From: a virus
IMG/VR virus record: IMGVR_UViG_3300011443_000005
Length of the DNA: 49,419 nucleotides
Strand: one strand, 5' to 3'
The stretch's first letter is position 1. Every line of letters starts with the position of its first letter. A model generated the notes under the pieces. The model had not been told where the DNA came from. It ran no database searches and was given only the letters and a program-made list of their open reading frames with translations. The translations under genes and the position numbers were made by a program. This document shows positions 1 through 49,419 of the stretch, one piece after another.

Positions 1-123
1 TCCAGAAACCCTCAACTTCCCGAAGCAGACTTTTATAGGTTGTGGGCAGATCACTCTTTCCAGCAGGTAAAGCATGATAGATGTCGTCAAAGCTACCAAA
101 AACAGAAGTACGAAGCATTCCAA
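1..123. repeat. Terminal direct repeat, copy A (identical to 49297..49419); contig-closure overlap
   Basis: Compared base by base: tccagaaaccctcaac...cgaagcattccaa occurs at both window ends. Confidence 0.95.
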
Positions 124-412
124 TTCTTCGGTCAATTCCAGTGTTAGCAAACTTAAACAGGTTACGAACTGTAGGCAAAGGAAACTTAGCAGCTAACACC
201 AAACCAATGAGAGCAATTGGACTATCTGCCAGACGATAGAGAAAGCTGAAGGGGGAATTCTCTCCCACGCCCCACTTCTCGGATAGGGGTTTGCGTTCTG
301 CGGGAGTTAAGGCTGCGGGATCAGTTAACGCCCGACCTACCCCCGCAGGACTAGAAGTCTGTCCGAGAGCTAGACGAGCACGTTCAAAAAGATTATCGAG
401 TTCAACGGCCAC
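1..412 (-). CDS. Possible 5' extension of the large virion protein gene (same gene as 46727..49419, joined across the junction)
   Basis: The minus frame containing ATG 118 (=49414) stays open upstream to TAG 424..422. The first in-frame start is GTG 412..410, with no ATG in between. This would add about 98 codons. Start choice is uncertain. Confidence 0.4.
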   Translation of the reverse strand, partial: MAVELDNLFERARLALGQTSSPAGVGRALTDPAALTPAERKPLSEKWGVGENSPFSFLYRLADSPIALIGLVLAAKFPLPTVRNLFKFANTGIDRRIGMLRTSVFGSFDDIYHALPAGKSDLPTTYKSLLREVEGFW

Positions 413-424
413 ACAAGGAGTCTA

Positions 425-676
425 TCAGCGGATTTCCTTAATGCCAGTTAGCTCGATTCCTCTGGGGTATTCAAGAAAGGGTACACCCCGCAGATAGAAA
501 TCGTCATGCATTCTCTTGGCTTGCTTGTCAGCAGCACACCGAACGAATTCGTCAAGATAAGCAGACACGTTAACGGGGGTTTTTTCCACAGCAGACTGAA
601 TTCTTTTGGCACCAAACAAAACCCTGGGAGCAACTGCGATAGCAGCCAGACACTTAAAGAATGTTCTACGAAACAC
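425..676 (-). CDS. Hypothetical protein (83 aa if GTG 676 is used; the ORF track gives 425..739)
   Basis: GTG at 676..674 lies 1 nt after the upstream stop (TAG 680..678) and is preceded by GGAGGG. The N-terminal 21 residues of the longer track ORF overlap the upstream small gene. Confidence 0.45.
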   Translation of the reverse strand: MFRRTFFKCLAAIAVAPRVLFGAKRIQSAVEKTPVNVSAYLDEFVRCAADKQAKRMHDDFYLRGVPFLEYPRGIELTGIKEIR

Positions 677-677
677 A

Positions 678-827
678 CTAGCCCTCCATGCCGTACACGA
701 TGTTTGGTACGTAGCCTTCCAGTTCGTCCAGCCAACCATATGTCATTGCTTTTACGAACTGATCCAACCAACAGAAAAAACAGACGGATAGAACCAAACC
801 AACAATAAATCGTTTCCGAAGTTTCAT
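678..827 (-). CDS. Small membrane protein (49 aa, MKLRKRFIVGLVLSVCFFCW...)
   Basis: ATG 827..825 lies 10 nt after the stop of 838..1677, with GGGG upstream. It has a basic N-terminus followed by one hydrophobic helix. It is shorter than the 60-aa track ORF 678..860. Confidence 0.45.
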   Translation of the reverse strand: MKLRKRFIVGLVLSVCFFCWLDQFVKAMTYGWLDELEGYVPNIVYGMEG

Positions 828-837
828 CGGATTACCC

Positions 838-1677
838 CTATTGCCAGTACTCAAAACCATATGGATTCACATAAGCTGGACTAAGTGCGAATCCACCAGA
901 TTGTTCAGCTTGTGGAGCTTCAGTAACTGGAGCTTGTGTTATCCCCTTAATTGCATCCAAGAAAGCTCCCCACTCAGCAGATTGGAAAATGTCTTCAGCT
1001 TCCGTTCCCGGCTGTTCACCCATTGTCATTAACTGATCGAGTGGAATGCCCTGATCCCTAACCGCATCATATCCACCATTGGCAATGATTGCATTTGCCA
1101 AAGGATCACCAAACTGAGGTATCGCACTAACTGGATACGTTGCCCGCATTGGCGTATAGACAGCGTTATACCAGTCTGTGTAGTTCATAATCTCTGATGG
1201 GTTGGTATTCACCCCTCCCTGTTGAGCCTCGTATGCCTTAACAACAGCAAAGCTAGCAGGTGTGTAGAAACCATACTCATCTTGAAAAGCTAGAACATTA
1301 CCCGTCGCGGGATCAATACCCGCCATTGTGTGCGGGTCAAAACCAGCATCATAAATATCGGAAGAGGGAACAGGCAGACGAGAACGTCCCCCTTCACCGC
1401 CAAGTGGACCCAACGCCACAGGACTAAACCCACCAAAGCTTACACCCTCATACGGTTTGCCGTTGGACTTCGGGGTTGCTTGAACAGGTCTCCCGCTTGG
1501 TCTATTACTCTTGGGCTGAGGTTTGGGAGCTTGGTATTGAGAACTTCCCGGTCGATTGATATTGCCGCCGAAGGACTCATCCAGGAATTGCCCAAAAGAC
1601 TTCCCACGAGTCTTGCCACCACCCTTAACAAGTGGGGCGAGATTCAACGTTGGCAATGCTGGTGCATTACGAGCCAT
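838..1677 (-). CDS. Hypothetical virion-module protein (279 aa)
   Basis: Long ORF in the late operon. The N-terminal third is Gly/Pro/Lys-rich. No recognisable motif. Confidence 0.65.
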   Translation of the reverse strand: MARNAPALPTLNLAPLVKGGGKTRGKSFGQFLDESFGGNINRPGSSQYQAPKPQPKSNRPSGRPVQATPKSNGKPYEGVSFGGFSPVALGPLGGEGGRSRLPVPSSDIYDAGFDPHTMAGIDPATGNVLAFQDEYGFYTPASFAVVKAYEAQQGGVNTNPSEIMNYTDWYNAVYTPMRATYPVSAIPQFGDPLANAIIANGGYDAVRDQGIPLDQLMTMGEQPGTEAEDIFQSAEWGAFLDAIKGITQAPVTEAPQAEQSGGFALSPAYVNPYGFEYWQ

Positions 1678-1764
1678 AAGATTACCCAGTTTAAGAGTGG
1701 GCTAAGCGGAACTGTATACGCCTAACCCACTCCGCGACCTCCGACAAGGAGGAAAGCCCACCGA

Positions 1765-1932
1765 CTAACACATATCTGTGCGCTTCTTCTTGTTGGCCGG
1801 ACTTCGCTCATCGAAGTTCAATACTGGTTCCGGTCCAGTACCAGCATGATTCATCGTTAGCTTGCTACCGCCCTTGGAAGAAGTAGTTTTTGCTTTCTTG
1901 CCACCCTTGGATTTCATCTTGCCATACGCCAT
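1765..1932 (-). CDS. Small highly basic protein (55 aa, MAYGKMKSKGGKKAKTTSSKGGSK...)
   Basis: ATG 1932 is preceded by GGAAAGG about 10 nt upstream. The track ORF starts at a TTG (1965). Lys-rich composition suggests nucleic-acid binding. Confidence 0.45.
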   Translation of the reverse strand: MAYGKMKSKGGKKAKTTSSKGGSKLTMNHAGTGPEPVLNFDERSPANKKKRTDMC

Positions 1933-1973
1933 ATTACAAACCTTTCCTGTAAACTCGTAGAACAAACCCCAGC

Positions 1974-2411
1974 TTAGTCGGGGGTTGTTACAAAACCAAC
2001 CAATTGCGGATTGGTTGGCATCATCTCAATCGTAATATTGATACCCGTTGCTGTTGCCGGTGAAGTACTGTCAATGGCAATATAGGAACCTTCTGGGATA
2101 ATAGCGTTAGCATCTGTTGCGTGGAGGGCTTCTGTTTTCACAGTATCCACAGAACCAACAGAAAGATCAGAAGCAGCAGCCATAATCGCCGTACCCGAAG
2201 CGGGGGCAGTGCCGGAAGCACACTTATTCAAAATCCAAGTACCTGTACCAGCCAACCGAAAACTGGAGGTAATCTTAAGAATGCGAAGCTCATAGGGTGC
2301 TCGGAACAGGAAGCCATCAGCCAGACCTGCTGCTGCACCAAAAAAGAAACTGTGTGTAATCATCGGAGTTGTCTGCGACTTGCCCGATGCAGTACCTCTT
2401 TGAACTTTCAT
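1974..2411 (-). CDS. Small beta-rich virion-module protein, paralogue 3 of 3 (145 aa)
   Basis: Shares the NKC-SGTAP-SGT and I..G..I.ID blocks with 2430..2861 and a hydrophobic C-terminal strand ending in P with both neighbours. Confidence 0.7.
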   Translation of the reverse strand: MKVQRGTASGKSQTTPMITHSFFFGAAAGLADGFLFRAPYELRILKITSSFRLAGTGTWILNKCASGTAPASGTAIMAAASDLSVGSVDTVKTEALHATDANAIIPEGSYIAIDSTSPATATGINITIEMMPTNPQLVGFVTTPD

Positions 2412-2429
2412 TGCACTTTCCTTTCCAAA

Positions 2430-2861
2430 CTAACCGTTAATAGTAATCAACTCATCGGACAAGGGAACGAGGATTAACGTAATTACCAAACCCGCAAGAG
2501 AACCAACTGTGCCCGCCGTATCAAATGCCAAGCGATCACCAGCAGCCAACCGAAGGTCTGCTTCCACAGCAGCAAGAACAGCAGTAGCTATTGTGCCTGC
2601 TCCAGATGAGGTGGGAACAGCAGTTAGAAGGTCGGTACCACTTCCAGGTGCAGTCGTACCCGTACACTTCTCAATTTGAACAGTCTGAGAAGTGGAGTTA
2701 ACCGTCCAAAAAACATTTACCCCCACAAGACGATAAGCAACATCCGCCAGAAAAATGTTTTGATCTGCGATGGTAGCAGGAACAACAACAAGTGTCGTTA
2801 CTCCTCGTCTTGCACCAGACCTACGACCTAAGACCTTTGAAAGTACTCTTGCACCAGCCAT
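2430..2861 (-). CDS. Small beta-rich virion-module protein, paralogue 2 of 3 (143 aa)
   Basis: QNIFLADVAYRLV / EKCTGTTAPGSGT / LAAGDRLAFDT / LILVP blocks align with the flanking genes. Confidence 0.7.
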   Translation of the reverse strand: MAGARVLSKVLGRRSGARRGVTTLVVVPATIADQNIFLADVAYRLVGVNVFWTVNSTSQTVQIEKCTGTTAPGSGTDLLTAVPTSSGAGTIATAVLAAVEADLRLAAGDRLAFDTAGTVGSLAGLVITLILVPLSDELITING

Positions 2862-2866
2862 AGCAC

Positions 2867-3358
2867 TCAGGCTCCACTAATATCGTGAATCTGGTAGAAG
2901 CTCTCACCCTGAGTAGGAACAAGAGCAACTGCAACACAAACATCCGCAAGCTCCGTAGGAGGAACCGGATTAAACCCGTCTGTAAAGAAAAAGCCCAGTC
3001 GTTCCCCCCGCAATAACCCAGTTTCTTGACCGGCTAGATTTCTCCTACTGGCAGCAGAGGGTTGATAGTAACCTGGAGCTACTCCGTCGATACCCATCGC
3101 AACCGCATGCCAAGCATTCGCCAGAAGAATTGTAGCGTCGGCAGCGGCAGCCATTCCAACAAAGAGAGTTATCGCGTTAGTCGTGTCAGCAACACGGAAA
3201 AACACTGTTGAGTTTACAAAACGATAATCCCTATCTGCTACAAATAGATTCTGAAAGGTTCCCGAAAAGACACCAGAAGAAGCAAATCGAACAACTACCA
3301 CACCTTGAGGAGCACCAGCTTTGGGGGCAAGTCTACGTCGGGTGATTGTGGACGCCAT
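2867..3358 (-). CDS. Small beta-rich virion-module protein, paralogue 1 of 3 (163 aa)
   Basis: QNLFVADRDYRFV / LLRGERLGFFFTD / VALVP blocks align with 2430..2861. Confidence 0.7.
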   Translation of the reverse strand: MASTITRRRLAPKAGAPQGVVVVRFASSGVFSGTFQNLFVADRDYRFVNSTVFFRVADTTNAITLFVGMAAAADATILLANAWHAVAMGIDGVAPGYYQPSAASRRNLAGQETGLLRGERLGFFFTDGFNPVPPTELADVCVAVALVPTQGESFYQIHDISGA

Positions 3359-3425
3359 CAGTCTGCTCCAGCAACAAGAAATCTATCTTCAGCCAGCATT
3401 CTACCAAGACTCCTCAGACTGTCAA

Positions 3426-4307
3426 CTACCCCAAGGGAATAACTTCCTCGCCACCGGCTTTGGCTCGTCGGTTGGGAAGGAATTGCTGACCCATCGCGGC
3501 AACGTTCGGCATTCGCCGAGCGGTATCCATCATTCCCCCCATTGTTGCCATGTCCATCCCTGGATCAGCAGCCAATTGTCGAAGTAGAGCAAGTGTCATA
3601 GCTGACTGACCAATCACACCTTGTTCATACTCCTGCTCATTCTGCTTTCTTTTCTGGCGAATAAAATCATAGATAAAAGGTGCGTTGATACCCAATTGAA
3701 GCAGGATATTACCCGCCTTAGCAAAAGGTGTTTTGGTTCTAATAGCCCCAGCCTTAGCCGCTACTCCACCAGCTTTAGTAGTAACGGCCTTTGCCTCTTC
3801 CATAAGAGCATTGCGGAGATTGTTATTTGCCCTCATCTCCTCTGTAATCTTTAACTTAGCTGGAGGAGACTTATCCAACGCAGCAGCTAGAAGCAACCCT
3901 GTTTCTCGTGGAGCTAATCCTTTCTTCGCTGCTTCCACACCAACTTTACGGAGATCAGAAAGCATAGCAGATGGAAGCTGGGGCTTTTCTACTCCGTATA
4001 CCAAAGTGGCCAAGCGTGATACACGATCGTTGAATGCTCTGTGGGACTTACTAGCCTTGGCTGAAGTCCGATAAGCAAGATTATGTACCGATTTACCAAC
4101 ACGGGTAACCACTTGATCTAACGCGGACTTAAAACCGCCTTGTCCCGCAGCAGAGTCCAAAGGGTTGAGAGCAGCCGCGAGAGCAGGAATCTCTGGAGCA
4201 GGCGTCTCTACATCAGGCTGTAACATTTCAGAAACAGCACCGAGAGAGGTAGCAGCAGCTTTTCTTAGTTTCTTACCTACTTTAGCCACCAGATAACTCC
4301 TCAGCAA
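3426..4307 (-). CDS. Ala/Lys-rich virion protein (293 aa), candidate internal/ejection protein
   Basis: Overlaps the upstream gene's stop by 26 nt (operon packing). Low-complexity helical composition. The function call comes from position only. Confidence 0.6.
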   Translation of the reverse strand: MLRSYLVAKVGKKLRKAAATSLGAVSEMLQPDVETPAPEIPALAAALNPLDSAAGQGGFKSALDQVVTRVGKSVHNLAYRTSAKASKSHRAFNDRVSRLATLVYGVEKPQLPSAMLSDLRKVGVEAAKKGLAPRETGLLLAAALDKSPPAKLKITEEMRANNNLRNALMEEAKAVTTKAGGVAAKAGAIRTKTPFAKAGNILLQLGINAPFIYDFIRQKRKQNEQEYEQGVIGQSAMTLALLRQLAADPGMDMATMGGMMDTARRMPNVAAMGQQFLPNRRAKAGGEEVIPLG

Positions 4308-5532
4308 ACTCCTGTGGCAACAACTGCTTTAACTGCTCTGAACGATATTGTTGAAGTACCTGGTCTTCTTCTGTCCTTGGGGCATAGATATTCAACAGCG
4401 AAGAATTCAAAAGTCTATCCCTCAGTCGTTTGGCAGCATTGGGTCCATACTTATCTTCAATTTCATTAACCGCACCGTAATAACCCTTCAGCATTTCCCC
4501 CGCTTGAGGAACATTGCGAGACTGAGCTTGTTGTGCGGCAGTAATTGCTCGATCAGCAATTGCTTCGGGGGAATCTGGCCCACCTTGGGGAATCACTTTC
4601 TTGTTTGTCAGCTTATCATACAATTCACCAGCAGGTTCTTTGAGTGCCAAACCAGCAAACAAAGCGGTCAACCAATTACGTTTGAGAAAGCCCCCAGCAC
4701 CACCGGCAACTTTCCCTGCAACTTCAGTAGATTTACCTACCGCCTTACTAAGCAAGGATTGCTCTACGGGTGTAAGAGTTTTGACAGCACCAACAGCAGG
4801 TGAAGTAACTGGTGCCGTGGGGGAACCAGCGGAAGCGACTGGTCGTTTAATCTGCGGTGCGGAAACAGCCGGTGCTGGTTTTCCTACAGGCTTAACTAGA
4901 GCAGCACGAGCTTCCCCGAACTTCTTTGCTTCCACCTGTAATTGCTGTTCAATCTTCCCAACCTTTATCAGATTGGTCCGAGAAGCTTCAACTTGTTTTA
5001 GTGCTCCATAGCTCTCTTTCAACACCTTCTGTGTTCCTCGGAGACTTGCCCAATCCTTCTTACCCGCAAGTTTCTTAATCTTCGGCAGAAGTTCGTCTTC
5101 TATCTTCGCTAGAAGTTTTGCTGCTTGTTTCTTATTCAATGCCGCACCGGCAACAGCAGCAGCACCCACAGCATTCAAACCCGCAGAAACATTCTCAGAA
5201 TCCCCAGGGTCTTCGGAGAGCGGAGCAAAAAGAGCGGAAGCAGCGGCACGAGTACCAATCCCTTTGGTAAGAGCACCGGCAGCAAAACCACCGGGGAAGA
5301 GGGCCAGCAAATCCTCGTTACTTGAGTGAATTCCCCCCTCTTCTTCCCCGAAGAAAAGCATTCGCTCTACCGGAGTCATTCCCGCAAGCTCCGCTTCCGC
5401 CCTGGCTTTTTGACCAGGGTCAATCAACCGAGATCGGGATGGGGAACCCCCAGCGTTGGCGAGAACCAACAACCGTTGCAGCGGATCAATCACTGCTTCG
5501 GAATAGGAAAGCTCATCGGATTCAGGGGGCAT
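4282..5532 (-). CDS. Ala/Gly-rich virion protein (416 aa), candidate internal/ejection protein
   Basis: Long ORF with an 11-nt overlap on the upstream gene. No motif recognised. Confidence 0.65.
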   Translation of the reverse strand: MPPESDELSYSEAVIDPLQRLLVLANAGGSPSRSRLIDPGQKARAEAELAGMTPVERMLFFGEEEGGIHSSNEDLLALFPGGFAAGALTKGIGTRAAASALFAPLSEDPGDSENVSAGLNAVGAAAVAGAALNKKQAAKLLAKIEDELLPKIKKLAGKKDWASLRGTQKVLKESYGALKQVEASRTNLIKVGKIEQQLQVEAKKFGEARAALVKPVGKPAPAVSAPQIKRPVASAGSPTAPVTSPAVGAVKTLTPVEQSLLSKAVGKSTEVAGKVAGGAGGFLKRNWLTALFAGLALKEPAGELYDKLTNKKVIPQGGPDSPEAIADRAITAAQQAQSRNVPQAGEMLKGYYGAVNEIEDKYGPNAAKRLRDRLLNSSLLNIYAPRTEEDQVLQQYRSEQLKQLLPQEFAEELSGG

Positions 5533-7114
5533 AACTCATCTCCTCTGAATACTCCTCTGGAGGACCGGACAATTCCGGTGATTCTCCTGGAGAGAATGTC
5601 TGCTGCTGACCAGCACGTTGAACCTCCGGGATTTCCCCCAACACTCTACCCGAAGCAATCAATTCCGCCAGCAATTTCAAGTTGGGATCAGACCCACCAT
5701 GAGATTGAACCAAAGCGTGATACATATCCTCCGAAAGAACATCAGGAAGAAGTCCACCGTTATATGCATCCGCAATAGTTTGGGCGGGTGTAGGTCCAAA
5801 ATTTGCTTCAATGGCAAACTTTATCATCTGCTCTGACTTCTGTGCAGCGGCAAGAGCGGCAACAGTGGAAGAAACCAATTGCTCCAACCGTTGAACATTC
5901 TGCGGAGAAATTTGCTTACTCAAGGCCATTAGGTCTGGTGGGGGAGAGAACTCAATTTGTGTACCATCAGGAAGAGTACCTTTGATAATCGAAGTTGGGT
6001 CAACGGTAGTTCCCTTGGAAGCAGCAAGCAAAGTCCGAAGTGTCGGCAGGTAAGCGTAGTTCATCCAAGCTGCCATACCGGGAATGGTTGGGTCTATTGA
6101 CTTGATTGGTTTGTCTTTCTTCGAAAGGTTCTCAGGAGACAAAACGGTACCAAGGTTCCTTAACAAACCCGCTTGTTCGGTATTCTGTTTTCCCGCGAGA
6201 TTGAAAGTTCGCTCTATCAATTGCCAAGCATTGCCCTTAACTGGTTCTGTCCCATTAACCATTGCCACCGTAGCTTTGGCCATATCCAAATTACCACGGA
6301 TAAAATTGGTCAAGTCTCCCGGAGAAGTACCAGCGAGAGTGTGAAAAACATTCGCTGCCAATTTACCTGTTTGCTCCTGCTTATCCGCCAACTGCTGAGC
6401 ACGCTTAACTATTTGCTGTTTGTTCAAACCATACTTAGCAACACGCTTCATAATCTGGTGCTCAAACTCAAAAGCGGAGAGTCTTGAGAGTTGAACAGCA
6501 AAAGCAGTTGGATCAACACTTCCCTCATCATCCGTGAGCTTCATTGGAACTTCTGGATTGCTGGAGAGCGTATCATACTCAGAGCGAAGCGTCTCTGCTG
6601 CTTGATCCAAATATTTACTATCCTTTGTTCTTTTGGCCTGAACTAAGCTATTAAAAACATCTGTCTTAATCCTAAACTGTTTTTCATGAAGATTGGTTTG
6701 ACGAACGCCAATTTCTCGAACCGCCATTTCCCCCTCAGCACTAAGCAAGTATTCAGGGTCCGTGGCCACACCAGCATACAATTGAGACAAGTTGTTATCC
6801 GTCTCGTGAATAGACTTCATTACGTCATTCAGTTGCATACCAACTTTTTCAATCTGAAGCTGTTCTGCCTGTTCCTTCCGCCTCTGCTTCCGCTCTCCAA
6901 TCTTGGCAAAGACATCTCCCACTTGAGCACCGGCTTGAGAGATACCCTCCGCGAGAATGGCAGTACCGCCCATCGGCAGAGAGGGCAAACCGCCCTGTGT
7001 CTGAGAAATAGCAGCACCGGCTGAACCGGGTGCGGAGGCAGCAGTGGAAACCACACCGGGAATGGAACGCTGTCCGCCACCGATACGAGGAGTTTGTGTT
7101 TGTACTACCGCCAT
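5522..7114 (-). CDS. Virion protein (530 aa), candidate internal/ejection protein
   Basis: Long ORF that starts 1 nt after the upstream stop. Coiled-coil-like Gln/Glu/Lys-rich N-terminal half. Confidence 0.65.
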   Translation of the reverse strand: MAVVQTQTPRIGGGQRSIPGVVSTAASAPGSAGAAISQTQGGLPSLPMGGTAILAEGISQAGAQVGDVFAKIGERKQRRKEQAEQLQIEKVGMQLNDVMKSIHETDNNLSQLYAGVATDPEYLLSAEGEMAVREIGVRQTNLHEKQFRIKTDVFNSLVQAKRTKDSKYLDQAAETLRSEYDTLSSNPEVPMKLTDDEGSVDPTAFAVQLSRLSAFEFEHQIMKRVAKYGLNKQQIVKRAQQLADKQEQTGKLAANVFHTLAGTSPGDLTNFIRGNLDMAKATVAMVNGTEPVKGNAWQLIERTFNLAGKQNTEQAGLLRNLGTVLSPENLSKKDKPIKSIDPTIPGMAAWMNYAYLPTLRTLLAASKGTTVDPTSIIKGTLPDGTQIEFSPPPDLMALSKQISPQNVQRLEQLVSSTVAALAAAQKSEQMIKFAIEANFGPTPAQTIADAYNGGLLPDVLSEDMYHALVQSHGGSDPNLKLLAELIASGRVLGEIPEVQRAGQQQTFSPGESPELSGPPEEYSEEMSYAP

Positions 7115-7115
7115 A

Positions 7116-8474
7116 TCACCCCGCTGGAGTTAATGCTCCTTGAGCAGCACCACCTAAAATATTACCCGCAGCACCAATTCCCGCACCCCAGAGAGCATTA
7201 CGAGCTTGGCGGTTCTGAACCTCAATCTGTTGCTCGAACTGTCGATTCTGATCCCGCTGACCAGCTACCGCCATAATGGAAACATTCTGCGGATTCTCAA
7301 TCGCCATCAGATTTTGGAATTCCTGAGTCTTTACATTGTTATCAAAAGCCATGACATCCCAACCAATGTCAAAGAGGTCGGACATAATATCCGAAATTAC
7401 TAGGGTTGGGTAAACGGTATTGGATATCATGGTAAACAACGCCGAAGCACCATCAAGCTTAAACTGTTCAGTAAACTTACCAAGCTCGGTACGAGCAATA
7501 GTGAAGTTCTGAATAGTCTGTGCTCTTACCGTTGCTAGATTGGCAATAGTTTTTTCGGAATCAAGCAAAGCACCAATGCCTGTTTGGAGAGCACCACCTA
7601 CTTGTCCAAGAGCCTGTGCTGCTCCTTGGGTTGTAATATTGGCTAAATTGGTTTCAAGATTCGCTCGAAGCTCAATAGCTGATTCGTGTAGACTCCCGGC
7701 AGAGACAGCAATATTGCGAGCAGCATCACGCTGATACATGGAGCGGATAGCCTCTCGCTCTTCGGGAGCTACCGGACCAGAAGCTTCAAGAGCACGAACG
7801 TGTTCATTGTATGCCTGCTTTGAAGCTCCCTGAATACCAGTAGCAACAGACTCAATCCGATTACTAACGTCGATAGCAAAATTCTCTCGTACTTCTCCAG
7901 ACTGCTTTTGAATCTCAGAAAGAAGAGCAGTACCGGCATTAATGCCAGCACGAGTCATTAACATTGTCTGCTTCTGAATATCCTTCAAACCAGCAACAGA
8001 CTTGCCAATACCAGAGAGGGCAGAGGTTTGTGCTGAACCTAACATTTTATCCAGTTTGTTAAAGGTGCTATTCGCATCTCTCAAACCGGAAGCAAAACCC
8101 TTGGTTACTTCTTTCTGAGAATTGCTAAGTTCCAAAAGAGCGGCAAATTGATCTTCTCGTTCCTTTACCGCCTGAGTACCAATCTCAGGAAGACCAATCT
8201 GTAATGGGCCTCCGTTAGGACCACGAATCTGAAGCTGGGACTCCGTAGCCGAAGGACTTCGATACTCTGGAGCATTAGCTCGTAACGAGCCGGACAACCG
8301 TTGTCCTTCCCCACTACGAATGAGGTTGGTAATCATCGGGTTGTCCGCAAACTGCCGAAGTCCCGGAAGAAGAGCCAAAGGGCCGGTGAAAAAGGAACTG
8401 AGGAGACTGCTGATACCAGACGCAATACCAGCAAAACCCTGTGGGGCGGCTGGAGAATTGTATTGCTTCGCCAT
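7116..8474 (-). CDS. Virion protein (452 aa), Ala/Gly/Gln/Ser-rich, candidate internal/ejection protein
   Basis: ATG 8474..8472 overlaps the TAA of the upstream gene by 1 nt (TAATG). Confidence 0.65.
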   Translation of the reverse strand: MAKQYNSPAAPQGFAGIASGISSLLSSFFTGPLALLPGLRQFADNPMITNLIRSGEGQRLSGSLRANAPEYRSPSATESQLQIRGPNGGPLQIGLPEIGTQAVKEREDQFAALLELSNSQKEVTKGFASGLRDANSTFNKLDKMLGSAQTSALSGIGKSVAGLKDIQKQTMLMTRAGINAGTALLSEIQKQSGEVRENFAIDVSNRIESVATGIQGASKQAYNEHVRALEASGPVAPEEREAIRSMYQRDAARNIAVSAGSLHESAIELRANLETNLANITTQGAAQALGQVGGALQTGIGALLDSEKTIANLATVRAQTIQNFTIARTELGKFTEQFKLDGASALFTMISNTVYPTLVISDIMSDLFDIGWDVMAFDNNVKTQEFQNLMAIENPQNVSIMAVAGQRDQNRQFEQQIEVQNRQARNALWGAGIGAAGNILGGAAQGALTPAG

Positions 8475-11449
8475 TAATTCGCTCTCCCACCCTCAATACT
8501 ACCCTGCACAATCAGCCCAAGCAAATCAAAGTCCACATTCGCGGCATAACACTCTACTCCGGGAACAAGCACCGGACGTTGAGTGTCCACACCAGCAAAA
8601 TTCGGGTCATTCCTATCATCATCCAAGCTGCCCTCTGCCCCAGTATCGGAAGAGGAAGCCACAGCTACCTGTTCACCCACAGTTTCAGACCTACCGAATA
8701 ACTGGTAGCGAAGTTTCAAGTTGGGGTTCGCTCCACCACCAGGAACAGTAACGTCACCAGAGAGATTGGCCACTGCCGCACCCATCGCAAAAACTTTCTT
8801 GAGTCTGAGCATATCCAGCAGAGGCGTCTGAGGATCACCATACAACGGCCACATTGTTGCCTGGAGTGTTACTCCCCCAATGGAGAATCGATCTCCGATA
8901 GCAATTGTTGGACTGAAAGCTCCAGTGATTGTAAGTGAACTTGAAGTCTGCGAAGTGACTCGATAAGCATTTCCTTTCGGGTTTCCGTTGGTATCGAAGA
9001 ACCGAAGCAGGTGTCCAACCATATCGGCGTGGGCTGATCCATAAGTTCCAGTTGTCCAGGTAATACTACCGTTGGGTGAATTGGTTACTGTTAGTACCAC
9101 ACCATTAAAAGACTGTCCACTAAGCTGATTAAACGTCATACACTTCCCTGGCCCTCCACGGAAAGCATCCATCTTATAGAGCTTCATAGACGTGCTCTCA
9201 AGAAAGACTGCCCGTTTAAGAGTACCGGGGAAAACATTGCCTGTGGTTAGAGAAATACCTGTGGAGACATCACCAAAAGGAACGTCTACCAGATGTGCCA
9301 TAATGCCGTGATTAAAACCAAGAGCAAGAATTTCCTTCTTAGTTGGGTTCAACCAAACCGCAGCACCCATTGTGGCATCATAAGCCGAACGAACAAGATT
9401 CAAGTCTCCTGCCCACCGACCAGACTCGTTGAAGAATTTAGCTGTTGAGTTAATAACCTGAACTGTTCCTGATGTCAAATCACAAACCAAAATACCAACA
9501 GGAGAAACAAGGAAGAGGTTAGTGCCGATAGCAAGAGTACCAAACCTACCAGCCGCACCATGCTGATTATGAATCGTATCCACCGCCAAATTGGAGCCAG
9601 AACGATGAAGACGAAGAATGGAGTTATTCAACACTACGGCAAGGAATGGATCAGCACGAATTAGAGATACAACGGAGTCATTAAGCTCCGGTAGTCTTCT
9701 TCGGTTAATTCCTGGAATAAGACCCTTACGAGGACGATCAACAAAATCCCAACGAACCACATCATGGTCCGAAGCATTCTCCGCATTCGAGGGTGCGGTA
9801 ACACGAACAAGCAAACCTTCATATTCCTGAATCAGTTTGGTACGAGGAGAGCCTTTGGAAAGAATAGCAAATTCTTCCGGTTCAACTTCAGGTAGAAGAG
9901 TAAGAGCGGAATCGGGGTAGCCTGTGGGGGTGTCAACAACGTTAGCATGTTGGGGGCTAGTACCAGAACCGGAGTACATCCCAATAACCAAACTATTGTA
10001 CCCCCAAAATATATTCACAGAATGACTGCTTGTGTCCACACCACCGGGATTGGCGAAAGCAGTAAAGAAAAGACCTTTGGTCTTGGCTTCCGCACCAGCC
10101 CTGGAAACACTCCAAGAAAGACGCCTAGCGGAACCTGAAAAGTCTCTTGGAATGGGCAAGTCCCAGGTGATATTTCGATTGCCTATATTCACGGCCGTAA
10201 TGCGACGCTTATAAACCAAACCCGTAAGCTGATCCCGGAAGCTCTCAGTCCCCGTACCACTCGGCCCCATGAGAAGATAAATAGTGTCCCCAACAGAAAC
10301 ATCAGCAATTCTAGCACCGTCACCAGTGAAAACAGCATTGCCATCAACAGTACCAACAGCCATATTGCCCGTACTAAGTGTTGTCCAAGGAGAAGAACCA
10401 TCCGCGAATGTAGGAGTCCTGCCCTGAATTGGATAATCTGTTGGAGCAGTTCCAAGAGAGACATAACTTACTCTCGGTATCTCATACTCCGCTTCAAAGT
10501 GCAGAATACCACGAGCATCCTGAGACGCAAAGAAAGCTTCCGTAGTTCTAAAAGTTTGAATAATAGCACGAGTAAAGACATTGGCATCGCCAAGAAAAGT
10601 ATCCTTATAATCCCCTGTGCCCATTGGAAAAGCAAGAACTGGAGTACCAGAGTTTCCACCAACAATGTAAGCACCAGAGGAAGTCTCAACACCAGTTGGA
10701 GCAAGAAACTTTACTCCAACATTTTCAACTGGACGAGTGATAGGACCAAAGTATCCCTGGTCGGGGAAGACCCAACGATAGCAAAGGCCGTAAATTTTAG
10801 AAGCACCAAGAAAGTGATTAACATTATCCGTTGCTGCTGTACCAATAAAAGAATTAAGACCAATAGGACGATTGGTCAAGTTGGGAATCGGATTCCATCT
10901 AGCTGTCTGCCAATCATCCGTAGTACCACAAAAACGAGCTAACCTTTCTACCTTGGTTTGTGTGGAATCTGTACCGTCCGTCTCACCTACGATAAGAAGA
11001 AGCTGATGGTCAGTAGCAACATCGACATACCGAAAACCTTCAGTACCAGAAAGTTCATACAAGACAGCAGAAGAAAGAGCAGCACCCTCTAAACTATAAA
11101 CAACAAAAAGAGCATCATGGCTACCACCACTATTACGCATACCAAGAAATACAACACCACGAATAACACTACTCGTGTACGGACCAGCAAGAACGGAGAA
11201 GTGCCTGAAGAAGCTTAGACCATTCTTACCGCCTATAGTATAGGCCGCACCACCTATAGTAGATGGTAGGGAGTCAGTACTGACAAAACCGGGAAACCGT
11301 CGAAGCTTACCAATGTCACGCCAGTCAATACCAGAAAGGCGGGAAAACTGCCCTGGTGGCAATGCACGAAAGTCAGTCTGGACATTGAGTTCAGGCTCGC
11401 CAAAGGTATATTCCCACGGTGCAGAATGATATGTTTGGTGCTCAAACAC
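8474..11449 (-). CDS. Large tail protein (991 aa), nozzle / tail-tubular-B-like by size and position
   Basis: Longest gene after the capsid block. Beta-rich Gly/Thr/Ser composition. The assignment uses podovirus gene order only. Confidence 0.5.
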   Translation of the reverse strand: MFEHQTYHSAPWEYTFGEPELNVQTDFRALPPGQFSRLSGIDWRDIGKLRRFPGFVSTDSLPSTIGGAAYTIGGKNGLSFFRHFSVLAGPYTSSVIRGVVFLGMRNSGGSHDALFVVYSLEGAALSSAVLYELSGTEGFRYVDVATDHQLLLIVGETDGTDSTQTKVERLARFCGTTDDWQTARWNPIPNLTNRPIGLNSFIGTAATDNVNHFLGASKIYGLCYRWVFPDQGYFGPITRPVENVGVKFLAPTGVETSSGAYIVGGNSGTPVLAFPMGTGDYKDTFLGDANVFTRAIIQTFRTTEAFFASQDARGILHFEAEYEIPRVSYVSLGTAPTDYPIQGRTPTFADGSSPWTTLSTGNMAVGTVDGNAVFTGDGARIADVSVGDTIYLLMGPSGTGTESFRDQLTGLVYKRRITAVNIGNRNITWDLPIPRDFSGSARRLSWSVSRAGAEAKTKGLFFTAFANPGGVDTSSHSVNIFWGYNSLVIGMYSGSGTSPQHANVVDTPTGYPDSALTLLPEVEPEEFAILSKGSPRTKLIQEYEGLLVRVTAPSNAENASDHDVVRWDFVDRPRKGLIPGINRRRLPELNDSVVSLIRADPFLAVVLNNSILRLHRSGSNLAVDTIHNQHGAAGRFGTLAIGTNLFLVSPVGILVCDLTSGTVQVINSTAKFFNESGRWAGDLNLVRSAYDATMGAAVWLNPTKKEILALGFNHGIMAHLVDVPFGDVSTGISLTTGNVFPGTLKRAVFLESTSMKLYKMDAFRGGPGKCMTFNQLSGQSFNGVVLTVTNSPNGSITWTTGTYGSAHADMVGHLLRFFDTNGNPKGNAYRVTSQTSSSLTITGAFSPTIAIGDRFSIGGVTLQATMWPLYGDPQTPLLDMLRLKKVFAMGAAVANLSGDVTVPGGGANPNLKLRYQLFGRSETVGEQVAVASSSDTGAEGSLDDDRNDPNFAGVDTQRPVLVPGVECYAANVDFDLLGLIVQGSIEGGRAN

Positions 11450-11712
11450 TAATTGCCATCCAAATCATCTGCGGGAAAACTTGGTTGTTTAAGAAACTTC
11501 TTTTTCTCTTCCGCTAAAAAAAGCTGCATCAAACCCACTCTTGTTGCAAGAAGACCAGAACCTCTATGTATTACTTTCCCGTCACGGGTACTAAAAACTA
11601 TTACACTTGCTTCATGCCTCCGAAAAAGCTCCTCAACAAGTTCGTTGGTTGTCAAGCTCTCAAGTAAAGAAAGCTCAAAAGGTGAACCATTGTCTGGAAG
11701 TTCGGGAGTCAT
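11449..11712 (-). CDS. Hypothetical protein (87 aa)
   Basis: ATG 11712 overlaps the upstream stop (ATGA). Its own stop abuts the start of the 991-aa gene. Confidence 0.55.
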   Translation of the reverse strand: MTPELPDNGSPFELSLLESLTTNELVEELFRRHEASVIVFSTRDGKVIHRGSGLLATRVGLMQLFLAEEKKKFLKQPSFPADDLDGN

Positions 11713-11933
11713 AGCCTGCTCACCCCCCGCCCATCGGGCAAAAGGTACGTACCCTGGCTGGTCGCCCCGCCAAGGAAGGGCCGTAGAGACTGGCTAGGAG
11801 CTTCGCCAAGCTCTTTTGGGCGACCAAAGCTCTTCAACCCCATAGATTGCTTCCTGCCAAGAAAGGGCAGGCTTAGAACGGGGTTGTTCGCATGGAACCG
11901 ATCAGATGATTTCTGCGGAGGAAAAATCAGCAT
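11709..11933 (-). CDS. Doubtful small basic Pro/Gly/Ser-rich ORF (74 aa from ATG 11933)
   Basis: ATG lies 5 nt after the upstream stop and the ORF ends in an ATGA overlap with the next gene, which fits a coupled gene. Composition is odd and the DNA is GC-rich and hairpin-rich (see findings). Confidence 0.3.
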   Translation of the reverse strand: MLIFPPQKSSDRFHANNPVLSLPFLGRKQSMGLKSFGRPKELGEAPSQSLRPFLGGATSQGTYLLPDGRGVSRL

Positions 11934-11937
11934 AACT

Positions 11938-12834
11938 TTAATACCTCTTACCGAGCAAGTATCGTCCTCTGGTATGCCGAGGAAGAACATTGCCCTTTCG
12001 ACCATCCGCCTGAGACAGATCAAGTCTCAAAGCCCGCAAGGACTCCTGATACTCTGTCTGAAGAGTCTTCATCTTTGTTGCATCACCAATAACTGCGGCT
12101 ATCTGTCTTGCAATTCTAAAAGCCAACAGGTCTTGGAAACGGTACTGGTGGAGAGGAACAAGCTCAAACTTACTTGTTCCACCGGTTGGAGTAGTTCCGA
12201 AATTCGGAGAGACTGTTAACAGACCAGTTGTAGCATTATAAGCAGTAACTAGCCTTACCTCTGCCACAGTCATATTCAAACTTTGAAGCGTCCACCCCAC
12301 ATAAGCGTGTGGTCGAACATCCAGAGTACCAGCAATCATTGTTGTTGCTGTAACTGTTGAAGACGTTGCTGCCGGACTCGACTGACAGGTAAACTCTACA
12401 ACCTCACCATCGAAAGCGGGTACGTAGGTGATACGCATGGTTTCACCCACCGCCCACACCGGAGACAAACGAAGAACCGGACCCTCTATGGTAAACCGAG
12501 CATCAAAGGGGGAAAGAGGATGATTAGGTACCACCTCCCACTCTGGGCGAAGAGTAGTAGTGTTTACCTTTTCAAACAGGAGAAACTTACCAATGGGGGG
12601 AAGAGCATAAAATTCCTGCTCAGCTACCACAGTGATACTTACACGAGCACGCGGGCGGAAGATGTTGTACCTGTCAAGCTCACCCATCGTCTCCACAATC
12701 GCACGACGAAGATAATCAGAAAGGTTAGCGTCAGTGAAGCGTGTAGAATATGCGGGTTCGTGGATATACTTACGCACTTTGCCGGATGTGCCTAGCAGGG
12801 AACCAAGAAAGCCGATAGAGTCAGCAAGTGCCAT
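11938..12834 (-). CDS. Virion protein (298 aa), head-tail adaptor / tail-tubular-A-like by position
   Basis: Precedes the 991-aa gene in the same operon. No motif recognised. Confidence 0.45.
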   Translation of the reverse strand: MALADSIGFLGSLLGTSGKVRKYIHEPAYSTRFTDANLSDYLRRAIVETMGELDRYNIFRPRARVSITVVAEQEFYALPPIGKFLLFEKVNTTTLRPEWEVVPNHPLSPFDARFTIEGPVLRLSPVWAVGETMRITYVPAFDGEVVEFTCQSSPAATSSTVTATTMIAGTLDVRPHAYVGWTLQSLNMTVAEVRLVTAYNATTGLLTVSPNFGTTPTGGTSKFELVPLHQYRFQDLLAFRIARQIAAVIGDATKMKTLQTEYQESLRALRLDLSQADGRKGNVLPRHTRGRYLLGKRY

Positions 12835-12835
12835 G

Positions 12836-13150
12836 TTATTTCTTATCTTGGAGTAGGTCTACCTTAACACTAAGAGTGCTAGTCTCAATTGCCATCATAT
12901 TAACAGACTGGGCCATCGTTCTTACTTCTCTAGACAACTCTTCTTGGGTTTTAATAAGAGCACCCAATGATTGTTGGATAGTTCCACGGTCAGCAATATA
13001 CGGGTTAACAGTTTGGATCAATTCAACAACTTCTGCTCTAGTGGTTACATACCGACCCATCGCAAACCAATAAACCGCCCCAGAAGCCATAATGGAGACG
13101 AGAGAGGTTATTACAAGTTTCAGTATTTCGAAACTCTGATCTCGGCTCAT
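12836..13150 (-). CDS. Membrane-anchored coiled-coil protein (104 aa from ATG 13150)
   Basis: Strong SD (GGGGGAAAGAG) lies before ATG 13150. One TM helix (ILKLVITSLVSIMASGAVYWFAM) is followed by a heptad-like helix. The track ORF starts at TTG 13201. Confidence 0.55.
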   Translation of the reverse strand: MSRDQSFEILKLVITSLVSIMASGAVYWFAMGRYVTTRAEVVELIQTVNPYIADRGTIQQSLGALIKTQEELSREVRTMAQSVNMMAIETSTLSVKVDLLQDKK

Positions 13151-13215
13151 CTCTTTCCCCCTAAAAAAATTAGGTGACGAAGAAGACAAACTGTTAGCCA
13201 ATTTCTACCCCCAAA

Positions 13216-13668
13216 CTAATAACCACTCACCGCTAACCGCATACCTGGAAGCTTATCCAAAATTCGTTCAGCTTTGACAGCCCCTTTACGTTTTTTCACC
13301 CAGCTATATCCTGCTCGCAAAACGTCGTCATCCATACGACGAGTTTCCTCACCCTGAAGAAGTTCCCGTTGACGCTGTTGTTTCAACCTCTTCCGAATTT
13401 CAGCTTTGGCGAGTAGGCTTTTCAAAGTGCAGACAATAGAAACCAGATTCGCATGGGTTGACCACGAACCTTCTCCTCGTCCCGTACCAAGTTGACCAAT
13501 GTCCAGCAACCGATTGTCCCCCCGAAGAGAAACCACCCAAGTCTTAAACACCCGATGGTAATAGGTGATTAGTTCTTTTCGTTTGGTTACTCGTCTAAGC
13601 CACTCTCCCGCACCCGTAAGACGGATAGAATGAACGGCAGGATCATAGTTATATGAAACTTGAATCAT
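13216..13668 (-). CDS. Hypothetical protein (150 aa from ATG 13668)
   Basis: ORF directly downstream of the capsid gene. The track start (13677) is a TTG; the ATG is 3 codons in. Confidence 0.55.
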   Translation of the reverse strand: MIQVSYNYDPAVHSIRLTGAGEWLRRVTKRKELITYYHRVFKTWVVSLRGDNRLLDIGQLGTGRGEGSWSTHANLVSIVCTLKSLLAKAEIRKRLKQQRQRELLQGEETRRMDDDVLRAGYSWVKKRKGAVKAERILDKLPGMRLAVSGY

Positions 13669-13689
13669 GGAAAACAAACTCGCCAGGGT

Positions 13690-13727
13690 GAGGCATGTGG
13701 CACGGAATCAATTGCACCACACGCCTC
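13690..13727 (-). terminator. Strand-specific 14-bp stem-loop after the capsid gene (possible terminator or mRNA stabiliser)
   Basis: Arms gaggcatgtggcac / gcaccacacgcctc. The three non-Watson-Crick positions are G-U on the minus transcript but A-C on the plus. The U-rich tract (GUUUGUUUU) starts about 11 nt after the stem. Confidence 0.4.
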
Positions 13728-13746
13728 AACCCCCGGCAGACAGAGC

Positions 13747-15237
13747 CTACAAGCTTTCAGAAAGACTCGTCAACTTAATACCCGGCATGAACTTGGGCAG
13801 GAAGGCACAATACACCTGTCCAGGAGCCTCCAGGTAATTCGTAGTACGACCGTTGGTGCTCTTGTAAGGGTTGAAAATGCCCATCGGACCAATACCCGCG
13901 AACAGGAACTCAACCTCATCACCAAACTCAGTCAACTGCTTGGACCAAGAAAGCTTGGGAGCAACATATCGCATAATGTTGTCCTCCCGAAGCTTCAATG
14001 CCCACAACTCGCCGCCAGTCTGGGAAGCATCATCCATTTCACTATCGGAAGGCATGAAGGGAGAAGTCTTCCACTTCATGGTCATCCCGTTATAGCGGAA
14101 TGGGGAATCTCCCATTTCATAACCAGCAGCAATAATGAAAGGTTTATCAGTACGGTCAAATCGTCCAAGACCGTCACTGTTCTCAACATACACGTTAGTA
14201 ACGCCATCAGACGTAACAATGGTATCCGGCATGTTTTCCATACCGTATGCCTTCTTCATACGCCCGAAGTATTGGTTAAAAACAGCCTCAGTCACTGGAC
14301 CGGAAACAGCAGCAACGATCGATTGCAACTGCTGATAAGTTGCCAAGTTGATACCAAAAACGGTACCAGAAGTGGCCATCCACTGAGCAGGTCCGATGGG
14401 ACCAATACCCGAAGCGCTGGCAGCAGAGAGAGTACCCACGGCAACAAGCTTATCCGTAGCAGCAATACCGCTCAGGTCTTCAGCAGCGGAAGCAACGCTT
14501 TGGAGAGTCACAAGACCATACCCAGCATCACCGGAATCGGGAATGTACCGAACACCATCCACCATGACAGGTCCAGTATTACGTTTGGTCGTGCCTGCGG
14601 AATTCCAGATGTCCACAAACATATTTGTGTGGAAATTACGAACAGAACCACCCTTCACTTCGATAGTTGGGCGATCATTGGTTGCCCGATTAGAGGCATT
14701 GTTTCGAGCACCAACCGTTGCAATCTCCTGCTGAGCAGAACGAGCATAGAGATTGTGGATGTAGCTGAGAGCAATTCGCTTCGCAAAACCACGAATGATA
14801 CTCGCCAGCACATTCGTAATGGTGGCATCCAATTGAACCGCCGTAGCAAATTCAATGGGAATCAGAACGTTGATAGCACCACGAGAAAGAGTGACCGTCT
14901 TTTGGAAATATCCTGGGTTGGCTTGGTCGCCTACCCCCGGCCATTCGCTGACCTGGGAATCCTCCATGTAAACGCCGTGAGCGGAAGTGCCCAAATCCAT
15001 TGGGTTACCACCGCCCACACCAATCCATTTGAAAGAGCCAGCGACACCTTCCTCCATGATGTGGATAACCTGCATCTCTCGACCAATGCCAGATTTTTCC
15101 ACACCAAAGGAAGTGGCTCGGATATCTCGAATCAAAGGGTCCAGACCGGGAAGGGTATCATACGTACCCTTCCCCAAGTCCTGTTGAATAACGTCGTCAA
15201 GTGAGTCGATGAGACTCGTTGGATTGAGTGAACTCAT
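13747..15237 (-). CDS. Major capsid protein (496 aa), by position
   Basis: Follows the portal and an acidic scaffold-like gene. It is bracketed by hairpins. No sequence motif could be verified by eye. Confidence 0.6.
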   Translation of the reverse strand: MSSLNPTSLIDSLDDVIQQDLGKGTYDTLPGLDPLIRDIRATSFGVEKSGIGREMQVIHIMEEGVAGSFKWIGVGGGNPMDLGTSAHGVYMEDSQVSEWPGVGDQANPGYFQKTVTLSRGAINVLIPIEFATAVQLDATITNVLASIIRGFAKRIALSYIHNLYARSAQQEIATVGARNNASNRATNDRPTIEVKGGSVRNFHTNMFVDIWNSAGTTKRNTGPVMVDGVRYIPDSGDAGYGLVTLQSVASAAEDLSGIAATDKLVAVGTLSAASASGIGPIGPAQWMATSGTVFGINLATYQQLQSIVAAVSGPVTEAVFNQYFGRMKKAYGMENMPDTIVTSDGVTNVYVENSDGLGRFDRTDKPFIIAAGYEMGDSPFRYNGMTMKWKTSPFMPSDSEMDDASQTGGELWALKLREDNIMRYVAPKLSWSKQLTEFGDEVEFLFAGIGPMGIFNPYKSTNGRTTNYLEAPGQVYCAFLPKFMPGIKLTSLSESL

Positions 15238-15253
15238 ACCTTCTATTCTCCGG

Positions 15254-15270
15254 GGAGGAGAATCTCCTCC
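15254..15270 (-). promoter_or_regulatory. GGAGGAG-aat-CTCCTCC hairpin in the capsid-gene leader
   Basis: Perfect 7-bp stem, 17-33 nt upstream of the capsid ATG. It sequesters an SD-like GGAGGAG. The working SD appears to be GAAGG at 15240..15244. Confidence 0.4.
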
Positions 15271-15324
15271 ACCACAACAAGAACAACACCGGCTGAGCCG
15301 GGTGCGGAAGCAAACGAATAACCA

Positions 15325-16236
15325 TTAGCGTTTCCCCCTCTTCAAACCCTGTGCAAGTCTTTGCAGCAGATTGTTCGAATAGTTGGAATCACCAATGCCT
15401 ACGGGTTTCACTTCTCGCTTGCGGTGGAGTTGATTGCCAAGCGTGGAATTGGAGCCGACACCCGGTAAGGAGAAATCAGCAACCTCATCAAGATCGTCAG
15501 TCTCACCTTCGGACCCAGCCTTTCTAAGAGAGGCCAACCGTTGTCTTGCAACGGAAAGTCCGGTACTGATTGACTTCGGACCAAACGCCTGTGACTCACT
15601 CGCCTTAGCGACGAACGAATACACGTTTTGCCGAATCCAAGAGGTAGTCCCTTCATCAGCGGTTTCGAGGAGTTTAGACAAAAAGGGATCACTGTCAATA
15701 GCTTGGTCGATCATGCCCTGCATGGAGCGGCGTTTCTCGGTATTCCCCCGCTTCTCCTCATTCTTTGCAAGAAGGTCAAGTCGCTGTTGCACAAGCTCTA
15801 ACTGCTTAGCCAACTTGGCTGTAGCAGCACTAGACTGAACATTCTCGGAACCTTCAGACCCATCCTCAAAATCCTCTGCCTCATCGTCTTGAGTTTGCTG
15901 TGGGGGATTAAACATTGCCTCTACGGACTCCGTTGGAAAACCAGCTTTGACAAAGGCTTGTTTTAGTTTTACTTGATCCTTAGCAGAAACACCCTCTTTA
16001 AGATTCCTACCAATCTCATAGAGTTCTTGTTCCGCTTGTTTAGTAAGTTCAAACTCATTCTTCTGTTTCAAGTTCTCTTGAATAAGCTGATCTACGTACT
16101 CATTCTTTTGAGCTTGAGCAATTGCCTCCTTTAAAGAAACCTCCTTCTCAACACCCTTCACTTTAAGTGTAACAAGCTTATCAAAATCCGCTTCCGTCAA
16201 TTTCACTTTGTTCGGGTCCACCGAGTCGCCTTTCAC
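15325..16236 (-). CDS. Scaffolding protein (303 aa), by position and composition
   Basis: Highly charged Glu/Lys/Gln-rich helical protein between portal and capsid. 4-nt overlap with the portal stop. Confidence 0.55.
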   Translation of the reverse strand: MKGDSVDPNKVKLTEADFDKLVTLKVKGVEKEVSLKEAIAQAQKNEYVDQLIQENLKQKNEFELTKQAEQELYEIGRNLKEGVSAKDQVKLKQAFVKAGFPTESVEAMFNPPQQTQDDEAEDFEDGSEGSENVQSSAATAKLAKQLELVQQRLDLLAKNEEKRGNTEKRRSMQGMIDQAIDSDPFLSKLLETADEGTTSWIRQNVYSFVAKASESQAFGPKSISTGLSVARQRLASLRKAGSEGETDDLDEVADFSLPGVGSNSTLGNQLHRKREVKPVGIGDSNYSNNLLQRLAQGLKRGKR

Positions 16237-18287
16237 TGTTGGGGTTGCTGTTGCACACGACCATTACGAGGTGTAGCAATATCTGTTATCTGTGGTGCTT
16301 GTGGAGGAAGACTAATACCAAGTCCACGAGACTTGATAAACATCACACGATTATTAAACGCCGTAATCACTTCCGCCGACGCCAGAGCAAACTCAGGACC
16401 AGAGGTGAAATCCTCAATCGCCAAGAGATGAACTTCCGCCTTATCAATATTAGTAAGAAACGGAGGACCACCACCTTCCACCGGGAACTGTCCAGGAGTC
16501 TGCCCATCGTTGAACAATACCAAGTTTTGGAAGACCGCTTTTACATACTGCTCCCACACGGATCGATTTCCAAGGGGGAAGTTCCAACCCTCCTTATAGT
16601 TGAGGATAATAAACTCAAGTTTGGAGAGAACTTGCATCTGCAAAGCGGCGATAGCTTCCTGCCTACGGCGTTCGAACTCTTGAGGGTCACGAGAGCGAAT
16701 ACCAAGCTCAATAGACCAAGGATCAGGAATGGAAGCAGCATCAAGTATGAGACGACCTGTAGTGGGATCAAGACTAATACCAGCAATGCTGTTCTCAAAC
16801 CGAGTGACATCAATGGTATTGTCCGCAACAGAACCGCTTTCAAATCTCTTTTTGACCCCATAAAGCTGTGCTCGGAAGACAGTTGCATAAGAAGACTCCA
16901 ACTGAAGACCCACAGGATATAAGTGGGTAGCTCCCATGTCCGCAAGGGAAGCAATAAACGTACCAGAATCCCCACGACCTGGAGCTTCCCCAGAATATAA
17001 CGGTCCCTGAGCAGTCATGCGATCAAGAAGACTTACCCCAAACTGCATAAGTCGAGCAGGTAAATCATTGGCTGTCGGTGGCTGAATATTTTCAATGCGG
17101 GAGTTTGCACCGGACAAGTCAGGCTCGTAAGTAATCACCTTGGGATAACCCGTAGGTGTCAAGTCTTGAACGTTGAACCCCATATTGGTTGGCAGGGCGA
17201 TGAACCATAAACGGTCCATATCCGCACTATGCTCAATCAACCGCTCTAACAAACGCTCAAGTTCGAGAGCAAAGGGCAGAATCTTGTGCATCAACCCACG
17301 GCCATAGAAATGCCCGGTATCCTGGTAACGAGTAATGCCGATGGGGAAGGGAACCTTTACGCCATCTTTCCAATACTTCTTGTCCGAGACGATTGCTCGA
17401 CCGGCACGAACAATATAGCGGTGAACAGCCTGACCGGCAGGAGTACCAACAAGACTATAGAATTCCCGCAGCTTAACGCATTTTACAGAGACGTTAGAGA
17501 TGTCTTGCTTTTTCCGGTTCCGGTTGAGAGTGCTGGTTCGCTCCTTATCATAAAGGTCACCAATACCGCCACCTGTCATGCCATGTTCAGCAAGATTGTT
17601 GGGGTAGAGGGAGGAGAGTGTAGTTCCATAAGAAACTTCTACTATTTCCAACTCCTCATCCGTAACATCTTTTAGGCTGACACCTTCCATCTTACGAACA
17701 TCGGAGAGGGGCATCAAACGAGTACGAATAATCCCCCGCAAATCTGTAGGGTTGGAAGTCTCAGCGGGAATAGGAAGCAGTTCCCAAGGGGGAATCAATT
17801 CCCGCATATGTGCGGTAGGGTTGTCCTCATGCATATCCACCCAAGAAGCATGAGCGTATGTACCATACATACACACACCCGTAATAAGTTGAGTTTTTAG
17901 AATCTCCTCCTGTTCGGGAGAATTCATGTGGGAAAGCAGAGCTTGGGACAGGGAACTATTACGCATGGACTCAAGACTGAATCTCCGCTTACGAGCAACA
18001 GGAGAAACATCAAGCTTTGACAGTCTGCCAATCTCGGTATGAAGACGAGTCATCGGCTCGTCCCAACGTAAATGGAGACGACCGTCTTCGTCCTCATAGC
18101 TGATCTCCACCTTCCCCCGCTCCATATCAGTTACATTGAAGTAACGACAGCCCTGGGAATAAGCAGAGATAATAGACCAGCCGACGTATTCAATGTTACG
18201 TCGAGTGAGAGCGGGAGAAATAAGAATGTCGAGAGCTTCAATTAGCTCTTTTTCATTCGTACCATCAGGAAGATCAATTGCATACAT
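16233..18287 (-). CDS. Portal protein (684 aa), by size and position
   Basis: Large ORF immediately downstream of TerL (one small gene between) and upstream of scaffold and capsid. Confidence 0.6.
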   Translation of the reverse strand: MYAIDLPDGTNEKELIEALDILISPALTRRNIEYVGWSIISAYSQGCRYFNVTDMERGKVEISYEDEDGRLHLRWDEPMTRLHTEIGRLSKLDVSPVARKRRFSLESMRNSSLSQALLSHMNSPEQEEILKTQLITGVCMYGTYAHASWVDMHEDNPTAHMRELIPPWELLPIPAETSNPTDLRGIIRTRLMPLSDVRKMEGVSLKDVTDEELEIVEVSYGTTLSSLYPNNLAEHGMTGGGIGDLYDKERTSTLNRNRKKQDISNVSVKCVKLREFYSLVGTPAGQAVHRYIVRAGRAIVSDKKYWKDGVKVPFPIGITRYQDTGHFYGRGLMHKILPFALELERLLERLIEHSADMDRLWFIALPTNMGFNVQDLTPTGYPKVITYEPDLSGANSRIENIQPPTANDLPARLMQFGVSLLDRMTAQGPLYSGEAPGRGDSGTFIASLADMGATHLYPVGLQLESSYATVFRAQLYGVKKRFESGSVADNTIDVTRFENSIAGISLDPTTGRLILDAASIPDPWSIELGIRSRDPQEFERRRQEAIAALQMQVLSKLEFIILNYKEGWNFPLGNRSVWEQYVKAVFQNLVLFNDGQTPGQFPVEGGGPPFLTNIDKAEVHLLAIEDFTSGPEFALASAEVITAFNNRVMFIKSRGLGISLPPQAPQITDIATPRNGRVQQQPQQ

Positions 18288-18289
18288 AC

Positions 18290-18691
18290 TTACTCTTCCT
18301 TGTCACCAGCCATATCAGCAGGTTCAGTAACACGAACCACTTTTGGTTCCCACTTAGGAATCTTCGCATTAACCTGGGGATTAGACATTGCTTGTTGACG
18401 ATTAACCAAGTCGGCAAGCTCTTTCATGTCCACACCATTTGCAGAGCCGGAAGAAGAAAGACCACCAGAACGCTGAGCCTGAACACGAGCAGCGAAAGGA
18501 TCATCAGCACCCTTGAGAAGCCGCACTTCCTTAGCAAGAACAGCAATACACTCAGTAAACACTTCCGCATCTGCTTCTCTACCATCGGAAATGGTCAACA
18601 AGTTGAAAGAGTGTTTACAAATAAGAACCCAGAAAGTAATAAAAAACCCAAGAATAAGAAATACCCCAAGAATCAACACATCGGTTTGCAT
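18290..18691 (-). CDS. Membrane-anchored hypothetical protein (133 aa)
   Basis: N-terminal TM helix (VLILGVFLILGFFITFWVLI). Overlaps the TerL 3' end by 19 nt. Confidence 0.5.
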   Translation of the reverse strand: MQTDVLILGVFLILGFFITFWVLICKHSFNLLTISDGREADAEVFTECIAVLAKEVRLLKGADDPFAARVQAQRSGGLSSSGSANGVDMKELADLVNRQQAMSNPQVNAKIPKWEPKVVRVTEPADMAGDKEE

Positions 18692-20562
18692 TGTCTGCCC
18701 TTGCTTCTAGGAGACATCAACACCCGCCGTCCGCCGTCGCGTGTCTTCTGCCTCTTCCGCTCAGCCTCTTCGCGTTTGTTTACCAAATTCCCCAGAGCTT
18801 GCAACAAGTCGGGTTTCAAGTCCTTGGAAGACAACGCTAACACGATGGGGATTGGAGTACCGGGAAGATGAGAAAGCCCCTTGTTCAGCATATCCGCATA
18901 ACTGTCCGGCTCGTTGCTGGTTTCGGGAGAATAAATCTTCCCCTTCACCGCGAACTGAACCATTGCCAGTGTATCCACGGCGTCATCGTGGGTTAGTTCC
19001 TGAAGGTCTTCCGTAGCGTGTTCAATCTGATAAACCAAATCCGCCCAGGGGGGTCTATGAATCTCAAGCCGGGGAAGCAGTATTCGATTGGCTTCAAATC
19101 TCCAGGCCAGGGAAGCAATGCGAGAACCCTTGGATAGGCTGGAGTCCGAAGAGGAGCGGAAATCTCCTTGATATCGAATGGGCTTAACACGAGGCATCCA
19201 ACCCTCAGAAATAGCCCGCTCAGCAAAGTCAGCGGAAGTACGTTCTACAAGCTTCTTCTGCACGGAAACAGATTCAATACCACAAATCTTAACTCGCCAC
19301 TTCAAACCCAGATTCCAGAGCCAGGAAATAAATATGGGTTCCTTCACACGACCCAGCTTAAGATCAAGTATCCAAACATGATCTCGGTAAAGTGGATTAC
19401 GCTCAACACCCACAACCATACAGCAAGCAAAGTCAGAAGTACGAGAGGGGTTTTTAATGGGGTCAGCAAGCAAGATACGGTACATTTTGCTAACTGTTTC
19501 CCCAAAGGGTCGAACAATACGCTCTGTGCTACCATCAGAGGTCTTCTTAAAGGAAACAAGGGAAGCTTCGGAAGTTAACGGAGAAGAGGGGTCGTGCTCC
19601 CCTTCAATAGCGTACCAACAATAAGGCTGATTAAGCGGGAGGAGATTGTCCTGCACTGAACCGGGTTGGTTCATTACGTTGGCACGATAAGACTCCTCGC
19701 CATAGGAAAGACGCTCCTTCTCCAAACTCTCCGTAGACCACTTCTCAGGCCAGATCAAACTACCATCAGCTTCCCAAGCACCTAAAACCTCCCTGTTCCA
19801 AAAGGATACTCGTGGGTCTTCAGACTCACTGGTTGTGGCCATGTAATAGAGAAAGAGACGTTTGGAGTATAAAGTACCAACAAGAGCAGCACAAGCCCCT
19901 TCCTCCAACATGGGCATGAGTTGGTTGAAGAACATGCGTTTGAAATTGTCAGTAAGCTCAGAAGCACTAACACGCATATCCTTAACTTGTTCAGCGTCAT
20001 CGACCCAGATAAACCTTGGGCGTAAACCGGGAAGACGACCCATCACGCTTCTACCAATAAGCTGAAAACCATTGGTTAAGCGAAGGCGATTCATATTCCA
20101 GATACCCTGGCTCTTCTTAGGGCGAAGGTGTCCAAAATCTTCTAGAATACGCTCGTTATTCTCCAACTGAAGCATAAGCTTCATAGTAGAGGATTGAACA
20201 AAATCATCAGAGGACTTAACAACAAGCACAACATAGTTGGACCTACTAACAGCCCACTTAAGATTAAGCTCGTCAATCAGTGTGGACTTGGCAAACGCTC
20301 TACGATACCCCTTCACATTACGTGGGTAAGAATAGATGTCATGAATAAATCGATAGTGAGCAGGAGGAGAAGGGTGTTTGGGAGGTTGGTACCAATCTCC
20401 AATAGGCAGGAAATCTAAATAGTAGGAACGAAAAAAAGCCCATGAGTACACTGCTCGTTCGGGAGTTACATCATCCCGGACAGCGGCAACACGAGCTAAT
20501 CTCTTTTCCTCAGAAGAAAGCTTGGGGTAATTCTCTGGGAGAGGAAAATAGGGATTTGTCAT
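18673..20562 (-). CDS. terL: Terminase large subunit
   Basis: Walker A-like RRAFAKST, Walker B FIWVDDAE, coupling LVGTLY. Nuclease acidic residues sit in ILLADP, GIES and HDDAVDTL, in the canonical order. Confidence 0.85.
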   Translation of the reverse strand: MTNPYFPLPENYPKLSSEEKRLARVAAVRDDVTPERAVYSWAFFRSYYLDFLPIGDWYQPPKHPSPPAHYRFIHDIYSYPRNVKGYRRAFAKSTLIDELNLKWAVSRSNYVVLVVKSSDDFVQSSTMKLMLQLENNERILEDFGHLRPKKSQGIWNMNRLRLTNGFQLIGRSVMGRLPGLRPRFIWVDDAEQVKDMRVSASELTDNFKRMFFNQLMPMLEEGACAALVGTLYSKRLFLYYMATTSESEDPRVSFWNREVLGAWEADGSLIWPEKWSTESLEKERLSYGEESYRANVMNQPGSVQDNLLPLNQPYCWYAIEGEHDPSSPLTSEASLVSFKKTSDGSTERIVRPFGETVSKMYRILLADPIKNPSRTSDFACCMVVGVERNPLYRDHVWILDLKLGRVKEPIFISWLWNLGLKWRVKICGIESVSVQKKLVERTSADFAERAISEGWMPRVKPIRYQGDFRSSSDSSLSKGSRIASLAWRFEANRILLPRLEIHRPPWADLVYQIEHATEDLQELTHDDAVDTLAMVQFAVKGKIYSPETSNEPDSYADMLNKGLSHLPGTPIPIVLALSSKDLKPDLLQALGNLVNKREEAERKRQKTRDGGRRVLMSPRSKGRQCKPMC

Positions 20563-20927
20563 CGGTTTCTAGAAGTTACAAAATCTCCAGGGGTTGGTGC
20601 AACATCGGAAACTCGAATAGCGGTTTCCGGTCGAGTGGACACACCACGAGTAATAACACCAACTGTCCAGGAGTCTACAAGAGATTTAATATCCCGCTCG
20701 AACAACACCAGTTCAGCCTCCGCTGTTTCCTTCTGGTCAGCAGGAACAAGAAGGGAGATATTAAGTCGAGCTACAACAAGCGTGGTTGGTTGCCCTAGAA
20801 TTTCGCCTGTGTTTGGATCAAGAACAGGTAAACCTGTGTCTGGATCAATTTTAGGAGCTATGTAAGGAAAAAACTTGCCCACAGATTCATTCACAGTGGG
20901 TTCGTCCACAACGGGTATCTCAGCCAT
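20559..20927 (-). CDS. Hypothetical protein (122 aa), paralogue of 20954..21217
   Basis: Shares PK(I/L)D..G, D..G.P, (R/T)(L/F).IS(L/V)(L/I)(V/L)P and V(D/E)SW blocks with the upstream gene. ATGA overlap with terL. Confidence 0.6.
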   Translation of the reverse strand: MAEIPVVDEPTVNESVGKFFPYIAPKIDPDTGLPVLDPNTGEILGQPTTLVVARLNISLLVPADQKETAEAELVLFERDIKSLVDSWTVGVITRGVSTRPETAIRVSDVAPTPGDFVTSRNR

Positions 20928-20953
20928 CGGTAAACCTTTCTGCTTTCTGCTTT

Positions 20954-21217
20954 CTACTTTGCGACTTCCAACAATTTTTTAGTGGAAGCAGCAACAACAT
21001 CTGCTTTCCAACTCTCTACAGCTTGAGTTACACGAGTAACCAAGTGAGAGGCCATAAGCTCCCCCATTTCCATACAGATTTCCGGGAGGATAACAGAAAT
21101 AGAAAATGTAGCCTGAACAAAATTGCTTACTTTCAGTTTTGGTAATCCATCGGTGTCAAGAATCTCTTTACCCATTGTGTCCAATTTCGGCAGGTAAAGA
21201 GGTTGGAAAATTTTCAC
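20954..21217 (-). CDS. Hypothetical protein (87 aa), paralogue of 20559..20927
   Basis: See the shared blocks listed for 20559..20927. Confidence 0.55.
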   Translation of the reverse strand: MKIFQPLYLPKLDTMGKEILDTDGLPKLKVSNFVQATFSISVILPEICMEMGELMASHLVTRVTQAVESWKADVVAASTKKLLEVAK

Positions 21218-21220
21218 CTA

Positions 21221-21949
21221 TCAATCTCCCAACTCATCAGCTTCATTGATACTATTGAACATCGCCATTGCAGCAGTAATGGCAAGAAGTATCTTGGCAA
21301 TCTTCTCATCCCCGTATACGCCCTTGGTCTTTTGTTTGAGAACACGGAAGAATCTAGCAGCATCACCAGCTTGAGACATTTCAGTAATCAAAGCAGCATG
21401 ACGAGTTTGAAGCTCTTCCTTGAACTCCTGGGACATGGTACTCAACCGCATACCAATGACAGCACCAAGATCGACAAGAATCTTCCGCTGGTGACTGGGA
21501 CGAAACAGCGAACCCGGAAGACGATCCCCATCGCTGGCAAGACCTGTCTCCACATCCTCATCAACGGGATGGTTCTTTTCTGCCTGTGCTATTTGACGCT
21601 CCATAGGGCGTGTAGATTCGTCTTGGAGCAGTGCCAATTTCTCCTGTTGTATCTGCGGGGTGTCTAAGAGCAAGCTCTTTTCCTGTTGTTCCATTCTTTT
21701 CCGGTCCTCTCTCTCCCACTCTTTTCTTATTTTTGGATCGAGTACTTTCGGTACTGCTGTTGACTGATTTTCCTCCACTATCAATGGAGTTTCCCAGACT
21801 GGCCCCTTCCGCTCCTCCATATTCGCTATTCTCCGAGCCTCCTCCAGAACCCCCTGGGGAATAGGTTGTCCCTTGGGCTTGTTCTGTATCTCCTGTAACA
21901 CTGCTGATTGTTTGTTCTTCGACATCCGCCGATCTCCCTGTTGCCTCAT
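21221..21949 (-). CDS. Charged helical hypothetical protein (242 aa)
   Basis: Natural-looking Glu/Lys/Gln-rich sequence. Its first 389 nt overlap the 3' part of ORF 21561..22514 in another frame. Confidence 0.55.
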   Translation of the reverse strand: MRQQGDRRMSKNKQSAVLQEIQNKPKGQPIPQGVLEEARRIANMEERKGPVWETPLIVEENQSTAVPKVLDPKIRKEWEREDRKRMEQQEKSLLLDTPQIQQEKLALLQDESTRPMERQIAQAEKNHPVDEDVETGLASDGDRLPGSLFRPSHQRKILVDLGAVIGMRLSTMSQEFKEELQTRHAALITEMSQAGDAARFFRVLKQKTKGVYGDEKIAKILLAITAAMAMFNSINEADELGD

Positions 21950-22514
21950 TTTGTTGCCTCACACCTGTGCGAAGCATATTTGCTACTTGTTCACCTAACC
22001 CAGCACCCTGCCAATCCACACCTTTCAGGGAAAGACTACCCGTACCATCCTTATTGGCAGTAGCAGAAACCTCCACCTTGCTCAATTCCCCAGCCCTACT
22101 GAGTAGAGTCTCCTGCAAAGCAAACAGCCTATCCATGTACTTCAAACGAATGACGGGATCGGGACAGTGTCGGATGGTTGCAATCAACAATTCCGCTAAC
22201 TCAAAAGCGGAAACGTTCAGAAACTTAAGAGCCTTGTTCCATTCCTGGGGATCAGACAACCTATGAAGTGCTCGGAGCTTCTTATCCTTGTAAAGTCCTT
22301 TGGGCAGGATAACAGCACCCATCTCATCGCGTTTGAGAACCGCGAGAGAATAGACTTTGTTTTCACTATCCCATTCTTTTTTTAAATAAGCAGGCTTTTT
22401 CCTTTTCGCCTTCTTGGGAGGCAGGGACATCTCGTCCTCAAGCTCTGTCAGCTTTTCAGCTTTGAGCTTTACACTTGCCCTGGGGACAATGCGGGTGGGT
22501 GTCTTCAGCTTCAC
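21561..22514 (-). CDS. Hypothetical protein (317 aa as drawn); small-terminase candidate by position only
   Basis: The first 190 or so residues look protein-like (basic N-terminus, helical). The last 125 or so are Gly/Ser/Thr low complexity and overlap 21221..21949. GTG start is uncertain. Confidence 0.45.
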   Translation of the reverse strand: MKLKTPTRIVPRASVKLKAEKLTELEDEMSLPPKKAKRKKPAYLKKEWDSENKVYSLAVLKRDEMGAVILPKGLYKDKKLRALHRLSDPQEWNKALKFLNVSAFELAELLIATIRHCPDPVIRLKYMDRLFALQETLLSRAGELSKVEVSATANKDGTGSLSLKGVDWQGAGLGEQVANMLRTGVRQQNEATGRSADVEEQTISSVTGDTEQAQGTTYSPGGSGGGSENSEYGGAEGASLGNSIDSGGKSVNSSTESTRSKNKKRVGERGPEKNGTTGKELALRHPADTTGEIGTAPRRIYTPYGASNSTGRKEPSR

Positions 22515-22546
22515 AGCGGGAAGATAAGTCTCCCGGATTCAATTTG

Positions 22547-22738
22547 TCAATACCGAAGACTTCCTCCGATGGGTCCAGAGGAACCGAAGAAACCAAAGGC
22601 TCGAACAACCCAAAGAAGAACAACAAGAAGAACCACCACACGAATTACCGTCTTAATCGTCTCGTCCATTGGTATCAAGGAAATGATATAGAGACACACA
22701 CCCACAAGCACCAAAGCAATAATCAGGTCAATTAACAT
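22547..22738 (-). CDS. Small two-helix membrane protein (63 aa from ATG 22738)
   Basis: MLIDLIIALVLVGVCLYIISLIP...VVLLVVLLWVV. The longer track ORF (to 22789) would run through the terminator hairpin. Confidence 0.55.
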   Translation of the reverse strand: MLIDLIIALVLVGVCLYIISLIPMDETIKTVIRVVVLLVVLLWVVRAFGFFGSSGPIGGSLRY

Positions 22739-22750
22739 AGCTATCTTTCC

Positions 22751-22804
22751 GAGGAGACAAAAGAGGCGAGCCTGCGGGTCCAATCGCAAAATCGCAGGCT
22801 CGCC
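22751..22804 (-). terminator. Intrinsic terminator on the minus strand
   Basis: Perfect 12-bp GC-rich stem (ggcgagcctgcg / cgcaggctcgcc, 22765..22776 / 22793..22804) with a 16-nt loop, followed at once on the minus strand by UCUUUUGU. Confidence 0.6.
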
Positions 22805-22857
22805 CCACCTGTTGAGTTCGTAAACTCACTGGAACGGTACCGAGGGGATTTGGTACC

Positions 22858-22867
22858 GGGAGTAACA
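22858..22867 (+). promoter_or_regulatory. Orphan copy of the GGGAGTAACA start-associated motif (no start codon follows)
   Basis: Exact 10-mer on the plus strand in the non-coding gap 22805..23040 of the minus arm, followed by ggcacagg rather than RRCAATG. Confidence 0.5.
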
Positions 22868-23040
22868 GGCACAGGAAATATACCCCTCCCTCTTCAGTTA
22901 GTCTAGCAGCCACGACAACCAAGCTCTTGCCTTCCTTATGAGGTACCAACGAAGAGCGGTGCGGTGCTGAGTTTTAATACTCGTAATGTTCGGTTGTCCG
23001 TACATACTTACTCCAGTGAATTTAAAAAATGAACTCGAAT

Positions 23041-23421
23041 TTATTCTCCTGTGTCACTGGTGAAAACCGCAAAGTGCTGATTATCACCAAGATGAAGAAC
23101 AGGGTAATCCAATGCCTGATGTTGTCCCCCATTCTGGACAGTCAGATCATACATAACTACTTGAACACCTGGGATAGCAAGCATCTGTGCTGGAGACAAG
23201 CCAAGGAAAGGACTCTCTCCAGGAACATTCTCCAAAGCGGTGAGACTATAACCCTTCTTCAGATTGTCTAAGTCTGACCCATCGGAATCCTTATCCGGCC
23301 AAGCAACAACTGCCCCGATGTGGGTATCGCTGTCCTGAGTAGGCGGAACAATCCAACTGGAGGCAGCAGGAGCGGTGGAATCGACGGTCAAAAGGCTCGC
23401 GTGGATGGGATCACTAAACAT
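23041..23421 (-). CDS. Acidic small protein (126 aa), first gene of the leftward arm
   Basis: Strong SD (GAAGGAGAAG) 8-9 nt before ATG 23421. Asp-rich with few basic residues. Followed by a 235-nt gap and a terminator. Confidence 0.65.
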   Translation of the reverse strand: MFSDPIHASLLTVDSTAPAASSWIVPPTQDSDTHIGAVVAWPDKDSDGSDLDNLKKGYSLTALENVPGESPFLGLSPAQMLAIPGVQVVMYDLTVQNGGQHQALDYPVLHLGDNQHFAVFTSDTGE

Positions 23422-23843
23422 TTTTTCTTCTCCTTCAAAATTTCTGGGTACCCCGGAGGCAACCCCACATTGGGGAAGCCGCTGGATTTATAGGGGTTTC
23501 CCGATGTTAGGGTGTACCTAACGAATTGTCGAAACTTGTTGTTAGGGGTTTGATAGCTTGAAAACACGATACAAAAAATGGTATGAGGGGGGCCACCTAA
23601 GCGGGTGGGGGGCTGATCGATCCTATTCATACCGGAACGGTCACTTGCAGATTTTCCTGAAGTCTCATGCTTAACCGCTATTACTCCCTGACGAAACACT
23701 CTGACAAAGCGGTATTACTCTCCCAGAGTGATGAAGAAAGCAGCTAACAGTTTCCAGTCCTCAAGCAACCAGATAATTTTGGTTTAACCACAACTAACCA
23801 TACTTGTTTATGCTTTGACCAACTGGAGTTGATTAAGTAGTTC

Positions 23844-24035
23844 TTGATCTACTGGTGTTGCTTCTGCGGACTACAGGCAAAGCAGGTTTTAATAAAAGTT
23901 TTTTAATGGGGGTGAGGCATTACACAACCAACTGCACTTCGCTCTAGGGGCCTGACACCTGGTTGATCTGGTGCTACGCACAGTGACATTGATATGGCAC
24001 ACGCTAGACCATGCTAAGCTGGTTGAATCTGGTGC
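23844..24035. repeat. Iteron-like direct repeats in the divergent control region
   Basis: CTGGTTGATCTGGTGC (23959..23974) and CTGGTTGAATCTGGTGC (24019..24035) differ by one inserted A. A looser copy, TTGATCTACTGGTG, is at 23844..23857. An AT-rich run lies at 23879..23906. Confidence 0.6.
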
Positions 24036-24196
24036 CATAAGGTTGGCACAGAGAAAGTAAGAGCGTATAACCTACCCCCCTTCCCCTACTCCTCCTTCGG
24101 CAACCATCCAGCCTTGGCCAACACTAGCAACCCCGTTAAGCTAACCCGCTATCAGTAAGAGACTTATAGCAATGTAAAAGAATCTCTAAAGGACAC

Positions 24197-24226
24197 TTGA
24201 CAAGCTGGACGATGAGACACTACTCT
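24197..24226 (+). promoter_or_regulatory. Candidate rightward early promoter
   Basis: cTTGACAAg -35 box (same extended box as at 32382 and 32199) with a weak -10 (TACTCT, 18-nt spacer), about 60 nt upstream of the first plus gene. Confidence 0.3.
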
Positions 24227-24274
24227 AGTACTAGATAAGTAGCTTGGTGGCTACTGCTAGACAGGTAAGAAGTA

Positions 24275-24284
24275 GGGAGTAACA
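24275..24284 (+). promoter_or_regulatory. Start-associated motif GGGAGTAACA (copy 1)
   Basis: 3 nt upstream of TTG 24288. Confidence 0.6.
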
Positions 24285-24287
24285 GCC

Positions 24288-24509
24288 TTGGAATCATCCG
24301 CAGCTAAAACAAAACACGCGTATGCAATTGCAATAAGTCTCTCGTCTCTAATTTCTGACAACTGCTATCCCGAACATCTTTTGGACCCAAAAGGTAAAGC
24401 TCTTTGCAAACCAACAATGCAGCTTGCTCATCGGTTCCGAAGAGAGGCTCAAACCCTCACGAGAACCGACAAAAGGCTTTGCAAACAGTGTCTTCGCAGA
24501 GCGGTGTAA
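24288..24509 (+). CDS. Small basic protein (73 aa) with C...CxxC
   Basis: First ORF of the plus arm, with the motif-linked TTG start. Confidence 0.5.
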   Translation: MESSAAKTKHAYAIAISLSSLISDNCYPEHLLDPKGKALCKPTMQLAHRFRREAQTLTRTDKRLCKQCLRRAV

Positions 24510-24527
24510 TTGCACAACACGAATATA

Positions 24528-24537
24528 AGGAGTAACA
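24528..24537 (+). promoter_or_regulatory. Start-associated motif AGGAGTAACA (copy 2)
   Basis: 4 nt (agca) before ATG 24542. Confidence 0.6.
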
Positions 24538-24541
24538 AGCA

Positions 24542-24973
24542 ATGGCGTTTATGAAACCGGAAATTTACAAAGGTGGATACTTGGTTATCGATGGACCAAT
24601 GGGTACGGAATATCTACCCCACGAGATTGCAGACATCGATAACAAAACTCTAGAGGCTTGGAATAACCAAGAAGGAAACGAGCATAACTTACCCGGTTGC
24701 ATTCGAGGCTACGTAGAGAATCACTCCGCATATTCCATCGAACGGGAAGCCGGGATTCTCTCCCGTCTCTCCGCTTCCGGCTACATGGATTCCACACCTT
24801 GGGAACCGGGGGATTCCAACGACCTATGCAAAGCTTGGGATATTTGCCCTGAGTGTTTTGAACAATGCTGGGAATCCGAAACTTCCGATCGGTGTCCCGG
24901 TTGCAATGTGTCCTACCCACAAGACTACGATGGTTGCCGCAAGGCGGGTTGCAGCAATTGCAATGGGGAGTAA
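24542..24973 (+). CDS. Cys-rich protein (143 aa)
   Basis: The C-terminal 50 aa carry CPEC, CPGC and CSNC pairs (multi-zinc-ribbon-like). Confidence 0.65.
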   Translation: MAFMKPEIYKGGYLVIDGPMGTEYLPHEIADIDNKTLEAWNNQEGNEHNLPGCIRGYVENHSAYSIEREAGILSRLSASGYMDSTPWEPGDSNDLCKAWDICPECFEQCWESETSDRCPGCNVSYPQDYDGCRKAGCSNCNGE

Positions 24974-24975
24974 CA
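24966..24975 (+). promoter_or_regulatory. Start-associated motif GGGAGTAACA (copy 3)
   Basis: Its TAA is the stop codon of 24542..24973. 4 nt (aaca) before ATG 24980. Confidence 0.65.
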
Positions 24976-24979
24976 AACA

Positions 24980-25243
24980 ATGGAACGCATCGAAAACACT
25001 ATCCATAGCAAAGCTACAAGTCTTGGCTATCCGATCATCCGGGGAAACCCTAAAAAAATCGATGGAGTTTTGTGCACTCGATTCAAGAACAAGGAAGGAC
25101 AGGCAATCTACGTAGGCCAAGATTTTGATTACGCCAGACCCAACGGCGGAAAGATCGTAGACACTTGGCTACTCTATCTTGAATGTCCTACATGCTTTTG
25201 TACGTACAAACTTAATACCGAACATACTTGCAACAGGGAGTAA
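24980..25243 (+). CDS. Small Cys/His-containing protein (87 aa)
   Basis: ORF with motif-linked start; CPTCFC...H.C near the C-terminus. Confidence 0.6.
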   Translation: MERIENTIHSKATSLGYPIIRGNPKKIDGVLCTRFKNKEGQAIYVGQDFDYARPNGGKIVDTWLLYLECPTCFCTYKLNTEHTCNRE

Positions 25244-25245
25244 CA
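25236..25245 (+). promoter_or_regulatory. Start-associated motif GGGAGTAACA (copy 4)
   Basis: Its TAA is the stop of 24980..25243. 4 nt (agca) before ATG 25250. Confidence 0.65.
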
Positions 25246-25249
25246 AGCA

Positions 25250-25738
25250 ATGCTAAACTATCTCATTGAACATGAAAATAAGACCTACTCCCCCGATGGA
25301 GTAGTAACAACCCATCCCAATTGTACAATCTGCCATAGGGTGAACGATGGTACTAAATATGTTCTGGGTTATCTACCAGCAACGAAAGAAACAATCACTT
25401 GTTGTCTGAATTGCGCAAGCACATTCGAAAGGGAAGAACTAGACAAATCTGAAAAATCTGTCTGGTATATCCTATCTAAGACACCGGATAGCGATCCTCG
25501 AAACGCATACCCGAATACTTATCCTGCTTCTGGACAATGCTGGATAGGTAATGCTATGCGTGTTAGTGGTCGATACAAGTCTCGGAGAATCCATTCCCCC
25601 ATCGGAGGAAGAATTCAGCGCATCAATGTTTGGTTTAGTCACAACGATAAACACTATCATGGTGTAAATTTAGGAGACAATAATATTGTACGATGTAAGA
25701 GAATCAAACACAAAACAACTTATGGAGTAGTAAACTAA
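25250..25738 (+). CDS. Zinc-ribbon protein (162 aa), member of a 3-gene family
   Basis: NCTICHRVNDGTKYVLGY...ITCCLNCASTF resembles the CxTC...GIRVT...CxxC..F pattern of 32416..32631 and 46258..46491. Confidence 0.6.
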   Translation: MLNYLIEHENKTYSPDGVVTTHPNCTICHRVNDGTKYVLGYLPATKETITCCLNCASTFEREELDKSEKSVWYILSKTPDSDPRNAYPNTYPASGQCWIGNAMRVSGRYKSRRIHSPIGGRIQRINVWFSHNDKHYHGVNLGDNNIVRCKRIKHKTTYGVVN

Positions 25739-25828
25739 TGACGTTGCATGGAAACTGACAACAAAAGATGTCAAGACCTAGCGTCATGCATTATGAGTAC
25801 GCTTGGTTATAGATGGATTTAATCAAAA

Positions 25829-25838
25829 GGGAGTAACA
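25829..25838 (+). promoter_or_regulatory. Start-associated motif GGGAGTAACA (copy 5)
   Basis: 4 nt (gaca) before ATG 25843, in a 104-nt intergenic gap. Confidence 0.65.
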
Positions 25839-25842
25839 GACA

Positions 25843-26619
25843 ATGAATCTCGACAAAGTAAAAGACAGAATCCGTAAACTGCTTGCTATCGCCAACGATG
25901 ATAGTTCCGCCGACGGTGAAATATCAGCGGCGATGAAACTAGCAGAGGAAGCCCTAGAGAAGTATCACTTGGATAGAGCAGATGTTGAATCCCACGCAAC
26001 AACTGAGAAACCGCATACCGAAACACACATTGTTGAGAATTGTACGTTTCACGGTAAGCGTATGACTGCTTGGGAATCTCGTCTTTGGGTTGCTGTTAAG
26101 AAGCTAGTTGGTTCAGTCGGTGCTTACTCTGCAAAAAAGATTGTACCCAATGGAACATTCAAGGTACCTGAAAAACGGGAGGTACTTTGCTGGTATGGTC
26201 CAGCAGAGGATGTAGCAATTGCAACATCCCTATTTGCTGAATGGCGACACGTTATTGCAACCCTTGCCATTGCCAAGTTTCGGGGTTTCGCCCGCAATAA
26301 TGGGGCAAGGTATGCGCTTGGCTTTGCCGAGTCTCTGGTTGATAAGGCGGGAGAAGCAGACCAAAACCGACGCAAGCTCATTACCAATGCCACAACGGCT
26401 ATCGTCCATTGTACTTTCGGCAATCTCGGACAAGTCTTAGACCGCAAGCGAGAAGCTGCAACAGAATGGCTACGTAAGGAACAAGGTGTCCGACCAACTA
26501 GAGGATCAATCCGCCGTTGTTCAATCACAAGCAACAATTACGACGCGTATGAGGCAGGTCGAACCGATGGGCGCAATGCCAATTTCTCAGTTACCCAAAG
26601 TAAAAAACTAACCCACTAA
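25843..26619 (+). CDS. DUF2786-like protein (258 aa)
   Basis: The N-terminal KVKDRIRKLLAIANDDSSADGEISAAMKLAEEALEKY matches my recollection of the DUF2786 signature common in phages and plasmids. Confidence 0.5.
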   Translation: MNLDKVKDRIRKLLAIANDDSSADGEISAAMKLAEEALEKYHLDRADVESHATTEKPHTETHIVENCTFHGKRMTAWESRLWVAVKKLVGSVGAYSAKKIVPNGTFKVPEKREVLCWYGPAEDVAIATSLFAEWRHVIATLAIAKFRGFARNNGARYALGFAESLVDKAGEADQNRRKLITNATTAIVHCTFGNLGQVLDRKREAATEWLRKEQGVRPTRGSIRRCSITSNNYDAYEAGRTDGRNANFSVTQSKKLTH

Positions 26620-26640
26620 TAAAGGGAGGAACCACAAACC

Positions 26641-27210
26641 GTGAATACTCAAATAGTCGAAGATTCGACACATGTTCGAAAGATTCGAGAGATTCTACCG
26701 ACCCTAGAATACAAAGCGGTCTTTATACCACAATCTAAATCTCGTAACAAAGATGCTACAATACCAACACTCAATTGGCGGATATGTCTATCAAACCCCC
26801 CAAGAAGAGTTACTACTTTTGAAACAGACTACCAACAGGGGATAGGACACATTCCCAAGTGTCAGCAAACACATTCCCCAAAAGCAAAAACAGTAAACCT
26901 TGCACAATACGAAAGACAAGTAGCCGAGTCTGGCAAGTACTCAGAAAAAATACAAATGAATTCACTTTCTCTCTGGTTACCTCTCCCAAAACCCAACCTA
27001 GTTGATGTACTTTCCTGCTTAGTTCTAGAGTGTGATACATTAAACTATCCGGGCTTTGAAGATTGGGCAATGGAGTTTGGTTACGATTCGGATAGCCGTA
27101 AAACTAAACATCTTTACCAAAAATGTTTGGATGTCGCTCTTCGCTTCAAGTACTTCGTTGGTGGCGAAACAGTTATCAACCAGCTTGAAGAGGCTTTAAG
27201 GAATTGCTAA
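26641..27210 (+). CDS. Hypothetical protein (189 aa)
   Basis: GTG start with AAGGGAGG 12 nt upstream. No motif recognised. Confidence 0.6.
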   Translation: MNTQIVEDSTHVRKIREILPTLEYKAVFIPQSKSRNKDATIPTLNWRICLSNPPRRVTTFETDYQQGIGHIPKCQQTHSPKAKTVNLAQYERQVAESGKYSEKIQMNSLSLWLPLPKPNLVDVLSCLVLECDTLNYPGFEDWAMEFGYDSDSRKTKHLYQKCLDVALRFKYFVGGETVINQLEEALRNC

Positions 27211-27211
27211 T

Positions 27212-27514
27212 ATGGCATACATACACTTTGACAGTAAGTTTGTACCTTATGGCTTTGTCATTGCTAGAGAGCGAATACACTGGCGAAACTCACCAACAGA
27301 TTGTCTTATCCAATCTGATTGGGATTTCGCAGGGGTTGCGTCAACCATTGGTTGGATACCCTGCAAATGTGGTTCTTCCGATGGAACGATAAATTGTAAA
27401 GCCTGCAATCGTACCATTAGCGATATGCTATCAGAGGCATACAACTATATCCGAGCAAGAAACGGAAAACGCTACAAGTCACTAGACAGTTATCTAGGGG
27501 GACAAAATGGTTAA
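27212..27514 (+). CDS. Hypothetical protein (100 aa), CKC...CKAC
   Basis: ATG lies 1 nt after the upstream TAA. Confidence 0.55.
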   Translation: MAYIHFDSKFVPYGFVIARERIHWRNSPTDCLIQSDWDFAGVASTIGWIPCKCGSSDGTINCKACNRTISDMLSEAYNYIRARNGKRYKSLDSYLGGQNG

Positions 27515-27800
27515 GAAGAAAAAGAAGAAACACAAACCGCCAAAGTCAAAGCTACCCTTGACGTGGAAGAATTATAACGGTCTTCAGGAGTTGGACCGTC
27601 TGACACGACAAAAGAACGCCAAGCTTGCACCGTTAGGGTGCTCCGCTGATTTCGTACAATGGTACTATGATTTGTCTCGGACGGAACAAGGCACCTGGGC
27701 AAAATCAATTGGTTGGGTGGAGCTAGCTACCTACTCTATCTCAACTAAATGGCTTATAGATACCGCGTACCCTTGTGTGCAGAAAGTAGCAGGAAATTAA
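27507..27800 (+). CDS. Hypothetical protein (97 aa) with poly-Lys N-terminus
   Basis: 8-nt overlap with the upstream gene; starts MVKKKKKKHKPPKSK. Confidence 0.55.
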   Translation: MVKKKKKKHKPPKSKLPLTWKNYNGLQELDRLTRQKNAKLAPLGCSADFVQWYYDLSRTEQGTWAKSIGWVELATYSISTKWLIDTAYPCVQKVAGN

Positions 27801-27801
27801 C

Positions 27802-28164
27802 TTGGCATTGGTAAACCCAACACTCTGCCTAATCGAAGGGTGCGAACGTAGAGCGGTATGCCGCAAGGTATGTTTCTACCACTACCATTTATATCGTAAC
27901 AGTGGTAGACTACAAGAGTTACCCAAAACCGGAAGAGTAAAGATACGGTTTCATACAGTCCAACTGGATAAGTTACTCATTCAAAGGGCTTATAAGTTAG
28001 ACCTCTCCCCAACAGTATTAAAATATTCCATCCTGTTTGCGGGTATGGAGAAAACCGATAAGCGATTGTTGAAGCTGGTTGAACACTTCAACAAAATGTA
28101 CCATAGTGAGACTCATGCAGCGGTTGCGTTAGCCGCTGCAATTGAAGCCTCAAAAAGGGAGTAA
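27802..28164 (+). CDS. Zinc-finger protein (120 aa)
   Basis: C..GC.R....RK.C..HY..YR.SG motif at the N-terminus, a Cys/His DNA-binding-type motif seen in phage proteins. TTG start. Confidence 0.5.
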   Translation: MALVNPTLCLIEGCERRAVCRKVCFYHYHLYRNSGRLQELPKTGRVKIRFHTVQLDKLLIQRAYKLDLSPTVLKYSILFAGMEKTDKRLLKLVEHFNKMYHSETHAAVALAAAIEASKRE

Positions 28165-28166
28165 TA
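28157..28166 (+). promoter_or_regulatory. Start-associated motif GGGAGTAATA (copy 6, one mismatch)
   Basis: Its TAA is the stop of 27802..28164. 4 nt (gaca) before ATG 28171. Confidence 0.6.
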
Positions 28167-28170
28167 GACA

Positions 28171-28485
28171 ATGACACAACAATGGAAAATTAGCAAGACA
28201 GCTACAAAGGTTTATACCGATGAATTTGGGTGGACAAGGGTTATTTATCATAACGCTTGCGTTGTAAAGTTTAATCAAGATAAGATTATCCTGTCAATGG
28301 GTGGCTGGAATACCAACACTACCCGGACAAGAATGAATCAAGCGAGTAACCAATACGGATTAGGCTTTGGCGTACACCAAAAGAAAGGTACCCCATACGT
28401 ATGTATTGGTAGTGTGGACACAGAACTGAAAACGTCCAAGCCAAATATCATTGACCGCAAAACAGGGAAAGTGAGCACACAATGA
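28171..28485 (+). CDS. Hypothetical protein (104 aa)
   Basis: Motif-linked start. The GGWNTNTTRTRMNQ block looks like a conserved small phage protein family that I cannot name. Confidence 0.6.
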   Translation: MTQQWKISKTATKVYTDEFGWTRVIYHNACVVKFNQDKIILSMGGWNTNTTRTRMNQASNQYGLGFGVHQKKGTPYVCIGSVDTELKTSKPNIIDRKTGKVSTQ

Positions 28486-28700
28486 AACTCAAAATCGAAA
28501 TCGAGATGGAGAATGAAGCCTTTTTTCACAACGGAGAACCTACGAGAGAAAGTGAGGTGTCCAAGATTCTACACCAGTTTATACATAACAAAACCGATGA
28601 GGATTTTGACCTGGTCGGAAACACTTGGATATTGTTTGATTCCAACGGTAACCGAGTAGGTTACGCCAAAGTAATGAACGAAAGGATATCCAATGTCTAA
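28482..28700 (+). CDS. Hypothetical protein (72 aa)
   Basis: ATGA start/stop overlap with the upstream gene. Confidence 0.55.
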   Translation: MKLKIEIEMENEAFFHNGEPTRESEVSKILHQFIHNKTDEDFDLVGNTWILFDSNGNRVGYAKVMNERISNV

Positions 28701-28896
28701 AATTCTGCCTTTTACACACGTTGGAACGTATGAACCCAACGTCTGGCAACAGCAACAAATACAATTACTTGCTGAAGCCGCTAACAGACTCGGCCTAAAA
28801 TACACTCCTGAAACTTGTATGGATCAACTAATCCGACTTGGTTGGTCATTGTGGGGCGCTGACAACTTATCAAATGTGGAGATAACACAAGCATGA
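28693..28896 (+). CDS. Hypothetical protein (67 aa)
   Basis: 8-nt overlap upstream and an ATGA overlap downstream. Confidence 0.55.
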   Translation: MSKILPFTHVGTYEPNVWQQQQIQLLAEAANRLGLKYTPETCMDQLIRLGWSLWGADNLSNVEITQA

Positions 28897-29201
28897 AAGA
28901 CAAATCTTTTTCTATCGCTCTCCCGGAGAAAATGAGGATAGCGATTCTTGTCAGTTGTCCAGAAGAAATACAACAAGCGTTACGACACATTGTTATCCCT
29001 GGACCAGCAACCATTAAAGTACTCGTTACACCCGAAGAAAAGAAAGAAGAATCACTGATCAATGATTTGAATCAGGACTACACATTAGCCAAGAAGTGGA
29101 AGAGACGAGCAATCCAACACTCCGGGGTTCTGTGGCGGGAATACTTCGCTGAAGACCCAGAGCTAAACGACATACCTCGTGGGTACCCAGAAGTGGGCTA
29201 A
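28893..29201 (+). CDS. Hypothetical protein (102 aa)
   Basis: ATGA overlap with the upstream gene. Confidence 0.55.
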   Translation: MKDKSFSIALPEKMRIAILVSCPEEIQQALRHIVIPGPATIKVLVTPEEKKEESLINDLNQDYTLAKKWKRRAIQHSGVLWREYFAEDPELNDIPRGYPEVG

Positions 29202-29251
29202 ACCGCGAGCCGGATACCCTAGAATCGACGATCTTGGATTTTGTGACTACT

Positions 29252-29308
29252 TTCAGGGGTGGGGGGTTTCATCGCAGCTTAAGCGATGCCAGACCCCTTG
29301 CCCCTGAA
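29252..29308 (+). other. Long imperfect RNA hairpin (about 25 bp) between genes
   Basis: ttcagggg...cccctgaa outer stem, catcgc/gcgatg apical stem, middle section closed by G-U pairs that work only on the plus transcript. No U-tract follows. Confidence 0.5.
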
Positions 29309-29328
29309 ATACAGCAGGAATTTAGAAT

Positions 29329-29772
29329 ATGACACACACTGGAAAAGCCACCACGTTTATTCGATTCATTTACCCCAACGACGCGGAAGCGTTCAACGTT
29401 TGGGCTTGCGTCCAAGCTATTCGTCTAGCCCAGGTTTATAACCTCACTGTCCCGGATATTTTTCGGATGAACCAGTCAGCAAGATCACTTGCACACCTAG
29501 CCGCTAAACGAGAGTGGACAAGATTGCTGTTAGAAAATGTGAAGTACAAGCCGGAAAAGGGATTCATCCGAATTTGGGTAAGAGAGAAACCGATGGATAA
29601 ACCCCCAATGGGTTACAGAACTCTGGCTAGCAGACTACTGGAAAGATTTTCAGGTATGAGGATACGGGAAAAGAACCTTAAAGACACAAGAAAAATAGAT
29701 TGGCTAGCCGTAGCTAGACAAGCCAATGAAACAGATAAATTTTATGAGAAGCTTATCGGTCGAGAATCTTAA
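29329..29772 (+). CDS. Hypothetical protein (147 aa)
   Basis: ORF after the hairpin. Its stop overlaps the stop of the convergent gene 29769..30119 by 4 nt. Confidence 0.55.
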   Translation: MTHTGKATTFIRFIYPNDAEAFNVWACVQAIRLAQVYNLTVPDIFRMNQSARSLAHLAAKREWTRLLLENVKYKPEKGFIRIWVREKPMDKPPMGYRTLASRLLERFSGMRIREKNLKDTRKIDWLAVARQANETDKFYEKLIGRES

Positions 29773-30119
29773 GCTATCGGAATACCGGTTACCGTAAGCT
29801 TACCTGTTGTACAATCAGCAACACAATGGATGGAAAGAGTCTTAACAGCAAGTAGCCCTTCTCTGGAAACGTCAATCGTTTGATTGGCAGGCACAATAGT
29901 ATCAAAACTGGTTAGACTAGCTACAGCAGAAGGATTAACCTTAACCAGAACATTGCCAGCCGAATAATTGCTGACAAAACAAGGACTAACAGCCGTGAGA
30001 ATACCAGCAGAAGTACCCTCACTACGAAAGTCATACTCAACTACCGTACCAGCACCATGATTGCCACTGACCAAACGTGCAGGAAACGAAGATTTCATAA
30101 CCAGATGTCGCATACCCAC
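29769..30119 (-). CDS. Cassette gene 4: small beta-rich protein (116 aa)
   Basis: Last gene of the minus-strand cassette. Ser/Thr/Val-rich. Confidence 0.55.
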   Translation of the reverse strand: MGMRHLVMKSSFPARLVSGNHGAGTVVEYDFRSEGTSAGILTAVSPCFVSNYSAGNVLVKVNPSAVASLTSFDTIVPANQTIDVSREGLLAVKTLSIHCVADCTTGKLTVTGIPIA

Positions 30120-30136
30120 TCCCTTTCAACAAAACC

Positions 30137-30691
30137 TTAAACCTCGACCTCGAAATAAGCATACCACTTAATGACAACACGCTCATTCGTTGCCCAAGCA
30201 GAGGTAACGGTAGAGGTTTTTGTATAGCTGGTCAACGTCGTGGTAATGTCCTGAGAAATTTCGGAAATCAGAGTCTCCGTACCATCCACCGCACGATGAT
30301 ACATCCGGCCAATGATACGACGAATGGTTTCAAGATCACTCGCAGAATAATAAGCACCGAATTGCCAAGTAGCTGTTATCCCTGTGCAAACAACTTCATC
30401 CATTGCTCCCGCATTGGTAGCAAATTCCTCGATAAGACTTTCACAGGTAAGTACGGGGGTACAACTGGCAGTGTATTCAACATCATCATCATGCAATCCG
30501 CCAGTTTGAAGTATCCGATAACCGGAAATGTCAGATACATCATTACTCATCTGCAAAGTTTTGGTTGGTCCCGCAGCACTGCCAACAGTCATAGCACCAA
30601 TGTGTATAAGGGTTGGTCTAGACCGGGCATCGGACGGCAGGGTAACAATCGTGTCTGGAGCAGCTTCTATGTGTAGGTGTCCAGTTGCCAT
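30137..30691 (-). CDS. Cassette gene 3: hypothetical protein (184 aa)
   Basis: Starts 1 nt after the upstream stop. Thr/Ser-rich and beta-like. No motif recognised. Confidence 0.6.
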   Translation of the reverse strand: MATGHLHIEAAPDTIVTLPSDARSRPTLIHIGAMTVGSAAGPTKTLQMSNDVSDISGYRILQTGGLHDDDVEYTASCTPVLTCESLIEEFATNAGAMDEVVCTGITATWQFGAYYSASDLETIRRIIGRMYHRAVDGTETLISEISQDITTTLTSYTKTSTVTSAWATNERVVIKWYAYFEVEV

Positions 30692-31603
30692 TTACACGTC
30701 CATCACTTCATAAGCAACATGAAAGTCACCCGTTCTGGATGCAGTACCCACGGTAGCAGTAAGTTTCTTGTTTGTTGGTCCTACCCACTTACCCATCAAA
30801 GCACCACCACCACCAGGAGATTCGATTGAAGAAAAGATTGGATCAGAAGCAGTGTCAAATTGCAGAGTAAGTCTTGTGGTTCCCGCATTGCTACCAGCAG
30901 CCTTAATCATATAGCTACGTACTACAATCGCTTTGTTGGCTCCTGGAGCAGCTATTTGATCTACTGGTGTTGTTGTGGTTATTGTATCGTGTACGTACAG
31001 GGGATTTGCTGGGTTGGGATCAACCAATTGTTTGCCGTGTCTGTCAAAGACCGCATCCGTTCTATCCCCGGTAGCTACAGCGGTTGGTGCTGTTGCTGTT
31101 GCTACTGTTTTTCCACCAATCTTTATTGGGTTACCTGAATCCACCCCATCATGGGCCACATCACCCTGTACGGATACCGTAGCAGCAATGGATACGGGTT
31201 GTGTTGTTGCTCCCGTTGGGTCCGTTCGCACTTGACCATTCAAACCCAACCAAGCATCTACACGATCACCGTTAGCAACAGCAGTAGGTGTACCTGAAGA
31301 GGCTTTCCCACCAATTTTAATAGGACTACCTGTATCCGGTGCATCGTGTGCGGTGTCCCCTGTTACAGGTACAGGAGTAGTAAAAGTTACTGGTTGGGAG
31401 GTTGTACCTGTTGGGTCTGTCTTTAAGGCACCGTTAAGATTAAACCAAGCGTTAACTCTATCGCCGTTGCTTACCGCTGTTGGTGTACCTGATGCAGCTT
31501 TACCACCTATTTTGAGTGGGTTACCTGTATCCACATCATCATGCGGAACATTGCCCTGTATCATAGGCATGGAGTAACCCAAAGCTAGAGTATAACCCAA
31601 CAC
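30692..31603 (-). CDS. Cassette gene 2: repeat-containing fibre-like protein (303 aa)
   Basis: Contains 2.7 tandem 65-aa repeats (HD..D.GNPIKIGGK..SGTPTAV.NGDRV.AW..LNG...TDPTG.T.QPV). The fibre/receptor-binding call is inference. Confidence 0.65.
   Translation of the reverse strand: MLGYTLALGYSMPMIQGNVPHDDVDTGNPLKIGGKAASGTPTAVSNGDRVNAWFNLNGALKTDPTGTTSQPVTFTTPVPVTGDTAHDAPDTGSPIKIGGKASSGTPTAVANGDRVDAWLGLNGQVRTDPTGATTQPVSIAATVSVQGDVAHDGVDSGNPIKIGGKTVATATAPTAVATGDRTDAVFDRHGKQLVDPNPANPLYVHDTITTTTPVDQIAAPGANKAIVVRSYMIKAAGSNAGTTRLTLQFDTASDPIFSSIESPGGGGALMGKWVGPTNKKLTATVGTASRTGDFHVAYEVMDV
31010..31543 (-). repeat. Tandem 195-nt (65-codon) coding repeats, 2.7 copies
   Basis: Repeat units are residues 21-85, 86-150 and 151-198 of the 303-aa protein. 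The similarity is also visible at DNA level. Confidence 0.8.
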
Positions 31604-32004
31604 TATTTATACTCCACACCAAAGGCAGTAAAGGTTAGATCAGCTAGGTTCGCGGTGAAGACAACCAGTTCATGTCTAGGATACAAACTCAAACCGCTAA
31701 TAAACATTGGGTTACCTGGGTCTACCGGTTGATCAAACAAAAAGACTTGAGCACTAGCTTGATCTCCTGAGTCATTAGCTATTGTTCCCATTTTGAAGGT
31801 TCTTCTTACGGAACCAATGTTGCAGACCAGGATTAAACCTATTTCGATGGTTTGGTTTACTTGAGCAAGAATGAAGGAATACCAGTTTGCAGTAGGAACA
31901 CGAAGAGCAGTCGCATTAGCGGAAGAAAGAGCACCGACAGTGCCAGACTGCCCTACCGAACTTGATCCCGGAATTCCACCACCACCAGCCATGCAGGAAT
32001 TCAA
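31603..32004 (-). CDS. Cassette gene 1: hypothetical protein (133 aa; 129 aa if ATG 31992)
   Basis: First ORF downstream of the leftward promoter at 32170..32199. No clear SD for either the TTG 32004 or ATG 31992 start. Confidence 0.5.
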   Translation of the reverse strand: MNSCMAGGGGIPGSSSVGQSGTVGALSSANATALRVPTANWYSFILAQVNQTIEIGLILVCNIGSVRRTFKMGTIANDSGDQASAQVFLFDQPVDPGNPMFISGLSLYPRHELVVFTANLADLTFTAFGVEYK

Positions 32005-32061
32005 ACAGGTTTTGGTTGGGAGTCAAGTTTAGGCGTAGGGGTTGGCTCCTCCCCGCCTCTT

Positions 32062-32080
32062 GGTTTCCCGCAGGGAAACC
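32062..32080 (-). other. 8-bp hairpin in the cassette leader (ggtttccc gca gggaaacc)
   Basis: Perfect inverted repeat within the leader of about 160 nt predicted for the cassette. Confidence 0.45.
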
Positions 32081-32169
32081 TCTTATAGATATAACAACAA
32101 AAACCCCACCCTCGTAAAACACGCAGGTGGAGAAAAAATCACCCATACACCCGATGATGTACGAGGGGG

Positions 32170-32199
32170 GTTATAGGGGGGAGGAAAGAATTTTGTCAA
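32170..32199 (-). promoter_or_regulatory. Sigma70-type promoter facing the cassette
   Basis: Minus strand reads cTTGACAaa - 18 nt - TATAAC (-35 at 32199..32194, -10 at 32175..32170). Confidence 0.5.
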
Positions 32200-32210
32200 G
32201 AGGAAGTACT

Positions 32211-32228
32211 TTGTGAATCTTTTCACAA
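32211..32228. promoter_or_regulatory. Operator 1: perfect palindrome TTGTGA-atcttt-TCACAA (CRP-family consensus core TGTGA-N6-TCACA)
   Basis: Read directly. Its centre is about 23 bp upstream of the centre of the leftward -35 box. Confidence 0.7.
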
Positions 32229-32321
32229 TCTTTCCTGCTGGATGACCCCGAAAACCACGATTAGTAGGGAAAAGATCGAGAAAAAGCCTCTCGTCTTCCG
32301 GCGATGAATACCAGCAAAAGA

Positions 32322-32339
32322 TTGTGAAAATTGTCACAA
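32322..32339. promoter_or_regulatory. Operator 2: perfect palindrome TTGTGA-aaattg-TCACAA
   Basis: Read directly. Its half-sites are identical to operator 1. It lies 111 bp from operator 1 and about 54 bp upstream of the rightward -35 box. Confidence 0.7.
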
Positions 32340-32381
32340 AGCCCAGAGGGTAAAATAATCTAAAAAAATCTAAAAGAGTTG

Positions 32382-32409
32382 TTGACAAGATTAAGAAGCT
32401 TGGCAGAAT
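32382..32409 (+). promoter_or_regulatory. Sigma70-type promoter for the resumed plus arm (possibly leaderless)
   Basis: gTTGACAag - 16 nt - CAGAAT. ATG 32416 begins only 7 nt after the -10 and has no SD. Confidence 0.4.
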
Positions 32410-32415
32410 ACCAGC

Positions 32416-32631
32416 ATGTTAGCACAAGCAGTCAATGTGCAGTACCGATGTGACACCTGTAAGCAAATTACAGATACTTGGATAGGTATCCGAGTAACGG
32501 GTGATCTTTTTCATCGGATTTGTGCAGATTGCTTTTTCAAAGAGGAAAACGATGGCAGCGAAGAAAGCAAAGGGCAAAAGCCCAAAGCAGCCGGGATCAA
32601 CGAACGGGTTCAAACTGGTAAACAAGGATGA
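32416..32631 (+). CDS. Small zinc-ribbon protein (71 aa), family member
   Basis: YRCDTCKQITDTWIGIRVT...ICADCF matches YTCITCGKNKETMLGIRVT...CSMECSEAF of 46258..46491. Confidence 0.55.
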   Translation: MLAQAVNVQYRCDTCKQITDTWIGIRVTGDLFHRICADCFFKEENDGSEESKGQKPKAAGINERVQTGKQG

Positions 32632-32869
32632 GGTATCCTTTACCCAGCGGTCTCGCGGGGGTAGATGGAAGCCCTTGATCCAAGCCGCAATTGAAAACCC
32701 GGAGCAGGCTATCCTCATCCCATTGGAGGGAGATGAAGAAGAGCAGAAGGCGTCATACAAAAACTTTTCGCAGGGCATTTACCACCAGGCAAAAGCACTT
32801 AACGTATCTGTGTCGGTTGGACGAACCGATGACGGCGAGACTATGGTCGTCTGTCTGCGAAATGAATAG
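32552..32869 (+). CDS. Hypothetical basic protein (105 aa from ATG 32552)
   Basis: AGAGGA SD before ATG 32552 (MAAKKAKGKSPKQ...). The track ORF starts earlier at 32501. It overlaps the previous gene by 80 nt. Confidence 0.5.
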   Translation: MAAKKAKGKSPKQPGSTNGFKLVNKDEVSFTQRSRGGRWKPLIQAAIENPEQAILIPLEGDEEEQKASYKNFSQGIYHQAKALNVSVSVGRTDDGETMVVCLRNE

Positions 32870-32883
32870 GTTTAGTAGCTTAC

Positions 32884-32955
32884 GACTGCTTACACCCTTA
32901 CCTCCTCACGGGGATTCAGGTTTTTGCGATGGCTTGAGTCCGGGTGTAAGCAGTC
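32884..32955 (+). other. 72-nt structured RNA element (14-bp outer stem plus 9-bp inner stem)
   Basis: gactgcttacaccc / gggtgtaagcagtc are perfect. The inner ggattcagg / cttgagtcc stem needs two G-U pairs, which are possible only on the plus transcript. Confidence 0.5.
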
Positions 32956-33081
32956 TCTAAAATGGTGGACCTCCGCAACCGTTGCGGTAACGGGCTAACT
33001 GTCAATCACGGGGCAGGATGTCAAAGTTTAACTCACACACCCTCCACAGACTAGTGTGACACGAACGGAGAGCGGTTGCCG

Positions 33082-33300
33082 ATGGTCACCAAAGAAGAGC
33101 GAAAACAAGTTTGGGTAGTCGGTCAACTTCATTATTGGGACAAACTGAAGAGCACCCCGCAAATTAACGTGATAGATGATTGCGGGTCCATTGGCTATTT
33201 ACCCGTATTCGAAACCCGCGAACAAGCTGAGTTGGTTTCCCGTGATAATTTGATTTATGGAATGCACACATGCCCAAGACCAGTACAAGAAAACCAATAA
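33082..33300 (+). CDS. Hypothetical protein (72 aa from ATG 33082)
   Basis: GGAGAG lies 9 nt upstream of the ATG. The track start is a TTG two codons earlier. Confidence 0.5.
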   Translation: MVTKEERKQVWVVGQLHYWDKLKSTPQINVIDDCGSIGYLPVFETREQAELVSRDNLIYGMHTCPRPVQENQ

Positions 33301-34100
33301 GTCTACCTGTTGTGGGCGACTATCCAGTAGCAGGTAAAGACTATACTTTGGCACTGCCTAAAGGGTATCTCTCGGTAAGCCAGATTGAGAAGTACCTGAA
33401 CTGTCCAGAAGCATATCGACGAGCGTATGTCGTGGGAGAAAAACAGGAAACAAATAGCAATCTTTGGTATGGCTCAATGACCGCTTTAGCTTTAGCCCAC
33501 CTACATAGGGGCAAATACACACCTGTTAAGATTGCAAAGGAAATCAAAGCCCACAAGAAAGAATGTGACAATTGGGAGTCCAGACATAGTGTGGAGGGTT
33601 GTATTGGTTTTGTTCTGGACTGCATGGAGGCATATCAAAAAGACGGAGTAGCCAAACCGAGAAAGAACGGTAAGCAAGATGGAGTTGAGGAAGAGTTTGT
33701 AATAGAAGTTGCTGGAGTAAAAGTCAAAGGCGTCATTGACTTGGTAGAGAAGCAGAGAGTAACAGATTTCAAGACTACAGGCAATGCTTCTGGTTATCTA
33801 CCTGAGTCCAGCATACAACTAGCCATATACGCCCTAGCTACTGGGGTTTCCAATGTCGGATTCAAAAGTTTTGTGCGGAACTACAGCGGAGAGTATACAA
33901 AGATGGTAAAAGACTACACCATGCTAGATTTGAAAAAGGTACGAGTTTGGTTGGAAAGAACCGTGGCAGAAGTAGCAAGAGGAATCTCCTTGGGTGTCTT
34001 CCCCCTCACCAACCCAATGCGAAACAAGTTATGTTGCGACACCTATTGCAGCTTTCATCCAACGTGTGCAGTTAACTGGAAAAGGAAAATCAAATGCTAG
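33270..34100 (+). CDS. Cas4/RecB-family PD-(D/E)XK exonuclease with Fe-S cysteines
   Basis: GVIDLVEK...VTDFKTTG (D..E.K / DxK core), QLAIY (QxxxY), one N-terminal Cys (YLNCPEAY) plus C-terminal CCDTYCSFHPTC. Confidence 0.75.
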   Translation: MPKTSTRKPISLPVVGDYPVAGKDYTLALPKGYLSVSQIEKYLNCPEAYRRAYVVGEKQETNSNLWYGSMTALALAHLHRGKYTPVKIAKEIKAHKKECDNWESRHSVEGCIGFVLDCMEAYQKDGVAKPRKNGKQDGVEEEFVIEVAGVKVKGVIDLVEKQRVTDFKTTGNASGYLPESSIQLAIYALATGVSNVGFKSFVRNYSGEYTKMVKDYTMLDLKKVRVWLERTVAEVARGISLGVFPLTNPMRNKLCCDTYCSFHPTCAVNWKRKIKC

Positions 34101-34387
34101 AAATGTTAATAGCGGAACATAGTATCGCTTGGTATCTCACGCAACCAGACGGTGCAAGAGTGGTGATTCTAGAATTACCGACAAGACCAAAAAATCGTAC
34201 TGATGTTTCCGCCAAACTACCCCAACAGTTTTTTGATGACATCCACAGAGCAATGACAAGGACGTTAGGCTATGCTGAAGAACTCAAAGCAATCAAAGAC
34301 GCTATCGCAGACTGCGAAGACACAACTTCCATCGACCTTGGAAAAGGCTACACTTGTACCTGCAAGTGTCATAAACCTATCGGGTAA
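34094..34387 (+). CDS. Hypothetical protein (97 aa)
   Basis: 7-nt overlap with the nuclease stop. C-terminal CTCKCH. Confidence 0.5.
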   Translation: MLEMLIAEHSIAWYLTQPDGARVVILELPTRPKNRTDVSAKLPQQFFDDIHRAMTRTLGYAEELKAIKDAIADCEDTTSIDLGKGYTCTCKCHKPIG

Positions 34388-36512
34388 ACCCACAATCCTT
34401 TGCTTCGGTGAGACTCCAGGAATAGAGGATGTCCAGGAGGGACAAGCATTCGCTGGACGAGCAGGGAAGCTGCTTCGGAAACTCATCACCCTGCACCTGC
34501 CCCATTGCCGTGTTGTCCTCGACAACGTGTGTCCCGAAGTCCTGGCCGGGGGACATGGCAAACCCAACGCGGATATTCTCAAGAAGTACAAAGCCTACAG
34601 AGAAGAATCCGTAACCACTTGGCAACCCTCTGTGATTGTCCTGGTTGGGGCTTACGCGATGAACACAGCGGGTCTGCGGGGTACTGCTGGAATTGTTCGC
34701 CGAAATGCAACCACCGTACTTTACCACGGCAGACCGGCGGTGCTTTCTGTTCATCCAGCCTATGTGCTCCGCAATCCAGCGGAAATCAAACTACTTCGTA
34801 GAGTTTTTGAAATCGTGGAGGCGGAATTAAGAGGCGGAAAGGAAGTCCAAGCTCCCCGATCACGCAATGGGCTGACCTTGAATATTTCAGCAAGTTTAGA
34901 CCTGGAAACAGAAGGACTGAACCCAAGGGGGGGACGAATACTTACTGCTGCAATGAGTAGTAAGAAGCAAACAACTTGGATAGCTGCACCAACACTAGAT
35001 ACTATACAACTTTCTCCTAAACCCGTTATCTTCCACAACGGCAAGTTTGATATGGCTTGGTTGCAGACACACGGTTTTCAATTGCCCGCAAGTGTGGAAG
35101 ATACCCTTATCATAGCTTGGCTAATTGACGAGAATGATAAGAAAGACCTAGGTACACTTGCACAACGATACTTAGGTGTTCCCGCGTGGTGGCTGGACAT
35201 CGATCTGAAACACACAACTGAATTACCTACAGAAGTATTAGGTAAGTATAATGCTCTTGATGCACACTATACTTACCAACTGCGGAATAAACTTTGGCCG
35301 GAACTTACCAAACAACAACAACAGCTTTGTACTGACGTTCTCTTCCCCATGACAAAGCTTTTGGCAGAGATGGAATGCCGGGGGTTCAAAGTTGACGGCA
35401 CAGTATTTGAGAAAATTTGTACTAACAACCAGAAGTTAATAAAGCAGCAGGAAAAGAAACTCCGATCCAAGTACGGAGAAGAAATTAACTTTCGTTCAAC
35501 TACCGATTTGAAAGAGTTGGTCTATGGCAAACTCGATTATAAAGTGGGTGGACTAACCAAGGCCAAACAACCCGCTGTTGACGCTGACACATTGAGAAAG
35601 ATTTCTCCCAAACTCGCGGACTTGGCCGATTACCGTTGGCAATTGTGGTTTGAGTCCAATGTAGCTAAAGGTTGGGCGAAGCGAATTACCTCTCAAGGTT
35701 TTTTGCACACGAATTACAACTTTGGTCATGTTGTTACGGGTCGGTTAAGTTCGTCCAATCCGAACATGCAAAATGTGGATCGGGATGGGGTTCAACGTCT
35801 TTGCCTTGTTTCTCGGTTTCCTCGTGGGAAGATTATTCAATACGATTACAAAGCCCACGAGTACCGGATTAAGGCTGCCGAAGCAGGAGAGACAAAGCTT
35901 CTTAAACAACTATCCGATTCGTCCTTTGACCCACACGAGGAAACACGAACGTTGCTCCGTACCAAGTATGAGATTGTTGTAGATAGGCCGAGAGCAAAAA
36001 ATGTGAACTTCTCCGTAATCTACGGAATTAGCCCTCACGGTTTGTTCGGAAAGTATGAAATACCAATTAAAGATGGGCAGTTAATTATACCTGCTTGGTA
36101 TAAACTCTACCCAAGAATCAAGGCACACAATGATTTAATTCTGAAAAACTATGAAGAGAAACGAGAGGTTGAGTCGATATTTGGTTGGAAGAGAAGATTC
36201 AAACCTGTTGAGTTGGTAGATTTGGGAAGTCGCAAGTTTGATGCACACCAGCGGAATCAAGCATTGAACTTTGGAACACAGAACGCAGCAGTAGTGATCT
36301 GCTACATGGGAATGTTAGCACTTGATCGCTGGCTGACAAGACACCGAATGAAGAGTATCATTATCCACCAGATACACGACTCTGTTGTGGTAGACGCACA
36401 CCCGAAAGAAGTAAAGGCCCTGGAAAGAGAAGTTCCAGAAGTGTTGACAAATCTGAAACTACCAATGAGGATTCCTTTAGCTGTGGAGGCTAAAGTCGGG
36501 GACACCCTGTAG
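34272..36512 (+). CDS. polA: Family-A DNA polymerase with 3'-5' exonuclease and an N-terminal UDG-like (family 4/5-type) domain
   Basis: UDG motifs GETPGIED..G.AFAGRAGKLL and SVHPAYVLR. Exo motifs LDLETEGL, HNGKFD, YNALDAHY. Pol motifs DYKAHEYR, RAKNVNFSVIYG, IHQIHDSVVVD. The true start may be downstream of 34272 (116-nt overlap with the previous ORF). Confidence 0.9.
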   Translation: MLKNSKQSKTLSQTAKTQLPSTLEKATLVPASVINLSGKPTILCFGETPGIEDVQEGQAFAGRAGKLLRKLITLHLPHCRVVLDNVCPEVLAGGHGKPNADILKKYKAYREESVTTWQPSVIVLVGAYAMNTAGLRGTAGIVRRNATTVLYHGRPAVLSVHPAYVLRNPAEIKLLRRVFEIVEAELRGGKEVQAPRSRNGLTLNISASLDLETEGLNPRGGRILTAAMSSKKQTTWIAAPTLDTIQLSPKPVIFHNGKFDMAWLQTHGFQLPASVEDTLIIAWLIDENDKKDLGTLAQRYLGVPAWWLDIDLKHTTELPTEVLGKYNALDAHYTYQLRNKLWPELTKQQQQLCTDVLFPMTKLLAEMECRGFKVDGTVFEKICTNNQKLIKQQEKKLRSKYGEEINFRSTTDLKELVYGKLDYKVGGLTKAKQPAVDADTLRKISPKLADLADYRWQLWFESNVAKGWAKRITSQGFLHTNYNFGHVVTGRLSSSNPNMQNVDRDGVQRLCLVSRFPRGKIIQYDYKAHEYRIKAAEAGETKLLKQLSDSSFDPHEETRTLLRTKYEIVVDRPRAKNVNFSVIYGISPHGLFGKYEIPIKDGQLIIPAWYKLYPRIKAHNDLILKNYEEKREVESIFGWKRRFKPVELVDLGSRKFDAHQRNQALNFGTQNAAVVICYMGMLALDRWLTRHRMKSIIIHQIHDSVVVDAHPKEVKALEREVPEVLTNLKLPMRIPLAVEAKVGDTL

Positions 36513-36634
36513 GAGAAAATGATGAACGCGATACTGTTTTATGAGTTGGCGAGGCACTTGGCAAAGGTTTCACACGATTTTATCAACGCCGTGTTGGAGG
36601 AGTAGCAGTCTAGATAGAGTTTGTCTGAACTAGA

Positions 36635-36644
36635 AGGAGTAACA
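36635..36644 (+). promoter_or_regulatory. Start-associated motif AGGAGTAACA (copy 7)
   Basis: 3 nt (gca) before ATG 36648. Confidence 0.6.
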
Positions 36645-36647
36645 GCA

Positions 36648-36899
36648 ATGGAAAGTGTACGAGTCGAATTGTCAATCAAACCGGTTGGAGGATTCCTGGG
36701 GGTAACCCTTTCCGCAGCGGTGGAGACTACCCTTGGGGCGAAGGAGACACACGCCCAAGCCTTGAAACGTGCAGAGAAAACCGCTCTTGACTATCTCGAA
36801 AAGACAAAGAGCATGGACAACTTACAAGACTTGACGATAAAAGCTGCCCATAGCTTGAAGCGTGTGGCTGAAGAAGAGGGCTTAGTCCGTGGTCGATAG
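36648..36899 (+). CDS. Hypothetical protein (83 aa from ATG 36648)
   Basis: Motif-linked ATG. The track ORF starts at TTG 36621. Confidence 0.55.
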   Translation: MESVRVELSIKPVGGFLGVTLSAAVETTLGAKETHAQALKRAEKTALDYLEKTKSMDNLQDLTIKAAHSLKRVAEEEGLVRGR

Positions 36900-36922
36900 T
36901 CGATAACAGAAAGGTAAAACAA

Positions 36923-37264
36923 ATGCGTTGTTCCAAAATTCAATGCTTATCGTGTAAAAAAGAGATGGGTTTTGGTGGTGATCCTGTATTGTGTGAAACG
37001 TGTATAGCTATTCGACGACTTCACCCCGAAGAACAAGTGAACACAATGGGTACAAGTCCAGAGCCAGAAGCACAAAAGGCATATTCTGGTAAGTTAGAAG
37101 TACCTATGACAACTGCGGAGTGTAGGCTACGACGATTAAAAGAACACTGTATTGCTGAGATAGATACTCTCTTGCCGTCACAGGCATACGAGGAAAGAGA
37201 TGCGGCATTCTCGACTGTGCGTTCGATGATTTTGTTTATCAAGGCAGGTATAACCCGTAACTAA
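36923..37264 (+). CDS. Zinc-ribbon protein (113 aa)
   Basis: CLSC...CETC at the N-terminus. Confidence 0.55.
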   Translation: MRCSKIQCLSCKKEMGFGGDPVLCETCIAIRRLHPEEQVNTMGTSPEPEAQKAYSGKLEVPMTTAECRLRRLKEHCIAEIDTLLPSQAYEERDAAFSTVRSMILFIKAGITRN

Positions 37265-37275
37265 GGAGTCAGGCA

Positions 37276-37992
37276 ATGGCAAAGAAACCCAAAAACACCA
37301 GACCGGATAGTGATGACATTGATCGAGAGTATGAATTAGTACGCAATGAAATTGCAGAGGGGAGAGGCAGAGGGGGGCAATTCTATACACTCCAAAACGG
37401 AAAGAATGTCCTGAGAATCTTTAAGGACACGCATACAGGAAAAGTGTTCCATCTACAAAAGTCCCATTGGGTGGCGTGGAAAGGGAAAGAGCAGGGAGTT
37501 ACCTGTCCCGGACGGTCTGATTGTCCTATCTGTGCATTGTATGACGTTCTGGGAGACGATGAGAAAAAAAGAGCAATTCCCCGTAAACAATTTCTTGTTA
37601 ACGCACTGCTTGTTAACGACGACAACAAACATGTTTTGGTTAACCTGTCAAAAACGTTAGCAGAAGAGATTGACGAGAACATTCTTTCAACAGTTAAGGG
37701 TGTGTTTGACGCAAAGGTTGGTCGTAATTTGACGATCAGTAAAACGGGAAAAGGTTTCCAAACAAAGTATTCAGTATCCGTGAGTTCAAAACCAACCAAA
37801 GTAGAGCTACCGGAGAGTTATGATTTGGCGGCGTTTACTCGACCTGCGCCCCCGATCGAAGAGTTGCAAAAGATAGCAGACGAGATTGCTGACCGACATG
37901 GTGTAGATACAGAAAAACCCAAAGCAAAAAAGGCGGGGAAGAAGAAGACAAAGCGACACAGTGAGGAAGAGGAAGATGAGGATAATAACTGA
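37276..37992 (+). CDS. T4 gp32-like single-stranded DNA-binding protein
   Basis: H...C-x6-C-x2-C zinc site (HWVAWKGKEQGVTCPGRSDCPIC), an FLVNALLVNDD strand, and a Lys-rich then acidic tail (EEEEDEDNN). Sits between the polymerase and the helicase. Confidence 0.6.
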   Translation: MAKKPKNTRPDSDDIDREYELVRNEIAEGRGRGGQFYTLQNGKNVLRIFKDTHTGKVFHLQKSHWVAWKGKEQGVTCPGRSDCPICALYDVLGDDEKKRAIPRKQFLVNALLVNDDNKHVLVNLSKTLAEEIDENILSTVKGVFDAKVGRNLTISKTGKGFQTKYSVSVSSKPTKVELPESYDLAAFTRPAPPIEELQKIADEIADRHGVDTEKPKAKKAGKKKTKRHSEEEEDEDNN

Positions 37993-38046
37993 AGAGTCTT
38001 ACCGGCTGAGTGTCCGTTTTGAATTCTCTAGAAAGGATAACAAAGT

Positions 38047-39228
38047 TTGAAATTCGACGAGCACTATCAGATGGAGCTACTTGCTCGTTTGGCTGACCCC
38101 GCGTTCAAGGATGGACCGGGGAAGCTATTGCGTACTGAGTTTTTTGCAGTAGATAAACAAGATGCGGTAAAGGATTTGTTACATTGCAAAGAAGTACTCT
38201 CCAAAGGAAGAATCAAAAGTGTTCTGCGTAGACACGGTATCAAAGCTAATCTACCTGAGATAACCAAACAGAAAGACTACAAGTTTGATACCACGGAAAT
38301 CAAACGATACGCTAAACACCACGTATTAACAGAGATACTAACTGAAGCACATGTACTTAGAGAGAGGGGAGAATATGAAAAAGCTTTTGGTTTACTGGTA
38401 GACGGAAGAAAAAGACTTTCCCTGCCCGATGAAACGCTTACAACGTTGAGTATCTTGGACACTCCGGCCAACCAGGTTAGTCGAGGAAAACGTTGGACAA
38501 CTGGACTGTCCGCTCTTGACACACCCCTTGATGGGGGAGTTGCTGCTGGGAACTTAGCCGTGGTCATGGCTCCTACATCGGGGGGGAAATCCTCCTGGCT
38601 TATCCATATCGCTGCTCAGACCCTCCAGAAGGGGGGTAGGCTCGCGTATGTGACGTTGGAATTGTCCGCTGGGGACATTTATCTCAAGGCGATGAAGCGT
38701 CTTCAGAAAGCTTACAAACGCGAAATAGGAGGCATTCAGCGGAGCTTGAAAAAGTCCGGTGCTGATTGCCGCATCTACGAATACCCGGCCTACTCGGTAT
38801 CCGTGAACGAGTTGGCTGATCGCATCGGGAAAGTCGATATGGTTCTGGTGGACTATGCCGATTATCTCTTGGGGCAGGATGGTAAGCCGGGATCGGACTA
38901 CCAAGAGTTGGGCAAAATATATGTTGGTTTGAAGACCCTGGCGATGGAAAAGCATATACCTGTTTGGACAGCATCACAGGTAAATAGAAGTGGGTATGGT
39001 GATGACGGATATGGTTTGGAGTCGATCGAGGGAGCTTTGAAAAAAGCTATGGTTGCTAACCAGATACTGGGTATCCAGCAAGCTAGTGCTGGAGGAGATG
39101 GTGTTTGCAACGCAACAATTAAGATACTGAAAAACACTTTCGGTCCTCGATTCGTGGATGTCAAAACAACCATAGAGTTTTCTACCTGTACCTTTATGGA
39201 AGGTAGCTGGACGGAGCTAGAAGGGTGA
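38047..39228 (+). CDS. DnaB-family replicative helicase
   Basis: Walker A MAPTSGGKSS, Walker B MVLVDYADYL, DnaB-type SQVNRSG motif. TTG start with AAAGGA SD. Confidence 0.75.
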   Translation: MKFDEHYQMELLARLADPAFKDGPGKLLRTEFFAVDKQDAVKDLLHCKEVLSKGRIKSVLRRHGIKANLPEITKQKDYKFDTTEIKRYAKHHVLTEILTEAHVLRERGEYEKAFGLLVDGRKRLSLPDETLTTLSILDTPANQVSRGKRWTTGLSALDTPLDGGVAAGNLAVVMAPTSGGKSSWLIHIAAQTLQKGGRLAYVTLELSAGDIYLKAMKRLQKAYKREIGGIQRSLKKSGADCRIYEYPAYSVSVNELADRIGKVDMVLVDYADYLLGQDGKPGSDYQELGKIYVGLKTLAMEKHIPVWTASQVNRSGYGDDGYGLESIEGALKKAMVANQILGIQQASAGGDGVCNATIKILKNTFGPRFVDVKTTIEFSTCTFMEGSWTELEG

Positions 39229-39464
39229 AACCATATCAACACTCCTGTACGCAGGAGCACATAAAGCCAAGCCTAGCAACACTCGAAGAACGAGCGAGAT
39301 GTTGTACCATTGTTAAGGAAAGACTGGAGTGGTATCAGTTTGAAAACTTTGTGGAAAAGAACCGTCCGATCATTGTGGAACTTATTGAAATACTTCTACG
39401 GATAGACCCCAACGAGTACGCAAAGAACATTCAACGGCAGGAAAGTAGACCCAGCCAACCATAA
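39225..39464 (+). CDS. Hypothetical protein (79 aa)
   Basis: GTGA start/stop overlap with the helicase. Confidence 0.5.
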   Translation: MKPYQHSCTQEHIKPSLATLEERARCCTIVKERLEWYQFENFVEKNRPIIVELIEILLRIDPNEYAKNIQRQESRPSQP

Positions 39465-39477
39465 GGAAAAGCTACAA

Positions 39478-39714
39478 ATGCCAGAACCGATTTGTGTAAA
39501 CGTTTGTAAACGACCAGATGGTGGGTACCTAAAAGCAGTACCGATGTCTACAAATCAGAAAATGGAGATCATCATATCTGTTATTTTTGAAGAGTGTGAA
39601 TTACAAATGGTGAATAGTCTTCCAACCCCAGAGAAGATAGAGACAGCACTTTGGGAATTCCTCTCTACTTTGTTCGGGATGCCGGAAAGCGTTGCACTAC
39701 CAAAAGAACTATGA
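39478..39714 (+). CDS. Hypothetical protein (78 aa)
   Basis: ORF ending in an ATGA overlap with the primase start. Confidence 0.5.
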   Translation: MPEPICVNVCKRPDGGYLKAVPMSTNQKMEIIISVIFEECELQMVNSLPTPEKIETALWEFLSTLFGMPESVALPKEL

Positions 39715-40463
39715 AATACAAGAGTGACGGTGTTAGCTACATGCTGGATTGTCCTAGCTGTAAAGGCAAGGACAAGATGGAGGTACATCCAGATGGCAGG
39801 TACCATTGTCACAAATGTAAACGCGGAGGGAAAAAGAATACCAAGCTTGGATTGAGAGAGCAACAATTTACCCTCCGGTCTGTAAAGTTTCGACGAATTC
39901 CAGAAACACACGGACAATGGAAAAAGCTTGCTGCCGAAAGAGTTTCGGAGTTAGGAAGAGCGGAATACGAAAAACTCAACCCTATGAAGTGTGACCAGTT
40001 AGACTGTGTTTGGCACGTATTCTTTCCCTTCTATGAGGGGGGAACAATAATACAAGCTCAGGGGTATTTACCTGGGGGGTTGAAGAATTACAGGTATTGG
40101 AACCCCCCGCTTAATTGGTTTGTTCGCAGAAAGTCCGAATGTCTCTGGGGTACTCACTTGCTAAGCTACCCGATAAAGAGACTGGTGCTGGTGGAGGGTA
40201 TCTTTGACGCTTTGTGGGGAGATAACAGACTGGCCCTAATGGGTAGTTCCATCAGCAGATCACAGGTAGAATTGATTCGAGAACTACGACCAGAAAAAGT
40301 AGTAGTTATGCTGGACGGAGACGCTAGACTCAAAGCAGTCCAGATAGCAATGGTGCTGGATTTCACAAAGGTGGATGTGGCTTTCCTGCCGTGGGAGAAA
40401 GACCCAGACAATCTGAAAGGTGAGGGGGAAAAGTATATCGAAACTGCGGAGAGGTTCCGATGA
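39711..40463 (+). CDS. DNA primase (zinc-binding domain plus TOPRIM), 250 aa from ATG 39711
   Basis: CPSC-x17-CHKC zinc finger. TOPRIM LVEGIFDALW and MLDGDARLKA. The ATG is chosen because of the ATGA overlap; the track ORF starts at 39651. Confidence 0.75.
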   Translation: MKYKSDGVSYMLDCPSCKGKDKMEVHPDGRYHCHKCKRGGKKNTKLGLREQQFTLRSVKFRRIPETHGQWKKLAAERVSELGRAEYEKLNPMKCDQLDCVWHVFFPFYEGGTIIQAQGYLPGGLKNYRYWNPPLNWFVRRKSECLWGTHLLSYPIKRLVLVEGIFDALWGDNRLALMGSSISRSQVELIRELRPEKVVVMLDGDARLKAVQIAMVLDFTKVDVAFLPWEKDPDNLKGEGEKYIETAERFR

Positions 40464-40750
40464 GTATGGTCCTCAAAATTTTTAAGGCTATGCTCGGAGA
40501 GAAATTAAGGATCATCCGCAAAAGTCGTGGACTTAGTTTACGAGACTTGTCAAGAAGAACAGGAATAGACGAACCCCACTTAGCGAAGATAGAAGGTGGG
40601 AAAGTTGACATTCGAATGAGCACTTTTGTAAAGATCATGCACAAGCTTGGGGGGATACACGGACCCACTTGGAGCTATCTTATGGTAGATGCGGAGAAAA
40701 CCTTGGCGAACACTTTACTGCGAGGGGGAGAGCATGATAATCGGAATTGA
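40460..40750 (+). CDS. XRE-family helix-turn-helix transcriptional regulator (96 aa)
   Basis: LRIIRKSRGLSLRDLSRRTGIDEPHLAKIEGGK is a typical HTH_3 pattern. ATGA overlap with the primase. Confidence 0.7.
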   Translation: MSMVLKIFKAMLGEKLRIIRKSRGLSLRDLSRRTGIDEPHLAKIEGGKVDIRMSTFVKIMHKLGGIHGPTWSYLMVDAEKTLANTLLRGGEHDNRN

Positions 40751-41195
40751 CCCAGGGTCTTCTACCAGTGGGGTTGTCATGGTAACAGGCACATTACAAA
40801 AGCTGGATATTAAATTCGCCTGTTCAGATATGGACAATGGGGAACTTGTAGATAGTCTGAAATCAGAGAAGAACCTGTCAAACATTCTAGTTATCGAAGA
40901 CATATCAGGACGATCTCCTCCGGGAATGCAAATGCCGGGGAAGTATGTGGTAGGAACAGCAAAATGGATTGGGAGATTCCATCAGGCTTGGCCATATCCA
41001 GAAGAAGTAATTTTTATCCACAGGGCTAAAGTACGATGGAACATATTGAAAACCAACAAAGGGGGAGATGCAGCCATAACTAAGATTTTGGAAGAGCGGT
41101 ATGGCAAGAAGATAGCGGGGATTAAGAAACATGCGTTACAGGCATTGGCTTTGGTAATTACCCATTTGGAGTGTTGTCATGCTAAAGTGGAATAA
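40734..41195 (+). CDS. RuvC-like Holliday-junction resolvase (153 aa from ATG 40734)
   Basis: The N-terminal MIIGIDPGSSTSGVVMV is the RuvC first-acidic-residue motif. GAGGGGGAG SD precedes the ATG. Confidence 0.65.
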   Translation: MIIGIDPGSSTSGVVMVTGTLQKLDIKFACSDMDNGELVDSLKSEKNLSNILVIEDISGRSPPGMQMPGKYVVGTAKWIGRFHQAWPYPEEVIFIHRAKVRWNILKTNKGGDAAITKILEERYGKKIAGIKKHALQALALVITHLECCHAKVE

Positions 41196-41505
41196 AACAA
41201 TTGCGGAACTCAAGGCATTGTGTATAAGTCTTTGGCCTGGAGGAGACTGGAGTTGTCAGAGAGCAAAGGGAGCTATGAAACTCCACTACACTTACCACGT
41301 TCGAGAACGGAATAGCCCTTTATCTGTGGGGATTATCAATTTCTGGTCAAGCATAAGAACAGTACAGATCACTGGAAAACAATCTGACTCTATCCAATGT
41401 GCTTTTGAGAGGGCAATACAAGCTCCCCCCAAGCCTTTAGTTCGTGTGGGTACTAGGGGTGTAGGGGAAGACAAAGTAGAAGTTTATCAGGAGGTACCGG
41501 AATGA
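41179..41505 (+). CDS. Hypothetical protein (108 aa)
   Basis: 17-nt overlap with the resolvase gene. Confidence 0.5.
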   Translation: MLKWNKTIAELKALCISLWPGGDWSCQRAKGAMKLHYTYHVRERNSPLSVGIINFWSSIRTVQITGKQSDSIQCAFERAIQAPPKPLVRVGTRGVGEDKVEVYQEVPE

Positions 41506-41909
41506 AAGCAGAGATGAAAGATGTGACATTCTTTCTCTGTACTCTTTTTGCGGGTTTCTTCGGCGGGGTATTTAGTGGTTTAGTGTACCATCAAGCCTAC
41601 CCACCAAAATACCCGATAACTCAAGAGGATGTGTGGCTATTAGTACAGGCAAAAATAGCAGGCAATGCAGAAGCAATGACTATTTACCCTGGGCTAATCT
41701 CTATTCGTCATGCGGTACAGTGCCAGGGAGAGGTAACAGCAATAGATTGTGAGAAGTATGATCGGAACTTGGACAACTATATTTCCGAGGATGAGGTTGT
41801 TCAACGATTTAAAGACTCAATGCATCCAGCAGCAATACTGGGCTGGTTGAAATGGTGTGAAACAGACCCTAATGTAGCTCGACAGCTACGTAAGACGTAT
41901 GGTTCCTAA
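41502..41909 (+). CDS. Membrane-anchored protein (135 aa) with Gly-rich N-terminal helix
   Basis: FFLCTLFAGFFGGVFSGLVY resembles a signal-anchor or SAR-type helix. No catalytic motif recognised. ATGA overlap upstream. Confidence 0.5.
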   Translation: MKAEMKDVTFFLCTLFAGFFGGVFSGLVYHQAYPPKYPITQEDVWLLVQAKIAGNAEAMTIYPGLISIRHAVQCQGEVTAIDCEKYDRNLDNYISEDEVVQRFKDSMHPAAILGWLKWCETDPNVARQLRKTYGS

Positions 41910-41923
41910 CAAGGGAGAAGAGT

Positions 41924-42103
41924 ATGAAGAAGGCTGTGAAGAAAATTTTTGAATCCATCTGTGCATCGATAACTGAAATGCTGGAGGATTGCAAAACAGA
42001 AACAGAAAAGGTCGAAGTAGCTGACGCCCTTATCGACCACTGTAAAGAACAAGTGAGTGAAGAGGGAGGCACTGATGATGGTGAAGAAGGAGAGGATGAA
42101 TGA
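41924..42103 (+). CDS. Small acidic protein (59 aa), below the ORF-track cut-off
   Basis: AAGGGAGAAGAG SD before ATG 41924. Ends in an ATGA overlap with ATG 42100. Tail is EEGGTDDGEEGEDE. It replaces the antisense track ORF 41869..42072. Confidence 0.55.
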   Translation: MKKAVKKIFESICASITEMLEDCKTETEKVEVADALIDHCKEQVSEEGGTDDGEEGEDE

Positions 42104-42903
42104 TAAGTAATATCATACCGTGGTTTGAGCTATCAGGAGCACCGAACCAACCATACCCCAATAGCACACCACCAATAAATTATCGGGGGTACGCTATCAA
42201 AGGTGCGGAGGCATGGAAACAACACACTGGTTGCAATACAGTCTGTGTTACTACCGGCTGCTCCGAAGCACATTTGACCAGTCTTCGAGGAATATCCTTT
42301 TGGCCAATAAACCTTATTCCGAGTGTGAAACTCCACACCGCTGATAAGTTTATTGAAAAGGGAGGAATCCTATCTGAAGAGCTTTGGGACAATTTGGCAA
42401 CTTGGTTATCAGGTGAAGCTGACCACAGGTCTTGTTCCCTGCTAATAGAGGGAGAAACAGCATTCTCAAACTTCCACCAAGGAAAAGAAGAGATTGACTA
42501 CCAACAGTTTTCAGACTTGATTTCCGTTTTGCAGGAAGTGGCCTGTACTATCCTTTGGTATCCAATACAAATTTTACCCAATTCCAAAACCGCACCAAAC
42601 CGATTGGCCAGCACGACGAAACTCGTGCGGACTATTGCAGAAGCGGTGCCGAACAGTAAATTTGTAGCGGGATACTCGCCGGGGGATGACCTGCAACTGA
42701 ATGCCGGATTGATACGTTCGGTGGGCAGGGATAGAATCCTCCCCTGCATGGAGGTTAACGTCCCAGCAGGTAAGTATTATGCACCAAAAGATGTAAGTTT
42801 TGAAATGGGTAAGAGAGCAACGGAGAAGATGTTGGTTCACATCACGCACAGTAAGTGGTTGGAACTGGCTGAACACCCAGATTGGAAAGGACAACAAGAA
42901 TGA
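42100..42903 (+). CDS. Hypothetical protein (267 aa)
   Basis: Long ORF coupled to both neighbours by ATGA overlaps. No motif recognised. Confidence 0.65.
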   Translation: MISNIIPWFELSGAPNQPYPNSTPPINYRGYAIKGAEAWKQHTGCNTVCVTTGCSEAHLTSLRGISFWPINLIPSVKLHTADKFIEKGGILSEELWDNLATWLSGEADHRSCSLLIEGETAFSNFHQGKEEIDYQQFSDLISVLQEVACTILWYPIQILPNSKTAPNRLASTTKLVRTIAEAVPNSKFVAGYSPGDDLQLNAGLIRSVGRDRILPCMEVNVPAGKYYAPKDVSFEMGKRATEKMLVHITHSKWLELAEHPDWKGQQE

Positions 42904-43433
42904 CAATGCAAGCACAAAACATTCCCGCGATTGATTGGGGTAACTCCTTGATTTTCCGTAAATCAGGAGCCATTGCAGCATACACACCAAAGAATCAAAC
43001 TTTGGTGGAATACCCCGGACCTGAATTCCGACACCCAAGGGTGGGACCAACGTATGAACAACAGAACAATGAGATTGTCTGGTATCTACGTTGGCCGGGG
43101 TTTGATCCCTTTACCGGAGAAGCATTCCAGGATTCATATCCTGCTCTCATCTGTTCTGGTATCGGAGAACTGTCTGGGCCGCATGTCTTTGAAGGTGTTC
43201 AAAATGCAGGAGAACTAATCTCCATGAGCAACATTCCTTTTTCTGCGGCTGAGTTTCTCCCTCTCACACCGGAGAAGCGAAGGGTTGGAATGATTATCAG
43301 CGTAACCCCGGCTATGTGGGCAACCAAGGACGACATTCTTAACAATCGTTGGAACACTATGCGGGTTCCAATTATGGGTGCTGTGGGTCAACAGAACGTA
43401 TTGAGTATCACCGTTGGGCGATACACTGTCTAG
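42900..43433 (+). CDS. Hypothetical protein (177 aa from ATG 42900)
   Basis: ATGA overlap with the upstream stop. The track ORF starts at 42882. Confidence 0.6.
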   Translation: MTMQAQNIPAIDWGNSLIFRKSGAIAAYTPKNQTLVEYPGPEFRHPRVGPTYEQQNNEIVWYLRWPGFDPFTGEAFQDSYPALICSGIGELSGPHVFEGVQNAGELISMSNIPFSAAEFLPLTPEKRRVGMIISVTPAMWATKDDILNNRWNTMRVPIMGAVGQQNVLSITVGRYTV

Positions 43434-43447
43434 AAAAGGAATAGGGA

Positions 43448-43651
43448 ATGCTGGTACTATCACGGAAGGAACACGAGGAGATTAAAATTGGTGATGACAT
43501 TACTGTTTCCGTTTTGGAAATTCGAGGAGACAAGGTCAGAATTGGCGTTACCGCACCTCCAGATGTCTTGGTAGACCGTAAAGAAATTCGGACACGCAAA
43601 GAAAAGGAAAAGCAGAATGAAGATGTGGAAAATCTTCCTACTGATGGTTAG
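43448..43651 (+). CDS. csrA: CsrA/RsmA-family RNA-binding translational regulator (67 aa)
   Basis: MLVLSRKEHEEIKIGDDITVSVLEIRGDKVRIGVTAPPDVLVDRKEI aligns along its length with the canonical MLILTRR.GE...IGD.V.V.VL...G..VRIG..AP..V.V.R.EI. Confidence 0.85.
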   Translation: MLVLSRKEHEEIKIGDDITVSVLEIRGDKVRIGVTAPPDVLVDRKEIRTRKEKEKQNEDVENLPTDG

Positions 43652-43967
43652 TCTGTTTGGTATCGGTGTTGCTGGCTGTGCATCTGCTGCCAAGTTCACG
43701 CCGGAACAACAGCAGAGTATACAGGCTGTGGCGGGTATCCTGGTAAAGGTTGCTCAGGAAACCAATACTCATGCTGTTGCTCGTATTCGTCTAGTTCCGG
43801 CTGAGTTTTATGCGAAGCAATCCTTCGGAATGTCTGGGATTGAGGCAGAGCTATACCTCTCTGCCAATCCCGCAGATCAGGATTCTCTGGTTACCAGCAC
43901 ACCTATGATGGTTGTCCAGACCAGTAAGGGACCAGCAGTTGTGCCTGTCCCCAAGGAGGAACCTTGA
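43617..43967 (+). CDS. Lipoprotein (116 aa)
   Basis: Signal peptide with lipobox VAGC (MKMWKIFLLMVSLFGIGVAGC). Overlaps the csrA 3' end by 35 nt. Confidence 0.6.
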   Translation: MKMWKIFLLMVSLFGIGVAGCASAAKFTPEQQQSIQAVAGILVKVAQETNTHAVARIRLVPAEFYAKQSFGMSGIEAELYLSANPADQDSLVTSTPMMVVQTSKGPAVVPVPKEEP

Positions 43968-44272
43968 ACGTAGAACCCATTGGAAATAAGATTTTCGTAG
44001 AACGTGAAGAAGCTCAGTCTGTTACTGAGGGCGGTATTCATCTGCCAGAGAAAGCCAAAGAGCTTCCTTGTCGTGGGGAAGTGCTGGCTGTCGGTCCCGG
44101 ACAACTGATGGAGAGTGGAAGCCGTCACATTCTTCAAATTCAAAAAGGGAACAAAGTACTCTTCCCCAGCTACGCTGGGACGGAAGTAACCCTCAGCGGT
44201 ACGTTGAACACTCCGGGAGAGAGAAAATATCTCATCATGGATGAAGCAGATGTATTGTGTATTCTGCGATAG
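43964..44272 (+). CDS. groES: GroES/Cpn10 co-chaperonin homologue (102 aa)
   Basis: PIGNKIFVEREEAQSVTEGGIHLPEKAKE.P.RGEVLAVGPG...KGNKVLFPSYAGTEV...YLIMDEADVL follows the GroES pattern including the mobile loop. TTG start overlaps the upstream stop. Confidence 0.85.
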   Translation: MNVEPIGNKIFVEREEAQSVTEGGIHLPEKAKELPCRGEVLAVGPGQLMESGSRHILQIQKGNKVLFPSYAGTEVTLSGTLNTPGERKYLIMDEADVLCILR

Positions 44273-44307
44273 TAGTTTGTCGTCAAGTACGAGCGACACC
44301 TTGCTCT

Positions 44308-44502
44308 ATGGCGCCTCACGTACCCTGGCAGGTATACGCGCGGGGCGGAGTGGTGTGGCAGTTCGGAGAGACGAACATTTACGGAGATGTCCTGAACTAT
44401 TTTGTGAGGCGCCGTAGTAACACGCGAGCGCCGCAACGGTTGCGACACCTGCGAGCCGACGCCGGTGATACGGTCCTGATTGTCTTCGGACTATACAGTT
44501 GA
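44308..44502 (+). CDS. Doubtful small ORF (64 aa) in the GC-rich island
   Basis: ATG without an SD. It contains hairpin copy 1. The region may instead be non-coding RNA. Confidence 0.3.
   Translation: MAPHVPWQVYARGGVVWQFGETNIYGDVLNYFVRRRSNTRAPQRLRHLRADAGDTVLIVFGLYS
44345..44376 (+). other. Conserved element copy 1: GCGGAGTGGTGTGGCA plus hairpin GTTCG-GAGAGA-CGAAC
   Basis: Aligned by eye with 44522..44553 (13/16 identical 5' bases, identical loop, compensatory stem changes). Confidence 0.5.
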
Positions 44503-44521
44503 CTCCGATCCTGGGACAGCG

Positions 44522-44553
44522 GCGAAGTGGTGTGACGGCCGGGAGAGACCGGC
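44522..44553 (+). other. Conserved element copy 2: GCGAAGTGGTGTGACG plus hairpin GCCGG-GAGAGA-CCGGC
   Basis: Ends 18 nt upstream of ATG 44572. See copy 1. Confidence 0.5.
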
Positions 44554-44571
44554 AAAAATTGAAAGGCGAAA

Positions 44572-44892
44572 ATGCAAACACACGAAGATCGTGATTTTGA
44601 CCGCAAACATTTTCTGGGCCGGTTAGAGGATCGTGCCGTGAAAATGCGGCAAGCTGGTCTGTCAAAGATCACCGGCGGCGCGCCGGACGAAGAGACGCTT
44701 GCCGAATGGCATGGGGTGAACGGGGTACACGTCAAGCGATTGCCGGAAGACGAACAGGGTATTTTGCGAATCTCCGTTGGCGGCGGAATTCAAGAGATCG
44801 ATGTGAACTACCTGGTATTTCGCGGCGATCCACACAAGTGTATGTACTTGTTGCGGGCGGCGTTGGCGGCGATGGAAGAAAAGCTGCCATAA
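44572..44892 (+). CDS. Hypothetical protein (106 aa) in the GC-rich island
   Basis: AAAGG SD, balanced amino-acid composition, the best-looking ORF of the island. Confidence 0.55.
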   Translation: MQTHEDRDFDRKHFLGRLEDRAVKMRQAGLSKITGGAPDEETLAEWHGVNGVHVKRLPEDEQGILRISVGGGIQEIDVNYLVFRGDPHKCMYLLRAALAAMEEKLP

Positions 44893-44900
44893 GTGCGTAA

Positions 44901-44979
44901 GCCCCGTCGGCGTGGTGGGACACGTACCCGGCACCACAAACAGGTGCCCGGCATTGCGGTTCGAATCCGGCACGGGGCA
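44901..44979 (+). ncRNA. tRNA-like element (non-canonical; likely not a standard decoding tRNA)
   Basis: Perfect 7-bp acceptor stem (GCCCCGT/ACGGGGC), 4-bp D stem with a GG loop, canonical GGTTCGAATCC T-loop. But the anticodon arm is 9 bp with loop ACAAACA (no U33), the T stem has only 3 bp, and U8/A14 are absent. Confidence 0.4.
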
Positions 44980-45076
44980 ATACTAGATGCGTGCGTAAAA
45001 GCGCCCTCGTCAAGGCGAGAAGCCAGGGTGAGAGGGGCGGGACGACGTAAACCGCCCGGATGGATGAGAAGGTGCT

Positions 45077-45292
45077 ATGCTTCAGCCGTTCATCGCGAGG
45101 CTCTGCGTGGGCTGTGTCGAGAGGCTGAAGCTCCCCGTTTTCGTATCGGGCCAAGCGTTGCCAAAACCCGGAGACGCAATCCCCATCGTGTATCTAGCCA
45201 GGGTGGGCGAGCTAGAGTTCCAGGGGCGATGCCGGACGTGTAACGATTTGGTAGTGGTGCGAGGACCGGGTGTTCACAAATTCGATCAGTAA
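45077..45292 (+). CDS. Small zinc-ribbon protein (71 aa) in the GC-rich island
   Basis: GAGAAGG SD; CVGC...CRTC pairs. Confidence 0.45.
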   Translation: MLQPFIARLCVGCVERLKLPVFVSGQALPKPGDAIPIVYLARVGELEFQGRCRTCNDLVVVRGPGVHKFDQ

Positions 45293-45310
45293 GCTGCTAA
45301 GAAGTTGACC

Positions 45311-45643
45311 ATGGCGAATAAAACAACAAAATCCATTTGGACTAGAGAAAGAAAGGAAATGCTCCAGAGACTTCTGCGAGGGGAAGACCTTTGGTGGCCG
45401 GGACCGGATCGGGAACCCGCAAGAGGAAAAAGGCTTGACCTTGTCATGGCTGTCGAGGAAGTCTTTCCGGGGAACGGGGACTTCGCTGTAAGTCAACGGG
45501 AACAAGCTTGGGCGGAATTGCGGATAACCGCAAAAATAACCGGCTCACTTTCCAAGTGGCAAGACTCAGTAGGGTATAAGGATGTAATGAAAGCAATCGA
45601 AGACCTTAGCCCCGATTTGCTAGAAAGGACTCCAAGAGATTGA
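45311..45643 (+). CDS. Hypothetical protein (110 aa from ATG 45311)
   Basis: First ORF after the return to low G+C. The track start is TTG 45305. Confidence 0.55.
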   Translation: MANKTTKSIWTRERKEMLQRLLRGEDLWWPGPDREPARGKRLDLVMAVEEVFPGNGDFAVSQREQAWAELRITAKITGSLSKWQDSVGYKDVMKAIEDLSPDLLERTPRD

Positions 45644-45879
45644 AAAAACTATTATCACTTTGTCTCTTGTTAATTGGTTGTAGAGCAACCACAAACACCA
45701 CAGCTACCGTACACACTAGTATTGGCTGGATACCCGTACACTCTACCTGTCAAAAGTGTCCAGGGTGTGGGAACACAGAACTTTCCAGAGACTATGACGC
45801 GGGCAGTAAACAAACTGAAGTATACTGTAATAGGTGTGATAGTTTCTATTGTGTCATAGAGCCGGGAAAACAAAAGTGA
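45640..45879 (+). CDS. Small lipoprotein with zinc-ribbon cysteines (79 aa)
   Basis: MKKLLSLCLLLIGC lipobox, then CQKCPGC...CNRC. TTGA overlap with the upstream stop. Confidence 0.55.
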   Translation: MKKLLSLCLLLIGCRATTNTTATVHTSIGWIPVHSTCQKCPGCGNTELSRDYDAGSKQTEVYCNRCDSFYCVIEPGKQK

Positions 45880-45884
45880 ATAGA

Positions 45885-46265
45885 ATGAAGTGGTTCTTCT
45901 TTGGTTGGTTCTGTTGTGGCTTTCTTCTCTTTAGTACCTTCTTCCTTTCTTCCTGCATGTTGAAAGGTTATGAAAAAAGAAGTTCGGCCAATTATGAATT
46001 TAAACCCACAGAAACAAGTCCTGTAACTACAGACCAAGACCCAACCATGATTAGTTACGGGGATTTGAAATCCTATCTGAATAACAACGTAAGCCACAAT
46101 AACCCTTGGGCTGCTGTTGTCACTGGTGCTGTTACCGTACTAGTTCTAGGTGTGGTTATTGTTAAGAACAACTACCAACACCAGAAACCCCAGTATGAAG
46201 AGAAGAAACAAGCTATCGTTGAGCAAGTATTACAAGAACGACAGGAGCGGGATTTCAATGTCTAG
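45885..46265 (+). CDS. Candidate unimolecular spanin (126 aa from ATG 45885)
   Basis: N-terminal lipoprotein signal (lipobox LSSC) plus a C-terminal TM helix (PWAAVVTGAVTVLVLGVVIV) and a charged tail. This is the architecture described for u-spanins such as T1 gp11. Confidence 0.45.
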   Translation: MKWFFFGWFCCGFLLFSTFFLSSCMLKGYEKRSSANYEFKPTETSPVTTDQDPTMISYGDLKSYLNNNVSHNNPWAAVVTGAVTVLVLGVVIVKNNYQHQKPQYEEKKQAIVEQVLQERQERDFNV

Positions 46266-46491
46266 TCCAATAATTGAGCACACTTGTATTAAGTACACTT
46301 GTATTACTTGTGGTAAAAACAAGGAAACAATGTTAGGAATCAGGGTTACTCTTAACGCATCAGGACAGTCTCTTCAGCACATAATTTTATTCGCTTGCTC
46401 TATGGAGTGCTCTGAGGCTTTCACAACAAAATGCTCTAAGACATTTTTAGAGTGGTCTGAGACAGCTTCTCAAAATACCGGGAAAGCATAA
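46258..46491 (+). CDS. Small zinc-ribbon protein (77 aa from ATG 46258), family member
   Basis: AGGAG SD. YTCITCGKNKETMLGIRVT...CSMECSEAF. The track ORF starts at 46150 inside the previous gene. Confidence 0.55.
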   Translation: MSSPIIEHTCIKYTCITCGKNKETMLGIRVTLNASGQSLQHIILFACSMECSEAFTTKCSKTFLEWSETASQNTGKA

Positions 46492-46827
46492 ATGAATACC
46501 TTCTATCTTCACGAAAACACACAACTTTCCGAAGCTCATCTTGGTTTTTGGACAAGACTCAGAATGAGAGGTTTTCTCTATAAGGAATTACAAAACTTCA
46601 ATAACCCCCGTTGGGTAGCTTTTCTCAAAGCTTGTGCAATATGGAGAAAAGAAACTTATGTATACTGGTTTGGCGTTTTAGATTTGCTGAAGCTTTCCGC
46701 AAAGAGAAGAGAAGAGTTTAGACAAGCTATCGAGAGCCAAACTGTTGCTGAAGCTGTTGTTCAATCCCCGAAGTTTCGGGCTTCATCCAAGTCTGGTAAT
46801 ACTCAGGAAGACGCTTCGGTTGAGTAA
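46492..46827 (+). CDS. Hypothetical protein (111 aa), last gene of the plus arm
   Basis: ATG directly follows the upstream TAA. Its 3' 101 nt overlap the convergent large gene. Confidence 0.55.
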   Translation: MNTFYLHENTQLSEAHLGFWTRLRMRGFLYKELQNFNNPRWVAFLKACAIWRKETYVYWFGVLDLLKLSAKRREEFRQAIESQTVAEAVVQSPKFRASSKSGNTQEDASVE

Positions 46828-49419
46828 GCAATGCAGGATCAATACCAATTAATTGCTCCGCTTCGGATGAAAGAGCCGCTTGTACCATCTGAGCAAACAT
46901 TGGGCGTTGAGCTTCAGGAAGAGCTTCAAAGACTCGTGCGAGCTTTGGAACATTTTGGCGAAGACGGATTGCTTGAATGTCCTGGGGCTTTACCTGGATG
47001 TCCAGACCTGGATACCGCTGTTTGAATTCCCCACGAATGGAAACAGCTTTCTTAATATCGTTGTCGTCAAAGGCTGCTTCCAGATACATTCTCTTATAGC
47101 CACGAATCTGTTCAGCTTGCTTGGTAATGTAATATTGAAGTTCCTGCTCCTTCTTAATATCTGTGTTGCCGCCAGGAAGAAGACCCAAAGCCTCTGCATA
47201 TAACTGTGTGGGGGTAACGTAACCAATCAATGCACCCTTGGGATCACGCATAGCAATCCGTCCATCCGGTGCTGGCTGTGTATAATCCGCGTACTTCTTG
47301 GCAACTAACGGAGCAACAGAGGGAGCAAAGGCGGTAGCTGCTCTAGAAGCAGCAACACCACCAGGAACCAGCAGAGGTAATTGCCGCTTGAAAGACCCCT
47401 CTTCCCCAAAGAGAGCAGCAGCAGGAAGAGACAATGCTGGGGGAACAAATGGGAAGGGATAGAATGGAGCATCCTTGTATGGGTACGGCAATGCTCCAGG
47501 CATGAGAGAGCCGGAAAGATCAAGCCCAAGGGACTTCCCACCCTCGTAAGTTACTGCTGAAGCAAGTAAAGCTCTACCCATTGTCCCTAGATTGCGTCCC
47601 AAGACGTTCTGAGCACCCGAACCTAATTCCTGGGCTGGACCCATGAGGAAGCCGAGATAACGCATTGGGAAGCGTAGGAACTGGCTTGTGAGTGGCCCTG
47701 CGTTGGCCAGGAGGGCAGGCATATTCTCTGGGCCGGTGAGGAACTGTGTCGCTTCCACGACACGTCTCGCTATCGGGACAGTTTCAGCAACACTTAAGCC
47801 CTCACGAGCACCACGAGCGAGAGTACCTTCGAACGCGGAAAGCCGGTTGAAAGCCTCTGTTGCTTGAAACAGACTCATCATACCCGCTTTAATTCGATCC
47901 ACCTTGGTAGGCTTATGTCCCAACAAAGCAGACTGCTTCCATGCGTTACCAAGAATGGAACCAACTGATCCACCAGCTAATGCTTCTTCTGTTAGTGGTG
48001 TTACTGCTAGTCCTTCTTTAACAAACTCAGGAAAACTACGTAGCAATGCTTGATCGTGAGTTAGCCCTGAACCTCTAGACTTAAAATACTCTGGAGCTTT
48101 CTTTAGGACATTACCCATTCCCTCCAAAGTTCCCCTAAGACCTATGGTAGGAACAGTGGTTAACACCGATTGCGTTAGGTTATAAAACGCACTAACCGGA
48201 TTCGCACCCAAAGCTCCCAGGTAAAGATGAGAAGCAATCTTTCCATTGAGATTCTTGAGATTAAATATTCCCCTGTCTTCTTTCAATCGCTCCGTAAACC
48301 AGCCTTTAAGCTCAGTGGGTAGCAATTTACCAATAGGGCCAGATTCAATCTGTTGTATGGCCCCATACTTTAAGTCTGACCAATGTGCGGAAGCAATGAA
48401 TTGTTTATATGTTTGCCTACCAAGAGCAACAGGCACAAAGGTGTCCCGAAGCATTTTGGCACGGATGATGTTGTGTGGTTTAGCAGAAGACTCTAATGCT
48501 TCGGCAGCTTGAAGAATGTCTCGTCCATGCCCCTTAACTGTCCAACCAAAAGCTCTAGCGTTGGAGTGGAGATATGCGGAAGAGACAGTATTGAAGTCTA
48601 AACTATACGGAAGAACCTTTGAAGAGGATTGGAGCCTGCTTGTAATTCTTGAAGGCAATGTAGGATCAAGCAGGTATTCTTTGATACGTTCCAAGTCTTT
48701 TGGATCAGGGAGCATCTTCCCACGTTTGAGAAGGGCATGAGGACTACTTACCGCACCAGCAGCGGAATAAGCCAGTCTGCCCGAAGCTGCTTCCGATGGT
48801 GGAACACCCCGCATCAGGAATTGAGCCTCATCACGAATATCAGAGAGATACCCACGAGAAACCATTTCAGGAAAATAGTGTTCCTGCTTTCTAATCAGAT
48901 TGGTGGAGAAGCCTGCATTGTTAAGTTGTTCAAGCACCTGTCGTTTAATGGCGGATTGCTTGGCAAGGACTTTTCTAACAAGCTCCGGTCTGGTACGGGA
49001 AGGTAGTTTTGCCAATTCTTCAAATTGGCGAAGGCCAATCCTTGCTTCCTGAGTAGCCTGAAGTAAGGCTCGTTGTTCCACAGAACCATAAACTTTTGAC
49101 CAGACATTATTGAAAGTGCTCCTTGCATCTTTTGTAAGAGTATCAAATGCTGGACCCAATTGAATAGGTTTGGTGATTTTCCCCTCCCAACCCTTTAGAC
49201 GAGCAATAAGAAGAGTTCCCAGCTTCTTATTAAATTCCTGGCCGGAAGCAGCTTCATACTTTGTAATGGCAGAGCCTAGAGCGACAGCGTGTTCTGTCCA
49301 GAAACCCTCAACTTCCCGAAGCAGACTTTTATAGGTTGTGGGCAGATCACTCTTTCCAGCAGGTAAAGCATGATAGATGTCGTCAAAGCTACCAAAAACA
49401 GAAGTACGAAGCATTCCAA
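46727..49419 (-). CDS. Large virion-associated protein (895 aa from ATG 49414; about 993 aa if it starts at GTG 412 across the junction)
   Basis: Longest late-arm ORF. The central region is rich in Gly/Ala/Leu hydrophobic segments. The ejection, core or tape-measure-like role is inference from size and position. Confidence 0.7.
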   Translation of the reverse strand, partial: GMLRTSVFGSFDDIYHALPAGKSDLPTTYKSLLREVEGFWTEHAVALGSAITKYEAASGQEFNKKLGTLLIARLKGWEGKITKPIQLGPAFDTLTKDARSTFNNVWSKVYGSVEQRALLQATQEARIGLRQFEELAKLPSRTRPELVRKVLAKQSAIKRQVLEQLNNAGFSTNLIRKQEHYFPEMVSRGYLSDIRDEAQFLMRGVPPSEAASGRLAYSAAGAVSSPHALLKRGKMLPDPKDLERIKEYLLDPTLPSRITSRLQSSSKVLPYSLDFNTVSSAYLHSNARAFGWTVKGHGRDILQAAEALESSAKPHNIIRAKMLRDTFVPVALGRQTYKQFIASAHWSDLKYGAIQQIESGPIGKLLPTELKGWFTERLKEDRGIFNLKNLNGKIASHLYLGALGANPVSAFYNLTQSVLTTVPTIGLRGTLEGMGNVLKKAPEYFKSRGSGLTHDQALLRSFPEFVKEGLAVTPLTEEALAGGSVGSILGNAWKQSALLGHKPTKVDRIKAGMMSLFQATEAFNRLSAFEGTLARGAREGLSVAETVPIARRVVEATQFLTGPENMPALLANAGPLTSQFLRFPMRYLGFLMGPAQELGSGAQNVLGRNLGTMGRALLASAVTYEGGKSLGLDLSGSLMPGALPYPYKDAPFYPFPFVPPALSLPAAALFGEEGSFKRQLPLLVPGGVAASRAATAFAPSVAPLVAKKYADYTQPAPDGRIAMRDPKGALIGYVTPTQLYAEALGLLPGGNTDIKKEQELQYYITKQAEQIRGYKRMYLEAAFDDNDIKKAVSIRGEFKQRYPGLDIQVKPQDIQAIRLRQNVPKLARVFEALPEAQRPMFAQMVQAALSSEAEQLIGIDPALLTQPKRLPEYYQTWMKPETSGIEQQLQQQFGSR
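49297..49419. repeat. Terminal direct repeat, copy B (identical to 1..123)
   Basis: See copy A. Confidence 0.95.

Follow-up and report, generated by a model that had tools for sequence, protein, structure and literature searches.

The window analyzed here, that is, the whole stretch of 49,419 nucleotides of the virus record IMGVR_UViG_3300011443_000005, comes from an uncultured, lytic-type phage of freshwater sediment, which has a GC content of approximately 47% and encodes PolA, DnaB, a PD-(D/E)XK nuclease, and a gp32-like SSB. An island of approximately 1 kb lies between the groES gene of this phage and an orphan gene of the backbone (ORF112), and carries two copies of an RNA module, a conserved gene (ORF106), a tRNA look-alike, a leader, and a further small ORF, ORF71 (Table 1). 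The nearest relatives of this groES are found in cellular groES-groEL loci, at no more than 46% identity. No sister phages were found: ORF183 returned one poor match, ORF71 is an orphan, and ORF112 matched only itself, and was negative in both Pfam and PHROGs.

Table 1. Features of the island and its flanking genes (positions refer to the window).
Feature	Position	Strand	Evidence and remarks
groES (Cpn10), phage, left flank	43964..44272	+	Pfam PF00166, E 9.5e-25; GC3 0.44 (backbone)
Whole island	44273..45304	+	groES stop to start of next backbone gene; 57.6% GC
RNA module, copy 1	44291..44376	+	Covariance model R1, 41.3 bits, E 2.5e-8; 5' box hairpin 44291-44306 (loop ACACC 44296-44300); core box 44349-44359 (GGUGU 44352-44356); GAGAGA-loop hairpin 44361-44376
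Predicted 14-bp long-range stem round copy 1 core	44306-44319 with 44404-44417	+	Inverted repeat I2, 93% complementary
RNA module, copy 2	44440..44553	+	R1, 46.3 bits, E 1.7e-9 for 44508-44556; 5' box hairpin 44440-44454 (loop ACACC 44445-44449); core box 44526-44536; GAGAGA-loop hairpin 44538-44553
Segment common to GC-richer phage contig (L003, L004, L107)	about 44519..45071	+	blastn
ORF106, conserved phage protein family, function unassigned	44572..44892	+	39 homologues, E down to 5e-52
Putative non-decoding tRNA look-alike	44901..44979	+	Conserved halves relative to L003; family frame
Conserved leader of about 70 nt	45001..45071	+	86.6% identical to L003, one 10-nt indel; ends at next start codon; hairpin 45035-45057 (fold)
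ORF71, orphan small protein	45077..45292	+	Two CxxC pairs; GC1/GC2/GC3 0.65/0.40/0.68
ORF112, orphan backbone gene, right flank	45305..45643	+	GC3 0.47

The preliminary description of this locus proposed a sharp rise in G+C after groES, and the sliding GC profile bears this out, with 57.8% GC in 44280-45300 versus 46.6 ± 2.3% (sd) across the 1-kb windows outside (z 4.9). The island is the highest-GC 1-kb window in the 49.4-kb genome, the runner-up being 52.1%. The left edge is abrupt at the groES stop (41.7% GC in 44213-44272), and the right edge is located at approximately 45300, past which ORF112 has backbone-like third codon positions (GC3); the flanks have 48.2% GC at 43000-44272 and 42.2% at 45305-46700. 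The hand counts on which the proposal was based were accurate, with measured values of 66.7% for 44309-44371 (68% by hand), 55.0% for 44601-44660, 70.0% for 45001-45060, and 35.0% for 45301-45360, and the GAGAGA hairpins and the tRNA-like element had also been placed correctly.

The GC-richest pieces of the island are its non-coding parts (57.5% and 63.6%), and both ORFs are foreign at their third codon positions, with a GC3 of 0.60 in ORF106 (z 2.7) and 0.68 in ORF71 (z 3.9), compared with a background of 0.42 ± 0.065 from genes picked by a crude longest-ORF routine, the z score of ORF106 being moderate. Both of these ORFs had been singled out for their SD sequences and sensible composition; ORF106 is a real conserved gene, and ORF71 is coding-like in its three codon positions, but has no true homologue. 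The ORFs of the island that are GC artefacts had no match in Pfam or PHROGs.

The covariance model R1 recovers two significant copies of the RNA module from the whole window, both in the island, in tandem, and 152-177 nt apart, and the next match (11.8 bits) is a detached 5' box at 44437-44470. The proposed design is a hairpin with an ACACC loop, which would pair with a downstream GGUGU in an invariant core, followed by a 5-bp hairpin with a GAGAGA loop. Both copies have the core AGUGGUGUGRC followed by the 5-bp stem with the GAGAGA loop, together with an upstream ACACC-loop hairpin (consensus GCGACACCUGC) that is pairable with the core, across inserts of 42 nt in copy 1 and 72 nt in copy 2. 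Inserts of 20-85 nt or more between the 5' box and the core are found in approximately one-third of the members of the family. In copy 1, the segment enclosed by the long-range stem (44306..44417) folds at -50.4 kcal/mol with a z score of -3.1, as predicted from this single sequence.

An exact-pattern scan for the module matched at least 120 contigs of metagenomes, and the carriers come from marine, soil, and freshwater samples. The sequence hardly varies among more than 110 metagenomic contigs and the cultured Phaeobacter phage MD18 (MT270409), where the module is located between two tRNA-Leu genes. All three unconstrained stem positions are paired in 109 of the 112 distinct units listed (5.9 expected), with 35 stem variants, and 91% of the cells are paired overall, with a covariation score that was reached by none of 500 shuffles. 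The folding strand is fixed by 25 G·U versus two A·C pairs. The upstream ACACC is present in 92 of the 113 units listed, and the pseudoknot covaries in divergent copies, where ACGCC faces GGCGU and AAGCC faces GGCUU. Among the matches listed, the unit retains a GC content of approximately 0.60 in carrier contigs of 33-69% GC. A tRNA follows seven of the listed units at a distance of 4-7 nt, in all cases on the same strand and never on the opposite one, and a Shine-Dalgarno (SD) sequence and ORF start are found 13-51 nt downstream of 28 listed units. By these data, the pseudoknot module is a real and widespread RNA family that has not been catalogued. Rfam 15 had no match above the gathering threshold anywhere in the window, the 44200-45400 interval remained empty up to E 10, and none of 18 carrier loci matched a model where the module is located. 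When IMG/VR was scanned with exact patterns, whether of the module or of the 5' half of the tRNA-like element, nothing was recovered; looser patterns did match. A search of published papers for the literal motif strings returned only unrelated primers, and a keyword search found no description. An array of UG27 reverse-transcriptase ncRNAs, which have units of approximately 150 nt, was also considered in view of the spacing of the two copies, and was rejected given that there was no RT domain among the 30 ORFs scanned; this reading is also disfavoured by the fact that the UG27 RNAs have little primary-sequence conservation, unlike the module.

A number of known phage RNAs resemble the module in some respects. 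The HDV-like ribozymes cut at their own 5' end, and have a nested double pseudoknot fold. The theta ribozymes, which are HDV-like and found beside phage tRNAs, have been catalogued on the basis of cleavage no more than 5 nt to either side of the tRNA, and carry the J1/2, L4, and J4/2 motif elements (PMC10879173). As in these ribozymes and the spacers of phage tRNA arrays, the module is a small, conserved, folded RNA, co-oriented with the tRNA and only a few nucleotides from its end. Unlike the theta ribozymes, however, it lies 4-8 nt before the 5' end of the tRNA, consists of an H-type pseudoknot and a distinct hairpin, and is found ahead of ordinary ORFs as well. The HDV-family models of Rfam had no match in this window or in the 18 carrier loci, and the module does not appear to be an HDV-like or theta ribozyme, in either its fold or its position. 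The put RNA of HK022 is a short, folded leader RNA that is known only from a few lambdoid phages. The module resembles put and other leader RNAs in that it is a short, folded RNA heading phage transcription units, without an obvious dedicated protein, and can be multicopy, but it has no sequence or structural likeness to put, and spans contigs of very different composition and habitat.

In the tRNA look-alike, an acceptor stem of 7 bp, a D arm that is conserved, and a discriminator A are combined with a weakened T arm, and the anticodon arm, which in a tRNA has a 5-bp stem and a 7-nt loop with U33, is replaced by a 6-bp central hairpin whose loop has C at position 33. ARAGORN detected no tRNA or tmRNA genes in this window or in five related loci, and the element had no match to RF00005, even at E 10. 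The family frame consists of a 7-nt acceptor strand, CG, a D-arm box (GCGUGGUGGGANACG), a variable centre, a T arm with a UUCRAAU loop, and the complementary 7-mer. The island element follows this frame in 7/7 acceptor pairs, the exact D-arm box, the exact T loop, and 3/5 pairs of the T stem (10/12 in total). Scores of at least 11/12 were obtained in 26 of the 60 viral contigs with the D-arm box versus 8 of 12,000 control positions, and the family has 22 different acceptor stems, with 14-144 nt between the D-arm box and the T stem. The element thus appears to belong to an uncatalogued phage family with a swapped anticodon arm, which would be unable to decode. These look-alikes are found together with the pseudoknot module only occasionally (five weak matches in 36 loci). 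The YrlA-type Y RNAs (RF02553), which are tRNA mimics, have a similar frame of acceptor, D arm, and T arm with a non-tRNA central domain, but the central domain is a 6-bp hairpin here, and ranges from almost none to approximately 140 nt in the relatives; RF02553 had no match over 44200-45400, even at E 10, and no Ro/Rsr gene was found among the 30 ORFs scanned with Pfam.

ORF106 had no Pfam or PHROG match, and the central block of its family is invariant in alignment A2. Its relatives are found in phage early regions, beside RusA, NinG, methylase, and PDDEXK genes, mostly in contigs of 55-59% GC, and a search of 185,579 species genomes found it in a single small MAG contig. The gene has a GC content of approximately 55-57% in all seven loci, including one of 49% GC (L131), and a GC1 of 0.66. 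Its GC content of approximately 55% in every genome is a result of the amino acid composition, and, given this constancy, only the third codon positions are informative; GC3 is 0.50 in L131. The AF2 model, of medium confidence (pLDDT 70.7), has a helix, four strands, and a C-terminal helix. For residues 39-106, the PUR-alpha/PC4 ssDNA/RNA-binding folds were ranked top by both Foldseek and an independent all-against-all aligner, with scores within the noise (Foldseek E 0.39-1; Z 5.5, against a noise guide of 7-8 for the tool; rmsd 4.6 Å; identity 5-13%). The modelled order of four strands and a C-terminal helix fits that of the PC4/Whirly/PUR-alpha fold (for example, the T5 PC4 homologue 4bg7 and the Borrelia Pur-alpha 3nm7), a four-stranded antiparallel sheet packed by a C-terminal helix, but the match scores are at noise level and the model is of medium confidence. 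With a cutoff of E ≤0.001, Foldseek returned nothing from the PDB, and nothing useful emerged from the protein atlas.

Downstream, no relatives of the leader besides L003 were found, and its hairpin pattern gave a single chance match, in a coding region of 67% GC. The only true match of ORF71 in 1.8e9 representatives was itself, Pfam and PHROGs were negative, and a relationship with multihaem cytochromes or with the Por tail was rejected, the weak matches being Cys-motif noise. The + strand of 44273-45304 has no sigma-70-like promoter or intrinsic terminator by an E. coli-type consensus. The TTGACT at 44499-44504, which is common to L003, was rejected as a -35 box, given that no -10 follows it in either sequence.

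The segment from 44519 to approximately 45064/45071 is 77.7% identical to L003, L004, and L107 in blastn (593 columns, E 5e-137), and tblastx found nothing else in common between this phage and the L003 phage contig. This contig has an overall GC content of 56.7%, and its copy of the segment (57.9%) equals its own backbone (56.5%). The identity to L003 reaches 97% in the RNA module core, 91% in the 5' half and 100% in the 3' half of the tRNA-like element, between which the centre is replaced, and 86.5% in ORF106, so conservation is higher in the RNA elements than in the gene, in which the differences at the three codon positions number 12/5/25. The segment starts at an RNA module core and ends at a start codon. 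The comparison directly shows that approximately 44519-45064 has been exchanged between phages, and the composition suggests that the transfer ran from the GC-richer ones. The left 240 nt (44273-44518) and ORF71 may also be foreign in origin, the RNA module being the only part of them with relatives. A blastn search of the island against 50,697 phage records yielded no match.

The proposal of an acquisition from a GC-richer genome is thus upheld for at least this segment, in addition to the foreign composition of the whole, and the RNA-based content that had been suspected is also present. The suggestion that the acquisition was recent fares less well, given that the nearest relative differs at 22% of the aligned positions, and there is no clear AT-ward drift in the substitutions of this phage's copy (19 vs 16); the unameliorated GC3 is the sole argument for relative youth. 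The elevation of the G+C has two independent causes, the sequence-constrained RNA modules and the foreign codon usage of both ORFs. Approximately half of the excess GC does not reflect a donor, but is the product of the constrained RNA modules, which maintain their composition in contigs across the whole range of GC content.

The compositional break is sharp and coincides with gene boundaries, as would be expected if a fragment of a GC-richer genome had been misjoined into the phage contig, but the probability of such a chimera is negligible. The left junction is bridged by contig pieces (44217-44395 and 44269-44424) from four other sediment runs, at no less than 99% identity, and the right junction is crossed by a Logan contig that is 100% identical over 44602-46451. 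Four DNA sequencing runs revealed no joints, loose ends, variants, or island-less form, the uncovered bins being uninformative at their depth. Captured host DNA or the remnant of an att site, with the tRNA-like element as the 3' part of a host tRNA gene, is also very improbable. The 3' ends of tRNAs are common integration cores, and the T loop of the element is indeed canonical and its 7-bp acceptor stem fully paired, but its 5' acceptor strand and D arm are also conserved, with replacement confined to the middle, whereas an att core would show the reverse pattern. In addition, at least 26 viral contigs have this frame, with acceptor stems that differ, and Pfam revealed no integrase, recombinase, or RT domain among the 30 window ORFs scanned. 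The single MAG contig with ORF106, together with the location of its relatives in phage early regions, also argues against the host fragment that had been envisaged as one possible donor.

Somewhat less improbable, albeit still unlikely, is that there was no transfer, and that the island is an old resident in which the G+C is kept high by the RNA structure and amino acid make-up. This would account for the composition of the RNA modules, which is approximately 60% GC anywhere, the narrow range of ORF106 across its seven loci, and the fact that the non-coding parts are the richest pieces. The third codon positions are free of both constraints, however, and are nevertheless well above the background in both ORFs, while the GC3 of ORF106 has settled at 0.50 in the 49%-GC locus. 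The 550-bp segment is also 78% identical to a phage with which no other gene is shared. A slightly better, although doubtful, alternative is that of a single RNA-protein unit that moves whole, in which ORF106, as a possible binder of single-stranded nucleic acids, works with the flanking RNAs, for example in a tRNA-related counter-defence or RNA protection. The module core, ORF106, tRNA look-alike, and 3' leader are indeed found together in both this phage and L003, the RNA parts are the more conserved, and the PUR-alpha/PC4 folds come first in two aligners. Four distant ORF106 loci (L001, L005, L006, and L008) lack both RNA elements, however, and the module is found in more than 100 contigs, and the look-alike in at least 26, all without ORF106, while the fold matches are weak (Foldseek E 0.4; Z below the noise guide).

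The island is probably a composite accessory cassette from the gene pool of GC-richer phages, so far unameliorated. The cassette would comprise five separable parts, each distributed separately elsewhere: the tandem RNA modules, ORF106, the tRNA look-alike, the leader, and ORF71. As no transcription signals were detected within the island, it would be read through from the rightward early operon (csrA, a lipoprotein gene, and groES), and the modules may act in cis on this transcript as leader, processing, or punctuation elements; elsewhere, they are followed either by a tRNA 5' end at 4-8 nt or by a start codon at 13-51 nt. Downstream of ORF106, the tRNA look-alike would provide either a site for RNase P/RNase Z-type cleavage or protection of the 3' end. 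Being near-identical between unrelated phages, the modules may also represent ready-made homology patches for cassette swapping, which would explain why the shared segment starts at a module core and ends at a start codon.

Morons are reportedly found in lambdoid and other tailed phages, and the preliminary description had suggested one here. The resemblance holds for an extra block between backbone genes, with deviant composition, a homologue in an unrelated phage, and dispensable-looking content. The island does not appear to be a classical moron, with its own transcription, given that an E. coli-type scan of its + strand revealed neither a promoter-like nor a terminator-like site, and it also differs in its large share of structured RNA and its make-up as a mosaic of independent modules.

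The formation of a GC island by horizontal exchange is ordinary in phage genomics, but the RNA-rich make-up of this one is unusual, given that more than 40% of it belongs to two structured-RNA families that are absent from Rfam 15. The peaks of GC in phage genomes can thus stem from constrained RNA modules, and not only from a donor, so the detection of transfer based on GC content should use the third codon positions. The cassette represents a clean natural experiment, in which the backbones of two unrelated phages contain one RNA-gene-RNA arrangement, delimited by the RNA modules. The near letter-for-letter conservation of the module, with freely covarying stems, is usual in ribozymes or in RNAs docking on universal machinery, and the phage MD18, as a cultured carrier, makes the module bench-testable. 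More speculatively, and with only a modest chance of being correct, these elements may form part of an undescribed, portable system of RNA “punctuation” in the tailed phages, in which the module would be a new class of functional RNA, either a self-cleaving or processing ribozyme or a ligand of a universal machine such as the RNA polymerase, RNase P, or ribosome, with the anticodon-swapped look-alikes as its counterpart at the 3' side. In combination, the two would mark the cassette borders, set the transcript ends, and provide the homology for the swapping of small genes such as ORF106 between phages of very different G+C.

The island at 44280-45300 has a computed G+C content of 57.8%, against a mean of 46.6% (sd 2.3; z = 4.9) in the 1-kb windows outside it, and is the top 1-kb window for G+C in the 49.4-kb sequence, the second-best reaching 52.1%. 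The step runs from the groES stop codon (41.7% at 44213-44272) to the start of the right-flank gene, ORF112 (35% at 45301-45360; 42.2% over 45305-46700), so that the island is exactly the intergenic-plus-accessory block 44273-45304. The hand counts of the preliminary description were right within two points on recount, and the step is confirmed. A mis-join is ruled out by independent contigs bridging both junctions, the left being spanned by pieces from four other freshwater-sediment runs (identity of at least 99%), and the right by a Logan contig that is 100% identical across 44602-46451. The sequencing runs compared at the island showed neither a joint nor a form lacking it. As a GC island, it is ordinary.

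Parts of the island and the genes preceding it in the rightward early arm
Feature	Coordinates	Position
csrA	43448-43651	rightward early arm, upstream of the island
Lipoprotein gene		rightward early arm, between csrA and groES in the listed order
groES	43964-44272	rightward early arm, directly before the island
RNA module copy 1	44291-44376	
RNA module copy 2	44440-44553	
ORF106	44572-44892	
tRNA look-alike	44901-44979	
Conserved leader, ~70 nt	45001-45071	
ORF71	45077-45292	

The high G+C content has two causes, namely, foreign third codon positions and the composition of the RNA module. The GC3 of ORF106 (0.60) and ORF71 (0.68) exceeds that of the backbone ORFs (0.42±0.065), whereas the flanking genes are ordinary in this respect (groES, 0.44; ORF112, 0.47). 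The overall G+C of ORF106 is approximately 55% in all the carrier genomes because of its amino-acid make-up, while its GC3 follows the carrier elsewhere (0.50 in a 49%-GC contig, 0.53-0.66 in 55-59%-GC contigs), yet is 0.60 here, which indicates a copy so far unadjusted to its present genome. The GC-richest pieces of the island are its non-coding parts (57.5% and 63.6%) and, among the matches listed, the RNA module remains at ~60% GC in contigs spanning 33 to 69%; the non-coding composition says little about the donor. The remaining long ORFs have no Pfam or PHROGs match and are what GC-rich DNA gives in any frame, as had been pointed out in the preliminary description.

The closest homologue of ORF106, sharing 85% of its amino acids, is encoded by a 6.9-kb phage contig found three times (L003, L004, and L107), which aligns by blastn with 44519-45064 at 77.7% identity over 593 columns; no further similarity between the two genomes was recovered by tblastx. 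The shared segment has 57.9% GC in L003, close to its surroundings (56.5%; whole contig, 56.7%), and stands 11 points over the backbone in the window. It begins just upstream of the core of module copy 2 and extends to the start codon of the following gene, and the two phages have different genes there. Within it, the RNA elements are better kept (module core, 97% identity; look-alike halves, 91% and 100%) than the ORF106 gene (86.5%), in which the differences at codon positions 1/2/3 (12/5/25) indicate purifying selection on a real protein. The island is thus shown to be a composite of independently distributed modules, most of which has moved between unrelated phages. Near-identical RNA modules may act as recombination patches between phages, an idea consistent with where the shared segment starts and stops. 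The interpretation given in the preliminary description is supported in part, for an exchange with a GC-richer genome.

The RNA module combines a pseudoknot, with an ACACC loop and a GGUGU core box, and a 5-bp hairpin with a GAGAGA loop. A pattern that fixed the core box and loop, leaving the stem free, matched at least 120 metagenome contigs, of marine, freshwater, and soil origin. Among the matches listed, pairing is complete at the three unconstrained stem positions in 109 of 112 distinct units (5.9 expected), with 35 stem variants, and the excess of G·U (25) over A·C pairs (2) indicates that the given strand is the one that folds, i.e., RNA. An upstream ACACC, which can pair with the GGUGU of the core, is found in 92 of 113 units, mostly in a hairpin of 2-5 bp whose loop it forms (consensus GCGACACCUGC). 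Pairing in the three helices reaches 91% across 33 compact units, and none of 500 shuffles attained the observed covariation, while divergent copies recovered by a covariance model alter both sides of the pseudoknot jointly (ACGCC with GGCGU, AAGCC with GGCUU). Judged by sequence comparison, the module is an RNA fold under selection. The same model finds two significant copies in the window, both within the island. No Rfam 15 family matched the module in the window or the carrier loci, and an exact-string literature search for its motifs found no description. One metagenome contig (L097, 35-1398) carries four copies in 1.4 kb, and five others (L089, L108, L048, L062, and L113) carry two each, which indicates that tandem arrays like the present pair are common.

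The look-alike was rejected as a tRNA by ARAGORN and the Rfam tRNA model. Relative to L003, its acceptor strand, D arm, T loop, and 3' acceptor strand are conserved, and the middle is replaced (37 nt against 69 nt). The D-arm box is present in 60 IMG/VR contigs, 26 of which have a 7-mer before it and a 5-bp T arm plus the exact 7-mer complement 14-144 nt later, compared with 8 of 12,000 control positions. With 22 different acceptor stems sharing this frame, the pattern of pairing places the element in a family, in which the window copy has a weakened T stem (3/5 pairs). In contig L086, a look-alike of this family begins 5 nt past a module copy. The D-arm box (44912-44921) and the module core boxes (44350-44359 and 44527-44536) are identical but for one of their ten letters, which could reflect a shared partner, a common origin of both RNA families, or chance.

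ORF106 has 39 homologues and falls into no family of Pfam or PHROGs; the relatives occur in early regions of phages, where their neighbours are RusA, NinG, methyltransferase, and PD-(D/E)XK genes, and only one small MAG contig carries the gene among the species genomes searched. Both RNA elements are absent from the distant ORF106 loci, which makes the cassette a combination that is recent, in a relative sense, rather than an obligate unit. The AlphaFold model (pLDDT 70.7) predicts a helix, four strands, and a C-terminal helix, for which Foldseek and an independent aligner rank the PUR-alpha and PC4 single-strand-binding folds highest, with scores within noise, a likeness that may serve as a lead only. 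ORF71 has two CxxC pairs and is an orphan.

The window amounts to a complete phage-like genome, the products of which include a DnaB-type helicase, a PD-(D/E)XK nuclease, a gp32-like SSB, and a family-A DNA polymerase to which a UDG domain is fused. A Pfam scan of 30 ORFs revealed no integrase and no reverse transcriptase. In the polymerase (34272-36512), the uracil-DNA-glycosylase-superfamily domain is N-terminal and in the same reading frame (PF03167, E 3e-14). The genes closest in sequence to the phage groES are cellular copies adjoining groEL (identity of up to 46%), and no phage relative was found in the homologue search. The closest known kind to the island is the phage moron, from which it differs in being largely RNA and in having, on its + strand, no sigma-70-like promoter or intrinsic terminator detectable by the E. 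coli-type consensus, which may not be that of the host. Readings of the island RNA as YrlA, or as an HDV-like or theta ribozyme (by topology or model), were rejected, as was an att site.

Located close to the end of the rightward early arm, the island is probably read through from upstream, and would be expressed within the early rightward transcript. A TTGACT hexamer is conserved ~20 nt before the module core in the window (44499-44504) and L003 (4361-4366), amid differing letters and with no -10 box after it in either. A terminator-like run of seven Ts follows the look-alike in L003 (4866-4880) and is missing from the window, so transcript ends may differ between carriers. Right after module copy 1 (44383-44395), a GGAG precedes a two-codon mini-ORF (ATG, one codon, stop), where the letters resemble a candidate CsrA binding site (GGA in a short hairpin context); the phage's own csrA lies 900 nt upstream.

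Elsewhere, the module is co-oriented with the feature downstream. Among the matches listed, a tRNA starts 4-7 nt downstream in seven units, with no opposite-strand tRNA nearby in any, and a Shine-Dalgarno sequence and ORF start follow at 13-51 nt in 28. The pseudoknot modules may serve as cis-acting leaders or processing elements for the genes and tRNAs that follow them, a role that might involve self-cleavage, polymerase binding, or nuclease recruitment. The look-alike behind ORF106 would offer either a site for tRNA-type processing or protection of the 3' end. Phaeobacter phage MD18, which is in culture, has two tRNA-Leu genes separated by 80 nt (MT270409.1, 12,680-12,920); this spacer is taken up by a complete module, and the second gene begins ~8 nt after it, which makes this phage a tractable system for experiments on the module.
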